64,000 nt of DNA from Piedraia hortae CBS 480.64 (GCA_010093745.1 MU005972.1:1-64000), one strand, 5' to 3'. Positions 1 through 64,000 are shown, counted from the stretch's first letter. The notes: generated by a model from the letters alone, not told the origin. Program-made: numbers and translations.

Positions 1-295
1 CAACCCTATCCCCCCACCACTACTCTCCCTACCCCCAACCACTGCCTGCCTATATCGCCATCCAACCACTAGAATCATCTCAACTTTTTTCCTAACCTGC
101 ATCGGGACCATCTCATTACCCTGTTCAAATTTCGCCTCCACAAGTCCAGCAAAAACCAAACATCCTAGGCGAACTGAAAGCAAACATCGCAGGCGGATTT
201 TTTCGACCCCCTCCAGAATCTCCCAAAACACCTTTCCATACACTCTAGAGCACTCTACCATCATTTTGACGTCTTTTTAGACCAAACATTTTTTT

Positions 296-322
296 CAAAC
301 ATCGCGGGCCCGCCGATGTTTG
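296..322. repeat. Near-perfect palindrome CAAACATCG-CGGGCCCG-C-CGATGTTTG
   Basis: 296-304 is the exact reverse complement of 314-322 and the core CGGGCCCG is itself palindromic. CAAACAT also occurs at about 157, 181 and 283. Confidence 0.85.
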
Positions 323-381
323 CTCATTATGCTAGGCAGGGCGACCGCCCATTCGGCCGATGGCTGCACGGGTTGGAGTGC

Positions 382-491
382 CATCACGTGAACAAGAATC
401 TGGAGTGGTGACAGCACGTGACCAAGAATCTGACGTGGTGACGAATCTGGACATCACGTGACCATAAACTTGACGTCGTGACCAATCTGGA
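382..491. repeat. Degenerate tandem repeat of 30/40-bp units, each containing CACGTG
   Basis: Units are catcacgtgaacaagaatctggagtggtga (382-411), cagcacgtgaccaagaatctgacgtggtga+cgaatctgga (412-451) and catcacgtgaccataaacttgacgtcgtga+ccaatctgga (452-491). Confidence 0.85.
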
Positions 492-672
492 CTAGCGCAC
501 ATTTCTGCCCAATCACCGCTTAGCCCCGACAGGGATGTGGAATATGACATTGAATTCCAGCAGAATACTTAGGCAGGCGGATTATATTTATGAATTATGT
601 ATAAACGCCAGTTACCTTTGCACTGACTGATAGGCTGTATCGAGGAGGTGGAGCATGATTACGCCGTGCGGT

Positions 673-1158
673 CTAGCTTGGTAAACCGTGTCTTCTCTTG
701 TTATTGTGGACAGATGAGATAATTGGGCTTCCATGTAGCTTGTGCGCGCGCCTGAATGCAGCGGTGGAGATTGCGGGGCTATCTGTCCGGATTGTTGATC
801 CGATGGACATGAAGAACCTGTGAACCTGTTAGATGCGCAGGCGAATATGTAGACCATAATACCCGAAAGTGGTGGCAGAGCCGAGCATGTATTGGCCCAA
901 AGTTCGCATCATGCCATTGGGTCCTGCTCCGAAACGAATGATGTTGGTAGCGCCGAATATGAAGCCAATTATCAGTCCTACAGCTATTGCAGTCAGTTGG
1001 AATACTTTGTTTTAGACGCGTCGACCTACAGCCGCCCATCATGGCTCCCATTTTGGCTGATAAACGTCAGTTGTGGAAGCTCGCAGGCATTGGGCAAGCG
1101 GCCTACCTTTGTCTAAGGTCGAAGGGCCAGCGCTTATAGCACCTACGGGGACGGGCAT
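673..1158 (-). CDS. MGR2: Mgr2/ROMO1 family TIM23 complex subunit (4 exons: 1158-1107, 1056-1030, 983-863, 817-673)
   Basis: Manual splicing gives MPVPVGAISAGPSTLDKAKMGAMMGGSVGLIIGFIFGATNIIRFGAGPNGMMRTLGQYMLGSATTFGFFMSIGSTIRTD..., a typical Romo1/Mgr2 sequence. The three GT-AG introns are 50, 46 and 45 nt with CTRAC branch sites. Confidence 0.92.
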
Positions 1159-1470
1159 CGCTAGAGGCTATGTATCGCTTACTGCTCCGAGAGCAAAGTG
1201 ACTGTTTTGTGGTAGTGCCGACGGACGTCGTGGTCCGAGCGCCCACAACCTCAAACTACCCCCAGCGCCACAACAACCAAACAACACCCGCCGTCGCGCT
1301 CGACTTCGACCTTGTTCGCGCTGGCTCCAATCGCGTCGCATTTGCTTTGCGCAGTCAGATATCGCTGCCGGTGGCCTCGTTTAAAAACGTGACAGCCGAC
1401 AAGCAGTTGCCGCCACGCCATTTGCACGGAGCAGCAGCTGTCTCACGATCTTCATCGCCCTTCCTCGCCC

Positions 1471-3503
1471 ATGACGGCCGTGGCTGCCCCGCCGAGCTTC
1501 CAGCCAACGTCGCACTTGGGCTGGGGCGCGAATGGCAGCGAATTTGGTGCAATGGGCTCGGAAGACGTTGGGCGGAGGCACGGCGCGGGCCCGCGCAAGG
1601 CCGTGCAGCGTCACAACTCCTCTTCTTCGGTCGGCTCCGCCAGCTCATCCAGCTCTGGCTCATCCACATCGACCCTCTCAGCGCACAGCAACGGATCCGG
1701 TAGTTGGTCGGGACGTCGGAAATCAAGCCGAGGGACGTGGCACCCGCAGAAATCAGAGACCACAGGCACAGTGGCTCTGACACCGCCTCCTCTAAATCCT
1801 GCATCGGGTTCGGTGCCATTTCAGACGTCCGGCCAGGCAAATGGAGTATTGCGCCATCCAACGCGTCCGGAGCGCCCGGAGCGTCCTGACCGGCCGGATC
1901 CGCCCGTGATACTGTCCCTAGCCCCAACCAACGGCACTTTCGAGCGCAAGGTTATAAAGATCCCGTATTATCCTGACGTAATCCGTATCGGTCGTCAAAC
2001 TAACCAGAGGACCATGCCTACTCCAAATAATGGCTTCTTCGACTCTAAGGTACTGTCACGGCAGCATGCCGAGGTCTGGGCCGACAAGCAAGGTCGAGTC
2101 CTCATCCGCGATGTCAAGTCCAGCAACGGCACGTTTATCAATGGCACTCGACTGAGTCCGGAGAATCAGGAGAGCGAGGCGCGGGAGTTGAGGGAAAACG
2201 ACCGCTTAGATCTCGGCATAGACATCGTTTCTGAGGATCAGAGAACGATAGTCCACCACAAGGCTTCCGCTACGGTGGAGTTTGCGGGCGTCTGCAGCCA
2301 GCGCGGCAGTTTTCCCAACATTGGCGATCTGGACCTCAATGTTCCTCTGCCTTACCAGCCCAAGCGAAGCGGCAATCAAGGACCCGTGCACAACAATGGA
2401 CCTGGCCTCAGACTTCCTCCGGCGGCTATGCTACAGCAGCAACAGCAATTTCGAAATTGGCCAAAGCCCGTTTCTGCTGAGCAAATCATGAAAAAACTGA
2501 GTGTAAGTTGTGCATGGGCTTAGATATGACTTTATAGTGACAGCCTTAGACCGAACTGAAACTAGCCATGAAGCAGTCCACCGAGATGGCTCGCGCCAGG
2601 CAGAGTGTCGAGGCTGCTCTCACTGGCAAGTCTGCGCCCGCGGGAAAGACTTCAAAGGGGCCCTCGAAGACGAATGGGCCTGCTCAAGCGCCTCCACCGG
2701 AGCTGCCGCTACCTGAACGGCCCGATGTTGCTCAGGCTCTCGCCGATCCACTCATCCGACCGCTGCTTCAGCGTGAAGATACACCCAATAGCGATTCTGC
2801 TTCCAAAACCGTGGACCACTCAAGCGATATCTTAAGGTTATGCGAGGAGTTGAAGCTGGCCAGGGGTGAGCTGAGTCAGCAGAGCAAACGCATGAAGGAT
2901 TTGGAGGAGGCATTGGTCAAAGAAAGGGTAGCCAGGGAGGATGCTGAGGAGCGGGCACGGCACGCTGAGTGCCAAGGCTCGTACAGTAACCACAACAGTT
3001 CCTCAGTATCTGCCTTGGCTGCCCAGCTTGAAGCAGTTCGCTGTGAGATGAGTGAAACGAAGCTGCAAATGGAGGCTTACCGACAGCGAGCAGAAGTTGC
3101 CGAGGCCGAGCGAGACGAGTCTCGACAGACTCTGGCAGTCATGATCGATGAGAAACGCAAGGAGAATGCAAGACAATCAAAGCGTCAATCGCCCTCTCGG
3201 CTATGGTCTAATCGCGTTGGTCAAGTAGGAAATGCAGTGGTGGCAGCTGCACCATTTTCCACTGCATTTTCCACCGGAGACGTATTACTCGATCGCGCAG
3301 GCGTTGAAAAGGGGCGGCCCATCACTCGGGAACAGGCTCACCGAATCTCGCGTTTGGTGTCTGAAGAGATACTGCAGCAGTCTGGTGACGGCGAAAGTTC
3401 AGTGGCATATTATGGCCTTCCATATGGCAGCGCGGTGGCCGTACTTGTTCTGGGTGCACTAATGATGACTTACATCAACGGGTGGCCCAGTGATGCCAGA
3501 TGA
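1471..3503 (+). CDS. FHA-domain, coiled-coil, tail-anchored protein (Far9/Vps64/Far10, SLMAP-like STRIPAK component); intron 2503-2549
   Basis: FHA motifs IGRQTN...FDSKVLSRQHAEV...DVKSSNGTFING, a coiled coil, and a C-terminal TM segment (YGSAVAVLVLGALMMTYINGW). A GTAAGT...TAG intron joins the two ORFs in frame. Confidence 0.88.
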
Positions 3504-3636
3504 ACAAAGACCCTGGATTCATTTTGCAATGTACAGAGAAAGGGGGAAAGCAATTCATTTCTGAGCGTCTGGTTCCGTCACATTGTTCTGGCTTTGCATG
3601 CATTAGATAGCACGCAAAATAAGTATCATCTGAGAC

Positions 3637-4212
3637 CTACGATAGACTCAAAACCCCATTCACCATCCACACCTCACCGTTGGCTACGCGGCTGATGATC
3701 TTTTCCACTTCTAGATTAACGGGCTGAATGATTGTTTTGTCTTCCTGATTGCTTTCCCACCACAACTCCTTACCACCCAGGGTCTTGACCTTCTCGCCTT
3801 CGATCCAAGGTGATACAGGCACAATATGAGCTTCTGTAAATCTCCTCAAGTTACGTGCTGCTCGATCTTCTCCCGCCTGACCTTGATATGCCTCGGCTCC
3901 CATTTGGCTATATTCCGCAGGATCCTCCCATGGCTTATGAGGCAAATCATGTAGGGCACTGTTTGAAGGGGCCAGGACCGTACTATTCTCGCGCTTGGAA
4001 TCAAGGCGCTGTGACACACTATCTACGTCTCGTGTGAACCCAGCAAAGATTGTCGTCGCGCGCTCAGTGCCGAGGACGTCGGACAACAAGACTGAGGGTG
4101 CTGCCATTAGGCGCCACGCTGCGTTGTTGTTACTGTTGCCGCTGTTGGAAAATGGCACAACTAACTGAGCATAAGCGGAAGTAAGCAAAAGTAAAGTGCG
4201 TAGAGCCTTCAT
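3637..4212 (-). CDS. Secreted FAS1 (fasciclin) domain protein
   Basis: Signal peptide MKALRTLLLLTSAYAQ, fasciclin H1 motif TVLAPSNSA, HIVP, and H2 motif NGEVWMVNGVL. Confidence 0.85.
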   Translation of the reverse strand: MKALRTLLLLTSAYAQLVVPFSNSGNSNNNAAWRLMAAPSVLLSDVLGTERATTIFAGFTRDVDSVSQRLDSKRENSTVLAPSNSALHDLPHKPWEDPAEYSQMGAEAYQGQAGEDRAARNLRRFTEAHIVPVSPWIEGEKVKTLGGKELWWESNQEDKTIIQPVNLEVEKIISRVANGEVWMVNGVLSLS

Positions 4213-5458
4213 CTGTTTCGTTGTTGTTTGAACGCCAAGTCTAATGACAGCGGGGGGAAGCACCCCGCATCGTGCAGATAGACTTTAATTACGCAGTCGA
4301 ATCGAGTTTATGTCTCACAGTCAAACCTGGGCATAGGGGACACTGGATACAGCGGGTTGTCTCTTTGTAGCAGATCTTCAGCACCCCTGTGATCATTCTT
4401 TCTGCATCCACCAGTAAGTACATACCTGGACTCAGCGGATCCCCAACACAGCAAACAGAGTGACCGCGTCAGACTAATCTGCTGTAACCGGGTTTGGCTG
4501 TTTGTAGTCAAGGTTCAGATACTTGCTTACCTGGCTAGACTCAAGTTAAATCTTGAACAAGACGGCCGCTGCAGCCACAGCTTGGGACTTGACAAAAGCA
4601 AATTCGCACTGAGTTCGTCGATGGTTACAAGAAATGCACGAACAAGTAGTATAATGTGTATGTAGGATATAACAGAGTGTTTGCCTGACATTGCAGTGCC
4701 TCATTTTGCTTCGTCTAGAACTAATTCGCAAACATGGATGTGTTTGTCCAAAAATATTGTTGGTACATCATTAGGAACGGGCACTCCATCAAGGGTGATG
4801 CAGCATTGTTATGAGAGCTTTTGTTCGGCATGTGAGTGCCATTGTGCAACGCGGGAACTCATTGACTTTACAGGCATCTATGATCTGTCTCATTTGGGAT
4901 GTATATGCAAGTCGAGTGGAAAAGGTTATACATATGTAGAAGGAACTCTGCTTGATTAACTTGCATAACTTTTTCAAAGAACCCCGCGTTGTCAATGACC
5001 CATATGGCCTTTGAGATTCGTTGAGGCGACACTGAATTCCCTGTACATGCTGCTCGATCAGTCCCTGCACATCTGAAATGTTAGTGTGTCAATGGCAGGA
5101 TTACATGTATGATTGTCATGCAGTATCTGTGTCGAAGGATTCGATAGTTAACTCGGCCCGCTCCATAGTGGGCTTGGCTTTTTGTTGATTTCAAACATAG
5201 GGCATCGAGTGCCATTGCTGATAACCACGAGTGGTTCTTAGAGCCATCACTAATTCCAATGAAGTACACCAATTGGGCTGGCCATCATTGGTCGTATCTC
5301 TAGCGTTGTAGTCATCGTTTATGTCGTTGTTGAAAGGTGCCAGCGAGGGCTTGGCGTGCAAATGCAGGATAGGTAACGGATCGAGGGATATGTGGACGTT
5401 GGATAGGCAGTTGTCTGGAGCATGAAAATTTGCAAAAGCTCATGGAAAGCTTTGATGA

Positions 5459-8361
5459 ATGACTACTGTGATCCAACTGTACACATCATCTTGCAAAAGG
5501 GTACCTCGACACATACAACGTGCGCTTACAGCATGGCAAAACTTTCGAGAACAATTACTTATATATGAGTCCCCTGATTGTAGTCTTCATGCTAGTATTC
5601 ACCCGACGACAACTGACGACTGGCACGTGACTGGGTCTGTAGATTTAACACCAACGCGACTGTTGCACTATGGCAGCCACAAGCGCGAAAAGGAAGTGCA
5701 TTTTAAAACTTGCTTGGGTAACTTTGAGTGCCCAGTCAGCAATTGCGAGTTCTCCGAGCGCCCTAAGATGCCTGTGTTTAACAAGCACAAGCACATGTAT
5801 CCACCGCCCACCACAACCAGGTGCCGTTTACCACAACGTTGAATTAGCCCACATACCATACCGGGCTACTATAGAGACTAGCACAGACGGTACAACGATG
5901 GAAGTCGTTCACCGAGGACATCACACCCATCGGCGGCCCCACCCCATCAGGGCTGATCTCCCTTCCCTTCGGGAGCTCGAAAAGAATGTGCGGTTTGCAC
6001 CCGAGATCACGCCCAAAGCCTGGCAAATTGGCCAAGAATGTCGACCGTCTGTGGCCCAAAGTCATCCGGCCTAGTGCTCTCTTTCAAGAGTAGACTACAA
6101 ACCACGGGAAGCGTTGGCTGGAACCAGGGCAGACAACTTTCTTGGGGCATTATTGATTTCCTGGAAGGACTCGGTGTTGATGTTCTCTTGAGCCATAAGC
6201 TTGTTGGACCTGGCCGTCACTTCTCGCAGCAGACCAACATGATGAGGGAGGTGCTTCGGAACCGAGAGTCGCCGTTGGAAACGGACTCGCTCGACGGATT
6301 CCTTCTTGATGACTACGGCGTATCGGCAAATCTGGCTCATACTTTAGGCTATAGTGTAGCCCTGAACCGCAGTCCCCTTCTTGGTCACAATCTTGATGGG
6401 GAGGAGTAAAGAACACTAACAGGAGCACCTTGCGGAGCTATTGAAAGCTCTGGAAATGCCGACCAATATTCAAGAATGGACTGATGGTATGAAGCATTTT
6501 CCGGGTAATACAAGCGATTTGTCTCAGGTCGAGCTAAAGGGCTTCGAGCTTGCTCTTTGCGCCCACTGCGATAAAAGCACCAAGGATTTTTCGGTGAACG
6601 GCTTCTTCCGTCGCTGTGAAGTGCACTTCAAGAGAAGTGTAACCACAGTGGCAAAGAACGGCTCGATCATCCCTGCGATGGAGACCACGAGCTTTCGGGA
6701 CCTTGCCTGGAGTCTCCTCCCCGACCAGCCATATGAGGACTTCAGGGATGAAGTCGAGCATATGGCAACCACCTGTCTGCAGATCAAGCCCTGGCTGTAC
6801 TGGTTCGTCAGCTGGAGCGAATTCATCTTTAAAGCGATGTCCGAAATTCGCATCTCTGGATGTCGGACACGTCCAATATCCAGGAGTTCCTCGAAAGGGA
6901 CTTCAAAAGGCACGCTCCAAAGGTAAACTGTCCATCATTGAAACCATAAGGTACCTCGTACATATGTCGCGCTTATCGACCTGGACATGTCGAACGTCAA
7001 GAAGGGAATGCTAATCAGGTACTCCAGGCTGGCACAAAAGAGAAAGTACGTGAACGACTGGCGGGCCCCGGATACCACAGAAGAACTTGTCAAGAAAGCC
7101 AAGAAAGGGCGGCCTTGAGGGAGCCAAAATGTCGCCTCGACTCTGAAGAGTTTATTCTCTCGATATTCAGGAATTCCCAGGGGGGTTGCCGGTACGAGCA
7201 GTTTCAGGCCAGTAAAACGTATCCTGGAGACATCGCTCGACAATCCCTTTGGCTGCTAATCCGGTCGGCGGCTTTGGTGGAGGCCGAGGATGTTGACCGG
7301 CTCCGAGAGGTCAACAATCTCATAAGCCGAGAGGAGTACGCCGTGTTCAGTTTCGTCTGGTGCACAAAGGCGCTTGGATACGCGGCAATCGGAAGCTTTG
7401 ACTTGTTCGGGTCGATCAAGAGGCGCTTTGTAGACCATTGCCCCGAGCTTTTCGCCTTCGAGGCAGCTCGTGAGTCTAAGTGCAGACAGCCAACCTGCCC
7501 GAGCCACAAGGCCACACAGTCGAAAAGGATGATGGCACTGACGATCACTGGAAGCTCCCTCGAGAGGGTTGACCAGTCAGCCATCAACAGTATCTTTGGC
7601 GAGGGCAGCGAAGCCTGCAGTGTTCAGATCGAGGAGTCAGGTACTTGCCCAAGAGAGCGGGTCGCGTATAAACCGGTGGAGTCCCTCAAAGACGACGACG
7701 AATTACTTATGGCGGCACTCGATGATGAGGACGGTTCCGTTGCGCCCAAGTCCTGTGGCAAACAGGTGGCGGTATGTTCTGGTGTTCGCGACGGCGAAGC
7801 CTGAAAAGTGCTCTCGCTACCGACCCTCTTGGATATTGCTGTGCCAGTCCCGCGGATGGCTCGCAAACCTGCGCCAATCATCCAGCTCAGAGAGTAACAG
7901 TACGAACTGGCTGCGGTGGTATACCTTTGAAATGCGCACTTTCACGGCCACACCGTTGTGCATGATGGATTCCTGTATTATGACGGGAAGGCGCAGAACA
8001 GGCTGTCGTTCTATACGAGGGCCATGAACGAGAGGACGAACTATCGGATCTCCAGAGCGTGGTGTCGCAAGTCCGGATCGCCACCATCGTGCGCAGCTCA
8101 GGGTCCTGAGAAACCCACTGCCATCACGAAAGAGATTCTGCCATTGCTTCAGGAAAAGAAAAGTCCAAGATTGCGCGCCCCTAATGCCACATCATACCCG
8201 GTAGGACTGTCCCTACGAGACATCTCTGCCAAAGGACCGCTGCCAACATGTGCCGGTTGCCGAGAGAAAATGTCGCGACAGGAGCATCGGCTAGTCTTCA
8301 ATGGCAAGAATGACGGAATGTATGGCCATCCGTCAAATCGTTCCATCTGGTAATAAGCTGT
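5459..8361 (+). mobile_element. Decayed Mutator-like (MULE) DNA transposon ORF: GCM-like DNA-binding domain, DDE transposase, protease-like and zinc-finger C-terminal domains
   Basis: Collinear motifs across frameshifts and stops: KTCLGNFEC...RP...HIPYR...HRGHHTH (GCM-like, about 5700-5930), ETD (6278), NTSDLS (6507), CEVHF (6615), DTSNIQE (6866), YVNDWRAPDT (7047), YELAAVVYL*NAHF...YYDG (7901-7987), CAGC...RL...FHLVISC (8249-8361). No TIRs or TSD identified. Confidence 0.75.
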
Positions 8362-8910
8362 TTGTCGGGGAGATTGAGCCTGAACGAAAAGTCACAGCTC
8401 CAGGAATTGATGCAGGGACACGATCATTTGTATGACTTGTGCCTTACGTTGTAATATTAGTTCTCGGAGAAGATTATTAATGCGTTCTGCTTCGTTTGCG
8501 CTGAGTGTAGAAGTGTGGTTGAGCTGGGAGCTTAGTCATCTTAGCAGACTAGTAGTCGTTTCAGACCCGAGAGGCCAGAGGGCATAAGGAACGGAGCTAT
8601 GCGGTGTGCGCTACGCTATACTGCCTAAAAGACTAGAACAACGCGTGAAGAGCAAAAGGGCGACTGTCTCGGTGGTTTATGATCGAGCGGGCTGTGCCGA
8701 AGTCACGTGACTGGAATAGGGACTAAGATCCTCACAAGTCGCCAGGTGAATGCAAGCCCATCTAGCACCCCATAGGGATGTAAAACGCAACGAAATTGAA
8801 TACAAGCCTGAAGACTAAAATCTGCAACCCCTTATATATGCGTGTTAAGATATAAGCCTCTTGACAACAAAGTGGTCGTAATTGCTTTGGTTCGATATGT
8901 AATCGTTACC

Positions 8911-11612
8911 CTATGCTATTCGCTCATAAAGCAGAATATAGGCAACTTTGTTGTCCTTCAATCCTTCCCTTTTGGAGACTGGCGTATGCCTTCCACCAGG
9001 TGTAGATGTTCCATTACTCGTCGTCTGCTTCTTCCCAGCCTGTCCATTCACCTCCGACCAAGGCCTTCCCTCACCCTCGTCCGCAAGATGCTGCTCCAGA
9101 GCTCGCGCCAGGAGCCGCGGATCTTCGTCAGCACCACCATCGGCAACGTCTTCTGGACGAACACGGCGAATCACCGTATCATCTATGCGAATCCATTCCC
9201 TGTTGTCTTGGCGCAGCACGTCAACCGTATAGTGTCCACCGGCAGCCGACTTTCCGTGATGATAGACAACGCTGATCAGCCGATACCGAGGCGGAGTATC
9301 CTTGTCGCCTCCTCCAGGTCGCTTACTGGGCAGAAACACCTCTTTGGGGATTTCCAATTCCAGCGGGTATCCCACCCTTTTCCAGATCTTCTGCGTTCCC
9401 CGAGAGCTGTTATCGTACTGAAATCGCTTAAGGTGCAGTACAAGCACAGGAGGCAGTTTATCGATAAAGACCTGCTTCTTCGCGCTCTTGTTTTTGCCGC
9501 CAAAATCACCCGTAAGGGTTTCCACCCGCGTGATGCCTTTGAGAGCATCCACAATGTTGTTCACATTAGCATCGCCAATATCGAGCTGCAGCGGCTTATA
9601 TGGCTCCAAAGTCACTGAGTCCTTGAGGCCGGGAACACGCAGTTCTGAGCGCAGGTTGCCACCAAAAATCTTAGTGATCGGAGACGGCGCTTCTTGATGG
9701 CCAGCAGTGCCAGTCACCGAGACCTTCTGCTTTGGCCGAACCTCGAGCCAACCGTCGACTGGCTTTTCGTCTTGACTCTCCGGCTGGGATTGCATAACCA
9801 TGGCACACTCATCGTGAAGGCCCTCGAGCAGAAACCCCAAAAACTCTTCGGCATCCTGCTGATGCCCACGACGCATGTTGCTGAAGCGTGGCAGTTTTCT
9901 GATGGCTTCATACACATAGTCTGGCGTCGCCGGCTCCCCAAATTGCTCGAGCTGAATCGGCTTGAGCGAGCTTCGCAAAACATCCACCGACTCCGCGCTT
10001 TCCAACACTTCAAATTCACTCATGAACATGATCAAAGCATCAACTAGAGGGGTATCGCTTTTAACCGAATGCACGGTGCGCTGTTTAACCTGATTAAGAA
10101 AGTTGTAGAATGGGGTGCAAAAGACCAATATTTGCAAAACCTGTTGAACGTCAACCGTACTCTTGCTTGGCAGGTGTTTTCTGGACTTACAGCGTTCATG
10201 TAACACATGTTACCTGTGTTGACAAGTCCACGCGGCTGGAGGAAGGAAAGTTTTGGGTTGGCGGCAACCGAATATTGCCTGAGGGCTTCCGAAAGAGTGG
10301 TAGCGTGAGGTAAGGCTATGCCATTGGTGACTACGGCACTGTCGGCTTCGACCTTTCCCGAGTTGACTGGAAGTCGGACCAGATCCGCCCAAGTCCGGGG
10401 CACAGCTTTTGGTGAAGCAACCGAGGGCGCCGCAGCAGTTTTACTGGATGAGGCATCAATGCCATTGACGGGTGAGGAGGCGTTTGTTGTTGGTGAGATG
10501 GGACCGTGGGCTGAGGGCAGATTGGGCGTCGGCGGCACCAAGGCAACAGTGCTCGCAGGCTTAGGAACGACAGCCTCTGCCGTTGGTGACGCTTGCTTCT
10601 TTTCCGCCACCTTGGTCGAGGCTTTTTTGAGGTTGGGCAAGTCCGGGATGGCCACAGCCGTTCTTGTGCTCATCCGCATACGCGTTGCCTGCGAGGGCTG
10701 CTGTGTAGACTTTTCCACGCCGTTAGGCGTCTGCGAGACCACAAGACTTGAGGCCTTTGCTTCAGAGGATGGTTTCGAAGGAGCTGTTGTTTCCGGAAGA
10801 ACGTTCGGAGGTGTTTCGGTTGCAGACATTGCATCTGCAGGAGCAACATCTCTCAACGATGCTATGGCAGCAGTTTGTGGGGCGCGTGTATCAGACTCGT
10901 TGATCGACAGAGGCTCGGAACCCAATTTGGGGTTTGCCAGCACCCCGGCATGCGGTGCCGGATTGCGCCAATTCTGCCGCTTTCTCCTCCTCGACACGTC
11001 CTTTGGTGGGAAAGCTGAGGCACCGCCGGGAAATGAATAGAAAGGCAACTTTGGTGTGAAAACGGTGTGGCGCCCTTCAGGGAGATCTAGAGGGCTCGAT
11101 AGCGCAGATGCTTCGGCGCTTTCCGTGACCGGCAAAGGCTGATGATCGGGGCCAGGAATCGCATGCGGCGCTGGCGTAGGCGAATGAGACGTGACCGCAG
11201 TCGAGGAGCGCGGCGTGTGTAATGGAAAAGCGCGTGGAGACTGGGCAACATGATTGGCGCCCATTGACACGGCATGTTGACGACCGGTGGCGTATGGTTG
11301 AGAACTGACGACTGTTGGTGTCCGTGGAGGACCGCACGGTACCTGCGGCGGATGAGGTTGCGGCGACATATAATGTCCCTGATAGGGGGACCGGAACTGG
11401 TGCTGCTGGTAGCCGTGGGACGGGTGCGAATAATAGTGGTGGTAGCTTCCATAGGGAAGCATAGCCATCGGCACCTGCATTGGCGACTGCTGCGAATGGT
11501 GGGGGTAAGCGAGATAGTCGTGGTGTCGCCGCCTCGACTGTTGGGGCATGACGGAAATTGGGGGCGCAAACGCCTGGGGCTGCCCGGGAGGGGGCCCCAT
11601 GTGGTGGTTCAT
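8911..11612 (-). CDS. UBP3: Ubiquitin-specific protease, Ubp3/USP10 family; intron 10190-10141
   Basis: Cys box GLVNTGNMCYMNAVLQ (spliced), QQDAEEFL, and His box VVYHHGKSAAGGHYT, after a long Pro/Gln/His-rich N-terminus. Confidence 0.92.
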
Positions 11613-12082
11613 GCCGCCTCCGCCTGCCACTGCGGCAGCGCCGACTTGGCCGGCGGCTGTCGACACCCTGCGGCACTGCTCAGGACGCGGCGGCGGCGTG
11701 GGCGCGCGGCGACATTGAAGAGATGATGTTTCTGAAGCCGTTTTTGCGCGCGCAGGGAGGGAAAACGCAACACAATCTGCCAGGAACGATGGCGAAGGGA
11801 GCGGAGCAGGCGCGCAGCTCAATGGAAAGCAACACGCGAAGGCTGGGGTTGACAGCAACGGAGGTGGAAGGTGTAATGTATGGTACGGTGCGGTAGCTGG
11901 AGCGGGAGGGGCGCTGAAAGAAGTTTAACCACGGGAGCTCCCGAGGCCACGTATGGCCCAAGCGTCTATGAAGAGTTCGGTTTCACCCCTCACTCCACCA
12001 CGGTCCGTGCTGACTACAACTGCCCGTTCAACGTTCACACACCCCTCCATCCTCTACACCTTTGATCACTCCCATCTCTTCA

Positions 12083-13352
12083 TCAGTTTGCTTTCTTGGT
12101 CTGGTCTTGCGATACAGGATACTTGATCCTGAGACACCACATGTCGAGGTAGTCGCAGATGGTGACAATGACGTCCACGACGAAGCTTCCATAGACCCCA
12201 ACTGCCAATCCCAGGCAGGTGAACACAAAGGCGACTTGATACACATCGTCACCAAGTGCGCTGGGCCAGCCGATGCCAATGAGCTGCTGCAGCTTGGGGC
12301 CCGCCGAGTCCAGCACTCCCCAAATTAGGGGAAGCCCCAGAATGTTATGGTAAGGGAATTCGGACTCGGTCACATGCGCTGTGATGATCTGTCCAACGCT
12401 ATAAGCGTTGACGAGTCCAGCGTAGAAGGTAAATGGTACCAGATGGTGGTGAAGGATATGTGGCTGCAGGGCCAGGTAAATGGCGATTAGCGCCCAGATG
12501 GCGATGAAGGGAATCAAGCCAAGCAGAGATTCCCGTGCGTGCAGACCGCGGGCTCGACGTGCTTTCATGACGTTACGTGCGCTGCACATATCAGCCCCCG
12601 TCTAAGTGAAATCAGTATTGCACATACCTCCCTATCGTGTTGTACAAAAGAACCACTCCACCGTAGACAATGTATGCCTCGCCAAAGTCCATGTCATACA
12701 TGGCTTGTGGGATAATGAGCAGCTTGGGAATTCCCAGTGCCGGGAGCATTGGCTGTTGCCAGTAGGATCCGCCTCCCACAAAGGCCGTAATGGCGTAAAC
12801 AATACAGAGTGTCAAGATACCTTCCACGGGGCCCGAAATGAGGCCCAGAGTTAGCGTTTTGGTGTGATACTCATCCCAAGTTTGGACATAAAAAGTAAAC
12901 AGCGTGGCGAACAAGGTCAAAACCGTCTTCCACCCGTGCCCAAAGTTCATGGTGGCCGAAAAAAGTAGCACTTCCAGGCTAGTATTGAGCGCGTCCACGC
13001 AATGATCAAAAAGCTCTCCAAGGCTGGATGAAGTTCCAGTCCGTCGTGCCTGACCACCGTCAATGGCATCAAAAGTCTGGTATGCGAACAGCCCAATGGC
13101 CCATGACGCATACACCCAAGGAGGGCAGTCCTGGTCCAGGGTCGGAGTGTAATACAACATGGTTAGCAGGTTAATGATGACGAAACTGAAGCCTGAAAGA
13201 GTGATGGCATTGGGGGCAACAGAAAGTGGGAAGAGTTTGACGACCTGATTCCACCAGTAGGGCTTCAAGATATAGCGAGACAAAAGACTGCGGTCAACAC
13301 CGGAATACTTGTAATTGTTCAGCCCTTGGAGCTGTTTCTGGCGAATATACAT
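12083..13352 (-). CDS. EPT1: Choline/ethanolamine phosphotransferase; intron 12627-12582
   Basis: CDP-alcohol phosphotransferase motif DAIDGGQARRTGTSSSLGELFDHCVD, N-terminal YKYSGVD, and multiple TM segments. Confidence 0.92.
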
Positions 13353-13598
13353 GATGGACGTTCGTTTTAGGCGTAGGTGTGCGTGTCCTCTGCTGGAGGT
13401 GCCCGAAATCAAGTCCCAGGATGCCATACACATGACGTCATTTTCCCACCACCATATTAGTGAATTCCAGTAAGATGATGAACACTTTATGCTCGTGTTT
13501 GTTTCTCTACAACTTCCCAGTTGATATTTCCTCGTCTTTTGCGATTATCTTGTATCATCTCCCGGGTTGGACTCCTGTACTAAGATGAGTGTCGCCGT

Positions 13599-14954
13599 TC
13601 AGTTCCACGACGGCGACATTCTTTTCACAAATTTCATAAACTTCCAAAATCCAACATCAAATGACATGTTCCCGTGGGGGTCCCTTACCACCTGTGGCCA
13701 AGCAATGCCGGCCCCGTAAAGGCCAGGCAGCTTGACCAGACTTCCGTGTTTGTACTGCGTAAAAGCACCTGTTTGATGATCAAATACTGGATGCAACTCC
13801 TCGCCGGCTTGGGTTTCCAGCTTTGGAATTGGATTGGGTTTGTAGCCAATGGCTTGGCAAATTAGGTCTGATCCAGCGAGATGTTTTTTAAACACCTCTT
13901 GCTCGATGTCTCTCTGATACCGGATGGCTGTTACGTAGCGGCTCACATTGCTCTGGTCAAAAACGCCTCGCTCGAGGTTTGCTTTGGCCCATTCAGCGGC
14001 TTCTCCTTTTAAGCCGGTATTGTCGCGAAGAATCCAGCCGTCCATGTACACTGCGTAACGTAGTTCGTGTCGTGTTAGCCATCTGATATGAAGATCTGGT
14101 TTGGCAGAAGCAGCCAAGTTGTACAGATTCCTCAGTACAAGAATCGCTGAGTGTGAAGCCCCAATGACCGACACAACGGTGGGTCCCCTATGCAAAAGAA
14201 TCTGTTTGAGCAGAGTTGGGGAAAGGGCAGAGTCTAAATCAAGAAGAGGGGTCTTGTTAAGACCGTAAGGCAGTCGGATGATACTAGGGGTAGAACCAGT
14301 GCAGAGTATTAGTCGCTGTGATGTGACAGAGGAGCCCACTTTTCCCATGTCCACCGTCCATCTTCCAGTCCTCTCGTCTAAAACGGCAGACTTTGCCGTG
14401 GTTTTTTGGGAAGAGATGCCTGGCATACGTTGCAGACCCCTAGTGAGCATCAATATCATGTCGGCAGCATAGCCAAGCTCACAGCCTTTGGACTGGTCTA
14501 AAGCCCGCAGCCTGCGCATTTCCACTGGGTCGCAGTCATTTATGATTTGTCTAAAGGGCTCTACCGCCGTGGCAAAGTCAACAAACAAGCCGACTTTGGT
14601 GTTTGAAGGCACCTCGCGGTACCTCTTGTTCACGCGTCCACCGGAAAACTCGTCATCGATCCAGAGTATAGGTTCAATCTTCTTCTCCAAAAGGTTCCCA
14701 ACGCATGTAACACCAGCTGGCCCAGCACCCACTATGGTAGCGGCATAGTCGGAGTTGGTGCTGTACAGCTTGACTGAAGCTGCCTTGACACGAAATGCGG
14801 GTACGATGCGTCTGATTGCTCGAGTTGAGTGCACCTCTGTCACAACACACAGCGTTCTTGTGTGTAGGCTAGATGACTGGAAGGCTCGTAAATCTTTCCG
14901 AAATATGTAAGACGTCGAACCTCCAGAGCTGAGGACGCATTGTAATGGTCGCAT
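13599..14954 (-). CDS. FAD-dependent pyridine nucleotide-disulfide oxidoreductase-like protein, possibly mitochondrial
   Basis: IVGAGPAG FAD-binding motif, LCTGS, a second dinucleotide motif VIGASHSA, and LYGAGIA. The N-terminus is Arg/Ser-rich; the exact start is uncertain. Confidence 0.8.
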   Translation of the reverse strand: MRPLQCVLSSGGSTSYIFRKDLRAFQSSSLHTRTLCVVTEVHSTRAIRRIVPAFRVKAASVKLYSTNSDYAATIVGAGPAGVTCVGNLLEKKIEPILWIDDEFSGGRVNKRYREVPSNTKVGLFVDFATAVEPFRQIINDCDPVEMRRLRALDQSKGCELGYAADMILMLTRGLQRMPGISSQKTTAKSAVLDERTGRWTVDMGKVGSSVTSQRLILCTGSTPSIIRLPYGLNKTPLLDLDSALSPTLLKQILLHRGPTVVSVIGASHSAILVLRNLYNLAASAKPDLHIRWLTRHELRYAVYMDGWILRDNTGLKGEAAEWAKANLERGVFDQSNVSRYVTAIRYQRDIEQEVFKKHLAGSDLICQAIGYKPNPIPKLETQAGEELHPVFDHQTGAFTQYKHGSLVKLPGLYGAGIAWPQVVRDPHGNMSFDVGFWKFMKFVKRMSPSWN

Positions 14955-15336
14955 GGTGGAGTGACTTGGTCTGGTGTGTAGTTAGGCTCAAGAGTATGTA
15001 GGTAGTTTCGGATGATGAATCACGTAAGAATGACGCGATTTGGATTAATTTCCGAGGCTACATTGCTGACTTGGGTTTTTCGGAACAATAATTTGGGGGA
15101 CGTCATTACGAACGTATTCGGTGATACTGCTGGTAGTGGAACTGACAGTTTGCAGCTGCATCAACCGTGTACCTGCAGCAACCGTCAGCGGCCCAACGGC
15201 CTGCCACAAGAAAAGTGAAAAGTTAAGGAAATAAAAAGGTTACGAGTCGACATTAATCTTCGGGAGCTGAAAAACTCGCACAGAAGCCTCACACCCTCCG
15301 AACCACTATTCCACGTATATTAAATCGAAAACAGAG

Positions 15337-15366
15337 AAAAAAAACAAAAAAAAAAACACAAAAAAA
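15337..15366. repeat. Interrupted poly(A) tract (poly-U in the KEL1 3' region)
   Basis: The sequence reads aaaaaaaacaaaaaaaaaaacacaaaaaaa. Confidence 0.7.
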
Positions 15367-15516
15367 CGAAGGGGTATTCGAACAGGCCCTGTACCAGCTC
15401 ATCTCATTCCGTCCATAGCAAACGGCGTCCGGCACCATCCACTAGCCCATGTGCATATCCCACACCAAACGGCCGGATGTTGATTGTCATGTTTCTTCTA
15501 CCAACACATGTCACGC

Positions 15517-18500
15517 TCAAATCATCCCACCCGGCATCCTCATGGACATGGTTTCCGCCGGCTGTTGAGAGTGTGACTGTTGCTCTCCCACCACTGTGCT
15601 CCCCTCGGACGTGCCCGGTCGGCTACCATCGCTGAGCGCGAGGTTCCTCCGCCAGTCCGCTAGGGTTCCCGACCCCGTTGCCGGCATACGCTCGTTCTCA
15701 TGAAGCCTGGAGGAGTCGCTCATCCGATAATTCCGGTTCAGCTCCCAGTGGGAACGCATGGCATCTAGTTCGCTGGCTAGAGAGTCAAGAGCAACGCTGT
15801 TGCGGTTCTCGCTCATTCCCGCCGACGCAGGAACCTCGGAATACGAGCTATCGGCAGCGTCTGAGATGTTGCGTTGGTGGACTCCGGGCTGACTGCCATA
15901 TCCACTCGTCTGGCTGGGCATGTGCATATGGTGACCGGTGCCATTGATGTCGCCCGGAGCCATGCGAGACTGGCGCCTGTAGTTGTCAACGCTGTGCTCA
16001 AACTGGTCCAACAGAAGCTGGATCTTGTTCTCTGCATCCCTAGCGCGCTCTTCGAGCATCGCATTCTCATGATGCAACCGCTCCATGTCGTTGCGGGCCT
16101 GCGAGTGTGTGGCCTGAAGGTTAGAGAGATCAGCCTGACAGGTTGTGTACGCCTTCCGGCTCTGCTCAAGCTGCGTCTCGGTGCTGGAGAGTTGGCCTTG
16201 CATCGCCGTCAGTTGGCTCTCCATCTGCGAAACAACCTGTCTGAGCTGGGCGTGTGACTGATCCAAGCCTTCCCTCTGCATGCTACCATCATCCGGTCCT
16301 AGGCCCCTCGAACCCTCCAGCTTCTGCTTGAGTTCCCCATTCTCGTTCTTCACCCGCTGCAATTCCTGCTTCATCCTGCTCAGCATCTTCTCGGTGCCGC
16401 GGAGGTACTTGACGGCAGCCTGATGGTCGTTATCGAGTGCAGTGAGCTTCTGCTCATATTCCTTCCTCATTATGGCGTCTCTCCCGGATGCGTCTTCCAG
16501 CTGGGCTTTCGTCTCCTCGTGGCTCCTCATGGATGCCTCTAGCTGCTGTTCGAGGTCCTTCATCCTCTGTTGGTCGGTCGACAACTCCATCGTCTTCGCA
16601 CCGCGTGCCTCCGACGGATCGATGCCGCGTTCGACCAAGACGTTCTTCAACGTTGCATGCTGTACCTGGAGAGCGTTGGCGTTGAACACATGACTCTGCA
16701 GCTTCTGCTCCATGTCAGCCTTTTCAGCGGCAAGGTCGCGGTTTTGCTTGAGCAATGACTGCAGCTGGTTGCGCGTCGATAGGCCTTCTCGACTGGCTTG
16801 TTCATGGTGTGCTTCCAGCGTAGCAATTCGTTCCTCGGCACGACGCAGTTTGTCGGCCGCGGCATTCGCAGCTGCCTGGTTCTGCTGCACAAGTTCGTTG
16901 GCTGCCTCTACTTGCTGCTGCAGGACCTGGAGGCGTTCGTTGTGGGCTGCCGACGCCGAGTCATCAATGCCACGGTCAGTATTCTTGTCGATGCCGGCCA
17001 GCAGAGCTTCACGGTGGAGCGTGGCCTCTTGGGCATGCTTCTGTGCCAGCTCCTCGGCGTCTCGTAGCCGTCTGGTGGCAGATTCTACTTCAGACGAGCG
17101 TGTTTCGTGCTCCGAACGGAGGACGCGCAACTTCTCTTCCACCTCTTCCCGCTCTTTACGCTCCGCCTCATACTTTTGCTCAAACAGGTCCGCCTTTTCG
17201 CTGCTGGCCACGAGGGCGTTCTTGAGTGACTGCAAGGCCGCAGCATGGTTCTTGGAGTCGGACAGCGCGGCTTCCAGCTTGGAAGACAGCTCCCGCCTCT
17301 CCACTTGGAGCATCTGGTGCTGGCCCGTAAGCTCCGAATGGCCGACGCTGATGTCACGGTGCTGGGACTGTGCCTCGTGGAGTCGCGCACGCAAATCGTC
17401 AAGCTCAGAGCTGTGTTGCTGGCGGAATTCGTCGAGCTCCGTCACTCGTTTCTGCGCCGCCTCGGCCGTTTCTTCGGCCAGCTGACGGTGCTGCCTTTCG
17501 GATTCCAACTCGGACGAGAGCATCTCTGCTTTCCTTGACAACTCAGAGTAGGCAGAAAGTGTCGAGGCCAGCTTGCGGCTGAGCTCTTGCTGATGCTCTT
17601 CGTGAGGAAGACCGCGTGCGCCCTCAGAGGGCGTAGACTGGCCAGCGAGTTTTGCCTTGGCCAAAACAGCCTCGTGCAATGCCGAATCACGCTGCTTTTC
17701 GACTTTGGCCAGGCGCTCAGCGGTGCTTCGGCTTTGTTCGTCAATCTTCTGCTGCAGCTGCGCGACCTCCGCCCGCATCCTGATCAAGGCTTCGACCAAA
17801 ACCTTTCCGTCGTCGCCAAGGGCGCCCGTATTCTCACCAAACGCCGGAGAGTCGGTAGAACGGCTCTGGTAGCCAGACTTCTGGGCCAGAGCAAGCTCCG
17901 AGGCGTACCATGCGTTTTTGCGCCGAAGCTGATCCATTTCCTTTGACATGTCGGCATGAGTTTGGTTTGAAGCCGATAAAGGGTTCGAACTGGCGTCCTG
18001 AGAGGCTGGGGCTTCATCTGGAGTCTGGCAAGGCTTGGATATTGAAGTGCTGGGGTGGTGAGTGTCCGCCTGGCCGCCATCCATCTGTCGACGCTGACCG
18101 ACTGGCTGCTGGGTCACGTCTTCAGAAAGGTTGTTGGACCGATGAGAAGCCGTTTGAGGGGGCCTGCCGTCCGGACACGCGTTGTCAGGCGACCTGGCGC
18201 CAGATGCCCAGACCGGATGAGGAGCGTTACGAGAACCGGGAGTCGTGGCAAGGACGGGGGAATTGAGGCCTTGGATAAAATTCCCACGAGGTGCTGCCCG
18301 ATATCGTTCGGCCTCGTCTACAGGACTTGCCATCTGATCAAGAGCCCTGGTTGGCTGCCGGACCGGAACCATGCCATTTACCTTTTGCATCATGCCATGG
18401 GGTGCAGGCCCGGGGGACGGAGCTAATGCCATCTGGTTGGCCATGCTGGGCTGTCGCGTCGCCGGATCCATCCGCCTCGGATCCCCCATCGAGTCAGAGG

Positions 18501-20140
18501 GGGTCTGCTGCTCGTTGTCCATTAATTCGGCCGCTTGCTGCCCCGTTCTGGTTGCGCCCGCCGGGGTTGAGGCTGCATTCGTGCCGCTCGGAAAACGCGT
18601 CTGCTGGCTGCGGTCTGCCGGCGCATCTTGGGGATAGCGAATCTTGGCCGTATCAAGCACATATGCCATGGAGAGCTCGATTGAATCGCGCGGACCGTTA
18701 CTAGGCTCTCCCCCCAACACGACTATTAGCTTGCCCAACGTCGTTAGGCTATGTCCTGACCGTGGAGAAGGACTTGGGCCCATGTTCTGGAAGGTATACC
18801 ACCTGCGCGTGCTCAGGCGGAAAGCGGCAAGGTCCCCAAGGTCCTTGCCCTCGCTGTTGCGGCCGCCAAAGATGTACATGACGTCGCCCACGAGTGCGGC
18901 AGCATGGCCTTCCCTTGGCGATGGCGTATATCCAACGCAATCGAGCTGGGTCCAGGAATTGGTCGCGGGCGAATACGCCCATACATCATTGTACCAAATG
19001 TTGCCATCGGTGCCTCCAAACAGATAGAGCCGGTCGTTCCACGTTATCATGGTGTGGTTGGTGCGTGGCGGCGGTACCTGACCTGGCGGTGGCCCGCCGT
19101 CAATTGTATTGTGGATCAGCATCTCCCACCGATTGGTTGGATTCTGGAGGGTATTGAGGTCGAAGGCGACGAGATCGTTGAGGAAAAACCCCTCGACCTG
19201 GCCGCCAAAGACGTAGATTTTGCTGCCCAAGAGGTTCAGTGTGTGGCCGTAGCGCCCTCGCGGCCGCTGGCCCGGCGGAATTGCCCTCGACCACTGCTTG
19301 GAGGCTGTAAATGTTAAGTCAGCGTGTGCGTAGCGAACAGGACAGCGGCAACGGCAACTCACAGGTATTCAGCAGGTAAAGTGTGTCATCCAGTGGATCG
19401 CCCTCGTTGACGTTTGTGTCGCCGCCAAACACTATAAAAGCATTGCCGACCAGCAGACTTGCGTGGCCGACGCGTAGGCTGGGGCCTTCGTTCGTCGTAG
19501 CAACGGGCTGGCAAGTCATATGGCCGGCTGTGGCCTCGATCAGCCATAGGTCGCTCTTGATCGTGCTGCTGTCGACGAGCCCACCCATGATGAAGATGGA
19601 GCCTTCGCGGCTGGCCGACGAGTTTACAGCCGCGCCGTACCGTGGGAACGGAGTGGCGTGCGGCAACGTCAAGGCCAGACGGCATTGTGACCAGGGAAAT
19701 GGTGAAGAGTCGCTTTGAGATGTGCGCGGCTGCATGGCCATGCGCTGGGGGGTCTATTTGCGCCGTCAGCACTGCATCAAGATTAAGGGTGCCATGGGGT
19801 CTGCACATACGCCATCTCGGGGAGGATCACGCAACGACTTCTGCTCCGGCAACTCGACAATGCGCGGCGCCGTGGCCTCGTCGCGCGGCAGTACCGGTCG
19901 GTCTTCTGCCGGCGCTGTGTTTCCGCCCCGGTCGTGCCCGGCAATCGCGGCCAAGCTGCCACCGTGGCCGGCGGACAGCGGTGTGGGTGAGCTCGGCTTC
20001 GGCGCATTTGTCCAACCATTGGGCGCTTGACTGTAGGCTGGCGGGGCAGGCCCGTCGGAAGAGCGGATCTCGCGCGCGGCGGGCGGAAGCGTCGTCGGCG
20101 GGCCCTGGCGCGTTTTGGAGCTGCGAAAGAGGAATGACAT
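15517..20140 (-). CDS. KEL1: Kelch-repeat and coiled-coil cell-end marker (Kel1/Tea1/TeaA); introns 19810-19754 and 19362-19305
   Basis: Kelch repeats (PRYGAA, RVGHAS, GRYGHT, PRTNHT, PREGHA, PRSGHS) followed by a long coiled coil with DHQAAVKYLRGTEKML. Splice sites are consensus and in frame. Confidence 0.9.
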
Positions 20141-21022
20141 GGCGACAGAGAGGAGATGGGTCGGCGGGAGGGCCGGCGGGGACGACGGGGTAGAGTGGTG
20201 GAGAGAGGTTGGAGGGGGAGCCGCGAATAGAGTCGGTGACGGCAGGCTACAACGGCGGAACCAGGTGCATGCAACAGGTCAAGTCACGGGCAAGCTTCGG
20301 TCATAGTGGTGTCTTGCGTGTTTATTGGAACAAGTTGGCTGGGGATTGGGGGAGGGGGGGGAAGAGAATGTTTTGCGCATCAGAGACCCCTGCAGGCCAG
20401 CTTGTTTGGCCAACGCACGGTTTGGCAGCGGTTGTGGCTATCAAATTTGGATGATTTTCGGGCGTTGGCTGTGGCAGCTGTCTTACAGCGACCACTGTCG
20501 GCCCTTGGCTTGTTTTAACTACTGTCAAGCCAGAAGATAGCGAGGACTGCATGAAGCGGATCCTTCTTCATAGCGGAATCGTTAGCTTCCACCTCTCCAC
20601 GCACCTATAGCGCTGTAGATGCTGGGATCCGCGGATCCTTGATTCAGCGATCAGAGTTCTCGTGCCGAGTCGATTCGCTATTCCAGGTTCGACCGTAATG
20701 GCCCGGGACGCAAGAGCAATCATACCGTCGCTTTGGCTATTGGCTAGACATCTGCATCACGTGTACGATGACGGCCGGGCCGCACCGCCTGCATGTGCAC
20801 TTTAGCATTAGAAGTAGGTTCTAGTGATCACTGTCTTGTAGTCTGTGAGCCCCGGGCGTACTGCCTACCTGTCCATTACCGTGACTAAACGGTCACCACA
20901 TGGGTAGCGCTATTCGCATTACGACATTCCCACCACCCCCAACCCACCGCCGCATCGCGGACTACTACCCCACTGCACCGTAATGCTTTCTCTCTCCACT
21001 CCGCCCCTACACAGTAATAGTA

Positions 21023-24000
21023 ATGCCTTTCCTCGAAAACGGGTTCTTGCCGCCCACCCCACGTCCGCCCCGTTCATCGGACAGCAGCTCCGAAGAAGGA
21101 GATGAGGGCGCGACGAGGCAAATACGGTCAGCGGAGCCGACCACTGGCCAGGCAGACAAACCGACGTTCAAGATGAGACACGGCTGGGAAGTTCAGCTCG
21201 AGTCCAAGGAACAGGCGGCGCGACTCAGCCAAAACTTCTTCATGTACTACGAAGACAAGCGGCACGAGACGGCAGCCAGTCTCCCACCCGACCTCGACCC
21301 AAAGAGGATCGTGCCTGAGTGGCGGATGAAGGATCGTTTGAAGACGGTGTCGGCTCTACTCGCCTTGTGCCTCAATGTTGGCGTTGATCCGCCAGACGTC
21401 ATCAAAACGAACCCTTGTGCCCGTCTCGAATGCTGGGTAGATCCTGTTCCTCCAGACGGTACCACCCAGGGCTCCAGCAACGCCAATTCGCTCATTGGGA
21501 AGAATCTGACAAAACAGTATGAGAGACTATCCCTGCGTACGCGTTACAAAGTCGTGATGGACCCCACCATCGAAGAGTTGAAGCGTCTCACCACCAATCT
21601 GCGCAAGGGTGCGCAATCGGAGCGTGTGCTCTTTCACTACAACGGCCATGGCGTGCCGAAGCCGACGGCGGGCGGCGAGGTTTGGTGCTTCAATCGTACC
21701 TACACTCAGTATATTCCGATCAGTCTCGTCGATCTACAAGAGTGGGCTGGGCCCACGAGTATGTGGCTTTGGGACTGTAGCAGCAGCGGCGGCGTTATTT
21801 CCGGCTTCTTGGAAACGGCTCGGAGAACTTACTCGAGCCATCCAGAAAGCATGTCGCGCGACCAGCAATCCAGCATGGGTGGGTGGGAAAATTCCATTCA
21901 CTTTGCTGCCTGCAGGCGGGACGAGGTTCTGCCTACAAATCCCCGTTTACCTGCTGACGTTTTCACGTCCTGTCTCACCAGCCCCATTGACATGGCGGTA
22001 CGGTTTTTCATCCTTCAGAATCCACTGGCCAAGTCGGCTGATTTGGGCCCAGACGACAACATCAAGATACCTGGCACGACCAGCGAGCGGCGCACGCCAT
22101 TGGGAGAGCTCATGTGGATATTCACTGCCATTACAGATACAATTGCTTGGAACTGCCTTTCAAAAGCGCAGTTCAAGAAGCTTTTTCGACAAGACCTCAT
22201 GGTTGCTGCGCTATTCAGGAATTTCCTTCTTGCACAGAGAATTATGCGCGTGTATCACTGCCATCCCCAATCCTACCCACCAATCGTCGATACCCATGAA
22301 CACCCTCTTTGGCAGTCTTGGGACTTGGCTCTCGAGATGGTCCTTGCGCAGCTACCTAAGCTAAATGCCCAGCAAAAGGCCACCGAAGCCATGGCCGAGT
22401 CCCAGCTACCTGGGCAAGCTGTAGAGCCCCCGTCGCCGCCCTCGATCGAATTCAACTACCAAAGCTCCGACTTCTTTGCTGACCAGCTCTCGGCATTCGA
22501 AGTCTACCTCACCTCGGCTCCAGCTAACCTGGACCCAAAGGGCCACACACGGCCTCCTGAGCAGCTTCCGATCGTGTTGCAAGTGTTGCTGTCCCAGTCT
22601 CATCGCTTGCGCGCCCTGATCTTGCTAAGCAAGTTCCTAGACATGGGCCCATGGGCTGTTGGGCTTTCCCTGAGCATTGGCATTTTCCCATATGTCCTGA
22701 AGCTTTTGCAGTCGCAGGCGGTTGAGCTGAAGCCTCCGATGATTTTTATCTGGGCACGCATTCTGGCTGTCGACCAGACCTGCCAGGCCGATTTGCTCAA
22801 GGACTCTGGCTACACCTACTTTACCTCGGTGTTAAACATAAACACCAAACTATTGATCACAGATGTTGAAGACCACCGAGCCATGTGTGCCTTTGTCATT
22901 GCCATGCTTTGCAAAGACTTTCGCCCGGGCCAGGAAGCGGTTCTTACAAGCAGTCCTGAGATCATTCCGAGTTGCCTGGAGCACATCCAGAATTCGACAA
23001 GCCCATTGCTGAGACAATTTAGCTGCCTCTGCCTCGCCCGTCTGTGGCAAGATTACCCCGAAGCCAAGGAAATCGGGTGGGCTAACAACGCACCCGCGAG
23101 GATTTGCGACCTGTCACACGACGCAATACCAGAGGTACGTGCCGCGGCGCTGAACGCTCTGGAAAGCTTTGTTGGAACCGGTGCAATTGACCCTAACTTG
23201 GTCGGGGACGAGGAAACGATTGCGTCCGTCGTGGTCGCAATGGGCATGGATGGCTCAGTCATTGTGAGAAGAGAGTTTACCGTCTTCTACTCATCATTTG
23301 TCAAAAAGTATCTGTCCAGATTCATCGTGGCTGCGTGGGAACAGATGGAGGAGGAGCGGGAAAGGCGCGCTCGCAAGTTTAACCCTGCCGAACATGGCCC
23401 TCGAAACGGAAACGTAGCGTCCGGAAGCACCGCTCACCTCCGGCAGATCGTCAATGGGCGCCAGTCTCGTCGGGTGTCCTTTACGGTTGATACGCCCTTT
23501 GACAGCCCGGCGTCATCGTCCAGCATCTCTACACCCTCCATTTACCGCGCCATGTGGCGCCAAATGCTCAGTCTGTCTGCTGACCCGCATCCAGACGTTG
23601 CCCGCAACGCTGCGGCTGTAGTCGACTATGTCACCGACTCGCTGGTCGAGTCTCCGCTCGGTCCTTTTGCCGAAAGGCGTTTGGACGAGCTTGTTCTATA
23701 CGGTCTAAAGCGTGACGGGGGCGGCATATCTGCATTGGACCATGCAGCTCGGCGGAGGTCCAAAGACACGAGCTCTCAAGGGTCTCAAAGCCCGACGGAA
23801 AGCGTTGCGAGCAGAGGCGAAGGCTACTTTGGCCTTTCCAGGACTGTCAGTGTTGCTGCAGCCATGAAGAGCCTGTTTGGTAGCATTACCAAGGCAGAGC
23901 CCGAAAGGCCACCCTCCCCGGTGCCCTCTGATGATAGGCTAAGCACTGGCTCAGTGATGGCCTACCGATCGCGGCCGCTTACCGCAGCCGATGCGTCTAA

Positions 24001-25345
24001 GCTGCCCCCCGATGCGCTCGACCGCATCAGCGGCCCTCCACATCAGCCCAAGGCAAAGACAGTGCTTTCTCCATTCCATGTACCCCGCGACCCTGACAGT
24101 CCGCTCGCGGAGCTGCCCAAATCCTCCTTCCTAGACTGGTCTGCGGGCTTTTTCCGTGAGCCACAGCTGCGACCGTCTGACGGAAACGAGCCGGGCTCTC
24201 GAAACTACAATGAGCGCACCTGGAGGCGAAATCGAAATGACGGACTCATAAATTCAACTCAGCCACTCAAGAAGGAGGCGGGTAGTCGACGGTGGGACGT
24301 GCCCTGCGGTTGCTTTGGCATTGGCGCCGCGCCGATGAAGATGCTGTTTCATCAGTTTGAAGATCATCTCGTCACCAGCGACGATCGTGACAGTATTGCT
24401 GTATGGGACTGGCACCGTGCAGTTCAGCTCTGCCGGTTCAGCAACGGAAATCCTTCTGGCAGCAGAGTCACCAGCCTGAGGTTTATCAACGAAGACGATC
24501 AAGCAATGTTGATGACGGGCTCGAGTGACGGCGTCATCAAAATCTTCCGCAACTACGATGACATTAACAAGATTCAGCTGGTCACTGGCTTCCGTGCATT
24601 GTCTAGGCTCATTGTCAGCGACAAGCAAAACGCGGGCTTGGTTTTCGACTGGCAGCAAGGCCAGGGCCGGATCCTGGTTGCGGGCGACGACCGTATTGTT
24701 CGCGTGTGGAACGCGGCGACAGAGCTGTGCACCGGAGATATACCGGCGCGATCAGGCTCATGCATCACGTCGCTCACATCAGACCAAGTCGAGGGCAACG
24801 TCTTCGTGGCCGGCTTCGGCAACGGGTCGGTTCGAGCCTACGACTTGAGGATAAATTCGCGTGACAGCATGATCATGAACTGGGCCGACCACGAAAAGAA
24901 CCACAGGTCGTGGGTGGTTGGCGTGCACCTCCAGCGCGGCGGGATCCGTGAACTGATCTCGGCCGAATCCAATGGTGGAGTTCGCCTCTGGGACTTGCGC
25001 ATGCGTGGTGCCGTGGCCCGTATGGAGGGCAAGCGACAGCCTCGCAATCTCCGCACACTATCGGTTCATGAGCACGCGCCCGTGTTTGCGACTGGCCATT
25101 CGGACCATGCAATTCGCGTCTACAATGTGAACTTTCGGCATCTAAGCACTACAGAGCCATATATGAGCTATCTGCGATTGGTAGACGGTCCTCGCAATGC
25201 GCCTGTGACGGCAACGGCGTTCCATCCTCATCGGATGATGCTGGCTTGCGGTGCCGTGAATGATGGCCACGTCAATCTGTTTCGGTGCGATGGTGCCACG
25301 GGCTCAAAGGGAGGCGGCGTATTGGATGATGAACTAAACTACTGA
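21023..25345 (+). CDS. KOG1: Raptor, TORC1 subunit (single exon)
   Basis: RNC domain (WRMKDRLKTVS...CLNVGVDPPD, LFHYNGHGVP), HEAT repeats and C-terminal WD40 repeats (TAFHPHRMMLA). Confidence 0.96.
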   Translation: MPFLENGFLPPTPRPPRSSDSSSEEGDEGATRQIRSAEPTTGQADKPTFKMRHGWEVQLESKEQAARLSQNFFMYYEDKRHETAASLPPDLDPKRIVPEWRMKDRLKTVSALLALCLNVGVDPPDVIKTNPCARLECWVDPVPPDGTTQGSSNANSLIGKNLTKQYERLSLRTRYKVVMDPTIEELKRLTTNLRKGAQSERVLFHYNGHGVPKPTAGGEVWCFNRTYTQYIPISLVDLQEWAGPTSMWLWDCSSSGGVISGFLETARRTYSSHPESMSRDQQSSMGGWENSIHFAACRRDEVLPTNPRLPADVFTSCLTSPIDMAVRFFILQNPLAKSADLGPDDNIKIPGTTSERRTPLGELMWIFTAITDTIAWNCLSKAQFKKLFRQDLMVAALFRNFLLAQRIMRVYHCHPQSYPPIVDTHEHPLWQSWDLALEMVLAQLPKLNAQQKATEAMAESQLPGQAVEPPSPPSIEFNYQSSDFFADQLSAFEVYLTSAPANLDPKGHTRPPEQLPIVLQVLLSQSHRLRALILLSKFLDMGPWAVGLSLSIGIFPYVLKLLQSQAVELKPPMIFIWARILAVDQTCQADLLKDSGYTYFTSVLNINTKLLITDVEDHRAMCAFVIAMLCKDFRPGQEAVLTSSPEIIPSCLEHIQNSTSPLLRQFSCLCLARLWQDYPEAKEIGWANNAPARICDLSHDAIPEVRAAALNALESFVGTGAIDPNLVGDEETIASVVVAMGMDGSVIVRREFTVFYSSFVKKYLSRFIVAAWEQMEEERERRARKFNPAEHGPRNGNVASGSTAHLRQIVNGRQSRRVSFTVDTPFDSPASSSSISTPSIYRAMWRQMLSLSADPHPDVARNAAAVVDYVTDSLVESPLGPFAERRLDELVLYGLKRDGGGISALDHAARRRSKDTSSQGSQSPTESVASRGEGYFGLSRTVSVAAAMKSLFGSITKAEPERPPSPVPSDDRLSTGSVMAYRSRPLTAADASKLPPDALDRISGPPHQPKAKTVLSPFHVPRDPDSPLAELPKSSFLDWSAGFFREPQLRPSDGNEPGSRNYNERTWRRNRNDGLINSTQPLKKEAGSRRWDVPCGCFGIGAAPMKMLFHQFEDHLVTSDDRDSIAVWDWHRAVQLCRFSNGNPSGSRVTSLRFINEDDQAMLMTGSSDGVIKIFRNYDDINKIQLVTGFRALSRLIVSDKQNAGLVFDWQQGQGRILVAGDDRIVRVWNAATELCTGDIPARSGSCITSLTSDQVEGNVFVAGFGNGSVRAYDLRINSRDSMIMNWADHEKNHRSWVVGVHLQRGGIRELISAESNGGVRLWDLRMRGAVARMEGKRQPRNLRTLSVHEHAPVFATGHSDHAIRVYNVNFRHLSTTEPYMSYLRLVDGPRNAPVTATAFHPHRMMLACGAVNDGHVNLFRCDGATGSKGGGVLDDELNY

Positions 25346-25621
25346 TGTGCAGAGAGTAATTGCGCGGGAAAAAGTACCGTGTTTACATAATGTCTGTAAT
25401 TACGACCATTTTTCTGTTGTCGAGGACAGCGGTCTAACCTCTTTTGGCTCAGTCGGTGTACCATAGAATGCCCGCAATCATGAGAGATGAGGTACAAAGG
25501 CGACGCCTGATTGCTCTTGTGCCACCTCGGACCTTTGGGGGAATAAGGCTAGGATAGAACTCGAGATACTCGAGTCACCCAACACCAAACGCTGCCCCGT
25601 GGCGGTTAACAAGGTCGTAAG

Positions 25622-26914
25622 ATGTCGCAACGTGAACAATTGCCCTTTTATCTCCCCACCTCGCTGGACTTTATAAATCGTCCCAATCCCGTGGAGCCTC
25701 AATCGGTTCCGGAGAAACATCCGCTGAACTGTAAAGCCCAACTCTGCACCCAGCTGGCGTTGCGAAATCCTCTTGGTCAGTCAGTCGATGCTCCCAACGA
25801 TGACACTCGCAGACGCCACAGAGCGAGCGACGATAAGCTGCTGGATCTACCAAAGCTGCCAATCCCACAGGGGAGCCGGATGCCCCTGATACCGCCCACT
25901 CTCAGCGGCCTACATCAGCCTCCACCAGATGCAAGGCTACTGCCTTCCATGTCCACCAAGCAGCCGCAATTGCAGCGGGCTGATACGAATACAAAGCGTT
26001 CCGAACGTACATTACCATCTCCTCCTCTCCCTGCGCCTCGTCCTACTGCCTCTGCTGCTGCTGCCGCCCCACCTCTTGTACCTGCTCGCGTCCGGCACTC
26101 GCAAGCCAAACAAAGGTCGGCATGTCACAAATCCAATCGGAACAAATGGAGCGACGACGAGACAGCCGACCTTCTTCGAGGCGTGGCACGGTTCGGGGTC
26201 GGCAACTGGACCAAAATATTGCGCTGTCCAGACTACAACTTTTCTCATCGCACCGCATTGGGCCTGAAGGATCGCTTTCGCGTTTGTCGGCCAGAAGACT
26301 ACAAACGCAGCACCAATGAGCGCCCAGCCAAGGCAAAGAAGTCCAATGGACGGAGCGAGCGCATGAGCCACGAAGAACTGCGCGAGCTGGGAATTGACCA
26401 GCCGTTCTTACGCTCGAATCGTAGACGAAGGCACGGATACAGCGCGATGGAAGACGATAACCTATTGCGTGGTTTCCAGATATACGGCAGTTCATGGGCC
26501 GCAATCCGAGCAGACGCCCGGTTGGGTTTGAATCACCGCTTGCCTACCGACTTACGCGACCGCATGCGAACGAGGTTCCCTGAGCAATATGCAAAACGAA
26601 CAGCCCACGAGAAGCAACCTCAAGGCGCTGACAAGGCAGCACCGGGCCTGGAAGATGATTACTTGGGCGAAGCATTTGACTACGGGGCAGGAGAAGAGCC
26701 TGTGGTCACGCTGGATCGAGATATTCTGGACTGGGCTTCGGCAGACCTGGATAGACCTCTTAGCAGCCACGATAGTGCACGCGTAACAGCACCATTCTCG
26801 GGATCACTGCCGTCGCTGGCGGACATCACAACGGGACTGGGGAGTAGCGGGCAGCACTTGGAACTACCACTGTTGATGCCTGTATCAATTGAGTCGACAT
26901 TTACAGGACTTTGA
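25622..26914 (+). CDS. Double Myb/SANT domain DNA-binding protein, telobox-like (Tay1/Teb1-like)
   Basis: Two Myb repeats: WSDDETADLLRGVARFGVGNWTKIL...RTALGLKDRFR and YSAMEDDNLLRGFQIYGSSWAAI...LRDRMR. Confidence 0.85.
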   Translation: MSQREQLPFYLPTSLDFINRPNPVEPQSVPEKHPLNCKAQLCTQLALRNPLGQSVDAPNDDTRRRHRASDDKLLDLPKLPIPQGSRMPLIPPTLSGLHQPPPDARLLPSMSTKQPQLQRADTNTKRSERTLPSPPLPAPRPTASAAAAAPPLVPARVRHSQAKQRSACHKSNRNKWSDDETADLLRGVARFGVGNWTKILRCPDYNFSHRTALGLKDRFRVCRPEDYKRSTNERPAKAKKSNGRSERMSHEELRELGIDQPFLRSNRRRRHGYSAMEDDNLLRGFQIYGSSWAAIRADARLGLNHRLPTDLRDRMRTRFPEQYAKRTAHEKQPQGADKAAPGLEDDYLGEAFDYGAGEEPVVTLDRDILDWASADLDRPLSSHDSARVTAPFSGSLPSLADITTGLGSSGQHLELPLLMPVSIESTFTGL

Positions 26915-27245
26915 TGGTTGTAGAAGATGTACCCAATGTTTTTCGTGTTTCGTACATGCATAAGGTAAAGCCAATCCGCGAATTATTGCCAAGATCAATA
27001 TGCGGGAACGAGAACTGAGTCTTCAAGGATTTGGCGTTAAACTTGTGTAAACTCATACAATCCCTACGCGATATTTCGAGCCATTCATTTGTCAACCTCG
27101 TAGTATGGGCTTGCATGATGTGAAATTAGACAATAAAAAGAATTCCGGTGGCTTTCCTTTTGCGCAAGGCTTTAGATCTGTCCTACCCACCTATGGGATA
27201 CAATAAAAAGTCGGATCCATCCTCAAATGCCCTTTCCTAACAAGC

Positions 27246-27823
27246 ATGAAGTGGTCTCTTTTCGCTATCTGCCTAACCGCATCCAAAGTTCTGGCTCAAC
27301 CACATCAATGGCGTGGTTATCAACACTGCCTATCGCAGAGGCAGGTGACGGATATCATTGACGAATTCGTCAGCATCCTGAAGCACCAGGACTGGCAGGG
27401 TCACTCGCCCAACGAGACAGCTCATGCACTCATTGCCGACGATTACAAGGAATCCTCTGACTCGATTCTTTCGCTAATGGGGAAGCCTGTAAGTCTATCG
27501 CTTGCGGAAGATGCACAGAAGCTGATTGAATTGTGTAGCTCGGTGGCTATGCCACTTCATCCAAGGCTGAATGGATTGCCGGTACCTTGGGTCATCCAGC
27601 TAATCCTGACGTCGAGACGTTGGACGCCCTTCCAGCCGGCTGCCGGAAGATTGTCTGGCACTGGCGCTTTCCCAAGGTCGGCTCCAACGAATACCCCGTC
27701 AAGGGATTCAACCTCTTTACGATCAACGACCGTGGCCAAATTTCTGAAGCTGACATTGAATTCAACTCGATTGCATGGGGCATCGACACCAAGGAAATGT
27801 ACCAGTATTGTCCCAAAGCTTAA
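27246..27823 (+). CDS. Small secreted protein, probable NTF2/SnoaL-like fold; intron 27489-27538
   Basis: Signal peptide, DYKESSDSI, and IVWHWRF...VKGFNLF...IEFNSIAW. A GTAAGT...TAG intron restores the frame. Confidence 0.75.
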
Positions 27824-27831
27824 TTAGGTAG

Positions 27832-28664
27832 TCAAACTTTGAGGATTTCCTCGAGAACCGCATTCTCACCTTTAAGCCATCGTCCCCGTCCTCCCAGCTG
27901 GTGCCCAATGTATTTGCTACTTTTTGTCTGTTGTTGTTCTCCTTCAAGCTCTTGGATTGCCTGCTGCCTGCTCTTGTCGAGCGGGTCCAGCTCCTCTTGT
28001 AGTTGTTCCAGTCGCCGGTACTCGGATGTGATAGAGGATTGAAACGCCTCAATTTCCTCGTCCAGCGTTGTTAGATGTTTCTCCCGCTCCACTACGAGAT
28101 CTTCCGTTGGTTGCAAGGGAAGGCGTAGGAGCGGGTCGGGCTCGTTTTCAATAGTGTCCAGCGTAGCAATCGTTTGACGCAAGGCCTCGATGTCATGCGG
28201 AATGCCTTCCATCTGTATCATATCATGTTGCAGTTGCTCATAGCCTAGGAACTTCATCAGTTGTAATTAGCGTTTGACATTTGTGGCTACCTACGCTGCG
28301 CCAGACTTCGTCCCTGCTCTTTTAACTCGCTCATCATGGCAGCAACTTCCTCCTTGCGCGTTTTTAAGTCCGCTTTCAACCCATCTTTGTCAAACAACAC
28401 ACTCTCCAACTTTGCATTCTCAGCCACGGACACATACGCGGGCGGGCTTTCGGAGATCGCGAGCAAGAACCTCTCCTTGGTGACGTGATCTACATACAGG
28501 AAGCGCAGTTTTGCGAACAGTTCGCGGTAGTGTTTTAGCAACGTTTCTAGCTGCGCCGGGCTCGCTGTTGATACGTCCGACATGTCCGAAACGCGCCTTC
28601 CATTCACTCCTGTGACGCCATTTCCAGCAAAAGGCTGCGCAAGCGGAAGTATAGATAGGTCCAT
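27832..28664 (-). CDS. SOS7: Kinetochore protein, Sos7/Kre28 family; intron 28294-28245
   Basis: ELFAKLRFLYVDHVTKERFLLAI motif, a coiled coil and C-terminal LGGRGRWL. Confidence 0.75.
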
Positions 28665-28978
28665 GGTTGACTGGCGCAGACGTATTACTGTTGTAAACAG
28701 TGACAACCACGGCAACGGTGCGGGCGGGTGCGGGGGGGGGGAAATTGACTCCACGTGTTGTGTCAACGGCACGCTAACGGCTTGGCATATACCAGCATCG
28801 TGGCTGTAGGTGGAGCATGGATGCCTTTGGATCAGGGCTTGTTAACGTAAATACGTGTTGATGGTTGATCTTTATGTAATCCACTTCGTTGTGGTGAAAG
28901 TGTCAATCGTGACAGGTTGGGCACGGCCCATCCAAGTCACATTGCTCGCACCTCGCACACCATCCTACATACTGAACA

Positions 28979-29710
28979 ATGCCTCCTACCTTGAGCGATG
29001 AAGAGGTTGCGTCGATGCTTGTGGATGAAGCCGATTCTGCGGCTTCACGGCGCGACAAAAATGCCCCCAGACCGAACATGACGTTTTTGAAGAACCTTGT
29101 CCGCAATGCCGACAGCCACAACGCAGCTTTGCGCAGGGCAAGGGAAAGAGACGCCGCCAGAGCGCGGAGAGACGGCGATAAGAAGATCTGGGAGTCAAAC
29201 GATAGGCGTAAACTGCCGTCGGACAGGGACCGAGCAGATCGATGGATGCGGACTCTTCCTCGCCTGAGCAACTCAAGCCCCAAGCGACCCGCCAAGGATG
29301 ATAAATCAAAATACTGTGCGAAGCGACGGCGAACGGAACCTTGCCATTCCAGTTTTGACCCTCCACCCCGTGGACGGGGAGCCTACAGGTCCAGTAACCA
29401 TATAGACTCTCGCTTTGCAAGTGACTACAACCCGGAGACTGATTACGGAGACGAAGACGACAATGGCGAGGACTCGGACGCAGCGACAGAGGCCTTTCGC
29501 TTGCGTAAAGCGTGGGAATTTCAACAGGCGAATCGTCTGCGTCAAGCAGGTTTTACAGATGATGAAGTACGACGATGGGACGATGGAGGGCGTGAAAAGG
29601 ATGTTAACCACGTGCAGTGGAATAAACGTGGACAAAGCAGAGAATGGGATCGCGGGAAGACTGTCGATGCTGAGGGGGTCGTTACTGTCGAGCCATTGTG
29701 GGCCAAATAA
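28979..29710 (+). CDS. Conserved fungal hypothetical charged protein, probably nuclear
   Basis: Intact 243-aa ORF with conserved-looking blocks PRPNMTFLKNLVRNADSHNAAL, IDSRFASDYNP and WNKRGQSREWDRGK. Confidence 0.75.
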   Translation: MPPTLSDEEVASMLVDEADSAASRRDKNAPRPNMTFLKNLVRNADSHNAALRRARERDAARARRDGDKKIWESNDRRKLPSDRDRADRWMRTLPRLSNSSPKRPAKDDKSKYCAKRRRTEPCHSSFDPPPRGRGAYRSSNHIDSRFASDYNPETDYGDEDDNGEDSDAATEAFRLRKAWEFQQANRLRQAGFTDDEVRRWDDGGREKDVNHVQWNKRGQSREWDRGKTVDAEGVVTVEPLWAK

Positions 29711-29827
29711 GGAGAGCCTCCCTGGATGACTAAATGGATACCTTGACTTCTGGACACATGGCCAGTTAAGAAAAATATCTCCTTTCTGTCTTGGCACCCA
29801 AGATAAAATTTTCTGACCGTGCACTGT

Positions 29828-30336
29828 CTAACTGTGATCGCTGGCTGTTCTGTCGGCCTTTCTCACTTCCTTTCGTTTCCTCCGTATCTCCCGCTCCAGT
29901 GCTCTCATCTCGGCGGCTGCATTGACCGCTTCGGTGACGTCGTTGAGCACAATCCGACGGAACGATGCCTGGGTAGAGCGCAAATCTCGTGGCACGAGGA
30001 TGCCGAACCATTTGATCGGATCCTTTTCACTGCTTACCTGCGAAACGTTCAATTCTCCGTGCTCTGTGATAGAACATTCGGTAGAAGCTCGCATCCTGTC
30101 GTCATAAAACTCTTTTCCATGATGGCATTTGCCAGCATAATTTGCTCGCGCTAGCGATACAAGTCCCTTTGCTAATGGTCAGTTTTAGAAAGTCCGATGC
30201 AAAAATCAGTGTGATTACTTGCCATGGAGAGGTTTTGCTGCATGCGATCTCGTGCTTCGGTGTACTGCGACAAGGCAGCGAGGTAGCGCATCCAGAGCCT
30301 GTCCAACTCATCGTTTAGTCTGTCGAGCGAACCCAT
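29828..30336 (-). CDS. VMA22: V-ATPase assembly factor Vma22/CCDC115; probable GC-AG intron 30222-30167
   Basis: The spliced product reads LDRLWMRYLAALSQY...LSMGLVSLARANY...YDDRMRAS...DPIKWFGILVPRDLRSTQASF. Confidence 0.88.
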
Positions 30337-30505
30337 GGTTAACCGTAGTCACATGTACATAGAACTTGTTTCTACCTACACACTTGTGACGCCCTCACTC
30401 CCCACACACACTCTCTCATTCTCTGGCTCTCTTCATATCACTGCCAAGTGATTGTGCAATCAGCCGGTTGAGGTGTCAGTCACTTGCATCATTGTTACGC
30501 CAACG

Positions 30506-32014
30506 ATGCTTCCACGACCCGTCTTCGGGCCCCTCAGGTCATCCTTGGTTTACCGTCGGTTTAGCCGTGTTCCTGCTTTGGAATCGTCATGGGGCATCAG
30601 ACCGTCGGTCAAAAAAGGGCTATGGCTCGGTCTGCGATGGACGGCCATCGCTTACACATTCGTTGCCCTCGGTTCGCTGGCATACATGGGAGTTGAATTC
30701 ATGCACGAGGAACAAGAGCGGCCCACGCCGGAGGAATGGAAAGTGCTAACCAAGTGGAGCTTGAGAAACGCGCGGAAACTAATGAAGGCTGTTGACGATG
30801 GCCAGCTGACCATCGAATGGCCCTTGGTTGCTAAATACCTACGCTACTGCCTATTGAGATTGGAAGATCCAAAGTGCGACGGCAAAGGGATCGTTAAGCT
30901 CGAAGAAGGTCTCGATGTCAGCACCAAAAGCTGGCCTTGGAAGGCCGGATACTTCGAGGTCATTATGGCTTGCGCTGTTGCTGCCGAGCATCTCGACAGC
31001 TCCGTTATTGACACCAAAAGCCTGCACGTGTTCCCCAAGGCTATGGTCATCGGACACTCTAATCCAGACCCCATACCTACGCCTATATTTATGCCGCCTG
31101 CACCGCGCGAAGAAGACTGTGTTCGCGTGTTTGACCCGCCCGAGGTATTTTATAAACGTGTTCTTGCCACCAAAGGCTTCACCACGGAGCAAAAATTGGA
31201 GGCAGCTTTAGCTTACGCGAATTGGATGGAGCGTCAGGGTCAGCCAATGGATGCAACAGAACTGCATGAATGGGCGATTGATCTCGCCAAAAACAGCCGG
31301 TCTCCCGAAACTGATGCTCTCAATGGGGAAAACAAGATGTCGTCAAATCTCCTCCGCGCAACGGCAGCACTGGGGATGCATCAGGCCCGAGTAGGGAATC
31401 CCTCGGTGGCTCTGCCAATTCTCCTATCCGCGCTGCAAGCTCGTCGAAGTGCAACGTCGCCATTACCTCAATTGGCGACTGGTAGCGCCAGGTGCGCTAA
31501 CGGGACAACGGACAGCAACGGCGTGGTCCAGTGGCTCCACCGGGCACTGACTCCACCAACGTTCCCGCCGCCACCACCGTCAGGCGATGCACCGTTGGCG
31601 CCAAGGGATCATCTAACATGTGAAGACAGCGAATTGATGCTCTACATCGCGCAGATTTGGCCGTCTGCGACTGAAGCATTGGACTGGGCACGGCAAGGCG
31701 TAACAACCGCCAAGAATTGTTTACAATTTGACAAGGACAGCCAATCAAAAGCTGAACAATTACGTTGCCTGCAGTGCCTCGAAAAGGGCGCTGGAATGTG
31801 GAAACTAGGGCTGCACAACCAGATCACTGGCCAGACACAATCGAACAACTGGCTCGGTTGGCTCTGGCAAAGGCCGGATGGAAAGGAAAAAGAGATGGTA
31901 CAAGAGATGAAGGATGTGGACGACTTGCTGAGACAAGCTCGAGAATGGAAGCCTGGATTTGGCGGAGCCAATCGCAACCTGGTGGCAGGTTCAACGCTAA
32001 CGGCTTCCGGCTAA
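30506..32014 (+). CDS. Conserved fungal protein with mitochondrial-type presequence, one TM helix and TPR-like helices
   Basis: Arg-rich N-terminus, TM segment WTAIAYTFVALGSLAYMGV, and helical repeats. Function cannot be assigned. Confidence 0.7.
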   Translation: MLPRPVFGPLRSSLVYRRFSRVPALESSWGIRPSVKKGLWLGLRWTAIAYTFVALGSLAYMGVEFMHEEQERPTPEEWKVLTKWSLRNARKLMKAVDDGQLTIEWPLVAKYLRYCLLRLEDPKCDGKGIVKLEEGLDVSTKSWPWKAGYFEVIMACAVAAEHLDSSVIDTKSLHVFPKAMVIGHSNPDPIPTPIFMPPAPREEDCVRVFDPPEVFYKRVLATKGFTTEQKLEAALAYANWMERQGQPMDATELHEWAIDLAKNSRSPETDALNGENKMSSNLLRATAALGMHQARVGNPSVALPILLSALQARRSATSPLPQLATGSARCANGTTDSNGVVQWLHRALTPPTFPPPPPSGDAPLAPRDHLTCEDSELMLYIAQIWPSATEALDWARQGVTTAKNCLQFDKDSQSKAEQLRCLQCLEKGAGMWKLGLHNQITGQTQSNNWLGWLWQRPDGKEKEMVQEMKDVDDLLRQAREWKPGFGGANRNLVAGSTLTASG

Positions 32015-32231
32015 CTTCATCAACTGTTGGCAGGGCCGCCCTAGTTCGTCATAGGACGGCGGTCGGCATGCGGCAAAAACTTGGAACCGCCGGCTTTAGA
32101 TGCTGTGGCGGGAAATCCAGAAATGAAAGCAATTCGCGCTCTTCAAAAAGCCAAGACCACCCGGGTACGTTGCTTCCAATTCTCTACCTATCGCGCCAGC
32201 CTTTGCTACCACTCTTTATTTCCACAACGAC

Positions 32232-33378
32232 ATGGCGGAGTCTATTCTCGGCGGAGCTGCCAGCACCTTGGTACGCTTGCTCGAACATTGCTGCGGGTGC
32301 GCCAAACTGACATATGCAGACTGAAAAGGTAGGCGGAGGTGTTACCTCGGTTTTCAAGAGCGCGACTTCGGCCATCGTGAACAAATCCTCGGCAACAGGA
32401 CACGCGTCGTCTTCCGCTTCTTATTCCCATTACTCTTCTGCTTCTCACTCCCATGTTTCTTCGGCTACCGCCGCAGCTGCTTCCTCGGTCCATCATGGTG
32501 GCAAGGTCCACCACGGACTGGCACGCGCCGCAAAGATTGGCGCAATCGTGGGCGCCATCTTGGGCGCTCTTCTGCTACTGGGTCTCCTGCTCTGCTGTTG
32601 CCTGCTTTTGAAGAAGCGACGGTCCAAGAAGCGCACCGCTGCCCTTCCCCAGCACAATGAAACGCACCAGCCCATGACCGAGTCCACGCATCATACTACC
32701 AAGCCCGCTAACACTCACCACACGGGAGTCGGCCACCACTCTGGCACCGGTCATCACGGCGCGGCTGCACCTCTAGCTGTCGGCGCCGCTGGCGCTGGAG
32801 CCGCAACAATGGCCCATCACCACCATGAAAATAAGGTTGCGGGCAACACCATGCCTACCTCTGGCAGTGGAATGACAACTCAGCAGCCCACGACGACCGG
32901 TCACTCCCTCATGCCTGGGACTCACGGCGACTCTACCACCACTGGGACTGCTGGTGGATTGATGCCTGGATCCCACACGACTACTGGCGGTATGATGCTC
33001 GGATCTCATTCTACTGGCGGTATGATGCCCGGATCTCATTCTACTGGTGGTATGATGCCCGGATCTCATGCTACTGGCGGCAGCATGATGCCCGGGTCTC
33101 ATTCCACTACCGGCAACATGATGCCAGGAACTCACACCAACGCCGGCGGAATGATGCCAGGGACTTCTTCAGGCAACATGGCGCCCGGTGCTCACGTGCC
33201 TGGTACTCAGGGTGGCATGATGTCTGGCTCTCAGGGTGGTATGATGTCCGGTTCCAATGGCGGCATGATGTCAGACACTCAGGGCTCTTCGATGCTGCCT
33301 GGCACTCATTCGACTGGTCAAGGTACCCAACCAGGTGTCATCGGACGTGTAGTGAACACCGTCGCTGGACGACTTTGA
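32232..33378 (+). CDS. Single-pass membrane protein with Ser/His-rich N-terminus, Cys cluster and Gly-Met-Met-Pro-Gly repeat tail; intron 32271-32319
   Basis: TM segment IGAIVGAILGALLLLGLLLCCCLLL followed by KKRR. The intron GTACGC...CTGAC...CAG is in frame. Confidence 0.8.
32981..33130 (+). repeat. Coding minisatellite, about 30-bp unit (STGGMMPGSH)
   Basis: ctactggcggtatgatgcccggatctcatt occurs about 3 times nearly exactly, with more diverged flanking copies. Confidence 0.85.
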
Positions 33379-34006
33379 ACGGCTCAAAATGACCCATGGC
33401 AAGGATATGATTTTGAAGCGAGAGCTCGTCGTCGGGTAATGTAATCACCTAATTCGCTTTGTAGCATGCTTGTACAAATTGATACACACTTGGTATTACA
33501 GCTTGTGCAACTGTGGATGTTATGTGGTCCACCGAAATTATCGAATGCATCGTTTGTAAGCTACCATACGTGGCAAGGCAAGTTCAGGGAGGGAAATGTT
33601 TCATAATAGAAAACATGTGGCATTAAGCTACGGAATGTTAGCACGCGGACTCCACAAACGCCGGGTCATCGTTGCTTCGTCTGTTAAGAGGCAGAGCTAA
33701 CGCCAACGCCGAGGAAATTCATATGCATGGCAATCCTTTTGCGGTGCTCCCACAGATGGTGTGCCACGAATGCTGGACATCGAGCTCTTCATCGCTGGGC
33801 ACGTAGCCGCACCACGCCTTAACCGGCTGCCCGATCGACCTTCACCGTCCGTGTAACTCTTGAATATACCGGTCAAGTGAGGCTGGACAATATGAATAGC
33901 GAAGAAAACGGCGACAATAAGCATTTCGATTGCGCGTCCAGCAGGACAAGAGCGCGCACAACACGAGCCGACGCAAGAAGTCCTGAGTCGGCGCTACTCC
34001 ACCCGT

Positions 34007-35389
34007 TCAGTAGTTGTTGCCATATCCGGATTGATCAACGCGCTTCGTCTGGGAGCGAAGCTGCCTGTACAACACAAAAAAAAGTCAGCATGTTACCATC
34101 CCCCCATATGCAGTGCCCGGAAAGGAGCCAGGGAGGCAGGCGTCTTACAAGACAGTGCAAACGAGGGCGGGTTGTACGGGAGAGCGAACTCACATTCCCG
34201 AGTGTTGGTTGTCACGCTTGGTACCCGCCTGAGCTCGATTGGTAGTAGGGGGTCGGCTGCGCCCGACCTTGTCGTCGTCATCGCCACCTGTCTGACCCTG
34301 CGTCTGCGAGGCCGAAGCCTGAGCATTTTTCTGATATTTGTAGACGGTCCAGTCGAAAACATAATCGTACTGAAAGCCTTCGCGCACGAACAAGTCGCGG
34401 AAAATCTTGCGCAGGTATGAGTAGTCGGGTTTATCGTCGAAACGTAGGCTGCGTGTGTAGTTCAGGTACATGGCAAACTCGGAGGGATAGCCACGACAGA
34501 GCACTTCGGTGGGCGTTGTCATTTTTTTCTCCATGATGCGGTCGTACTTTTGCTTCTTGGTAGCCGCCTTCAGTCCCTGCCAGGGCAAAGACCCACGGCA
34601 AAAGTAAAGCATGACGTACCCTAGCGACTCCATGTCGTCGCGACGAGACTGCTCTAAACAGACAGGTTAGCAGGCAGAAAACATGCACAGGTAATACTTT
34701 GACATACCGACGCCCAGGTGCGTGTTGATGCTGGCGTAGCGAGCCGTGCCGGTGAGGTTCTTGTTCTCGCGGTAGGGTATATGAAAGTGAGTCTTGGGGT
34801 CACGGTATTTCTTGGCGAGACCAAAATCGATCACGTTGACTTGATTTCCACGCTTGCCGATGCCCATGAGGAAGTTGTCCGGCTTGATGTCACGGTGGAT
34901 AAAGCTCTTGGCGTGTATGTACTCGATGCGAGAGATGAGCTGATCGGCTAGCAAGAGGACTGTCTTGAGAGAGAACTTGCGGTTGCAAAAGTTGAAGAGG
35001 TCCTCAAGCGAAGGGCCGAGCAAATCAAGCACCATGGCGTTGTAGTCACATTCCGTTCCGAACCATCTGACAAAGGGAATCCCCACACCGCCGGCAAGAG
35101 ACTTGTACACGCGTGCCTCATATTCCAATTGCGGATGCTTGGCCTTGACGCTTTCGAGCTTGATGGCAATTTCTTCGCCAGAGATGATGTTAGTGCCTGG
35201 CGAAGGTTAGGGCTTAGATCAAGCTGTGAGCAGAGCTACCGACCGAGGTAGATATCACCGAACGAACCGCTGCCTATCTTGCGGCCGATACGGTACTTGT
35301 TACCGACACGGAGATCCTGAGGGTTGGTCAGCATTATGTGAGGCAGTGCGTTAGGGACAGTAGGCGAAGATGCTCACCATGGTGGCCAT
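34007..35389 (-). CDS. HRR25: Casein kinase I (Hrr25/CK1a); introns 35377-35317, 35243-35197, 34707-34654 and probable 34193-34065
   Basis: [45 protein letters not shown] and LPWQGLKA. The last exon is inferred from a GTGAGT donor and a CTGAC/poly-T/CAG acceptor. Confidence 0.95.
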
Positions 35390-36139
35390 GATTGGCGGAG
35401 AGTGATGTTGAAGGGGGAAATGTTGAGGAAGGGTAATGCTGAGTTTGTTCAATGGGGAAGGGGAGGCCCTGGGTGGGGGGCGGTGTGCGTTGGAGTGTGA
35501 CAGCGAAGGAGGGAACAAGCGGTAAGAGAGGCAGTGCACGGGCCAGGCCATAGGGCGGCAAGCGAGGGGGGAAACATGCACGTGACTGTGATTGGGCATG
35601 AGGTCACGGGGACAAAGGATCTCTACGACGAGTACGGCAACGCAGGGAGTCTAATCGAAAAGATACTTGTACAAACTCGCTGCGACATGGCCTTCTCATT
35701 GTTTCTAATGGCCCCGTGAGGTTTTGCGGTGTGGATTGCGCGGGTCGTTCTTAAACTCCTCCGCTGTCATGTTTGGTCAGCTAGAAACGAATGCAAGTAG
35801 AGAAAAACGCACAATTCATCATTGCATTAGCCACAGAGTTGACCCCATAAAGAACCAAAGCGCCGGCAGCCATAAAGGGCCAGTATGGTTTTACTACGTG
35901 TGCGGCGTCAGCATGGAGCCTAGTTTCCCCTCTGAAAATCACGCACTGACTGGCGTGGGAAACTTCTTCCCCAGCATAGAGTGAGTAGGCGTCCCGTTAG
36001 GCATGTTGCGGGTGTGTGCTGGTCGTGCGACGTGTGTTGTCGTTGGAAGAGTGATCCTGGTGGTAATTTTCCGGGACCGAGCGCGGGGAAACTTCGGGCC
36101 ATTCATCAACGGTACCCACGTCGCCTTGCAGACGCAAAC

Positions 36140-36640
36140 ATGGACTCTACCTCTACGGCACTTCAGGGCTGCGTCGCCTCGTTGCGCACCAGCATGCAGT
36201 TGCTGTCCTCAAGCATTTCCATTCTAGACTCTGGTGTCAACGATCACCCACGTCTTTGCCGCGTCCTCCACACCGAGAGACACTTTGAGCTGATTTCCGA
36301 ACACGATCTCGAGGCCGCTCAGGCCTCCCTACGTTCTGAGATCACCCCAGAACTGATGGCGCTGTTATCGCGCGTTGAAGGTTACCTGGACAAGCTTGAA
36401 CGGCGACAGCAATCACTAATTTCACATGCGGAATTGCAGGAAGGGCGCCTGGCGAGTCTATTGGGAAACAGTAAGAAGGCAGGCAACGGCGAGGAACAGG
36501 TGGGCAAGATGAATACGAACACGAAATTACAAATACAGCAATTTCGTGCCAAAAAAGGGCGGCTAACGTCGACGATCAGCCGCTTAGAGTTGGAAGCGGC
36601 GCATAGGCATCGTCAGCTGAGGAAGAGTATGGCGGCGTAA
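36140..36640 (+). CDS. SPC19: DASH/Dam1 complex subunit Spc19
   Basis: LQGCVASLRTSMQLLSSSISILDSGVNDHPRL...RHFELISE...LERRQQSL. Confidence 0.88.
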   Translation: MDSTSTALQGCVASLRTSMQLLSSSISILDSGVNDHPRLCRVLHTERHFELISEHDLEAAQASLRSEITPELMALLSRVEGYLDKLERRQQSLISHAELQEGRLASLLGNSKKAGNGEEQVGKMNTNTKLQIQQFRAKKGRLTSTISRLELEAAHRHRQLRKSMAA

Positions 36641-37149
36641 GAGAGTCATAAGCAGCTGTCATGCGTCGAATTATTCGTTACGGCGAAAGTTGTAAGTGAG
36701 GGCACTAGCGCGGCCAGGTGCGGTAATTTAGGGCCCCTGCTGATATCGGACCACCCCTTCGTCTGGGGAAATTTGAACGTGCGTTTTGGCTGGAACAGCT
36801 CCCAACTTCAACTCGGGCCAACAGCCTCGAGGGTCGTGCAGCACTGGCGACCAAATCTCGTTAGCAATAGACTGTAACAATGGACCCTTGAAAGCTCGTT
36901 AGTTTTTTCTTCTGGATGGTCTTTGTCCCGTTATCTGATAAATGACCTGGTGTAGTCATTCTTATGCGACATTGACTTTTCCCTAGACGATATACTCCAT
37001 AGAGTCTGCCTTTTAGGTCACCTGGCAGGCCAGGGTCTCCCGCGCGGCCGCCACGGGGCCTCTTTGAGCAACGCCAGGGGCTTTCCTTTGCTCTCTATAA
37101 GGTTATAGCTCTGCTCACATCTATCACACTCAGCAGCAGGTTTTCTAGC

Positions 37150-39246
37150 ATGGAGAAAGCTTCCAATGTTGAGAAAGGCCCACAATCTTCTTCTACCCGC
37201 GGAAAATGGAGCTTGGGCATCTTGAACGATCCCCATACAGATGAAGTGCCTGGTTCCGTCCTGCTTCTCTCCAAGGTCAGCCAGTACAATGAGCCCCTCG
37301 GCCTACGGAACGCGCCTGCTCGCACCTCAGCATCCAGTTTTCCTGACCCCTATCCGCCCTCTCGGTCGTCGTCTCGCCGCCGCGCTCCTCGCACTCCTGA
37401 GAAGAAACGTACGGCCGATGGCAAGATTGTTCTGGAGCCCCAGCCTGATGAGAGCCCCAATGATCCCCTTAATTGGCCCACGCTACGCCGAGATGCTGCC
37501 CTCATCTCCCTTGGTCTGTATTGCATGGTTGGTGGTGGCATGACTCCAATTCTGGCTGCCGGATTCCATGATGTTGCAAAAGCATTCAAGGTCAGCGTAC
37601 CACACGTTGCCCTTACCACCGGGCTATATATGCTGGGGCTTGGCGTGGGCTCCGTTGTGTTGAGCCCGACGGCAATTCTGTTCGGCAAAAGACCTGTCTA
37701 TCTCTGCTCTGCCGTCTGCTTTATCCTGGCTTCTGTTTGGTGCGCGTTAAGCCACAGCTTTGCCAGCCTCGTATGTGGACGCATCTTCATGGGTATTTCT
37801 GTGGCAGCGGTTGAGTGCCTGCCATCTGCCACCATTGCGGAAATATACTTTTTGCATGAAAAGGCCTATCGACTAGGTATCTATACTCTACTTCTTCTCG
37901 GCGGCAAGAATCTGGTGCCATTGGTCAGTGCTGTTGTCATCCAGAGTTTGGGCTGGCGTTGGGTCTTTTGGATCGTTGCCTGTATCGTTGGCTTGTGCCT
38001 TACTCTGCTGTTCTTATTCGTCCCTGAGACATTCTGGGACCGGACTCCAACTCCGCACGCAAAAAGGCGACATAGCCATCCTGTTTCACATGGGAACGGG
38101 CATTCCATCAGTTCAGCTGCTCCGAACGACCAAGGCCCACCAACAGAAATGGTTGTATCGCAGCATGAGAGGCATGCGCACTTCCAGGACGACACGGGAA
38201 AAGCCGAGTCCGAGGAGAATATTGCTACAGAGGAAAGCCATACCAATAACTTGGAAGAGGGAGATAACGCCGATGTGATACTAGACTCGTCCGCTGGCTC
38301 ATCTGCCGTACCTTACACCGCTGATTTCCCTGCAAATGAAGTTGCGGCTTCACATGCGGTCCCATCTACACCAACTGGTCAGCAGGCATCCACGGTTTCG
38401 CCAGCTGCTCTCGAAGCCGGTGCTGCCTCTCCCGCCTCGCAGCAAAATTCGGGCCATGCCAACGCTTATACAAGGCATTTCTCTTCACAGCCGGCCAAAA
38501 CTTTTTCACAACAGCTACGGCCCTTTGCTGGACGACTCAGCCATGATAGTTGGCTTCGTGTCGCCTTTCGGCCCTTTATACTCTTTGCATATCCCTCAAT
38601 CCTCTGGAGCACGCTTGTCTACAGCTTGTCCGTTGGGTGGCTGATTGTGCTTTCAGAGAGCGTGTCGACCATATATCAGAGTAAGGAGACCTACCATTTC
38701 ACGCGTTTGCAAACTGGACTAGTGTACATCTCGCCCTTTGTTGGAGGCGTTTTGGGTACGGCTGTAGCGGGCAAGCTGTCTGATCTTGTTGTGCGTGCGC
38801 TAGCTCGACGTAATGGTGGCATTTATGAGCCTGAGTATCGGCTCGTCATGGCAATTCCCATTGCTATCTTTACGACAGTCGGTTTGATGGGCTATGGGTG
38901 GGCTGCTGAGGAGCGTGATGCCTGGATTGCGCCCACGATATTCTTTGGTTGCATCTCCTTTGGCTGCTCTGTGGGTTCTACCACGGCCATTACCTTTGCT
39001 GTCGACTCTTACCGGCAATATGCAGGCGAAGCCCTCGTGACGTTGAACTTTTCCAAAAACGTCTTGCACGGTTTTGTCTTCAGCTTGTTCTTCAACAAGT
39101 GGCTTGACGCCGAAGGCTCGCGCGATGTCTTTATTGCCATTGGTGGCATTCAACTGGGTTGTTTACTCATGACCATACCAATGTACATCTTTGGAAAGCG
39201 TGCTCGCATGTGGACGGTGCGGCGGAATCTAATGGAGAAGTTTTGA
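37150..39246 (+). CDS. MFS transporter, DHA1/HOL1-like
   Basis: LEPQPDESPNDPLNWP, FGKRPVY, GWRWVF, VPETF and YEPEYRL, with a 12-TM pattern and a long central loop. Confidence 0.9.
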   Translation: MEKASNVEKGPQSSSTRGKWSLGILNDPHTDEVPGSVLLLSKVSQYNEPLGLRNAPARTSASSFPDPYPPSRSSSRRRAPRTPEKKRTADGKIVLEPQPDESPNDPLNWPTLRRDAALISLGLYCMVGGGMTPILAAGFHDVAKAFKVSVPHVALTTGLYMLGLGVGSVVLSPTAILFGKRPVYLCSAVCFILASVWCALSHSFASLVCGRIFMGISVAAVECLPSATIAEIYFLHEKAYRLGIYTLLLLGGKNLVPLVSAVVIQSLGWRWVFWIVACIVGLCLTLLFLFVPETFWDRTPTPHAKRRHSHPVSHGNGHSISSAAPNDQGPPTEMVVSQHERHAHFQDDTGKAESEENIATEESHTNNLEEGDNADVILDSSAGSSAVPYTADFPANEVAASHAVPSTPTGQQASTVSPAALEAGAASPASQQNSGHANAYTRHFSSQPAKTFSQQLRPFAGRLSHDSWLRVAFRPFILFAYPSILWSTLVYSLSVGWLIVLSESVSTIYQSKETYHFTRLQTGLVYISPFVGGVLGTAVAGKLSDLVVRALARRNGGIYEPEYRLVMAIPIAIFTTVGLMGYGWAAEERDAWIAPTIFFGCISFGCSVGSTTAITFAVDSYRQYAGEALVTLNFSKNVLHGFVFSLFFNKWLDAEGSRDVFIAIGGIQLGCLLMTIPMYIFGKRARMWTVRRNLMEKF

Positions 39247-39423
39247 GAAATCTAAAAACCAAGAGATGTAAAATGAGCTTGGTATATACATGATGACTAT
39301 ACGAATCACTTGGCAAATGCCCTTGTAGATGTGTTTTTTTGTTTTCCAGAGCCTGGTGTCAGTCTGTGAATCTTCTGAGACATGTCGACCCCTAATATGG
39401 TCCATGTACTACTGTATTCACAT

Positions 39424-40360
39424 TTATCCACGCAGCTTTAATGCTTGTAAAAGAGCACTTACCGAGCACTTACTCAGCTCCAGAAGCCGATCCTTGGGCT
39501 TGAAATCACGAAAGCGAGTCATTTGCCCGGGATTTTTGCCGCTTTCCAGTGCGTTTTGTAGAGATGCTTCACATTCACATACGTTGGCTTTGCCATGCAC
39601 CCGCCATTTTTGAATTCCAGAATTTGATTCGAGAAGGACGTACAGAGACCGAGATGCGAAACTCCATATGTTGCAGGAGCTGCAGGCATCCAATCCTTGA
39701 CGTCTATCTTCTTGTTTGTAAACCTCAACACTTTGCCCCCAAATGAAGTCATTTGTTAAAATTCAACCCGGTTAACGCGTCGGGAAATAACAAGTACGGA
39801 GTGTTTAGAGATATGTTTTGAATAACAGTCAACTCCGTGAGAGTGGCATGTAAAGAAAGGAATCGTCGTGCTCTTGTGAAGACCGGCCAGGTTTCGGGGT
39901 AACCAGCGGAGGAAAATGACACTGCCACGGCGAATGGTAGGACTGGGGAGGTGCATAACATGGTGTGTTCTCCACGGGTTGGATTGGGTGTTTGATGTCT
40001 GGGAGAAGGCCGGAAGCGGGAGGATAAGGATGATGAAAGGAAGGGGGGACAAAGCGGTTATGTTCCAAAGATCTAGACTGTAATTTAGGCTGGAAATGTT
40101 GCCAAAGACTGGATCGTTCGTGTTGTTTCCTTGCAAATGTAGCCTTGAATATCCTCCTCATGCTTGAGCAGGGCTGACTGCAGGCATGTTTAAGGGTCGA
40201 CTCTGGCTTCTAGCTGCCGAGAGTGCTTAGGTCGTTTGAGTATCATATTCCACTCAAACTTGGGCATAGCAAACTACCGGCTTTTCAGGTTTGGTCTTTT
40301 TTCCACCTCATACACAATGGATATGGTGGAGCCTTCAATAAAGCAGGCCCATCTCTGCAT
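39424..40360 (-). pseudogene. Possible heavily decayed protein kinase pseudogene
   Basis: Motif remnants appear in kinase order across several frames: IEGSTISIVYEV..FAMPKF, LPDIK, TPYLLFPD, SCNIWSF, FKPKDRL. There are many stops and frameshifts. Confidence 0.3.
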
Positions 40361-40686
40361 CCAGATCCATTTGTAAAGCCCATGTTCAAATTTACTGCAT
40401 CAAACCAACTTTCAGATCGAGCCAAACCGTAATATTTGCAAAAACCTAGACTAATACACCTTCCTGAAATGTAAATGCCAAGACACGTTGCACCAGCCGG
40501 AAAAGACTTGGCATTATTTCATTATTAGCCTGGTATCAAAGTCAAGCAACGCATGACAGCACACACGGCGTTACTCACATGTATATCTTTGACATGGACG
40601 ATCAAATGTACTCGACATAGGACAACATTGAGTCCGTGCATAGTGTGCCAAAGCATCCGGAAGAAGTGTGGGGAAAATTGGCCAAC

Positions 40687-43110
40687 ATGTCGCTGATCAT
40701 TAGTCAAGACTTTACGCTATATCGCCTTCGCTCCGCGTATCTGAATAGGATACACGATGGGGTTGGCGAACGGTTGATTCATCTGGACGCTGGTATTCTC
40801 AACGAACCGGCGTTTCGTGCTACAGGATGGACGCCCGACCATGCAGCTATCAAGCGCTGCTACAGCCCGCCAATACCTTGTTCTGGCGCAGCAGAGTATT
40901 TTTCGCTTCCAAAGGTTCGGCGCTCGAGTGAATTGGACGGTGTTGCTGCGACTCCAGACGAGAATGGCCGCACAAACGTGGGCCGGTCAGCATTGGCAGA
41001 AAAGGAAAAGACAGGTGGGATGCAGAGTACCAAGGTAGAAGAGGATCTTAGTTCGGATGCGAGCGAGGAGAGCGACGAGGAAGAGGTAGGAAAGCTGGGG
41101 TCCGACAAGGTTGGTATACCAGAGACAAAGATAACCAGCCCCTCGTACAGACCGCGCACCAGTAGTCTAGGCGCTGCAGAACATATGCACGCCGCGAACG
41201 CCCAGATACCTTTTAGAGGCGGTCGACCGCGCCGAGACACGGCAACCAGCAGCGAAATGAGCAGCGAAAACGAAGGTGCGGTGCCGGATTTCAGAAGGAG
41301 ATTGCCATTACGACCTCAGCTATCGGCTCTGCAGGCGGAGAAGATCACAGAAGAGCCAGGCGACGAAAGTGCGGTGGACTACGAGGACGAAGACGAAGAC
41401 GTCGAGGTAGCCGAGGCTAGTGACCTTAGTGATGAGTTTGAGGGCGATGACATCGCCGTTCCCTCGCCCCAATTACCGATTGAGGGAGGTACGGGAGTGT
41501 CAGACGAGTCCAAAGATCTTGTCATTGTACCACCGGCCATCACGCCGGAAGACACCAAGGACAGCGCACCAAAAGGGTTGCCTAAGCTACCTAAACTTCC
41601 CCAAGGCCGAGTTTTACCCAAACCCCCTGCTGTCAGCCTACTTTCCGTCGCTTTCAAGGATAAAGGTGAAGGGAACTCTTCCAAGCCTTTTCAGAAATAT
41701 GCCGGATTGTCTGGCCAGGGCGAGCCGCAGCCGTTGTGGATCAAGATCCATGCACCATTCTCTGACGTTGCACAGGAACCTATACAGGTGCCTCTACGGC
41801 GGACAAAGGATGCAGAGGGAGGCGTCCCAACTGTGGAAGAGCTAATTGGCCTGGCACTCTTCCGGTTCGACCAGGAAGGCTTCGAATTTACGTTGAAAAG
41901 CGGGAAAGTGGAGAGTTGGGAACTACGAATGGTAGAGGACGGTGATATCGACATGGATTTTCCCGCACTCAGTAGGCACCGGCCGGTGACGGATTTTACA
42001 TCCAACAACAATCGACCACCCAACAGGCGGATGCGTGACAAGCCTTGGGACGAATTCGGCCTGGTGCATGCAAGTGGAGAATCAGACGAGGTGCAAAGCC
42101 AGCAGCCAACACCCCGTCCAGCGTCGACGACACAGACGCCGCCAGTGGCTCCAAGCATGGCGCCGAACCGCAACCCCATCACCGGCCCATTCTTCCCGCT
42201 CAAGCAGGCAGTGCAAAAATCATCGGCTTTGGATGCGCCGCAGGCCATAGAAGCCACGTCAACTCCGCGCATGGGCGCTGCCAAGACAGTTACGGTGCAC
42301 TTTACAGATCCACAATCATTCAAGATCCAGCGAATCATGTTGGAGACGACAGCAGACACGTACATTGCCGAGCTGTTTGACATGGCCTGCGCCCGTCTTC
42401 GCCTGGACAAGGCACTTTATCTGTTCAAGGTTCGGGGCACGCAGACGGTGGCCCCTTCTGACCGAACTGTCGAAGCGCTTGGATCCAAGTTACATTTGGA
42501 TCTATCTCGTAGGCGATTTGGAGCGGTGGGAGACTTTGGGCTGGGGCTTTCGGGCTCTCCAGGCTCAAGCTCGCCCAACGCTCCGCTGGAGTTGGTGCCT
42601 AACGCTCCATTCGGCAGAGACGGAAAGCGGCGTAAGGGCTTTGGAAACGTGGCAGGCGGCATTCTGCACCCACTCACACAACCGCGCGGCGAGATGAACG
42701 CCACCAATCCTTCCCTGCTCGAGTTGACTGGGCCCGGGAACGAGATTGGACGGAGGTATAATGTGCTGAGGAAGCAGCCATTGTCCTTTGCCGGTTCACA
42801 CCCCCGAACCCTCATAATATCGCCCGAAATGATGCAGGTCCTACCGGCGGCGGACGACCATCCGGCGCGGGCGCAGGGTGGCCATGCCCCTAGTGGCGCT
42901 GTAGGCCGCAAGGTAACATATGTTCCAATGAACAGCATCATCGGCGTCAAGGTCAGCAGAAAGCATCCAAAGATGATACGTGTGCTCGTCTATCGAGAGC
43001 GCGAGACGAAGCGGTATGATTTTGAATGTTCCAGCCACGCAGAGGCCGAAACAATTGTTGGCGACATCAAAGTTGGCCTCGGGGAATATGGTGTTGGGGG
43101 TGATGACTAG
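40687..43110 (+). CDS. AVO1: TORC2 subunit Avo1/SIN1
   Basis: N-terminal LRSAYL...DGVGERLI...IKRCYSPPIP, CRIM-like WELRMVEDGDIDMDFPAL, and a C-terminal PH-like region KVSRKHP...KRYDFE. Confidence 0.9.
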   Translation: MSLIISQDFTLYRLRSAYLNRIHDGVGERLIHLDAGILNEPAFRATGWTPDHAAIKRCYSPPIPCSGAAEYFSLPKVRRSSELDGVAATPDENGRTNVGRSALAEKEKTGGMQSTKVEEDLSSDASEESDEEEVGKLGSDKVGIPETKITSPSYRPRTSSLGAAEHMHAANAQIPFRGGRPRRDTATSSEMSSENEGAVPDFRRRLPLRPQLSALQAEKITEEPGDESAVDYEDEDEDVEVAEASDLSDEFEGDDIAVPSPQLPIEGGTGVSDESKDLVIVPPAITPEDTKDSAPKGLPKLPKLPQGRVLPKPPAVSLLSVAFKDKGEGNSSKPFQKYAGLSGQGEPQPLWIKIHAPFSDVAQEPIQVPLRRTKDAEGGVPTVEELIGLALFRFDQEGFEFTLKSGKVESWELRMVEDGDIDMDFPALSRHRPVTDFTSNNNRPPNRRMRDKPWDEFGLVHASGESDEVQSQQPTPRPASTTQTPPVAPSMAPNRNPITGPFFPLKQAVQKSSALDAPQAIEATSTPRMGAAKTVTVHFTDPQSFKIQRIMLETTADTYIAELFDMACARLRLDKALYLFKVRGTQTVAPSDRTVEALGSKLHLDLSRRRFGAVGDFGLGLSGSPGSSSPNAPLELVPNAPFGRDGKRRKGFGNVAGGILHPLTQPRGEMNATNPSLLELTGPGNEIGRRYNVLRKQPLSFAGSHPRTLIISPEMMQVLPAADDHPARAQGGHAPSGAVGRKVTYVPMNSIIGVKVSRKHPKMIRVLVYRERETKRYDFECSSHAEAETIVGDIKVGLGEYGVGGDD

Positions 43111-43144
43111 ATTCTGGCCATTTAACGACGGATGCAACATATAT

Positions 43145-44056
43145 CTACCAGTTGACGTTCCTCCTGACGCGAGTGTTTCCTCCTCTGGACTGCTTCATTA
43201 CCATAAAAAGCATGACGCTCGTTGCGAGACTGAGCGAGAACCAGGTGAAGATGTACTGCGTATGGTTATTCCGCAAATTGACCTCGGCCGGTCTTCCGAT
43301 GGGAATGCCCTTGTCGATGCGGCGATAACCTTCGAGGAGGTCGGGAGACATGACCTCTTCCACCCATATTGGCTGTGCGTGGGCGTGATCTGCCATCTGT
43401 TTTACATCGGGAAAGTACCAGCTGCCCTCGTCGGGTTTGTTGGCGGGCGTGAACATGTTCTTCTTCCAAGGCGCCCGCAAAAGGCCCATTACCTGCACCT
43501 CTCCTTGTGGAAGGCCTTCTGGTCGGGCGGATTGCTGTGCTTTCTCCTTGGGTATCCATCCTCTACACACCAGAATGGTGCTGCCATCCTTGCGTTTCAA
43601 TGGCGTGATGACCAAGTACCCGTTGTCGCCATCTCTAAGTCTGGGCCCGAGCAGCATCTCTCGGTCATGGCAATAGCGTCCCTTGGCAGTAACTATGCGG
43701 TAATCGAACTCATCGAGAGCAGTAGGGTCGACATGAGGTGGGAGCGGCAATGGCTCCCGTTGCAGTCGATGTTCGTACTTTGCGATGAGGTTCGTCTTCC
43801 ATTCCAAACGCTTGACTTGCCAGCAACCAAGCGCAAAGGCAGTGACCGGAATGGCAGCGAGGAGTGTCAGGCCAAGAAGAGAGTGCTTTCTTCCAGAGCG
43901 AACAAGTGTGGGCGGATTGTCGACGATGGAGGTGAAGTTTGGGTTGTCTGCTGGATTACTTGTTGACTGATTCCTTAGCCCCGGACGTTTGAATGATAAA
44001 CTGTCCCTACTACTTGGCCCAAAGGCCCGACGCAACAAAAGACGCGAGGCTTCCAT
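43145..44056 (-). CDS. SHY1: SURF1/Shy1 cytochrome c oxidase assembly factor
   Basis: AFALGCWQVKRLEWK, LVCRGWIP and LRNNHTQYIFTWFSL. Confidence 0.95.
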   Translation of the reverse strand: MEASRLLLRRAFGPSSRDSLSFKRPGLRNQSTSNPADNPNFTSIVDNPPTLVRSGRKHSLLGLTLLAAIPVTAFALGCWQVKRLEWKTNLIAKYEHRLQREPLPLPPHVDPTALDEFDYRIVTAKGRYCHDREMLLGPRLRDGDNGYLVITPLKRKDGSTILVCRGWIPKEKAQQSARPEGLPQGEVQVMGLLRAPWKKNMFTPANKPDEGSWYFPDVKQMADHAHAQPIWVEEVMSPDLLEGYRRIDKGIPIGRPAEVNLRNNHTQYIFTWFSLSLATSVMLFMVMKQSRGGNTRVRRNVNW

Positions 44057-44184
44057 GGTCCGATGAAGTGTCGTCGGCTAGCGGCTCCATATATGCGGGA
44101 GCGGGAACATAAGGTCCGGGCCGCCGGATGCGGGGGCGCCACATTGCAAGGGTCTCGAGGCAAATCCGACTTCTCGCATGTACC

Positions 44185-45492
44185 ATGTTTTACAACGGAG
44201 ACCTCAGATCGGGCATTTCCGCTGCCATTCAAGAGCGCAAAAGTGTTGTGTGTTTTGTGGATGACAGCTCGGATGAAGCACAACTGTGGGAGACTTCCTG
44301 GCTCCCACAAGTTGTTGACGATTCGAACGCTCAGAAATGCGTTCTATTGAAGTTGCAGGTGGGAAGCCAGGAAGCTCGGTTCCTCGAGGCGTTCCTGACC
44401 ATTGAACATACCCCGATGCTGGTTACTATCCTGAATGGTAAGGTTCTTGGTGAGCTGCATAGTGGCATTTCTCAGGATGAGTTTAAAAATCAACTTTGCG
44501 CCATGCTGGGGCCGGAAGAAGGCCTGCTATCGCAGCAAGAAGGGACCGCAGAACAGGTAGAGGTGCAGCAGGCAGCGACCGCCGAACAAGCAGACGCAGA
44601 CTCTGCAAGCACAGCAACAGGTGTAAATGGCCTCTTCCCAGAACGCGCGCAGCGTATGGCTGCGGAGAAGGCTGCGCGTGAAGCTGCCGAGAAAGCGCCA
44701 CTCGAAAAGCGCCAAGCCGCGCGAAAAGGAGAACCCAAATTGGCCTCTGCTCGCATAAGCAATGATAGCGCGCGCGAGACGTGGATAACCGAGCAGAAGA
44801 AGGCGAAGGAAGAGAACAAACGTGCGCGGGCGCGAATCCTAGCTCAGATTCAATCCGACAAAGCTGACCGTCGCGCAAAAGCGGAAGCCGTCAAGAACAC
44901 AGTTGCTCCCTCGACACTGAAGTCGAAGGTTCCACAACTACCCACAACGATGGGGAGCAGTTGCAGCCTCCAGGTGCGCCTCTTCGATGGGTCATCCATT
45001 CGCAAGAACTTCTCTAGTTCGTCACAGATCGATCCAGATGTGCGGAGCTGGATTGCAGAGCTTACCTCGCAGAATGGAGTCGACTCCAAAGTGGCTTATA
45101 CATTCAGACAAATCCGCACTCCACTTCCAGCACGCGATATCGATACCGGCGAAGAGCGTAAAACCCTGGCAGACATCGGCTTAACGCCATCTGCAACGTT
45201 AATCATGGTCCCCATAGCAAGTGCGGTTGGTGCCTATCCTTCGCCCTCGGGGGCAGTGGGCATTCTTGGCGCATTAGGTGGGTTGGCGAGGTCGCTCTGG
45301 GAGAGTATGCCCAGTTTTACAAACCCTCGAGCGGCTACAGCAGGGACGGCTGCTACGGCAAACGATGGAGAAGCTTCAAAGATCACGACAAAACAGGGTG
45401 CAAATGGTGACGACAGGCCAGCCGAGTTCTATAACGGAAACTCATCGGCTACGCAGGGAAGAAACGATGACGACGACGATGAGACCAAGTAG
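44185..45492 (+). CDS. UBX-domain Cdc48 cofactor (UBXN4/Ubx7-like)
   Basis: N-terminal thioredoxin-like MFYNGDLRSGI, a coiled coil, UBX motif LQVRLFDGSSIR...GLTPSATL, and C-terminal FYNGNS. Confidence 0.88.
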   Translation: MFYNGDLRSGISAAIQERKSVVCFVDDSSDEAQLWETSWLPQVVDDSNAQKCVLLKLQVGSQEARFLEAFLTIEHTPMLVTILNGKVLGELHSGISQDEFKNQLCAMLGPEEGLLSQQEGTAEQVEVQQAATAEQADADSASTATGVNGLFPERAQRMAAEKAAREAAEKAPLEKRQAARKGEPKLASARISNDSARETWITEQKKAKEENKRARARILAQIQSDKADRRAKAEAVKNTVAPSTLKSKVPQLPTTMGSSCSLQVRLFDGSSIRKNFSSSSQIDPDVRSWIAELTSQNGVDSKVAYTFRQIRTPLPARDIDTGEERKTLADIGLTPSATLIMVPIASAVGAYPSPSGAVGILGALGGLARSLWESMPSFTNPRAATAGTAATANDGEASKITTKQGANGDDRPAEFYNGNSSATQGRNDDDDDETK

Positions 45493-45765
45493 AGCAAGAT
45501 AGCGGTGCCCGATTAACCCTCGATGATTCAATTGTGTATGGAGTACAACTGGTATCAATCCTGCCTTTGTCTGGTTCGTTTGTTCCCATGGCTGCAAAAC
45601 CTGGGTCGATTTCTGGTGGACACAACTGTTTCTACTGCATCAAAAAGATTGATGCAAGTTGGCGTGCCTCGAGGCTAGGTATTAGAACACAGTATGTGCG
45701 TTCGACAAACTTTCTAGAACTTAGTACACGGCAGAATCGAAAAGAAAAAGGTTGCTACATGAAGA

Positions 45766-47324
45766 TCAAGATGCAGCCACGGGCTTCTTGTCATCTGTGG
45801 GCTGCTGGATACGGGCCATCATCTCTTCCTTCGTAATTAGGTGATCGATGCGCTCCAACAGGCCTAGGAGAGCCTTCATGTTGGCCGACCATTCATTGAG
45901 CACCTCATCAGCGTCTCGCTTCGCCTCGAAACTGACAACCTGCTCTGGCCGATTAATGCGGGCGTAAATTGTTTTGTTGGTAACGAGATCAGAGATGTAC
46001 TTCTCCGTCTCAGCCGCCGACAGATCCAGCAGCGCCGTCAGCCGCGGAAATGTGATGCGCGTGTAGTACTTTGCGATGACGCGCACGTTGTGCTCGATGA
46101 CGCGCTTGCGGAGGTCAAGCCAGCGCTGGTGCGCTTTGTCATCCTTGGCGCCCTTTCCACCCTTGGCTTCACTTTCCTGCGCCGAAAACACATCGGTGCT
46201 GGTCAGATGAGCGCCAAAGTTGGACTCAATCGACGGCCAGCGCATGAGTTCAGGCTGTGTGAAGAGCTTTAGCAACTGGCCATCCTTGGGACACATCGTG
46301 CCGATGCGACTGTCTTGGGCCACGCGGTGCAGCAGATCCGACTGTTCGTTGTCGTACGGCGCCAACAGCACGTAGTAGATTATGCGCTGCAGCGTCTGCC
46401 GGCACTCGTCTGCGTCGTCCTCCACGGCATCGGTATCGAGCAGCTGGCGGTAGTCTTTGCAGGCGTCAAGGTATTTGCTGTCGTGCTTGGCCAGTGCGAT
46501 CTGCTGGCCGTAGTAGCGGAGCTTTAGACCCGTCACGTCGTCATCGGCCTCAACCGTCTCGCCGACTTCGGTGCCTGCGTTCTTCCGCGCCTTTTCCTCG
46601 CGCTGCTCCTTCTGCTTCTGCGCCTCTTCGGCCGACAGCTTCGGCTTTCGTGCAAAGTACCTTGTGTTGATCTTGCGGCCGAGGATGGCGGCCTGCGTCC
46701 AGTCATCGTTCTCGATGCACAGCTCGACCTGATCCAGGATGAAGCCCGTCTTTTCTCGCCGGCTCATTGACCCAAACGTCTCGACTTGCAGCTCACACAG
46801 AACATCGGCTGCGGCCTTGATGTCGCCCTGCTGCTTCCTCATGTCTGCCAGAACGCGCGTCACCCGCGCCCTCTCAACCTCAACGAAGATCTAATGGCTG
46901 TCAGCCCACTTCCATACTACCCACCCGGCTCCACATTTACCTTGCCCTCGGTCACCGTCCGCAGCGTCTCAATCACGCTGGTCTTGACCTCGACATTCGG
47001 CGTGTCGTCCAGGAAGCCAATAACAGTCTGTACCATCTTCGTAATGGCCTGTTTGAGCTGCGAATGCTTCTTGCTGAGCAGCTGCACCTGTTCGTTCAGC
47101 AGGTCCCAGTCGCCTGCATCTTTGCATATTGTCACTATCTCAACCAGCAATCTGCTGGTCGACGGGAGGTCCGACGCCTGGCGAGTCTGCTTCTCCAGCG
47201 CCAGCAGTTTGTCGACGGCCGCCGACGTCTGGCCCAGCGCCGCCACCGACCGCGCCTCCGGGAGGACAGCGTCAACCTCCTTGGTATAGTCCCGGATTGC
47301 CTTGATGATCGATCCGTCTGCCAT
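45766..47324 (-). CDS. RPN5: 26S proteasome lid subunit Rpn5; intron 46940-46891
   Basis: LEKQTRQASD, TLRTVTEGK|IFVEVERAR, ELQVETFGSM and PCI domain RVIEHNVRVI. Confidence 0.96.
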
Positions 47325-47459
47325 GCTGAAAGTGGCTTCCACGCAAGCGCTTGGAAGTGAGGTGGCGCCCGACCTAACCCTACGAAGTCTGTAACGGAAA
47401 TATTCCGAACAATCATGTGTGACCGACGTCACCCTCCAGCCGTTGGAAGATAGCGGCAG

Positions 47460-49379
47460 ATGGCCAATGCGATTGGCACAAACCTACCGTCCAGTCAGCT
47501 TCGTCGCATTCGAGCCACCACCTTTGCGAGAACTTTCGCATGCCAACATAAACCTCTTCGCGCCTTTGGGGCCAGTGTATCGCCTAGGAAGGCGGAGAGC
47601 ATATCCAAAAGTGTCGCCTCGAAACCACAATGCACAAGGAAATATACGACTGAAAATGTGATAAAAGATGCGGAAAAGGACTGGGGTGAACGGGTAGAAG
47701 TGGTCTTTTCCAGCGAGATTGACGAGAACTTGGCCCGGGCATTGAGGGAGGCCCAGTCGAGTGACTTGACCGACGAGAAAATAATCGCGCAAACACGAGA
47801 AGAGGAGCAAGAGAGGAGCAAGAAAACCTTGCGGGCCGCGTGGAAGAAGTTACATCGACTTGGAACAGATTCTCAAATCGCTTTGCCAAGAGATTCCTTC
47901 CAGAGTCCTTCTGAGGAGCTTTTAAGCCGTACAGCACCAGCACACATAAGGGACGCTGCTCACAGAGCTCTTGGCGGCACTGGGTTACCCTACAGTGCTT
48001 CCACTCCGGTGATTGGCAGGACCATGCAGCAGAAACCAATTCCCTTAACCGCGACACAGTCCCATATGAGTCCCATAGAGGGCGACATATTCCTAGCCAC
48101 AATCATGCCCCCAGTGTACGCCTCTGTGTTGACCGCCTTGGCTGACACACGACGGAGGTTAGGGAGCTCGTGGGGAGAGGGTCTGGTTGCTAAAGCATTG
48201 GCGGGTAAGCTGCGCATTCTGGACGCTGGCGGTGGTGGTACTGGCGTTTTTGCCGTTCGTGAAATCCTACGTGCTGAGTGGGAACGAATGCGTGATAATG
48301 GCTCTGCCATGTCCGCCGGTGCCCACCCCATGGGCCATGCTACAGTCGTGGCGGGTTCAAAAGCCCTGCGTAGCCGCGCAAGCCATCTTTTAGAAAACAC
48401 GGCCTTTATACCCCATCTTCCTCTGAACACGACCAACTCACCGATAAAGAGCCAATTTGATATAATCGTTGCGCCACATACGCTGTGGCCGCTTGAAGCC
48501 GAGTATCTTCGCAAGCGTCACGTCATCAACTTGTGGTCTTTGTTGAACCCGCAAGGTGGTCTCCTTGTTCTGCTCGAGAAAGGCGTAAACCGCGGATTCG
48601 AGTGTGTAGCCGGTGCTCGAGACGAGCTCCTGGAAAAGCGAATTTCATCAGATGCAACAAATGAAGACGTAAATGCGAAGCCTGCGGTCAAACCTGAAGA
48701 TAAACTTGGCAGTCCTACAAAGTGGAATGAGCCGGGAATGATTGTGGGCCCTTGCACAAACCACGCCAGTTGCCCCATGTACTCTCACAAAGGGCTGGTC
48801 AAAGGCCGAAAAGACATATGCCACTTCCAGGCAAGGTACACCAGGCCAAACTATCTCCAGCGGGTGCTGAACGCTTCTGCCAAGAATTGGGAGGATGTCA
48901 AGTTCTCTTACCTAGCCGCCATGCGAGGCCTAGATTTGCGACAGTCGACCGCCAAAGGTCAGGCTGCAGCTGTCGAACAGGGGCCAAAGGCAACTGATCG
49001 AGCCTTTGCAGGCTTTGAGGGTCAGCCTTCTCTCCCGCATTCGCTCAATCTTCCACGAGCCATTCGGCCCCCTCTGATAAAAATGCGCCATGCCATTATC
49101 GATCTCTGCACACCATCTGGTACATTCGAAAGATGGATTGTACCAAAATCGCAGAGGTGGGCTTATCGCGCTGCACGCAAAGCAGAATGGGGTCAGCTTT
49201 GGGCTTACGGTGCTCAGACTCGCACTCCTGGTCGAATTCAGGTAGTGAACAAGCACGTCCGTAGACGTGAGCAAGCAGAAAATCAAGAAAACCAAAGGAC
49301 GGGCAAAGAGGCAAGGGATGTTCAGCCTCGAGACCTGTTTGACGTCGACGAAACCGGTTACCTTGTGAGGGATTCCTAG
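47460..49379 (+). CDS. RSM22: Mitochondrial small ribosomal subunit methyltransferase-like protein Rsm22
   Basis: ILDAGGGGTG SAM-binding-like motif, LLEKG...GFECVAGAR, GPCTNHASCP, and ERWIVPKSQ..YRAARKAEWG. Confidence 0.88.
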   Translation: MANAIGTNLPSSQLRRIRATTFARTFACQHKPLRAFGASVSPRKAESISKSVASKPQCTRKYTTENVIKDAEKDWGERVEVVFSSEIDENLARALREAQSSDLTDEKIIAQTREEEQERSKKTLRAAWKKLHRLGTDSQIALPRDSFQSPSEELLSRTAPAHIRDAAHRALGGTGLPYSASTPVIGRTMQQKPIPLTATQSHMSPIEGDIFLATIMPPVYASVLTALADTRRRLGSSWGEGLVAKALAGKLRILDAGGGGTGVFAVREILRAEWERMRDNGSAMSAGAHPMGHATVVAGSKALRSRASHLLENTAFIPHLPLNTTNSPIKSQFDIIVAPHTLWPLEAEYLRKRHVINLWSLLNPQGGLLVLLEKGVNRGFECVAGARDELLEKRISSDATNEDVNAKPAVKPEDKLGSPTKWNEPGMIVGPCTNHASCPMYSHKGLVKGRKDICHFQARYTRPNYLQRVLNASAKNWEDVKFSYLAAMRGLDLRQSTAKGQAAAVEQGPKATDRAFAGFEGQPSLPHSLNLPRAIRPPLIKMRHAIIDLCTPSGTFERWIVPKSQRWAYRAARKAEWGQLWAYGAQTRTPGRIQVVNKHVRRREQAENQENQRTGKEARDVQPRDLFDVDETGYLVRDS

Positions 49380-49799
49380 CTTACGACGACTTTTGCGTGT
49401 AAGATCATGTGAACAGTAGATAAAACTAAAGAACTTTGAGCTGAGGGAAGATACTTTCTCCGGAACCAGACCACCGGGTAGTCGGCTTATACGATATACC
49501 AGTGTTTCCAAGGACGAACAAGATAGACTCCAAGCACAGTGATGCTCGATCAAACAAGATGACTGCTTGGTTTTAGACGATGGGACTTCAATTTTAGGTA
49601 CTGTTAAAATGGCACTTAGCATGGAGAACGTGCGCCTTAACTGTTTGTTTGTTCTTTGGGTGACGTCTGGAGTCGCCTGGGCTTGTGACTTGTGGTGGGG
49701 CATTCTGTACAAAGAAGGTTTAGCGAGTGCCAAGACCCTTCCACCGCCAATTCTCAACACCTCCAGGCACCGCAACACTGACACGAACTCGTCGCAACA

Positions 49800-50231
49800 A
49801 TGAGTACGGACACTGCGATGTGCAAAGGAGAAACTAATGCAATGTAGCGAAGGGAACGTCCAGCTTTGGCAAACGCCATAACAAAACGCACGTCCTGTGC
49901 CGCCGCTGCGGTAAGCGTGCTCAGCCTACGCCAGCAAAGCGACCGCTGATAGGTCTTAGGAAACCGTTCATACCACGTCCAGAAGAAGACCTGCGCGAAC
50001 TGCGGCTATCCCAGCGCCAGCATCCGCAAGTGTATGCATTTTTAGCCTTGATTTACTCGGAACATTGGCTAATGGATTTACGCAACAGACAACTGGGGCG
50101 AAAAGGCCAAGCGCAGAAAGACGACGGGCACCGGCCGCATGCGATCTCTGAAGTTGGTGCCACGAAAATTCAAGAATGGGTTTCGCACGGGAGCGCCGAA
50201 GAATGCTCGTGGACCGGCCAGCAACCAGTAG
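49800..50231 (+). CDS. RPL37: 60S ribosomal protein eL37; introns 49804-49847, 49911-49959 and 50032-50088
   Basis: The spliced product reads [40 protein letters not shown]...TTGTGRMR. Confidence 0.97.
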
Positions 50232-50344
50232 ATGTCGATAGCGAAAGCTGAGGCCTACGGTCCTCTTACGATTTTTCTATCCATGGCTGGGGTTATAGCC
50301 GCACCGAGGTGGGCGGTTGTTGAATGTACACGGCAGGCGCTCGG

Positions 50345-51076
50345 TCAATACGCAAAGAGTTCTGTCTCATTTACATCTTCTACATCATGCACACCGGCCA
50401 GGCGACTGGCTAAACGCTCCACTAATGCGATGCCCTCGTCAAGAGGCCGAGTGTTTGTGATGCCCTCTGCTACTAAGCTGGTGGTAAGCCTACCATCAAG
50501 TCCGCAGGCTTGGATGCGGGAGAACCAGCGCAAGTCGGTGGAGACGTTGAGACCGATGCCGTGACTTGAGATATGACGCCTGAGATGCAGGCCAAGAGCA
50601 CAAATCTTTTTGGTTTCGCTTCCTTCACATCGGATCCAGACGCCCGGATGGTTTGGCAGACGCGTGGGCTGTATGTTCCTATGTCGCGCACACGTTTCCA
50701 TGGCCGTCTCTTCAAGCATTCGCACGTAGTCGCGTGATGCGAGACGCAGTCGTCTTAGATCCAAGATTGGATAGGCCACTAACTGGCCTGGCCCGTGGAA
50801 CGTTGTCTGTCCGCCTCTTGCCGCTTCGTAGAATTCAGCTTGCTCTCCTCCATAACTTGCGCTGGTGAGATAGGCCTGTTGTTTGGCCGAAACGGTGCCA
50901 ATTTCACGGCGCCCGCAGGTGTAGACAGGATGAAACTCAGCCGTCAGGACCGTCGGCGGAACTGGCGGTGAGTGCAAAGGGTCGGCTTTATGAGCCAACA
51001 TGGCGCCAACAAGGCGCTGTTGCAGCTCATTTGCGTGGGCATAACTTGTTAATCCCAAATGTGCGTGTCGTAACAT
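50345..51076 (-). CDS. LIP2: Lipoyl(octanoyl) transferase LipB/Lip2
   Basis: PVYTCGRR, RGGQTTFHGPGQLVAYP, KICALG, HGIGLN and IQACG. Confidence 0.93.
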   Translation of the reverse strand: MLRHAHLGLTSYAHANELQQRLVGAMLAHKADPLHSPPVPPTVLTAEFHPVYTCGRREIGTVSAKQQAYLTSASYGGEQAEFYEAARGGQTTFHGPGQLVAYPILDLRRLRLASRDYVRMLEETAMETCARHRNIQPTRLPNHPGVWIRCEGSETKKICALGLHLRRHISSHGIGLNVSTDLRWFSRIQACGLDGRLTTSLVAEGITNTRPLDEGIALVERLASRLAGVHDVEDVNETELFAY

Positions 51077-51166
51077 CTTCCTCGCGCAAAACAATCTGCC
51101 GCGCAAGTTGCGGCGCTACCTGCCACACGACCAGCCGCAGCAATGGCCCGCGAAGGCAGCTCAATA

Positions 51167-51658
51167 ATGATGCCAGAAAGTAAGCAAAACGACTGATGTC
51201 CTTCTTCTCCAATCTAATGTCTTGTTGTAGACGCGACAGTGCACAAGAAGCCGCTGCATCGGCCGCCGATAGCCAACCCGTATGGACCGGACAAGGTGAT
51301 ATATGTTTCATCACGCACACCATTCATGTCTGCCGTGAAGAGGGTGGAGAAGCTGCTCGACACAAGCCACAACCAAGCTATTCAAAAATCGAGGAAGCGA
51401 AAGCTAGAGGATATGGCCAACGACGGCCCCCCTAACGAAAAAGTCACACTCAGAGGAACAGGAAAAGCTATAACACGTGTTTTGGACCTTGCACTTTGGT
51501 TTCAAGTACGAGGGGGACAGTACAAGACTCAGTTGAAGACAGATAGCATTGCTACCACTGACCGCCTGGAAAAGACTGGAAGTGATGAGGATGCAGAAGG
51601 GGGAGAAACAAAGCACCGGAATGTCAGCGTTCTCATACTAATTGTGTCTCTGAGATGA
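51167..51658 (+). CDS. POP7: RNase P/MRP subunit Pop7/Rpp20; intron 51180-51230
   Basis: IYVSSRTPFMSAVKRVEKLL, VTLRGTGKAITRVL and RNVSVL (Alba-like fold). Confidence 0.85.
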
Positions 51659-51856
51659 TGTAATCTCACTCAGCACGCAGCCAATTACCGGATGGTTTGA
51701 TAGATTCAGCTGCAACAGATAATTAGATGTATACGAGATTAGAACCGTTCATTCTATCAGCCAATCATGTGCCGGCATGATAGCCTTAGTTGACTTACCC
51801 CGCAATACGTGGGATGGATTCTGCGAAACCACCACCTCCACGCATGTGCAGACAAA

Positions 51857-52395
51857 ATGCAGCGAATAGAAGCTCGTGCTGAGGATCAAAACCAGGCGCT
51901 ACCTACCGGCTTTGCCTCTTCCGGGGCCACACCTCACGCGCAGAGTTTTGAAGAGATTTATGGCGTACCGGAGAATTTCCTGGAAATTGAGGTGCGTCCG
52001 AACAGTTGGCCTTGGTGCAAATACTGACGAGCCAGGTAACGGACCCTATCACCATACAGCCCACCCCTTCGGCCAGTTCGCGCTACACCACCTTCCTCAT
52101 TCGCCTTTCTACCAACATTCCCGCCTTCAAATTGCGCCGTTCCGAAGTGAGACGCCGCTACAGCGACTTTGAAGTCTTCCGAGACCTGCTGGAGCGGGAA
52201 TCTGTACGCGTCAGCATTCCGCCGCTGCCTGGCAAGGTTTATCTGAATCGTTTCGACGATGCCGTGATTGAAGAGCGGCGGCAAGGGCTCGAACGATTCC
52301 TCAAGATTGTCGTCGGCCATCCGTTGCTGCAGACCGGCAGTCGCGTGCTCGGCTCTTTTGTCCAGGACCCCAACTGGGACCGGCACGCCTGGTAG
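51857..52395 (+). CDS. SNX3: Sorting nexin 3 (PX domain); intron 51992-52035
   Basis: [34 protein letters not shown] and [11 protein letters not shown]. Confidence 0.95.
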
Positions 52396-52725
52396 AAGGC
52401 CTGTACACCCGGCTCAGAGGGACCAAAGTACTGAGGGGGAGGGGGCTGGTGATCCTATGTAGGATCCAACGACCTAATGCAATCCACCAATATCTTGTTT
52501 CCTGTTCATCCCGGTACATTCGCGAATACACAGCAACGAGACTTTTCGCAAATGTCATCCCAAAGTGTCAACTGTCATCCCATGTGGTTGGTTTCGTGGT
52601 GGGTCGACAGACGTCAGGCAAGGTTCGGGCCGTTAGCATCGCTTCGGGCCGCGCCGGTGAACCGACTTCAGGGCAAGATACATGCTCCCGACTACCTAGT
52701 AAAGTCACAAGAAGCTACCAGCGGC

Positions 52726-53901
52726 ATGTACAAAACTAGCCATCCAGATGAGGCAGACCGTAACAATGAGCGCAACGAGTACATACCCTCTTTCATAGCC
52801 AAAAAGCCCTTTTATGTGGACGACGCTACACAATCGCAAGATGACTATCTCGAGCACCAGCGCCTGCAATCGCAGAAGAATCACGATCCAATCGCTACAT
52901 CAGCATGGTACCAGCGGGGAGTCTCAACTGGTACAAAAGCCACAAAGTTCCGCAAAGGCGCGTGCGAGAACTGCGGCGCTATGGGCCACAAGGAGAAGGA
53001 TTGCCTGCAGCGCAAGCGGAAAAGGGGCGCCAGGTGGACAGGCCGTGACATAGCTGAAGATCGCGAGGCTCAGAACGTCAATCTTGGGTGGAATGCCAAA
53101 CGAGATAGGTGGAACGGGTTCGAGGCGAGTGATTACCAAGACATTGTGGGAGGCCTGAATGTCGCCAACGAGGAAGAGGCTGGCGACAAATATGAGGCAA
53201 ACGATACAGACGTCGGTAGGCAGAAAGCAGCGGCTTCCACACGAGCTCTTCGTCTGAGGGAGGACACTGCCAAGTATCTTCTCAACCTGGATGCGGATGG
53301 GGAAGATTATGACCCAAAAACACGCTCTATGGCCGACAAACCCGCAAACGAGTCCCTTGCAGACGAGGGCTTCCAACGGGAGTCAGGCGACGCGGCCGAG
53401 TTTGAGCGGGCGCAACGTTACGCATGGGAAACCCAAAAGCGCGATGACGCGGACACGATACACTTACAAGCCAATCCCACCGAAGCACAAATCAAACGCA
53501 AGCGGAAAGCAGACGAGGATCTCCGAAAAGCAGCGGAGAAGAAAAAGGCGTTGATAGATAAATACGGTGATCAGTCCGCTGTGCGGGCGAAACCAACTGC
53601 CATACCGGCAAGTAATGACGTGTTTGTCGAATACGATGAGCATGGCCGGATCAAGGGACAAAAGGAAGCTGTCCAAAAGTCAATGTACCCGCAGGATGTA
53701 CTGATCAATAATCACACTGCAGTGTGGGGATCTTGGTGGAAGGACTTTAAGTGGGGCTACAAATGCTGCCATAGCATTGTCAAGAACTCGTTTTGTACGG
53801 GTGAAACTGGGAAATTGGCCTTAGCCGAGGCTGAAGAGTTTTCTAGGCTAGATAGAGCTTTGGGTGATGAGGATGATCAGGAGGAGCGAAAGCAGGTGTA
53901 A
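52726..53901 (+). CDS. SLU7: Pre-mRNA splicing factor Slu7
   Basis: RNEYIPSFI, zinc knuckle GACENCGAMGHKEKDC, LRLREDTAKYL and NHTAVWGSWW...WGYKCCH. Confidence 0.95.
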   Translation: MYKTSHPDEADRNNERNEYIPSFIAKKPFYVDDATQSQDDYLEHQRLQSQKNHDPIATSAWYQRGVSTGTKATKFRKGACENCGAMGHKEKDCLQRKRKRGARWTGRDIAEDREAQNVNLGWNAKRDRWNGFEASDYQDIVGGLNVANEEEAGDKYEANDTDVGRQKAAASTRALRLREDTAKYLLNLDADGEDYDPKTRSMADKPANESLADEGFQRESGDAAEFERAQRYAWETQKRDDADTIHLQANPTEAQIKRKRKADEDLRKAAEKKKALIDKYGDQSAVRAKPTAIPASNDVFVEYDEHGRIKGQKEAVQKSMYPQDVLINNHTAVWGSWWKDFKWGYKCCHSIVKNSFCTGETGKLALAEAEEFSRLDRALGDEDDQEERKQV

Positions 53902-54064
53902 ATTTGATGTCAAAAAATGACCCCTAATTCGATCAATGATGATGTCAACGGAAGCAAACGTGCACATGAAAAGACGGTGAAGCTTGGCAAGGCGTCATAA
54001 TACAAGCAACCACTTTCAATCAAAAACAAAGCTTGTCATATCCATCAATCGTAGATACATTATT

Positions 54065-57058
54065 CTATCGTTCAGCCCCTCGTTCCAACGCCACCATTTC
54101 ATCCTCCCCGAACCCATCAAATACACTATCCGTCTCCCTCCTCGTCCCCTTGGGGAGAAGACTCACCCTACTGTGCCTCTTCCCCGAAGAAACGTTTGCA
54201 GTTATCCCCTTTAGCGGGACTCGATGCTCCTGTGCAGTCTGATGAGTGACAGCTTGCTGAACGTGATCAACCGTCGACTCTTCCGCGGTAGACAGGAACG
54301 AAGCTTCCGCTTGAGTAGCCTCTTCCGACTCCCGCAAAGCATCCCGGTCGCCGTGCGGAGGATTGACACCCATGGCAAGCATTAGGTTCTTCCTCATAGC
54401 CTCAGCCTGGTGGATTTGGGCATCCTTCTTTTCGCAGAGTTTGTTCAGTTTGTGCACAAGAATCCTCTCTTTCTCAAGACTGTGTTTACACGTCTCCAGC
54501 TCCACCTCCTTGTTGTCGAGCGCGTCTTGGGCATTTTCCACTTCCCGTTCCAAGACGAGAATTTCTTGCTCTTGCTCTGCATGCAGACCTTTTGCTCTAG
54601 AAAGCTGTTCGTTGAGGGAGGAAACCTTTTGCTTGACAGCCTCTAAGGCTTCAGTAAGACGCACATTCGCTTCGCCGAGCGACATAACCTCGTCCTCTGC
54701 GCGTTGGCGAGATGAGGCTTCCTCTTTACAGTTCCTTTGCGAGACTTGGAGTTGTTGCTCGAGGGTGAGGCGCTTGACAGCTTCTGCGTTTGTCACCTCT
54801 TCACACTGCACAACAGCGTTTTGTAGACTTGCTTTTAGCTCAGAAATTGCCTGGTCCTTCTCTGACATTTGCACGCGCAGTGAAGAAAGCTCCTTTTCTA
54901 GCTTTTGGCGAACTGCCACTTGGTCCTGATACACACTGTCGTTGTGTGCGGTTCGTTCGCTGAGTTCTTTGCGCAGCTCAGCAGCGGCGTGTAACGCTTC
55001 GTCCAAGTCATCTTGGTGTTTTGCTGCAAAAGCAGCCTGGTGAAGCTCTGCGGCTTCTATCTCATCGCGGAGCTCATCGAGTTGGCGTTGGTGCTCTTGC
55101 TTCATAGCATCGTTTGCATGGGCAAGTACTTCGCATTCTTGTTTAGCGATAGAGAGGTCATTTGCTTGTTTTTCATTCTCCATACCAAGCCTGACGATAT
55201 CAGCCTTATAGGTAGCGCATTCGCTCTCTAACTGCTTTATGATAGATTGGAGTTGCTCGTGGGCCACTTGCAGTTGTCGATATCGATCTCTTTCCTGGCG
55301 TAGGGGCTCTTCGACACTTTCACACCGTTTCTCGAGATCGTAGCATGCTTGTGCGAACATGCTGGTCAACACCTCCTGTTTCTTTTGTGCTTCAGATGTG
55401 ACGTAGTTATGAAGTGCTACACGCCAGTCTTGGGCTTCTCCCTCTTCCACCTGGACTGTCACTTTCCGAGCCTCATAATGTGTTCTTGGGTGCTCACAGC
55501 GAACTTCTTTTCCCGTGGAGGTGTGCAGCTGCAGCAGGAGGAGACCATCAGTAGTAATTTGCTGATGAGTTAACATGCTTGTCAGTAGCAAGTTAACTAG
55601 ACTGTGAACTGTGGCATTTCGGCTGCAGGTGAGAGCAGGGACGCAAGCCGCATTGGCGACCAAGGAAGGTTCGCCTATACGTGACAATTTCTCGCGAAAT
55701 GCCGGGTTTGCTGAAATATTTACGATTGCTTGGGCAATAGCCTTGTTTGGGCAACTGTTCAAAAACGACAATGCCTGGCTGATAGCTTCCAACGTTACAA
55801 GCCCATCGACTGTCAATATTTTATTCAGAGAGTCGTCGAGCAAATCAACGACGGCCTGCACATCGCTCGATGCGGCAACGCAACGAGTCCAGGCCCCCAG
55901 ATGACTATGGATATATGCTTCCGTCAGAACCGCCGTAGACTTGATCAAATTGGACATGTGTTGAAAAATACCGGTGTGCAGCCTATCTGTCTGACACAGA
56001 TGCGAGACAAAAGCGCACATTTGAAGGCACAAAAGCGAATCAGAGCCGCAAGCCAGTGCTTTCTGCTGCAGCTTTTGTACAATATGCTGGTTTTCGGCAC
56101 ACCAAGCAGATTTAATGTCGCTCGGAATAGCCTCCACAAGTTCGCATGCGAGTCCCAAAGCCGTCATACAGTTATGGATGGATTCCTGAGATTGGCAAGC
56201 CCACATGGTTTGCAAAACTAGTAGCTTGATGGTTTTCGGTGCATGTCTGTGGCTTGAAAAATATTTTTCCATTCCACTGAAGTCCCACTTGGTGTTTCTG
56301 ATTGAAGAGTCCATGTTCCTGAACACTTGAGCAATGATTTTCATAATAGCCAAGCAGTACAATGTTAACAACTGGTTACCAGAAACCACTACTGGCTGAG
56401 ACGCATTGGTGCGGACAATGTGGAATAGCTTCTCCTCTATACTGTTGAGCATATCTTCCGGCAGGATGCCGAGAAGTTGTGAAGCCGTCCCTTTCAAGAT
56501 GCTCCAGACCGGTTGTAAAGTGGCCATGGATGGTGAACGCGATGCGTCATTTACCAAATTTACAAACACTGTCTGGACATCTGCTGGAAGGCTGTAGCCA
56601 TCGGGTAGTGGATGAGCCAGGATGGCAGCTGTAGCTGCGGAGTATCTGGGATCTGCTTCTTCGGAATGAACTGCCTGTGCAACGATGTCATGAAGGAGGC
56701 TTTTCTCAAGCCTCAGCAAGGTATCACGAACTACGACATTGCGTGCTACTGTTGTTAATATATTGGTTGGTTCCAATGCGTTTGACTTACCAAGTCGGGT
56801 AATTATATCCAGGACATACGGCCATTGCCGCAATGCCTCCAACACACGAATGGAAAGATGTCCGATGCGACATTTTCTAAGTTGCATGCATTTTGCGACG
56901 TCTGCGTCAGAGCATTTAGACAGAATAAGATCTCTCAAAGTCTGCCGAACATCAATACAAATTCTGAATCGTTTGCAGAAAGTTTATACCTTGAGCTGCG
57001 TAGGGTAAGGGCAGTCCACAATTCGATCAATCTCTGCAAGCAGCAACTCACAAGCCAT
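54065..57058 (-). CDS. Large uncharacterised protein with helical N-terminal half and long coiled coil; intron 56989-56942 and probable in-frame intron 56790-56746
   Basis: Exon 1 MACELLLAEIDRIVDCPYPTQLK splices in frame to the 957-aa ORF. The C-terminal half is heptad-rich. Confidence 0.75.
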
Positions 57059-57252
57059 GATGGAGTGTGCTGAGTTCTGCGACCACCTCGTCGGCGGCGA
57101 TTAAGCACCGCGACTGGACGCGGCAGTGACGCGACGGTTGTCAGGGGCAACGGGCTGAGCCAGCAGTCCCCGCATCGGTATCGGTATCGGTATGCGGGAG
57201 TAGGAATCTTCTTCTCAGGGATATTTGTCTGCTAGCCGACATCCATGAGACA

Positions 57253-58875
57253 ATGAGACTTCACAGCCTTCCTCGAACACTCTTTCGTCCTGTGCGACCA
57301 AATTTGCGAGGTCGCTGGCAGTCAACGTTCAAACAAGCTCCACCTCAGCAACAACTTTGGAATAATGGAAGGGTTTTGCTCTTTGCAGGATTTTCCAGTG
57401 CCTTAGCATATGCCTTTGGAGTTAGCGACATATCCTCCCATCTGAAGCATGCTCCAGCCTCTAAGCCCGTATATGCTAGTGAATCCGAGCAGGAGAAAGC
57501 GCTTAGAGAGCTGCGCGATGCCTTGGGCGAGGACGCCGTAAGTACAGACGCCGATGACGCCCACCATCATAGTTACTCGGAATGGAACAGTATCAACATC
57601 GATGGTCTTCCTCTTGCCGTAGTGTACCCCAAAAGCACCGAAGAAGTCAGTCGTATTGCCCAGATCTGCCACAAGCACAAAGTTCCCATGATCCCCTACT
57701 CCGGGGGTTCATCACTCGAAGCCCACTTCTCTGCTCCGTTTGGTGGCATCTGCGTCGATTTTTGTTTCATGGACAAAATCTTGGAAGTCCGGCCTGACGA
57801 TCTTGATTTAACTTGTCAACCAGCTGTTGGGTGGATGGCTTTGAATGAGAAGATTGCTCACACCGGGCTCTTTTTCCCCGTTGATCCAGGTCCTACAGCC
57901 ATGATTGGGGGAATGATTGGCACCTCTTGCTCGGGCACTAACGCTGTACGCTATGGAACGATGAAAGATTGGGTTGTAAACATGACCGTTGTTCTCGCAG
58001 ACGGCAGCGTAATTAAAACCAGACGGCGTCCTCGAAAGACATCTGCCGGCTATAACCTTACCGGACTCTTTGTGGGCTCTGAAGGCACTTTGGGCATGGT
58101 CACCGAGATCACGCTCAAACTGGCCGTTATTCCAGAAGAAACTTCGGTGGCTGTTGTTGATTTCCCCGATATTCGCTCCGCTGCAGCTACCGCCATGTCT
58201 GTCATACGTTCTGGAATACCAGTAGGGGCCATGGAGATCATGGACGACGTTCAAATGGCAGTCGTCAACAAGGCGGGGAGCACATATAAGAAGTGGAAGG
58301 AGTTGCCCACTTTGTTCTTTAAATTCAGTGGCACCCCAGGTGCCGTGAGGGAACATATGCAGCTCGTCAGGAAGATGGCTGAGCGGAACGGTGCTGGGGA
58401 ATTTCAATGCACCACCGACCCGGAAAAGCAAAAGGCACTGTGGAGTGCGAGAAAGGAAAGTCTATGGAGTATGTTGGCTTTGAAGCGCGAAGGAGATTAT
58501 GTGTGGACCACCGATGTGGCCGTGCCCGTTTCCAAACTGGCGGACCTGCTCGAAGTGTCCAAGAAGGATCTAGACGAGCTCGGTCTCTTCGCCTCTGCGC
58601 TCGGCCACATTGGAGACGGCAACTTCCACGAGAGCGTTCTGTATAACCGTCAAGACCCTGTTGAGCACCAGAAAGTAGAAGAGTGCTTAAAGAGAATCGT
58701 TGATCGAGCGTTGGCAATGGAAGGCACTTGCACGGGCGAACATGGAATTGGCCTGGGCAAAAAGCAAAGCTTACTGAAGGAACTCGGCCCAGACGTTGTC
58801 GACATCATGAAGAAGGTCAAGCTCGCGTTGGACCCGCTTGGGCTTATGAATCCCGGGAAGATATTCGATCTCTAA
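57253..58875 (+). CDS. DLD1: Mitochondrial D-lactate dehydrogenase (FAD-linked, cytochrome)
   Basis: PYSGGSSLEAH, FPVDPGP, CSGTNAVRYGTM, GHIGDGNFH, GEHGIGLGK and MNPGKIF. Confidence 0.93.
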   Translation: MRLHSLPRTLFRPVRPNLRGRWQSTFKQAPPQQQLWNNGRVLLFAGFSSALAYAFGVSDISSHLKHAPASKPVYASESEQEKALRELRDALGEDAVSTDADDAHHHSYSEWNSINIDGLPLAVVYPKSTEEVSRIAQICHKHKVPMIPYSGGSSLEAHFSAPFGGICVDFCFMDKILEVRPDDLDLTCQPAVGWMALNEKIAHTGLFFPVDPGPTAMIGGMIGTSCSGTNAVRYGTMKDWVVNMTVVLADGSVIKTRRRPRKTSAGYNLTGLFVGSEGTLGMVTEITLKLAVIPEETSVAVVDFPDIRSAAATAMSVIRSGIPVGAMEIMDDVQMAVVNKAGSTYKKWKELPTLFFKFSGTPGAVREHMQLVRKMAERNGAGEFQCTTDPEKQKALWSARKESLWSMLALKREGDYVWTTDVAVPVSKLADLLEVSKKDLDELGLFASALGHIGDGNFHESVLYNRQDPVEHQKVEECLKRIVDRALAMEGTCTGEHGIGLGKKQSLLKELGPDVVDIMKKVKLALDPLGLMNPGKIFDL

Positions 58876-58913
58876 ACTTGTACAAGAGTCCTTATGATTA
58901 ATGCCAACGCCGT

Positions 58914-59906
58914 TCATTGTCCGTAGCTCCTGATCAAGCGATTCATGATGCTCACGGCTCCGGCTTTATAATGGCCTCCGAATAGCGAGTAGTGGTTGAG
59001 GTGGTGGTACAACTCATACAACGAGACGCGATCATCATACTCTTTGACCGGCTCGGTCTTGGGCAAAAGCTTATGATATTCCCTCAAGAAGCTTCCGCCA
59101 AAGCCTCCAAACATCTTCATGATGCCAAGCTCAAACTCGGAATGAGCATACACGGCCGAGCTGTCAAAAATGAGGTCTTCAGGTTGAGACATGCCAGGTA
59201 GTTTGCCAACCCCGGCATTTCCCGACCAGAGATCACCATGAACGACAACCGGAGTAACAGGTTTGCCATTATTCAGATGACCGTCTCCGATCAGACGAGG
59301 AATCACGACATCGCACGTCTGTTCTACTAACAGTTCAAGCTGTTTGTCCGCCCCGTGGGCCTTTTGACAGCGGGCAAGGATGAAGCGTAGTCTTCGATTG
59401 GCATAAAAGGTTGCCCAGGATGATTCATAACTGTTGTCTTGCGGTGTGTCACCGCAGCAGGTTGTGGCAGGAAACCCAAATTGGGGCTTATCATAACCAT
59501 CAGGCACGGGAGCGGGCACAGTATGCAATCTGGCCAACTTTTCCGCTAAATTCAAGCCTCCCTTGCCAGAATGGCTTCCCAAGTCCATAAATTCCGTCAC
59601 GAGAAAACTTTTACCTGGCGAGTCTTTAAACTGGCCGTGTCCGAATGATTTTGGACACAAGGTTGGCACAGCCTCGTGGATGGCGGTGAGAGAGGCATGC
59701 TCGCCCTTGAACATTATCTCTGCCGCTTCTCCACTGCCTGTTTTCAGGAAATATTTCATTCGTCTGCCATCTGGTAGTTGTGTCTGGATGCAAGAGGCAG
59801 AGGCTGACGACATGCCTCCACCACCTGCTCCGGAAACTGACGTAACATTTGGATCAAGTTTCAGAAGGGAGATTATAGCAGAGTCCACCGATGCTCTAGC
59901 CGCCAT
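58914..59906 (-). CDS. Fructosamine/ketosamine-3-kinase family protein
   Basis: MFKGEHASL, FGFPATTCCG, VHGDLWSGN, HSEFELGIMKMFGGF and LYHHLNH. Confidence 0.92.
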   Translation of the reverse strand: MAARASVDSAIISLLKLDPNVTSVSGAGGGGMSSASASCIQTQLPDGRRMKYFLKTGSGEAAEIMFKGEHASLTAIHEAVPTLCPKSFGHGQFKDSPGKSFLVTEFMDLGSHSGKGGLNLAEKLARLHTVPAPVPDGYDKPQFGFPATTCCGDTPQDNSYESSWATFYANRRLRFILARCQKAHGADKQLELLVEQTCDVVIPRLIGDGHLNNGKPVTPVVVHGDLWSGNAGVGKLPGMSQPEDLIFDSSAVYAHSEFELGIMKMFGGFGGSFLREYHKLLPKTEPVKEYDDRVSLYELYHHLNHYSLFGGHYKAGAVSIMNRLIRSYGQ

Positions 59907-60056
59907 TTTTTTGGTGAGTCCAGTCCACTGAAACTTGGAACTCTCGTTGCCTTTTTTAGCGCTGTTCCCAGTGTTGCGCTAGTACAGAAATGTCTAGCCC
60001 CAGCAGCGACCCTGAATGTTCGACATTTGATCGCAGTCAGTTCTGCAACGTGCAAA

Positions 60057-61770
60057 ATGACAGTGACTCGATCGCAAACAGGCAAAACGCCTCGGTTGGT
60101 ATTTAAATGGTCTGAATTACAGCCACTGATTTGATCAAGTAAGCCAGCGTTGCCAGAAGGCTTCGTTGAGACCCCAGGGAGGTTCCGTCGCGTACAGAAA
60201 ACTCACTCCCCACCCAATTTTACGGAGGAGTCAACTGTCAGAAATCCCCACAAACCCTTGAGCGACGCAAGGTCGCAAACTTTGACCAATGGCACAGCGT
60301 CATCTGCCAGTAACAAGAACGTAAAGCCTGTTGGTAGCGGCACAGCCCCCAAGCGGCGTCGCGTAATCGACGGGTGGTTAGAAGGATCAGATCCAAAGAT
60401 TGACCATGATCCTCACTTTGAATTTGGTGGAAGCTGGGGTGTCAGTGCCATGATGATTGGCTTCCCGCTGCTCATGTGGTACATGTGGATTGGGGCAACG
60501 TATTACGACGGCAAATTTCCATCTGAGCCACAGATGACCTGGCGAGAGTTTGGGGAACACCTGGTACATCTTGTCTATACCGGCGCATTCCCCCACACTA
60601 GGGCTTGGCTTATTTACTGGACCTTTCTCGTTGTCCAAGGCCTTTTTTATCTCTACCTCCCTGGTGTTTACGCCACAGGCAAACCTCTGCCTCACGAAAA
60701 TGGCAAGCAGCTTCGCTACTATTGTAGCGGTGTATCCTCTCTCTACCTTACAATTGTCGTGGCTTTGGTGCTGCACTGGACCGGTATCTTCAAGTTGTAC
60801 ACGTTAATGGACGAGTTCGGTCCCTTGATGAGCGTGGCCATAATCTCTGGCTACCTGGTCAGTATCGTAGCCTATGTCTCTGCACTGGCACGCGGGGCTC
60901 AGCATCGCATGACGGGCCACCACATCTACGATTTCTTCATGGGAGCTGAGCTCAATCCTCGCCTGCTTGGCTGGCTGGATTTCAAAATGTTCTTCGAAGT
61001 CCGGTTGCCGTGGTTCATGCTTTTTCTAATATCGCTGTCTGCAGCCACCCGCCAGTATGAGAATTACGGATACGTTTCTGGTGAAGTTGGCTTCTTGCTC
61101 ATGGCTCACTTTTTGTATGCCAACGCCTGCTGCAAAGGTGAGGAGCTCATCGTTTCAACTTGGGACATGTACAATGAAAAATGGGGGTTCATGTTGATCT
61201 TCTGGAACATGGCTGGCGTCCCCTTGTCGTACTGCCACTGCACTATCTACCTTGCAAACCACCATCCAAGCACTTATGCTTGGTCCAAGCCACTTCTCGT
61301 CTGCTTGTATGTCTCGTATCTGTTCACCTATTGGGTATGGGACACGTCACAGTCGCAGAAGAACAAGTTCCGACAAGCAGATCGCGGTCACTCAATAGAA
61401 CGGACTTCGTTCCCGCAACTTCCATGGCGAGAGGTCAAAAACCCACAGCAAATTAAAACAGAATCAGGAGATGCGATCCTGGTGGATGGTTGGTACAAAT
61501 ACGCCCGCAAGATCCACTACACGTGTGATCTCTACTTTGCACTCTGTTGGGGTCTCATCACTGGCTTCGGTTCGCCCTTTCCATGGTTCTATCCAGTCTT
61601 CTTTGCTATCATGATCATCCACCGAGCTTATCGGGACATTCAACGGTGCAAGGAGAAATATGGCGAAAGCTGGACCGAGTATGAGAGGCGAACGCCGTAT
61701 TTATTCATTCCGGTAAGTTGTCTACGGAACGATGTGGATAGGTTGCTGAGAAGCTCAGTTTGTTATATAG
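60057..61770 (+). CDS. ERG4: Sterol C-24(28) reductase; introns 60095-60139 and 61713-61758
   Basis: [30 protein letters not shown] and [15 protein letters not shown]. The spliced C-terminus is YLFIP|FVI*. Confidence 0.94.
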
Positions 61771-61960
61771 TGGGCACATGGGCCGACTACATTTGTCGTC
61801 GTTCACGTAGCGCAATCATTGTTGTCAAATTCGATCTGTATTTAGATGCTGACTTGCAGCGTACAAAGAAGAAGGAGCAGACGTCTACGCCACATGCTGG
61901 TCGAACGGGATTATTCCGCCGCTCACATTCCCCCACTTCGACTGTCCAACCCCTGACGAG

Positions 61961-63142
61961 ATGGCAACGATATTTCGCACCGCGAGTCGTGCACGCGTCT
62001 CACAAAGTTTTATATTTTCCAGGCATGGGCTATGCACTTTACCGAGAATAACAGTACCCGACTTTGCATTTGCGTTTGACATTGATGGTGTTCTGGTGCG
62101 ATCATCCAGAGTCCTTCCAGGTGCTCACGACGCCTTGCATTACCTTCAAAAAAACCGAATCCCGTTTATCTTGCTTACCAATGGAGGGGGTAAAAGTGAA
62201 GCAGACCGGGTGGCAGAGCTGAGCAACACACTTGGCGTCAAGATCGATGAGGTCACTTTTGTGCAAAGCCATACGCCATTTGCCAACTTTGATAAGCTGA
62301 AACAAAAGAACAAAACGGCATTGATTGTGGGAGGGGAAGGGGATAAGTGCCAGGAGATTGCAAAAGGCTACGGGTTCGCTAACGTGGTTACTCCCGGTGA
62401 TATTTTCCACGCGTGTCCAGATATTTGGCCATTTTCCTCGGTATTCTCCAAATACTATGATGAGTTTGCCAAGCCTCTCCCAAAAGCACTCTACACGCCT
62501 GGAATGAAGCTGGAATCTAGCTTCAAAGTCGATTCTATCCTGGTATTCAATGATCCACGTGACTGGGCCCTGGATGCCAGCGTGATCCTCGATCTTCTTC
62601 TATCCCATGCCGGATATCTAGGCACGTTATCTTCCAAAAACAACGATCCAACTCTCCCCAACAATGGCTACCAACAAGATGGCCAGCCGGAGTTGATTTT
62701 CTCCAATCCAGACCTTTGGTACGCAGCTTCCTACCACCTCCCTCGCCTAGGACAAGGAGGCTTCCGCAATGCATTAGAGGGCCTTTGGGCGGCTTGCACT
62801 CACAACGCAACGCTATCAAAAACTGTAATGGGCAAGCCAAGTAATGCCACCTACGCCTACGCCGAGTCGAAGCTTCTCCAGCATCGAAGGGAAATTTCAC
62901 CCGCTGATATTCCGCTACGTACCGTCTACATGGTGGGAGATAACACAGAAAGCGATATCAAAGGCGCGAATAGATGGACGGGACATTCGCCCAAAGGGGT
63001 TACTTGGAAGAGCTTGCTTGTGACGACGGGTGTGTACAATGAAGGTGGTAAGTTTAGAGAAGACGATGCGAGGCCTACAGCGGTTGTAAAAGATGTCCTT
63101 GATGCCGTTAGATGGGCTGTTAGGGATTCCCAGGCTGGATGA
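61961..63142 (+). CDS. HAD-superfamily class IIA hydrolase, CECR5/HDHD5-like, probably mitochondrial
   Basis: [25 protein letters not shown] and [13 protein letters not shown]. Confidence 0.92.
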
Positions 63143-63575
63143 TTAGTTGGTACCTAATTGCAATGAATACAGCACTGTGCATGTTAGAATCTCTGCCTCT
63201 TTTTTATCCTTATATCTGGTTGCTTTCCAGCTCTCGTTTGCCGTTCTTGGTCCTGCATCGTGACAGTGCAATCATTTGAAATGGCACACAACGCACTCAC
63301 TATACACTGCCGATTGCTTATTTGATGCTGTATTGTAGAAGGTGTAGTCAAATCGAAAGAATCTGTCAGATCAAAATCCTTTCATACTTCGGGAAGGTCA
63401 GATTGAATACGACTGGTTGTCTTTTGGTTCACCTCGTGGTGCTAATCAAAAGTTGAGAGAGGTTGCCAACATGACGTCCGTCGACAGTTGCAAGAGTAAA
63501 GTCAAGTCTCCCGTACAACTATCCTCCTTGGTACATTGTTTGATTAGTCTTATACAAAGTCTGCATGGCACTGTT

Positions 63576-64000
63576 TCACAAGATTCCCTTGATAACGGCT
63601 GCTTCGGCATTCAACAGACTGCTTCCAGCGGCGCCTATAACAGTGTTATGACTCAAGGCTACAAATTTTAGATCAAATATACCAGCTTCATCTTGTCTCA
63701 CACGGCCGACACTGACAGCATAGCCAGCACCCGTGTCACGGTCAAGACGCGGCTGAGGCCGATCAGGCTCGTCCATGACCACTACTGCTTGACTTGGGGC
63801 AGAGGGACAGCCCAATTTCTGCGCCTCGCTAACATAATCTCGCAACGCCTTCTTGGCGTCTTCTGCGGAAGGAGACGGCCGCCGAGCAAAAGTCAGGCTG
63901 ACGCAGGCTGTGTGTCCGTCCAAGACCGGTACACGAGTGCATGTTCCGGATATCTTAACATGCTGTTCCTGGAAAGCGGTGCATTCTGCATTCATGCCAC
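63576..64000 (-). CDS. HOM2: Aspartate-semialdehyde dehydrogenase, 3' part (continues beyond the window)
   Basis: [20 protein letters not shown] and [18 protein letters not shown]. Confidence 0.93.

Follow-up and report, generated by a model that had tools for sequence, protein, structure and literature searches.

A broken gene for a probable MuDRF-type transposase with GCM and USP-fold domains in Piedraia hortae

The analyzed stretch of DNA from Piedraia hortae CBS 480.64 (64,000 nt, hereafter the window) contains a single broken transposase gene on the plus strand (5567–8451), which comprises a GCM-type DNA-binding domain, a DDE core, a USP-like domain, and a CxxC finger in this order. The best explanation of the whole, including the mechanism proposed below, is that the gene very probably represents the best-preserved copy of an extinct family of MuDRF-type cut-and-paste transposons. 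The copy makes no transposase now.

The broken gene and its domains

The extent of the gene was determined by tblastn of intact relatives, a profile search, and a list of the stops. It sits in a gap of 4.7 kb, flanked by a fasciclin-like gene (3637–4284) and a UCH/USP gene with an open frame (8911–10209), both of which are encoded on the minus strand. Several motifs had been named in an earlier reading of the sequence alone, and translation of the window located all of them at the places given there, in frames 2 and 3 of the plus strand. They start at 5705 (KTCLG), 6278 (ETD, Asp at 6284), 6507 (NTSDLS, Asp at 6516), 6615 (RCEVHF, Cys at 6618), 6866 (DTSNIQE, Glu at 6884), and 7047 (YVNDWRAPDT). 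The same reading had let the gene end at 7130, and this had to be revised, as tblastn and the profile extend it by a further 1.3 kb to about 8451. At the other end, the profile match starts at 5669, and the start at 5567 was placed by eye from the similarity of ESPDC to EYPNG of the family.

Four intact single frames from relatives (P0158, P0165, P0012, and P0019) were collinear with positions 5669–8451 in tblastn, with the frame switching at the breaks. At least six frameshifts were found (near 5828, 6147, 6373, 6850, 6927, and 7170), and one more is probably present near 8320. In addition, there are seven in-frame stops, at 6072, 6417, 6939, 7116, 7802, 7895, and 7928, so that the earlier description of the element as a fossil was correct. 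Introns were rejected as the cause of the breaks, because the relatives align collinearly and have no insertions. A profile of 14 relatives, built without any sequence from the P. hortae genome, matched the window frames with 37, 312, 41, and 156 bits in collinear order, and the top domain score in a control with 20 base-shuffles of 5459–8450 in three frames was −2.5 bits. The match exceeds chance. Contigs of a run from another study (X2, regarded as RNA only by guess) span 5543–7001 and 6972–8627 with no differing letter and no gap, so that the breaks cannot be put down to misassembly in a single data set. The letters of the window also agree with a further run (X1), from which the window itself may derive.

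The GCM-type domain (5567–5950, plus strand) was delineated from the relatives' profile and the conserved Cys and His residues. It is of the two-zinc type and is split by the frameshift near 5828. A profile of the relatives (A4) matched mouse GCM1 (PDB 1ODH) with an E value of 2.3e-8 over profile positions 4–139, and the window retains eight of the nine conserved GCM Cys/His residues, while one conserved Cys reads Tyr. The DNA-binding domain proposed in the earlier reading was thereby confirmed by way of the relatives. Mouse Gcm1 is a host regulator, whereas the domain in the window is fused to a transposase and broken. Direct searches with the window yielded less. Pfam assigned no family to eight window fragments, the read-through GCM part, or two sibling pieces; a PDB sequence search with the GCM part gave no significant match, and the ESM Atlas gave no usable match for the GCM half. 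Among 40 relatives scanned, none reached the Pfam cut-off for GCM or MULE, and GCM appeared below the cut-off in four, including P0011 and P0012. A check against GCM and MULE profiles, as had been proposed, was thus negative for the window fragments and positive for the match of the relatives' profile to GCM1. The GCM, MULE, and USP identities of the window would accordingly be read through relatives that are 35–39% identical to it in the core.

The Mutator-type RNase H (DDE) core (6149–6925, plus strand) has kept all its catalytic residues, namely the Asp residues at 6284 and 6516, the CxxH motif from 6618, and the Glu at 6884. These are highly conserved in the relatives, i.e., in 97 of 101 (first Asp), 138 of 143 (second Asp), 142 of 145 and 140 of 143 (CxxH), and 95 of 95 (Glu). 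In the ESM Atlas, the clusters nearest to the window's own core carry PF10551 MULE (0.92–0.93, with fewer than 170 shared features), which is used here as a lead only. AlphaFold models of two full-length relatives, P0158 (pLDDT 86) and P0019 (pLDDT 73), were compared with known folds, and for both models ISCth4 (PDB 6XG8) was the top transposase fold (Z 11.7, rmsd 5.2, 240 aligned residues for P0158; Z 12.9, rmsd 5.3, 235 aligned residues for P0019), while Hermes, P element, RAG-like, and integrase folds gave Z values of 8.9–9.6. With Z values of about 12 and an rmsd above 5, this predicted similarity is moderate. In contrast to the window family, ISCth4 has neither a GCM domain nor a protease tail, and its identity to the relatives is 10–14%. 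We take it to be an IS256 / prokaryotic Mutator-family transposase. The residues, their conservation, the fold, and the Atlas lead all agree with the MULE-type D-D-CxxH-E core that had been recognized earlier. In the alignment of the relatives, the core is followed by the family motif NDGRxPDT, which reads NDWRAPDT in the window (7047–7079, plus strand).

The remaining two parts of the protein go beyond the earlier reading. A domain resembling USP-fold cysteine proteases occupies 7184–8080 (plus strand) and was identified by the profile match of 156 bits and the folds of the relatives. It is dead in the window: the Cys–His–Asp/Asn triad is incomplete, since the Cys position reads Tyr at 7220, while His (7937) and Asp (7982) are retained, and three stops lie inside the domain. 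In relatives that cover the respective site, Cys is present in 39 of 40, His in 23 of 23, and Asp or Asn in 22 of 23. In the models, USP folds occupy the top ranks for the tails of both P0158 and P0019 (Z 17–19); the P0158 tail aligns with USP35 (Z 18.8, rmsd 3.7, 245 residues), and Foldseek matched it to USP18 with an E value of 1.4e-10. The top Z values tie among the USPs, so that no nearest USP subfamily can be distinguished. The fold and triad of the relatives' tails are those of the USP (peptidase C19) deubiquitinases, such as USP35, CYLD, USP12, and USPL1, but identity to the relatives' tails is only 10–20%, and the Cys is lost in the window copy. Pfam UCH was above the cut-off in one of the 40 relatives scanned (P0045), and a viral fold library returned only general USP-like matches. 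Among 36 relatives of at least 750 aa, the alignment extends over the GCM domain in 27, the Cys box in 28, and the His box in 22. Other add-ons were also seen in individual relatives: a Ulp1/C48 protease (P0136), BRCT (P0119), PHD below the cut-off (P0134), and PF00385, presumably the chromodomain (P0175 and P0177).

The C-terminal region (8195–8451, plus strand; Cys at 8249) resembles a CxxC zinc finger and is collinear with P0158 and P0030. It is conserved in 19 of the 147 relatives among the matches listed. Pfam zf-PARP was found on P0034 alone of the 40 relatives scanned (E 0.011, 16.9 bits against a cut-off of 39.3), and thus, a PARP-finger label for this region would be a weak one.

Copies, decay, and neighboring repeats

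DNA and protein searches of the genome (16.9 Mb, 132 contigs) revealed 15 other places with members of the family, 13 of them by the profile of relatives and the remaining two (C119 and C29) through DNA and tblastn matches alone. The family is therefore dispersed in its host genome, which is a criterion of the MuDR/Mutator superfamily. Each of the 15 is either fragmentary or broken; the window copy surpasses them in completeness and covers 838 of 936 profile columns. The five closest sibling pieces are 74–79% identical to the window at the DNA level. The changes among the nearest siblings (61 C>T, 57 G>A, 54 T>C, and 42 A>G) comprise transitions in both directions and the RIP indices are at background, so that RIP was rejected as the cause of decay. 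Because of the sibling identity of 74–79%, the breaks in all copies, and the background RIP indices, we conclude that the family is old, extinct in this genome, and not RIP-mutated. Two family copies lie about 10 kb apart in opposite orientation on contig C86 (L081 3961–5241, minus; L019 4124–5236, plus), and they fall in different tree subgroups. A repeat of about 120 bp is common to L018 (9230–9356), L025 (1078–1205), and the ends of L027, with 84–100% identity.

A search for intact copies and element ends had been proposed as well, and its outcome was divided: intact relatives were found that are collinear with the gene, while the copies in the genome itself are all broken, and neither TIRs nor TSDs were found. 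An inverted-repeat search and reading of the flanks yielded no convincing TIR for the window copy. A 41-bp inverted match of 76% identity (5560–5600 / about 8798–8838) scores better than 60 of 60 shuffles in a zone that was picked after the match had been seen, and has an E value of 0.036 against the whole window. It was not accepted as a TIR, as its left arm lies in apparent GCM coding sequence, it has no extension, and an equally good unrelated match exists. A 42-bp inverted match of 79% identity (5373–5414 / 12016–12057), which brackets the fossil together with the host UCH gene, probably arose by chance and was likewise not accepted. No exact 9–11-mer is common to 4505–5560 and 8401–8935 (excluding the LTR described below) that could represent a TSD. 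The copies are about 20–25% diverged, and at its age the window copy could have lost its ends by erosion. Since no TIR or TSD was found for it, mobility rests on copy number and the protein family. Relatives were also located on metagenome contigs at seven loci; six of these are under 4 kb, and the long one (L074) contains no inverted repeat that brackets its gene. L074 also carries a small element at 4426–5212 with inverted ends (4490–4549 / 5120–5181) and, downstream of the transposase, a tandem array of a 14-bp repeat (8265–8379).

Two repeats close to the gene are separate from it. The repeat at 8559–8736 (178 bp) resembles a solo LTR; it has AGTCG on both sides as a 5-bp duplication and 32 other matches in the genome, and other copies have the form TGTCAG...CTGACA. 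It is a separate, later insertion. Its TpA/ApT ratio is 1.43, compared with 0.64 for the window, and no coding parent was seen beside 12 distinct other copies inspected. The second repeat (4316–4504) is MITE-like and flanked by TA. It has CAGTCAAACC-type, inverted ends of about 30 bp and at least six other copies, with five other matches in the genome and one in L028, and it is separate from the Mutator element. Both were considered as ends of the transposon and rejected: no transposase remnants were present near nine LTR loci, and besides L028 a single weak match (E 0.005, L030) occurred near five MITE loci.

The X2 contigs cover the fossil nearly exactly (5543–8627). One of them has 22 T residues that are absent from the genome directly to the left of 5543, which is a hint, from one contig of one run, of a polyadenylated minus-strand RNA antisense to the dead transposase. 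X2 coverage is absent at about 8726–8807 according to bin depth; this hole between contigs is not evidence in itself and would fit an RNA that begins in the LTR. Elsewhere in the window, three imperfect 40-bp direct repeats at 380–489, each with CACGTG-like boxes, lie upstream of a gene for an FHA-domain protein.

Family assignment and proposed mechanism

Mutator elements in which a single protein joins a GCM and a DDE domain have been known as MuDRF since 2011, and therefore, the earlier suggestion of an undescribed family did not hold. According to the accessible text of Cantu et al. (2011, PMC3164196), who named it, MuDRF belongs to the MuDR superfamily, has a 9-bp TSD, and occurs in rusts, Laccaria, Schizophyllum, Coprinopsis, and Naegleria, with no ascomycete among the hosts named there; MuDRF-1_PSt to -3_PSt are given as the Repbase elements. 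The window shares this feature, as it is collinear with the single intact frames of P0158, P0165, P0012, and P0019, which contain both domains. An unlabelled protein of the stripe rust Puccinia striiformis in the accessible part of supplement 8 of the same paper has, by eye, the GCM domain, the core, TNAQES, NDGRAPDT, and a Cys/His tail in matching order. The motifs around the catalytic Asp residues differ, with TDSxEGF and GNTxDFS in the window family versus SDVTY and VVDFS in this rust protein. Two further differences concern the text of PMC3164196 as far as accessible: it names no protease or finger, and it gives a 9-bp TSD, whereas none was found at the window copy. Membership of the window in MuDRF would follow from the published definition, and the rust comparison was made by eye. 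Because the rust protein has a Cys/His tail and the same order of parts but other Asp motifs, the USP-like tail looks like a feature of the whole MuDRF branch, and the window family looks like a separate subclade.

A similar architecture is known from plants. In the part of Babu et al. (2006, PMC1702500) available to us, MULE transposases are linked to WRKY-GCM1 folds, and Medicago elements with an OTU papain-like protease tail are described. These elements resemble the window family in having a Mutator transposase, a DNA-binding domain of the WRKY-GCM1 fold, and a cysteine-protease tail. However, OTU is not a USP fold, and their domain is a WRKY-like insert, as opposed to a true GCM domain here.

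For the active element, a single protein of about 900–1150 residues can be envisaged. Its GCM zinc domain would have bound the element ends, as suggested by GCM1 and the WRKY-GCM1 domains of other MULEs, and the D-D-CxxH-E RNase H core would have cut the ends and joined them to the target, a chemistry deduced from MuDR and from Cantu et al. (2011). On the same grounds, integration would probably have left a 9-bp duplication. The USP-fold Cys–His–Asp protease would most likely have stripped a ubiquitin or ubiquitin-like tag from the transposase or from chromatin at the donor or target site, and removal of the tag would shield the element from turnover or silencing by the host. The fold and the triad were found in relatives; the nature of the substrate is slightly favored over its alternatives, which are self-processing and SUMO removal. 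The terminal CxxC finger may perhaps have sensed DNA ends. The family would have spread in the lineage long ago, lost all its working copies, and decayed by ordinary mutation and not by RIP.

It was also considered that the locus is a domesticated gene or specifies a shorter product that still works, such as the 156-aa frame P0007 or a regulator consisting of the GCM domain only. It is the most complete copy of the genome, none of its D-D-CxxH-E residues has been lost, and contigs of X2, guessed to be RNA, span it, all of which would suit such a role. Nevertheless, no domain is free of breaks, one of which lies midway through the GCM domain, and the USP Cys as well as one GCM Cys are lost. P0007 contains just one of the three acidic residues, no splice joints are listed, and the sole loose poly(T) end, a hint from one contig, points to the opposite strand. 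A function of this kind is therefore very improbable, and a dead transposon copy remains the preferred reading.

Relatives, origin, and meaning

Relatives were collected with a profile of stop-free pieces of the genome's own copies (A3), which retrieved 549 proteins at E ≤0.001 among 1.84 billion. The analysis comprised the 150 of these that were listed, three from the genome itself and 147 from elsewhere. Word-indexed homolog searches with P0001 and P0005 found none, which is weak evidence. The organism was looked up for 30 clusters among the 147 non-own matches listed, and seven could be named (Plasmodiophora, Podila, Entomortierella, Linnemannia, Benniella, Lunasporangiospora, and Attheya), while two further clusters are MMETSP transcripts. 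The proteins of Entomortierella (GJJ71694.1) and Linnemannia (KAK5816331.1) are intact. A separate search added a relative from Spongospora, one of 17 matches. The five genera of Mortierellaceae bear out the association with early-diverging fungi that had been suspected from the sequence. None of the eight relatives with an organism name is an ascomycete; they belong to Mortierellaceae, plasmodiophorids, and a diatom. None of 170 candidate stretches in viral contigs was confirmed as a relative. As for the host, Raptor encoded in the window scores 1336 bits against PDB 6ZPN, a structure from Chaetomium thermophilum, compared with 937 bits against yeast Kog1 and 886 bits against the human counterpart, which points to a filamentous ascomycete; a fragment of Rpn5 did not discriminate.

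Trees were calculated from 286 core columns and included eight of 14 own copies, i.e., those with at least 110 columns. FastTree was applied to 101 rows (93 of 198 library rows remained after removal of short and >90% identical ones), and IQ-TREE, with a shortened search, to 56 of these; the tree was rooted on a distant row. Six of the own copies make up a clade with UFBoot 98 and an SH-like value of 0.89, and the other two make up a second one (100). FastTree unites the eight (0.84), whereas IQ-TREE does not, and all are within a clade of 19 rows (UFBoot 90, SH-like 0.98), of which the only named outside member is Plasmodiophora. The named taxa are mixed over the tree, and Spongospora falls, with low support, between rows from Mortierellaceae. 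Core identities of the window are 39% with P0165, 37% with P0158, and 34% with the proteins of Podila and Plasmodiophora.

The tree and the identities fit either old vertical descent with loss or an old transfer. Because the nearest relatives could themselves come from ascomycetes, we give descent an even chance and hold transfer to be a tentative possibility; what remains falls to mixed histories. Vertical descent would mean that a MuDRF subclade old in fungi was lost from most ascomycetes through RIP and small genomes and persisted here until its death. With relatives in Mortierellomycota and, from the accessible text of PMC3164196, MuDRF in Basidiomycota, the branch brackets the ascomycetes. 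Moreover, the own copies are about 32–54% identical in the core, as distant from each other as from outside relatives, which implies long residence, and the lack of a RIP signature here would have aided survival. On the other hand, no ascomycete is among the eight named relatives, and the one basidiomycete protein seen in the accessible supplement, that of the rust, is of the other motif type, so that the closest named relative does not come from the closest phylum. The first of these points suits an ancient horizontal transfer, in one or two events, from a non-Dikarya eukaryote of soil or water such as a Mortierellaceae-like fungus or a plasmodiophorid, followed by radiation and death. The 19-row clade with Plasmodiophora as its only named outsider, the mixture of taxa including the weakly supported position of Spongospora, and the division of the copies into a clade of six and another of two would be in agreement with it. 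However, the names cover seven of the 30 clusters looked up among 147 listed matches plus Spongospora, the closest relatives (P0158, P0165, P0009, and P0012) are metagenome proteins that could be ascomycete, and protein collections rarely contain dead elements, so that ascomycete copies would be hidden. In addition, identity is just 34–39%, deep nodes are weak, the root is distant, the own rows are decayed pseudogenes, and viral contigs yielded no relative.

The element is of the MuDRF kind already known and is notable for its ascomycete host group and the USP-fold tail, for neither of which a printed report was found. PMC3164196 was the sole relevant paper retrieved with the word MuDRF, and "GCM" has no occurrence in the main texts, as accessible, of the surveys PMC5751038 and PMC6446971. 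The literature covered, in which subscription articles, reports from Repbase, and supplements on bioRxiv are thinly represented, contained neither an ascomycete MuDRF nor a MuDRF with a USP tail. A much wider statement would be that a distinct MuDRF subclade from Mortierellaceae and from protists of soil and water entered a lineage of filamentous ascomycetes long ago and represents the first MuDRF known from the Ascomycota, and that all MuDRF-type transposases carry an active USP-fold deubiquitinase as a counter-defense against ubiquitin-based turnover or chromatin silencing. Taken jointly, these two propositions appear unlikely.

The window copy itself is dead debris, and its value is that of a record. 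It extends a little-studied Mutator branch, with a DNA-binding domain in common with the animal Gcm regulators, into a filamentous ascomycete, and two predicted structures suggest that this branch normally carries a USP-fold protease. If the protease acts on ubiquitin, the family would be a testable case of a transposon with its own deubiquitinase, and if the patchy host range holds, it would be a case of transposon transfer between distant eukaryotes.
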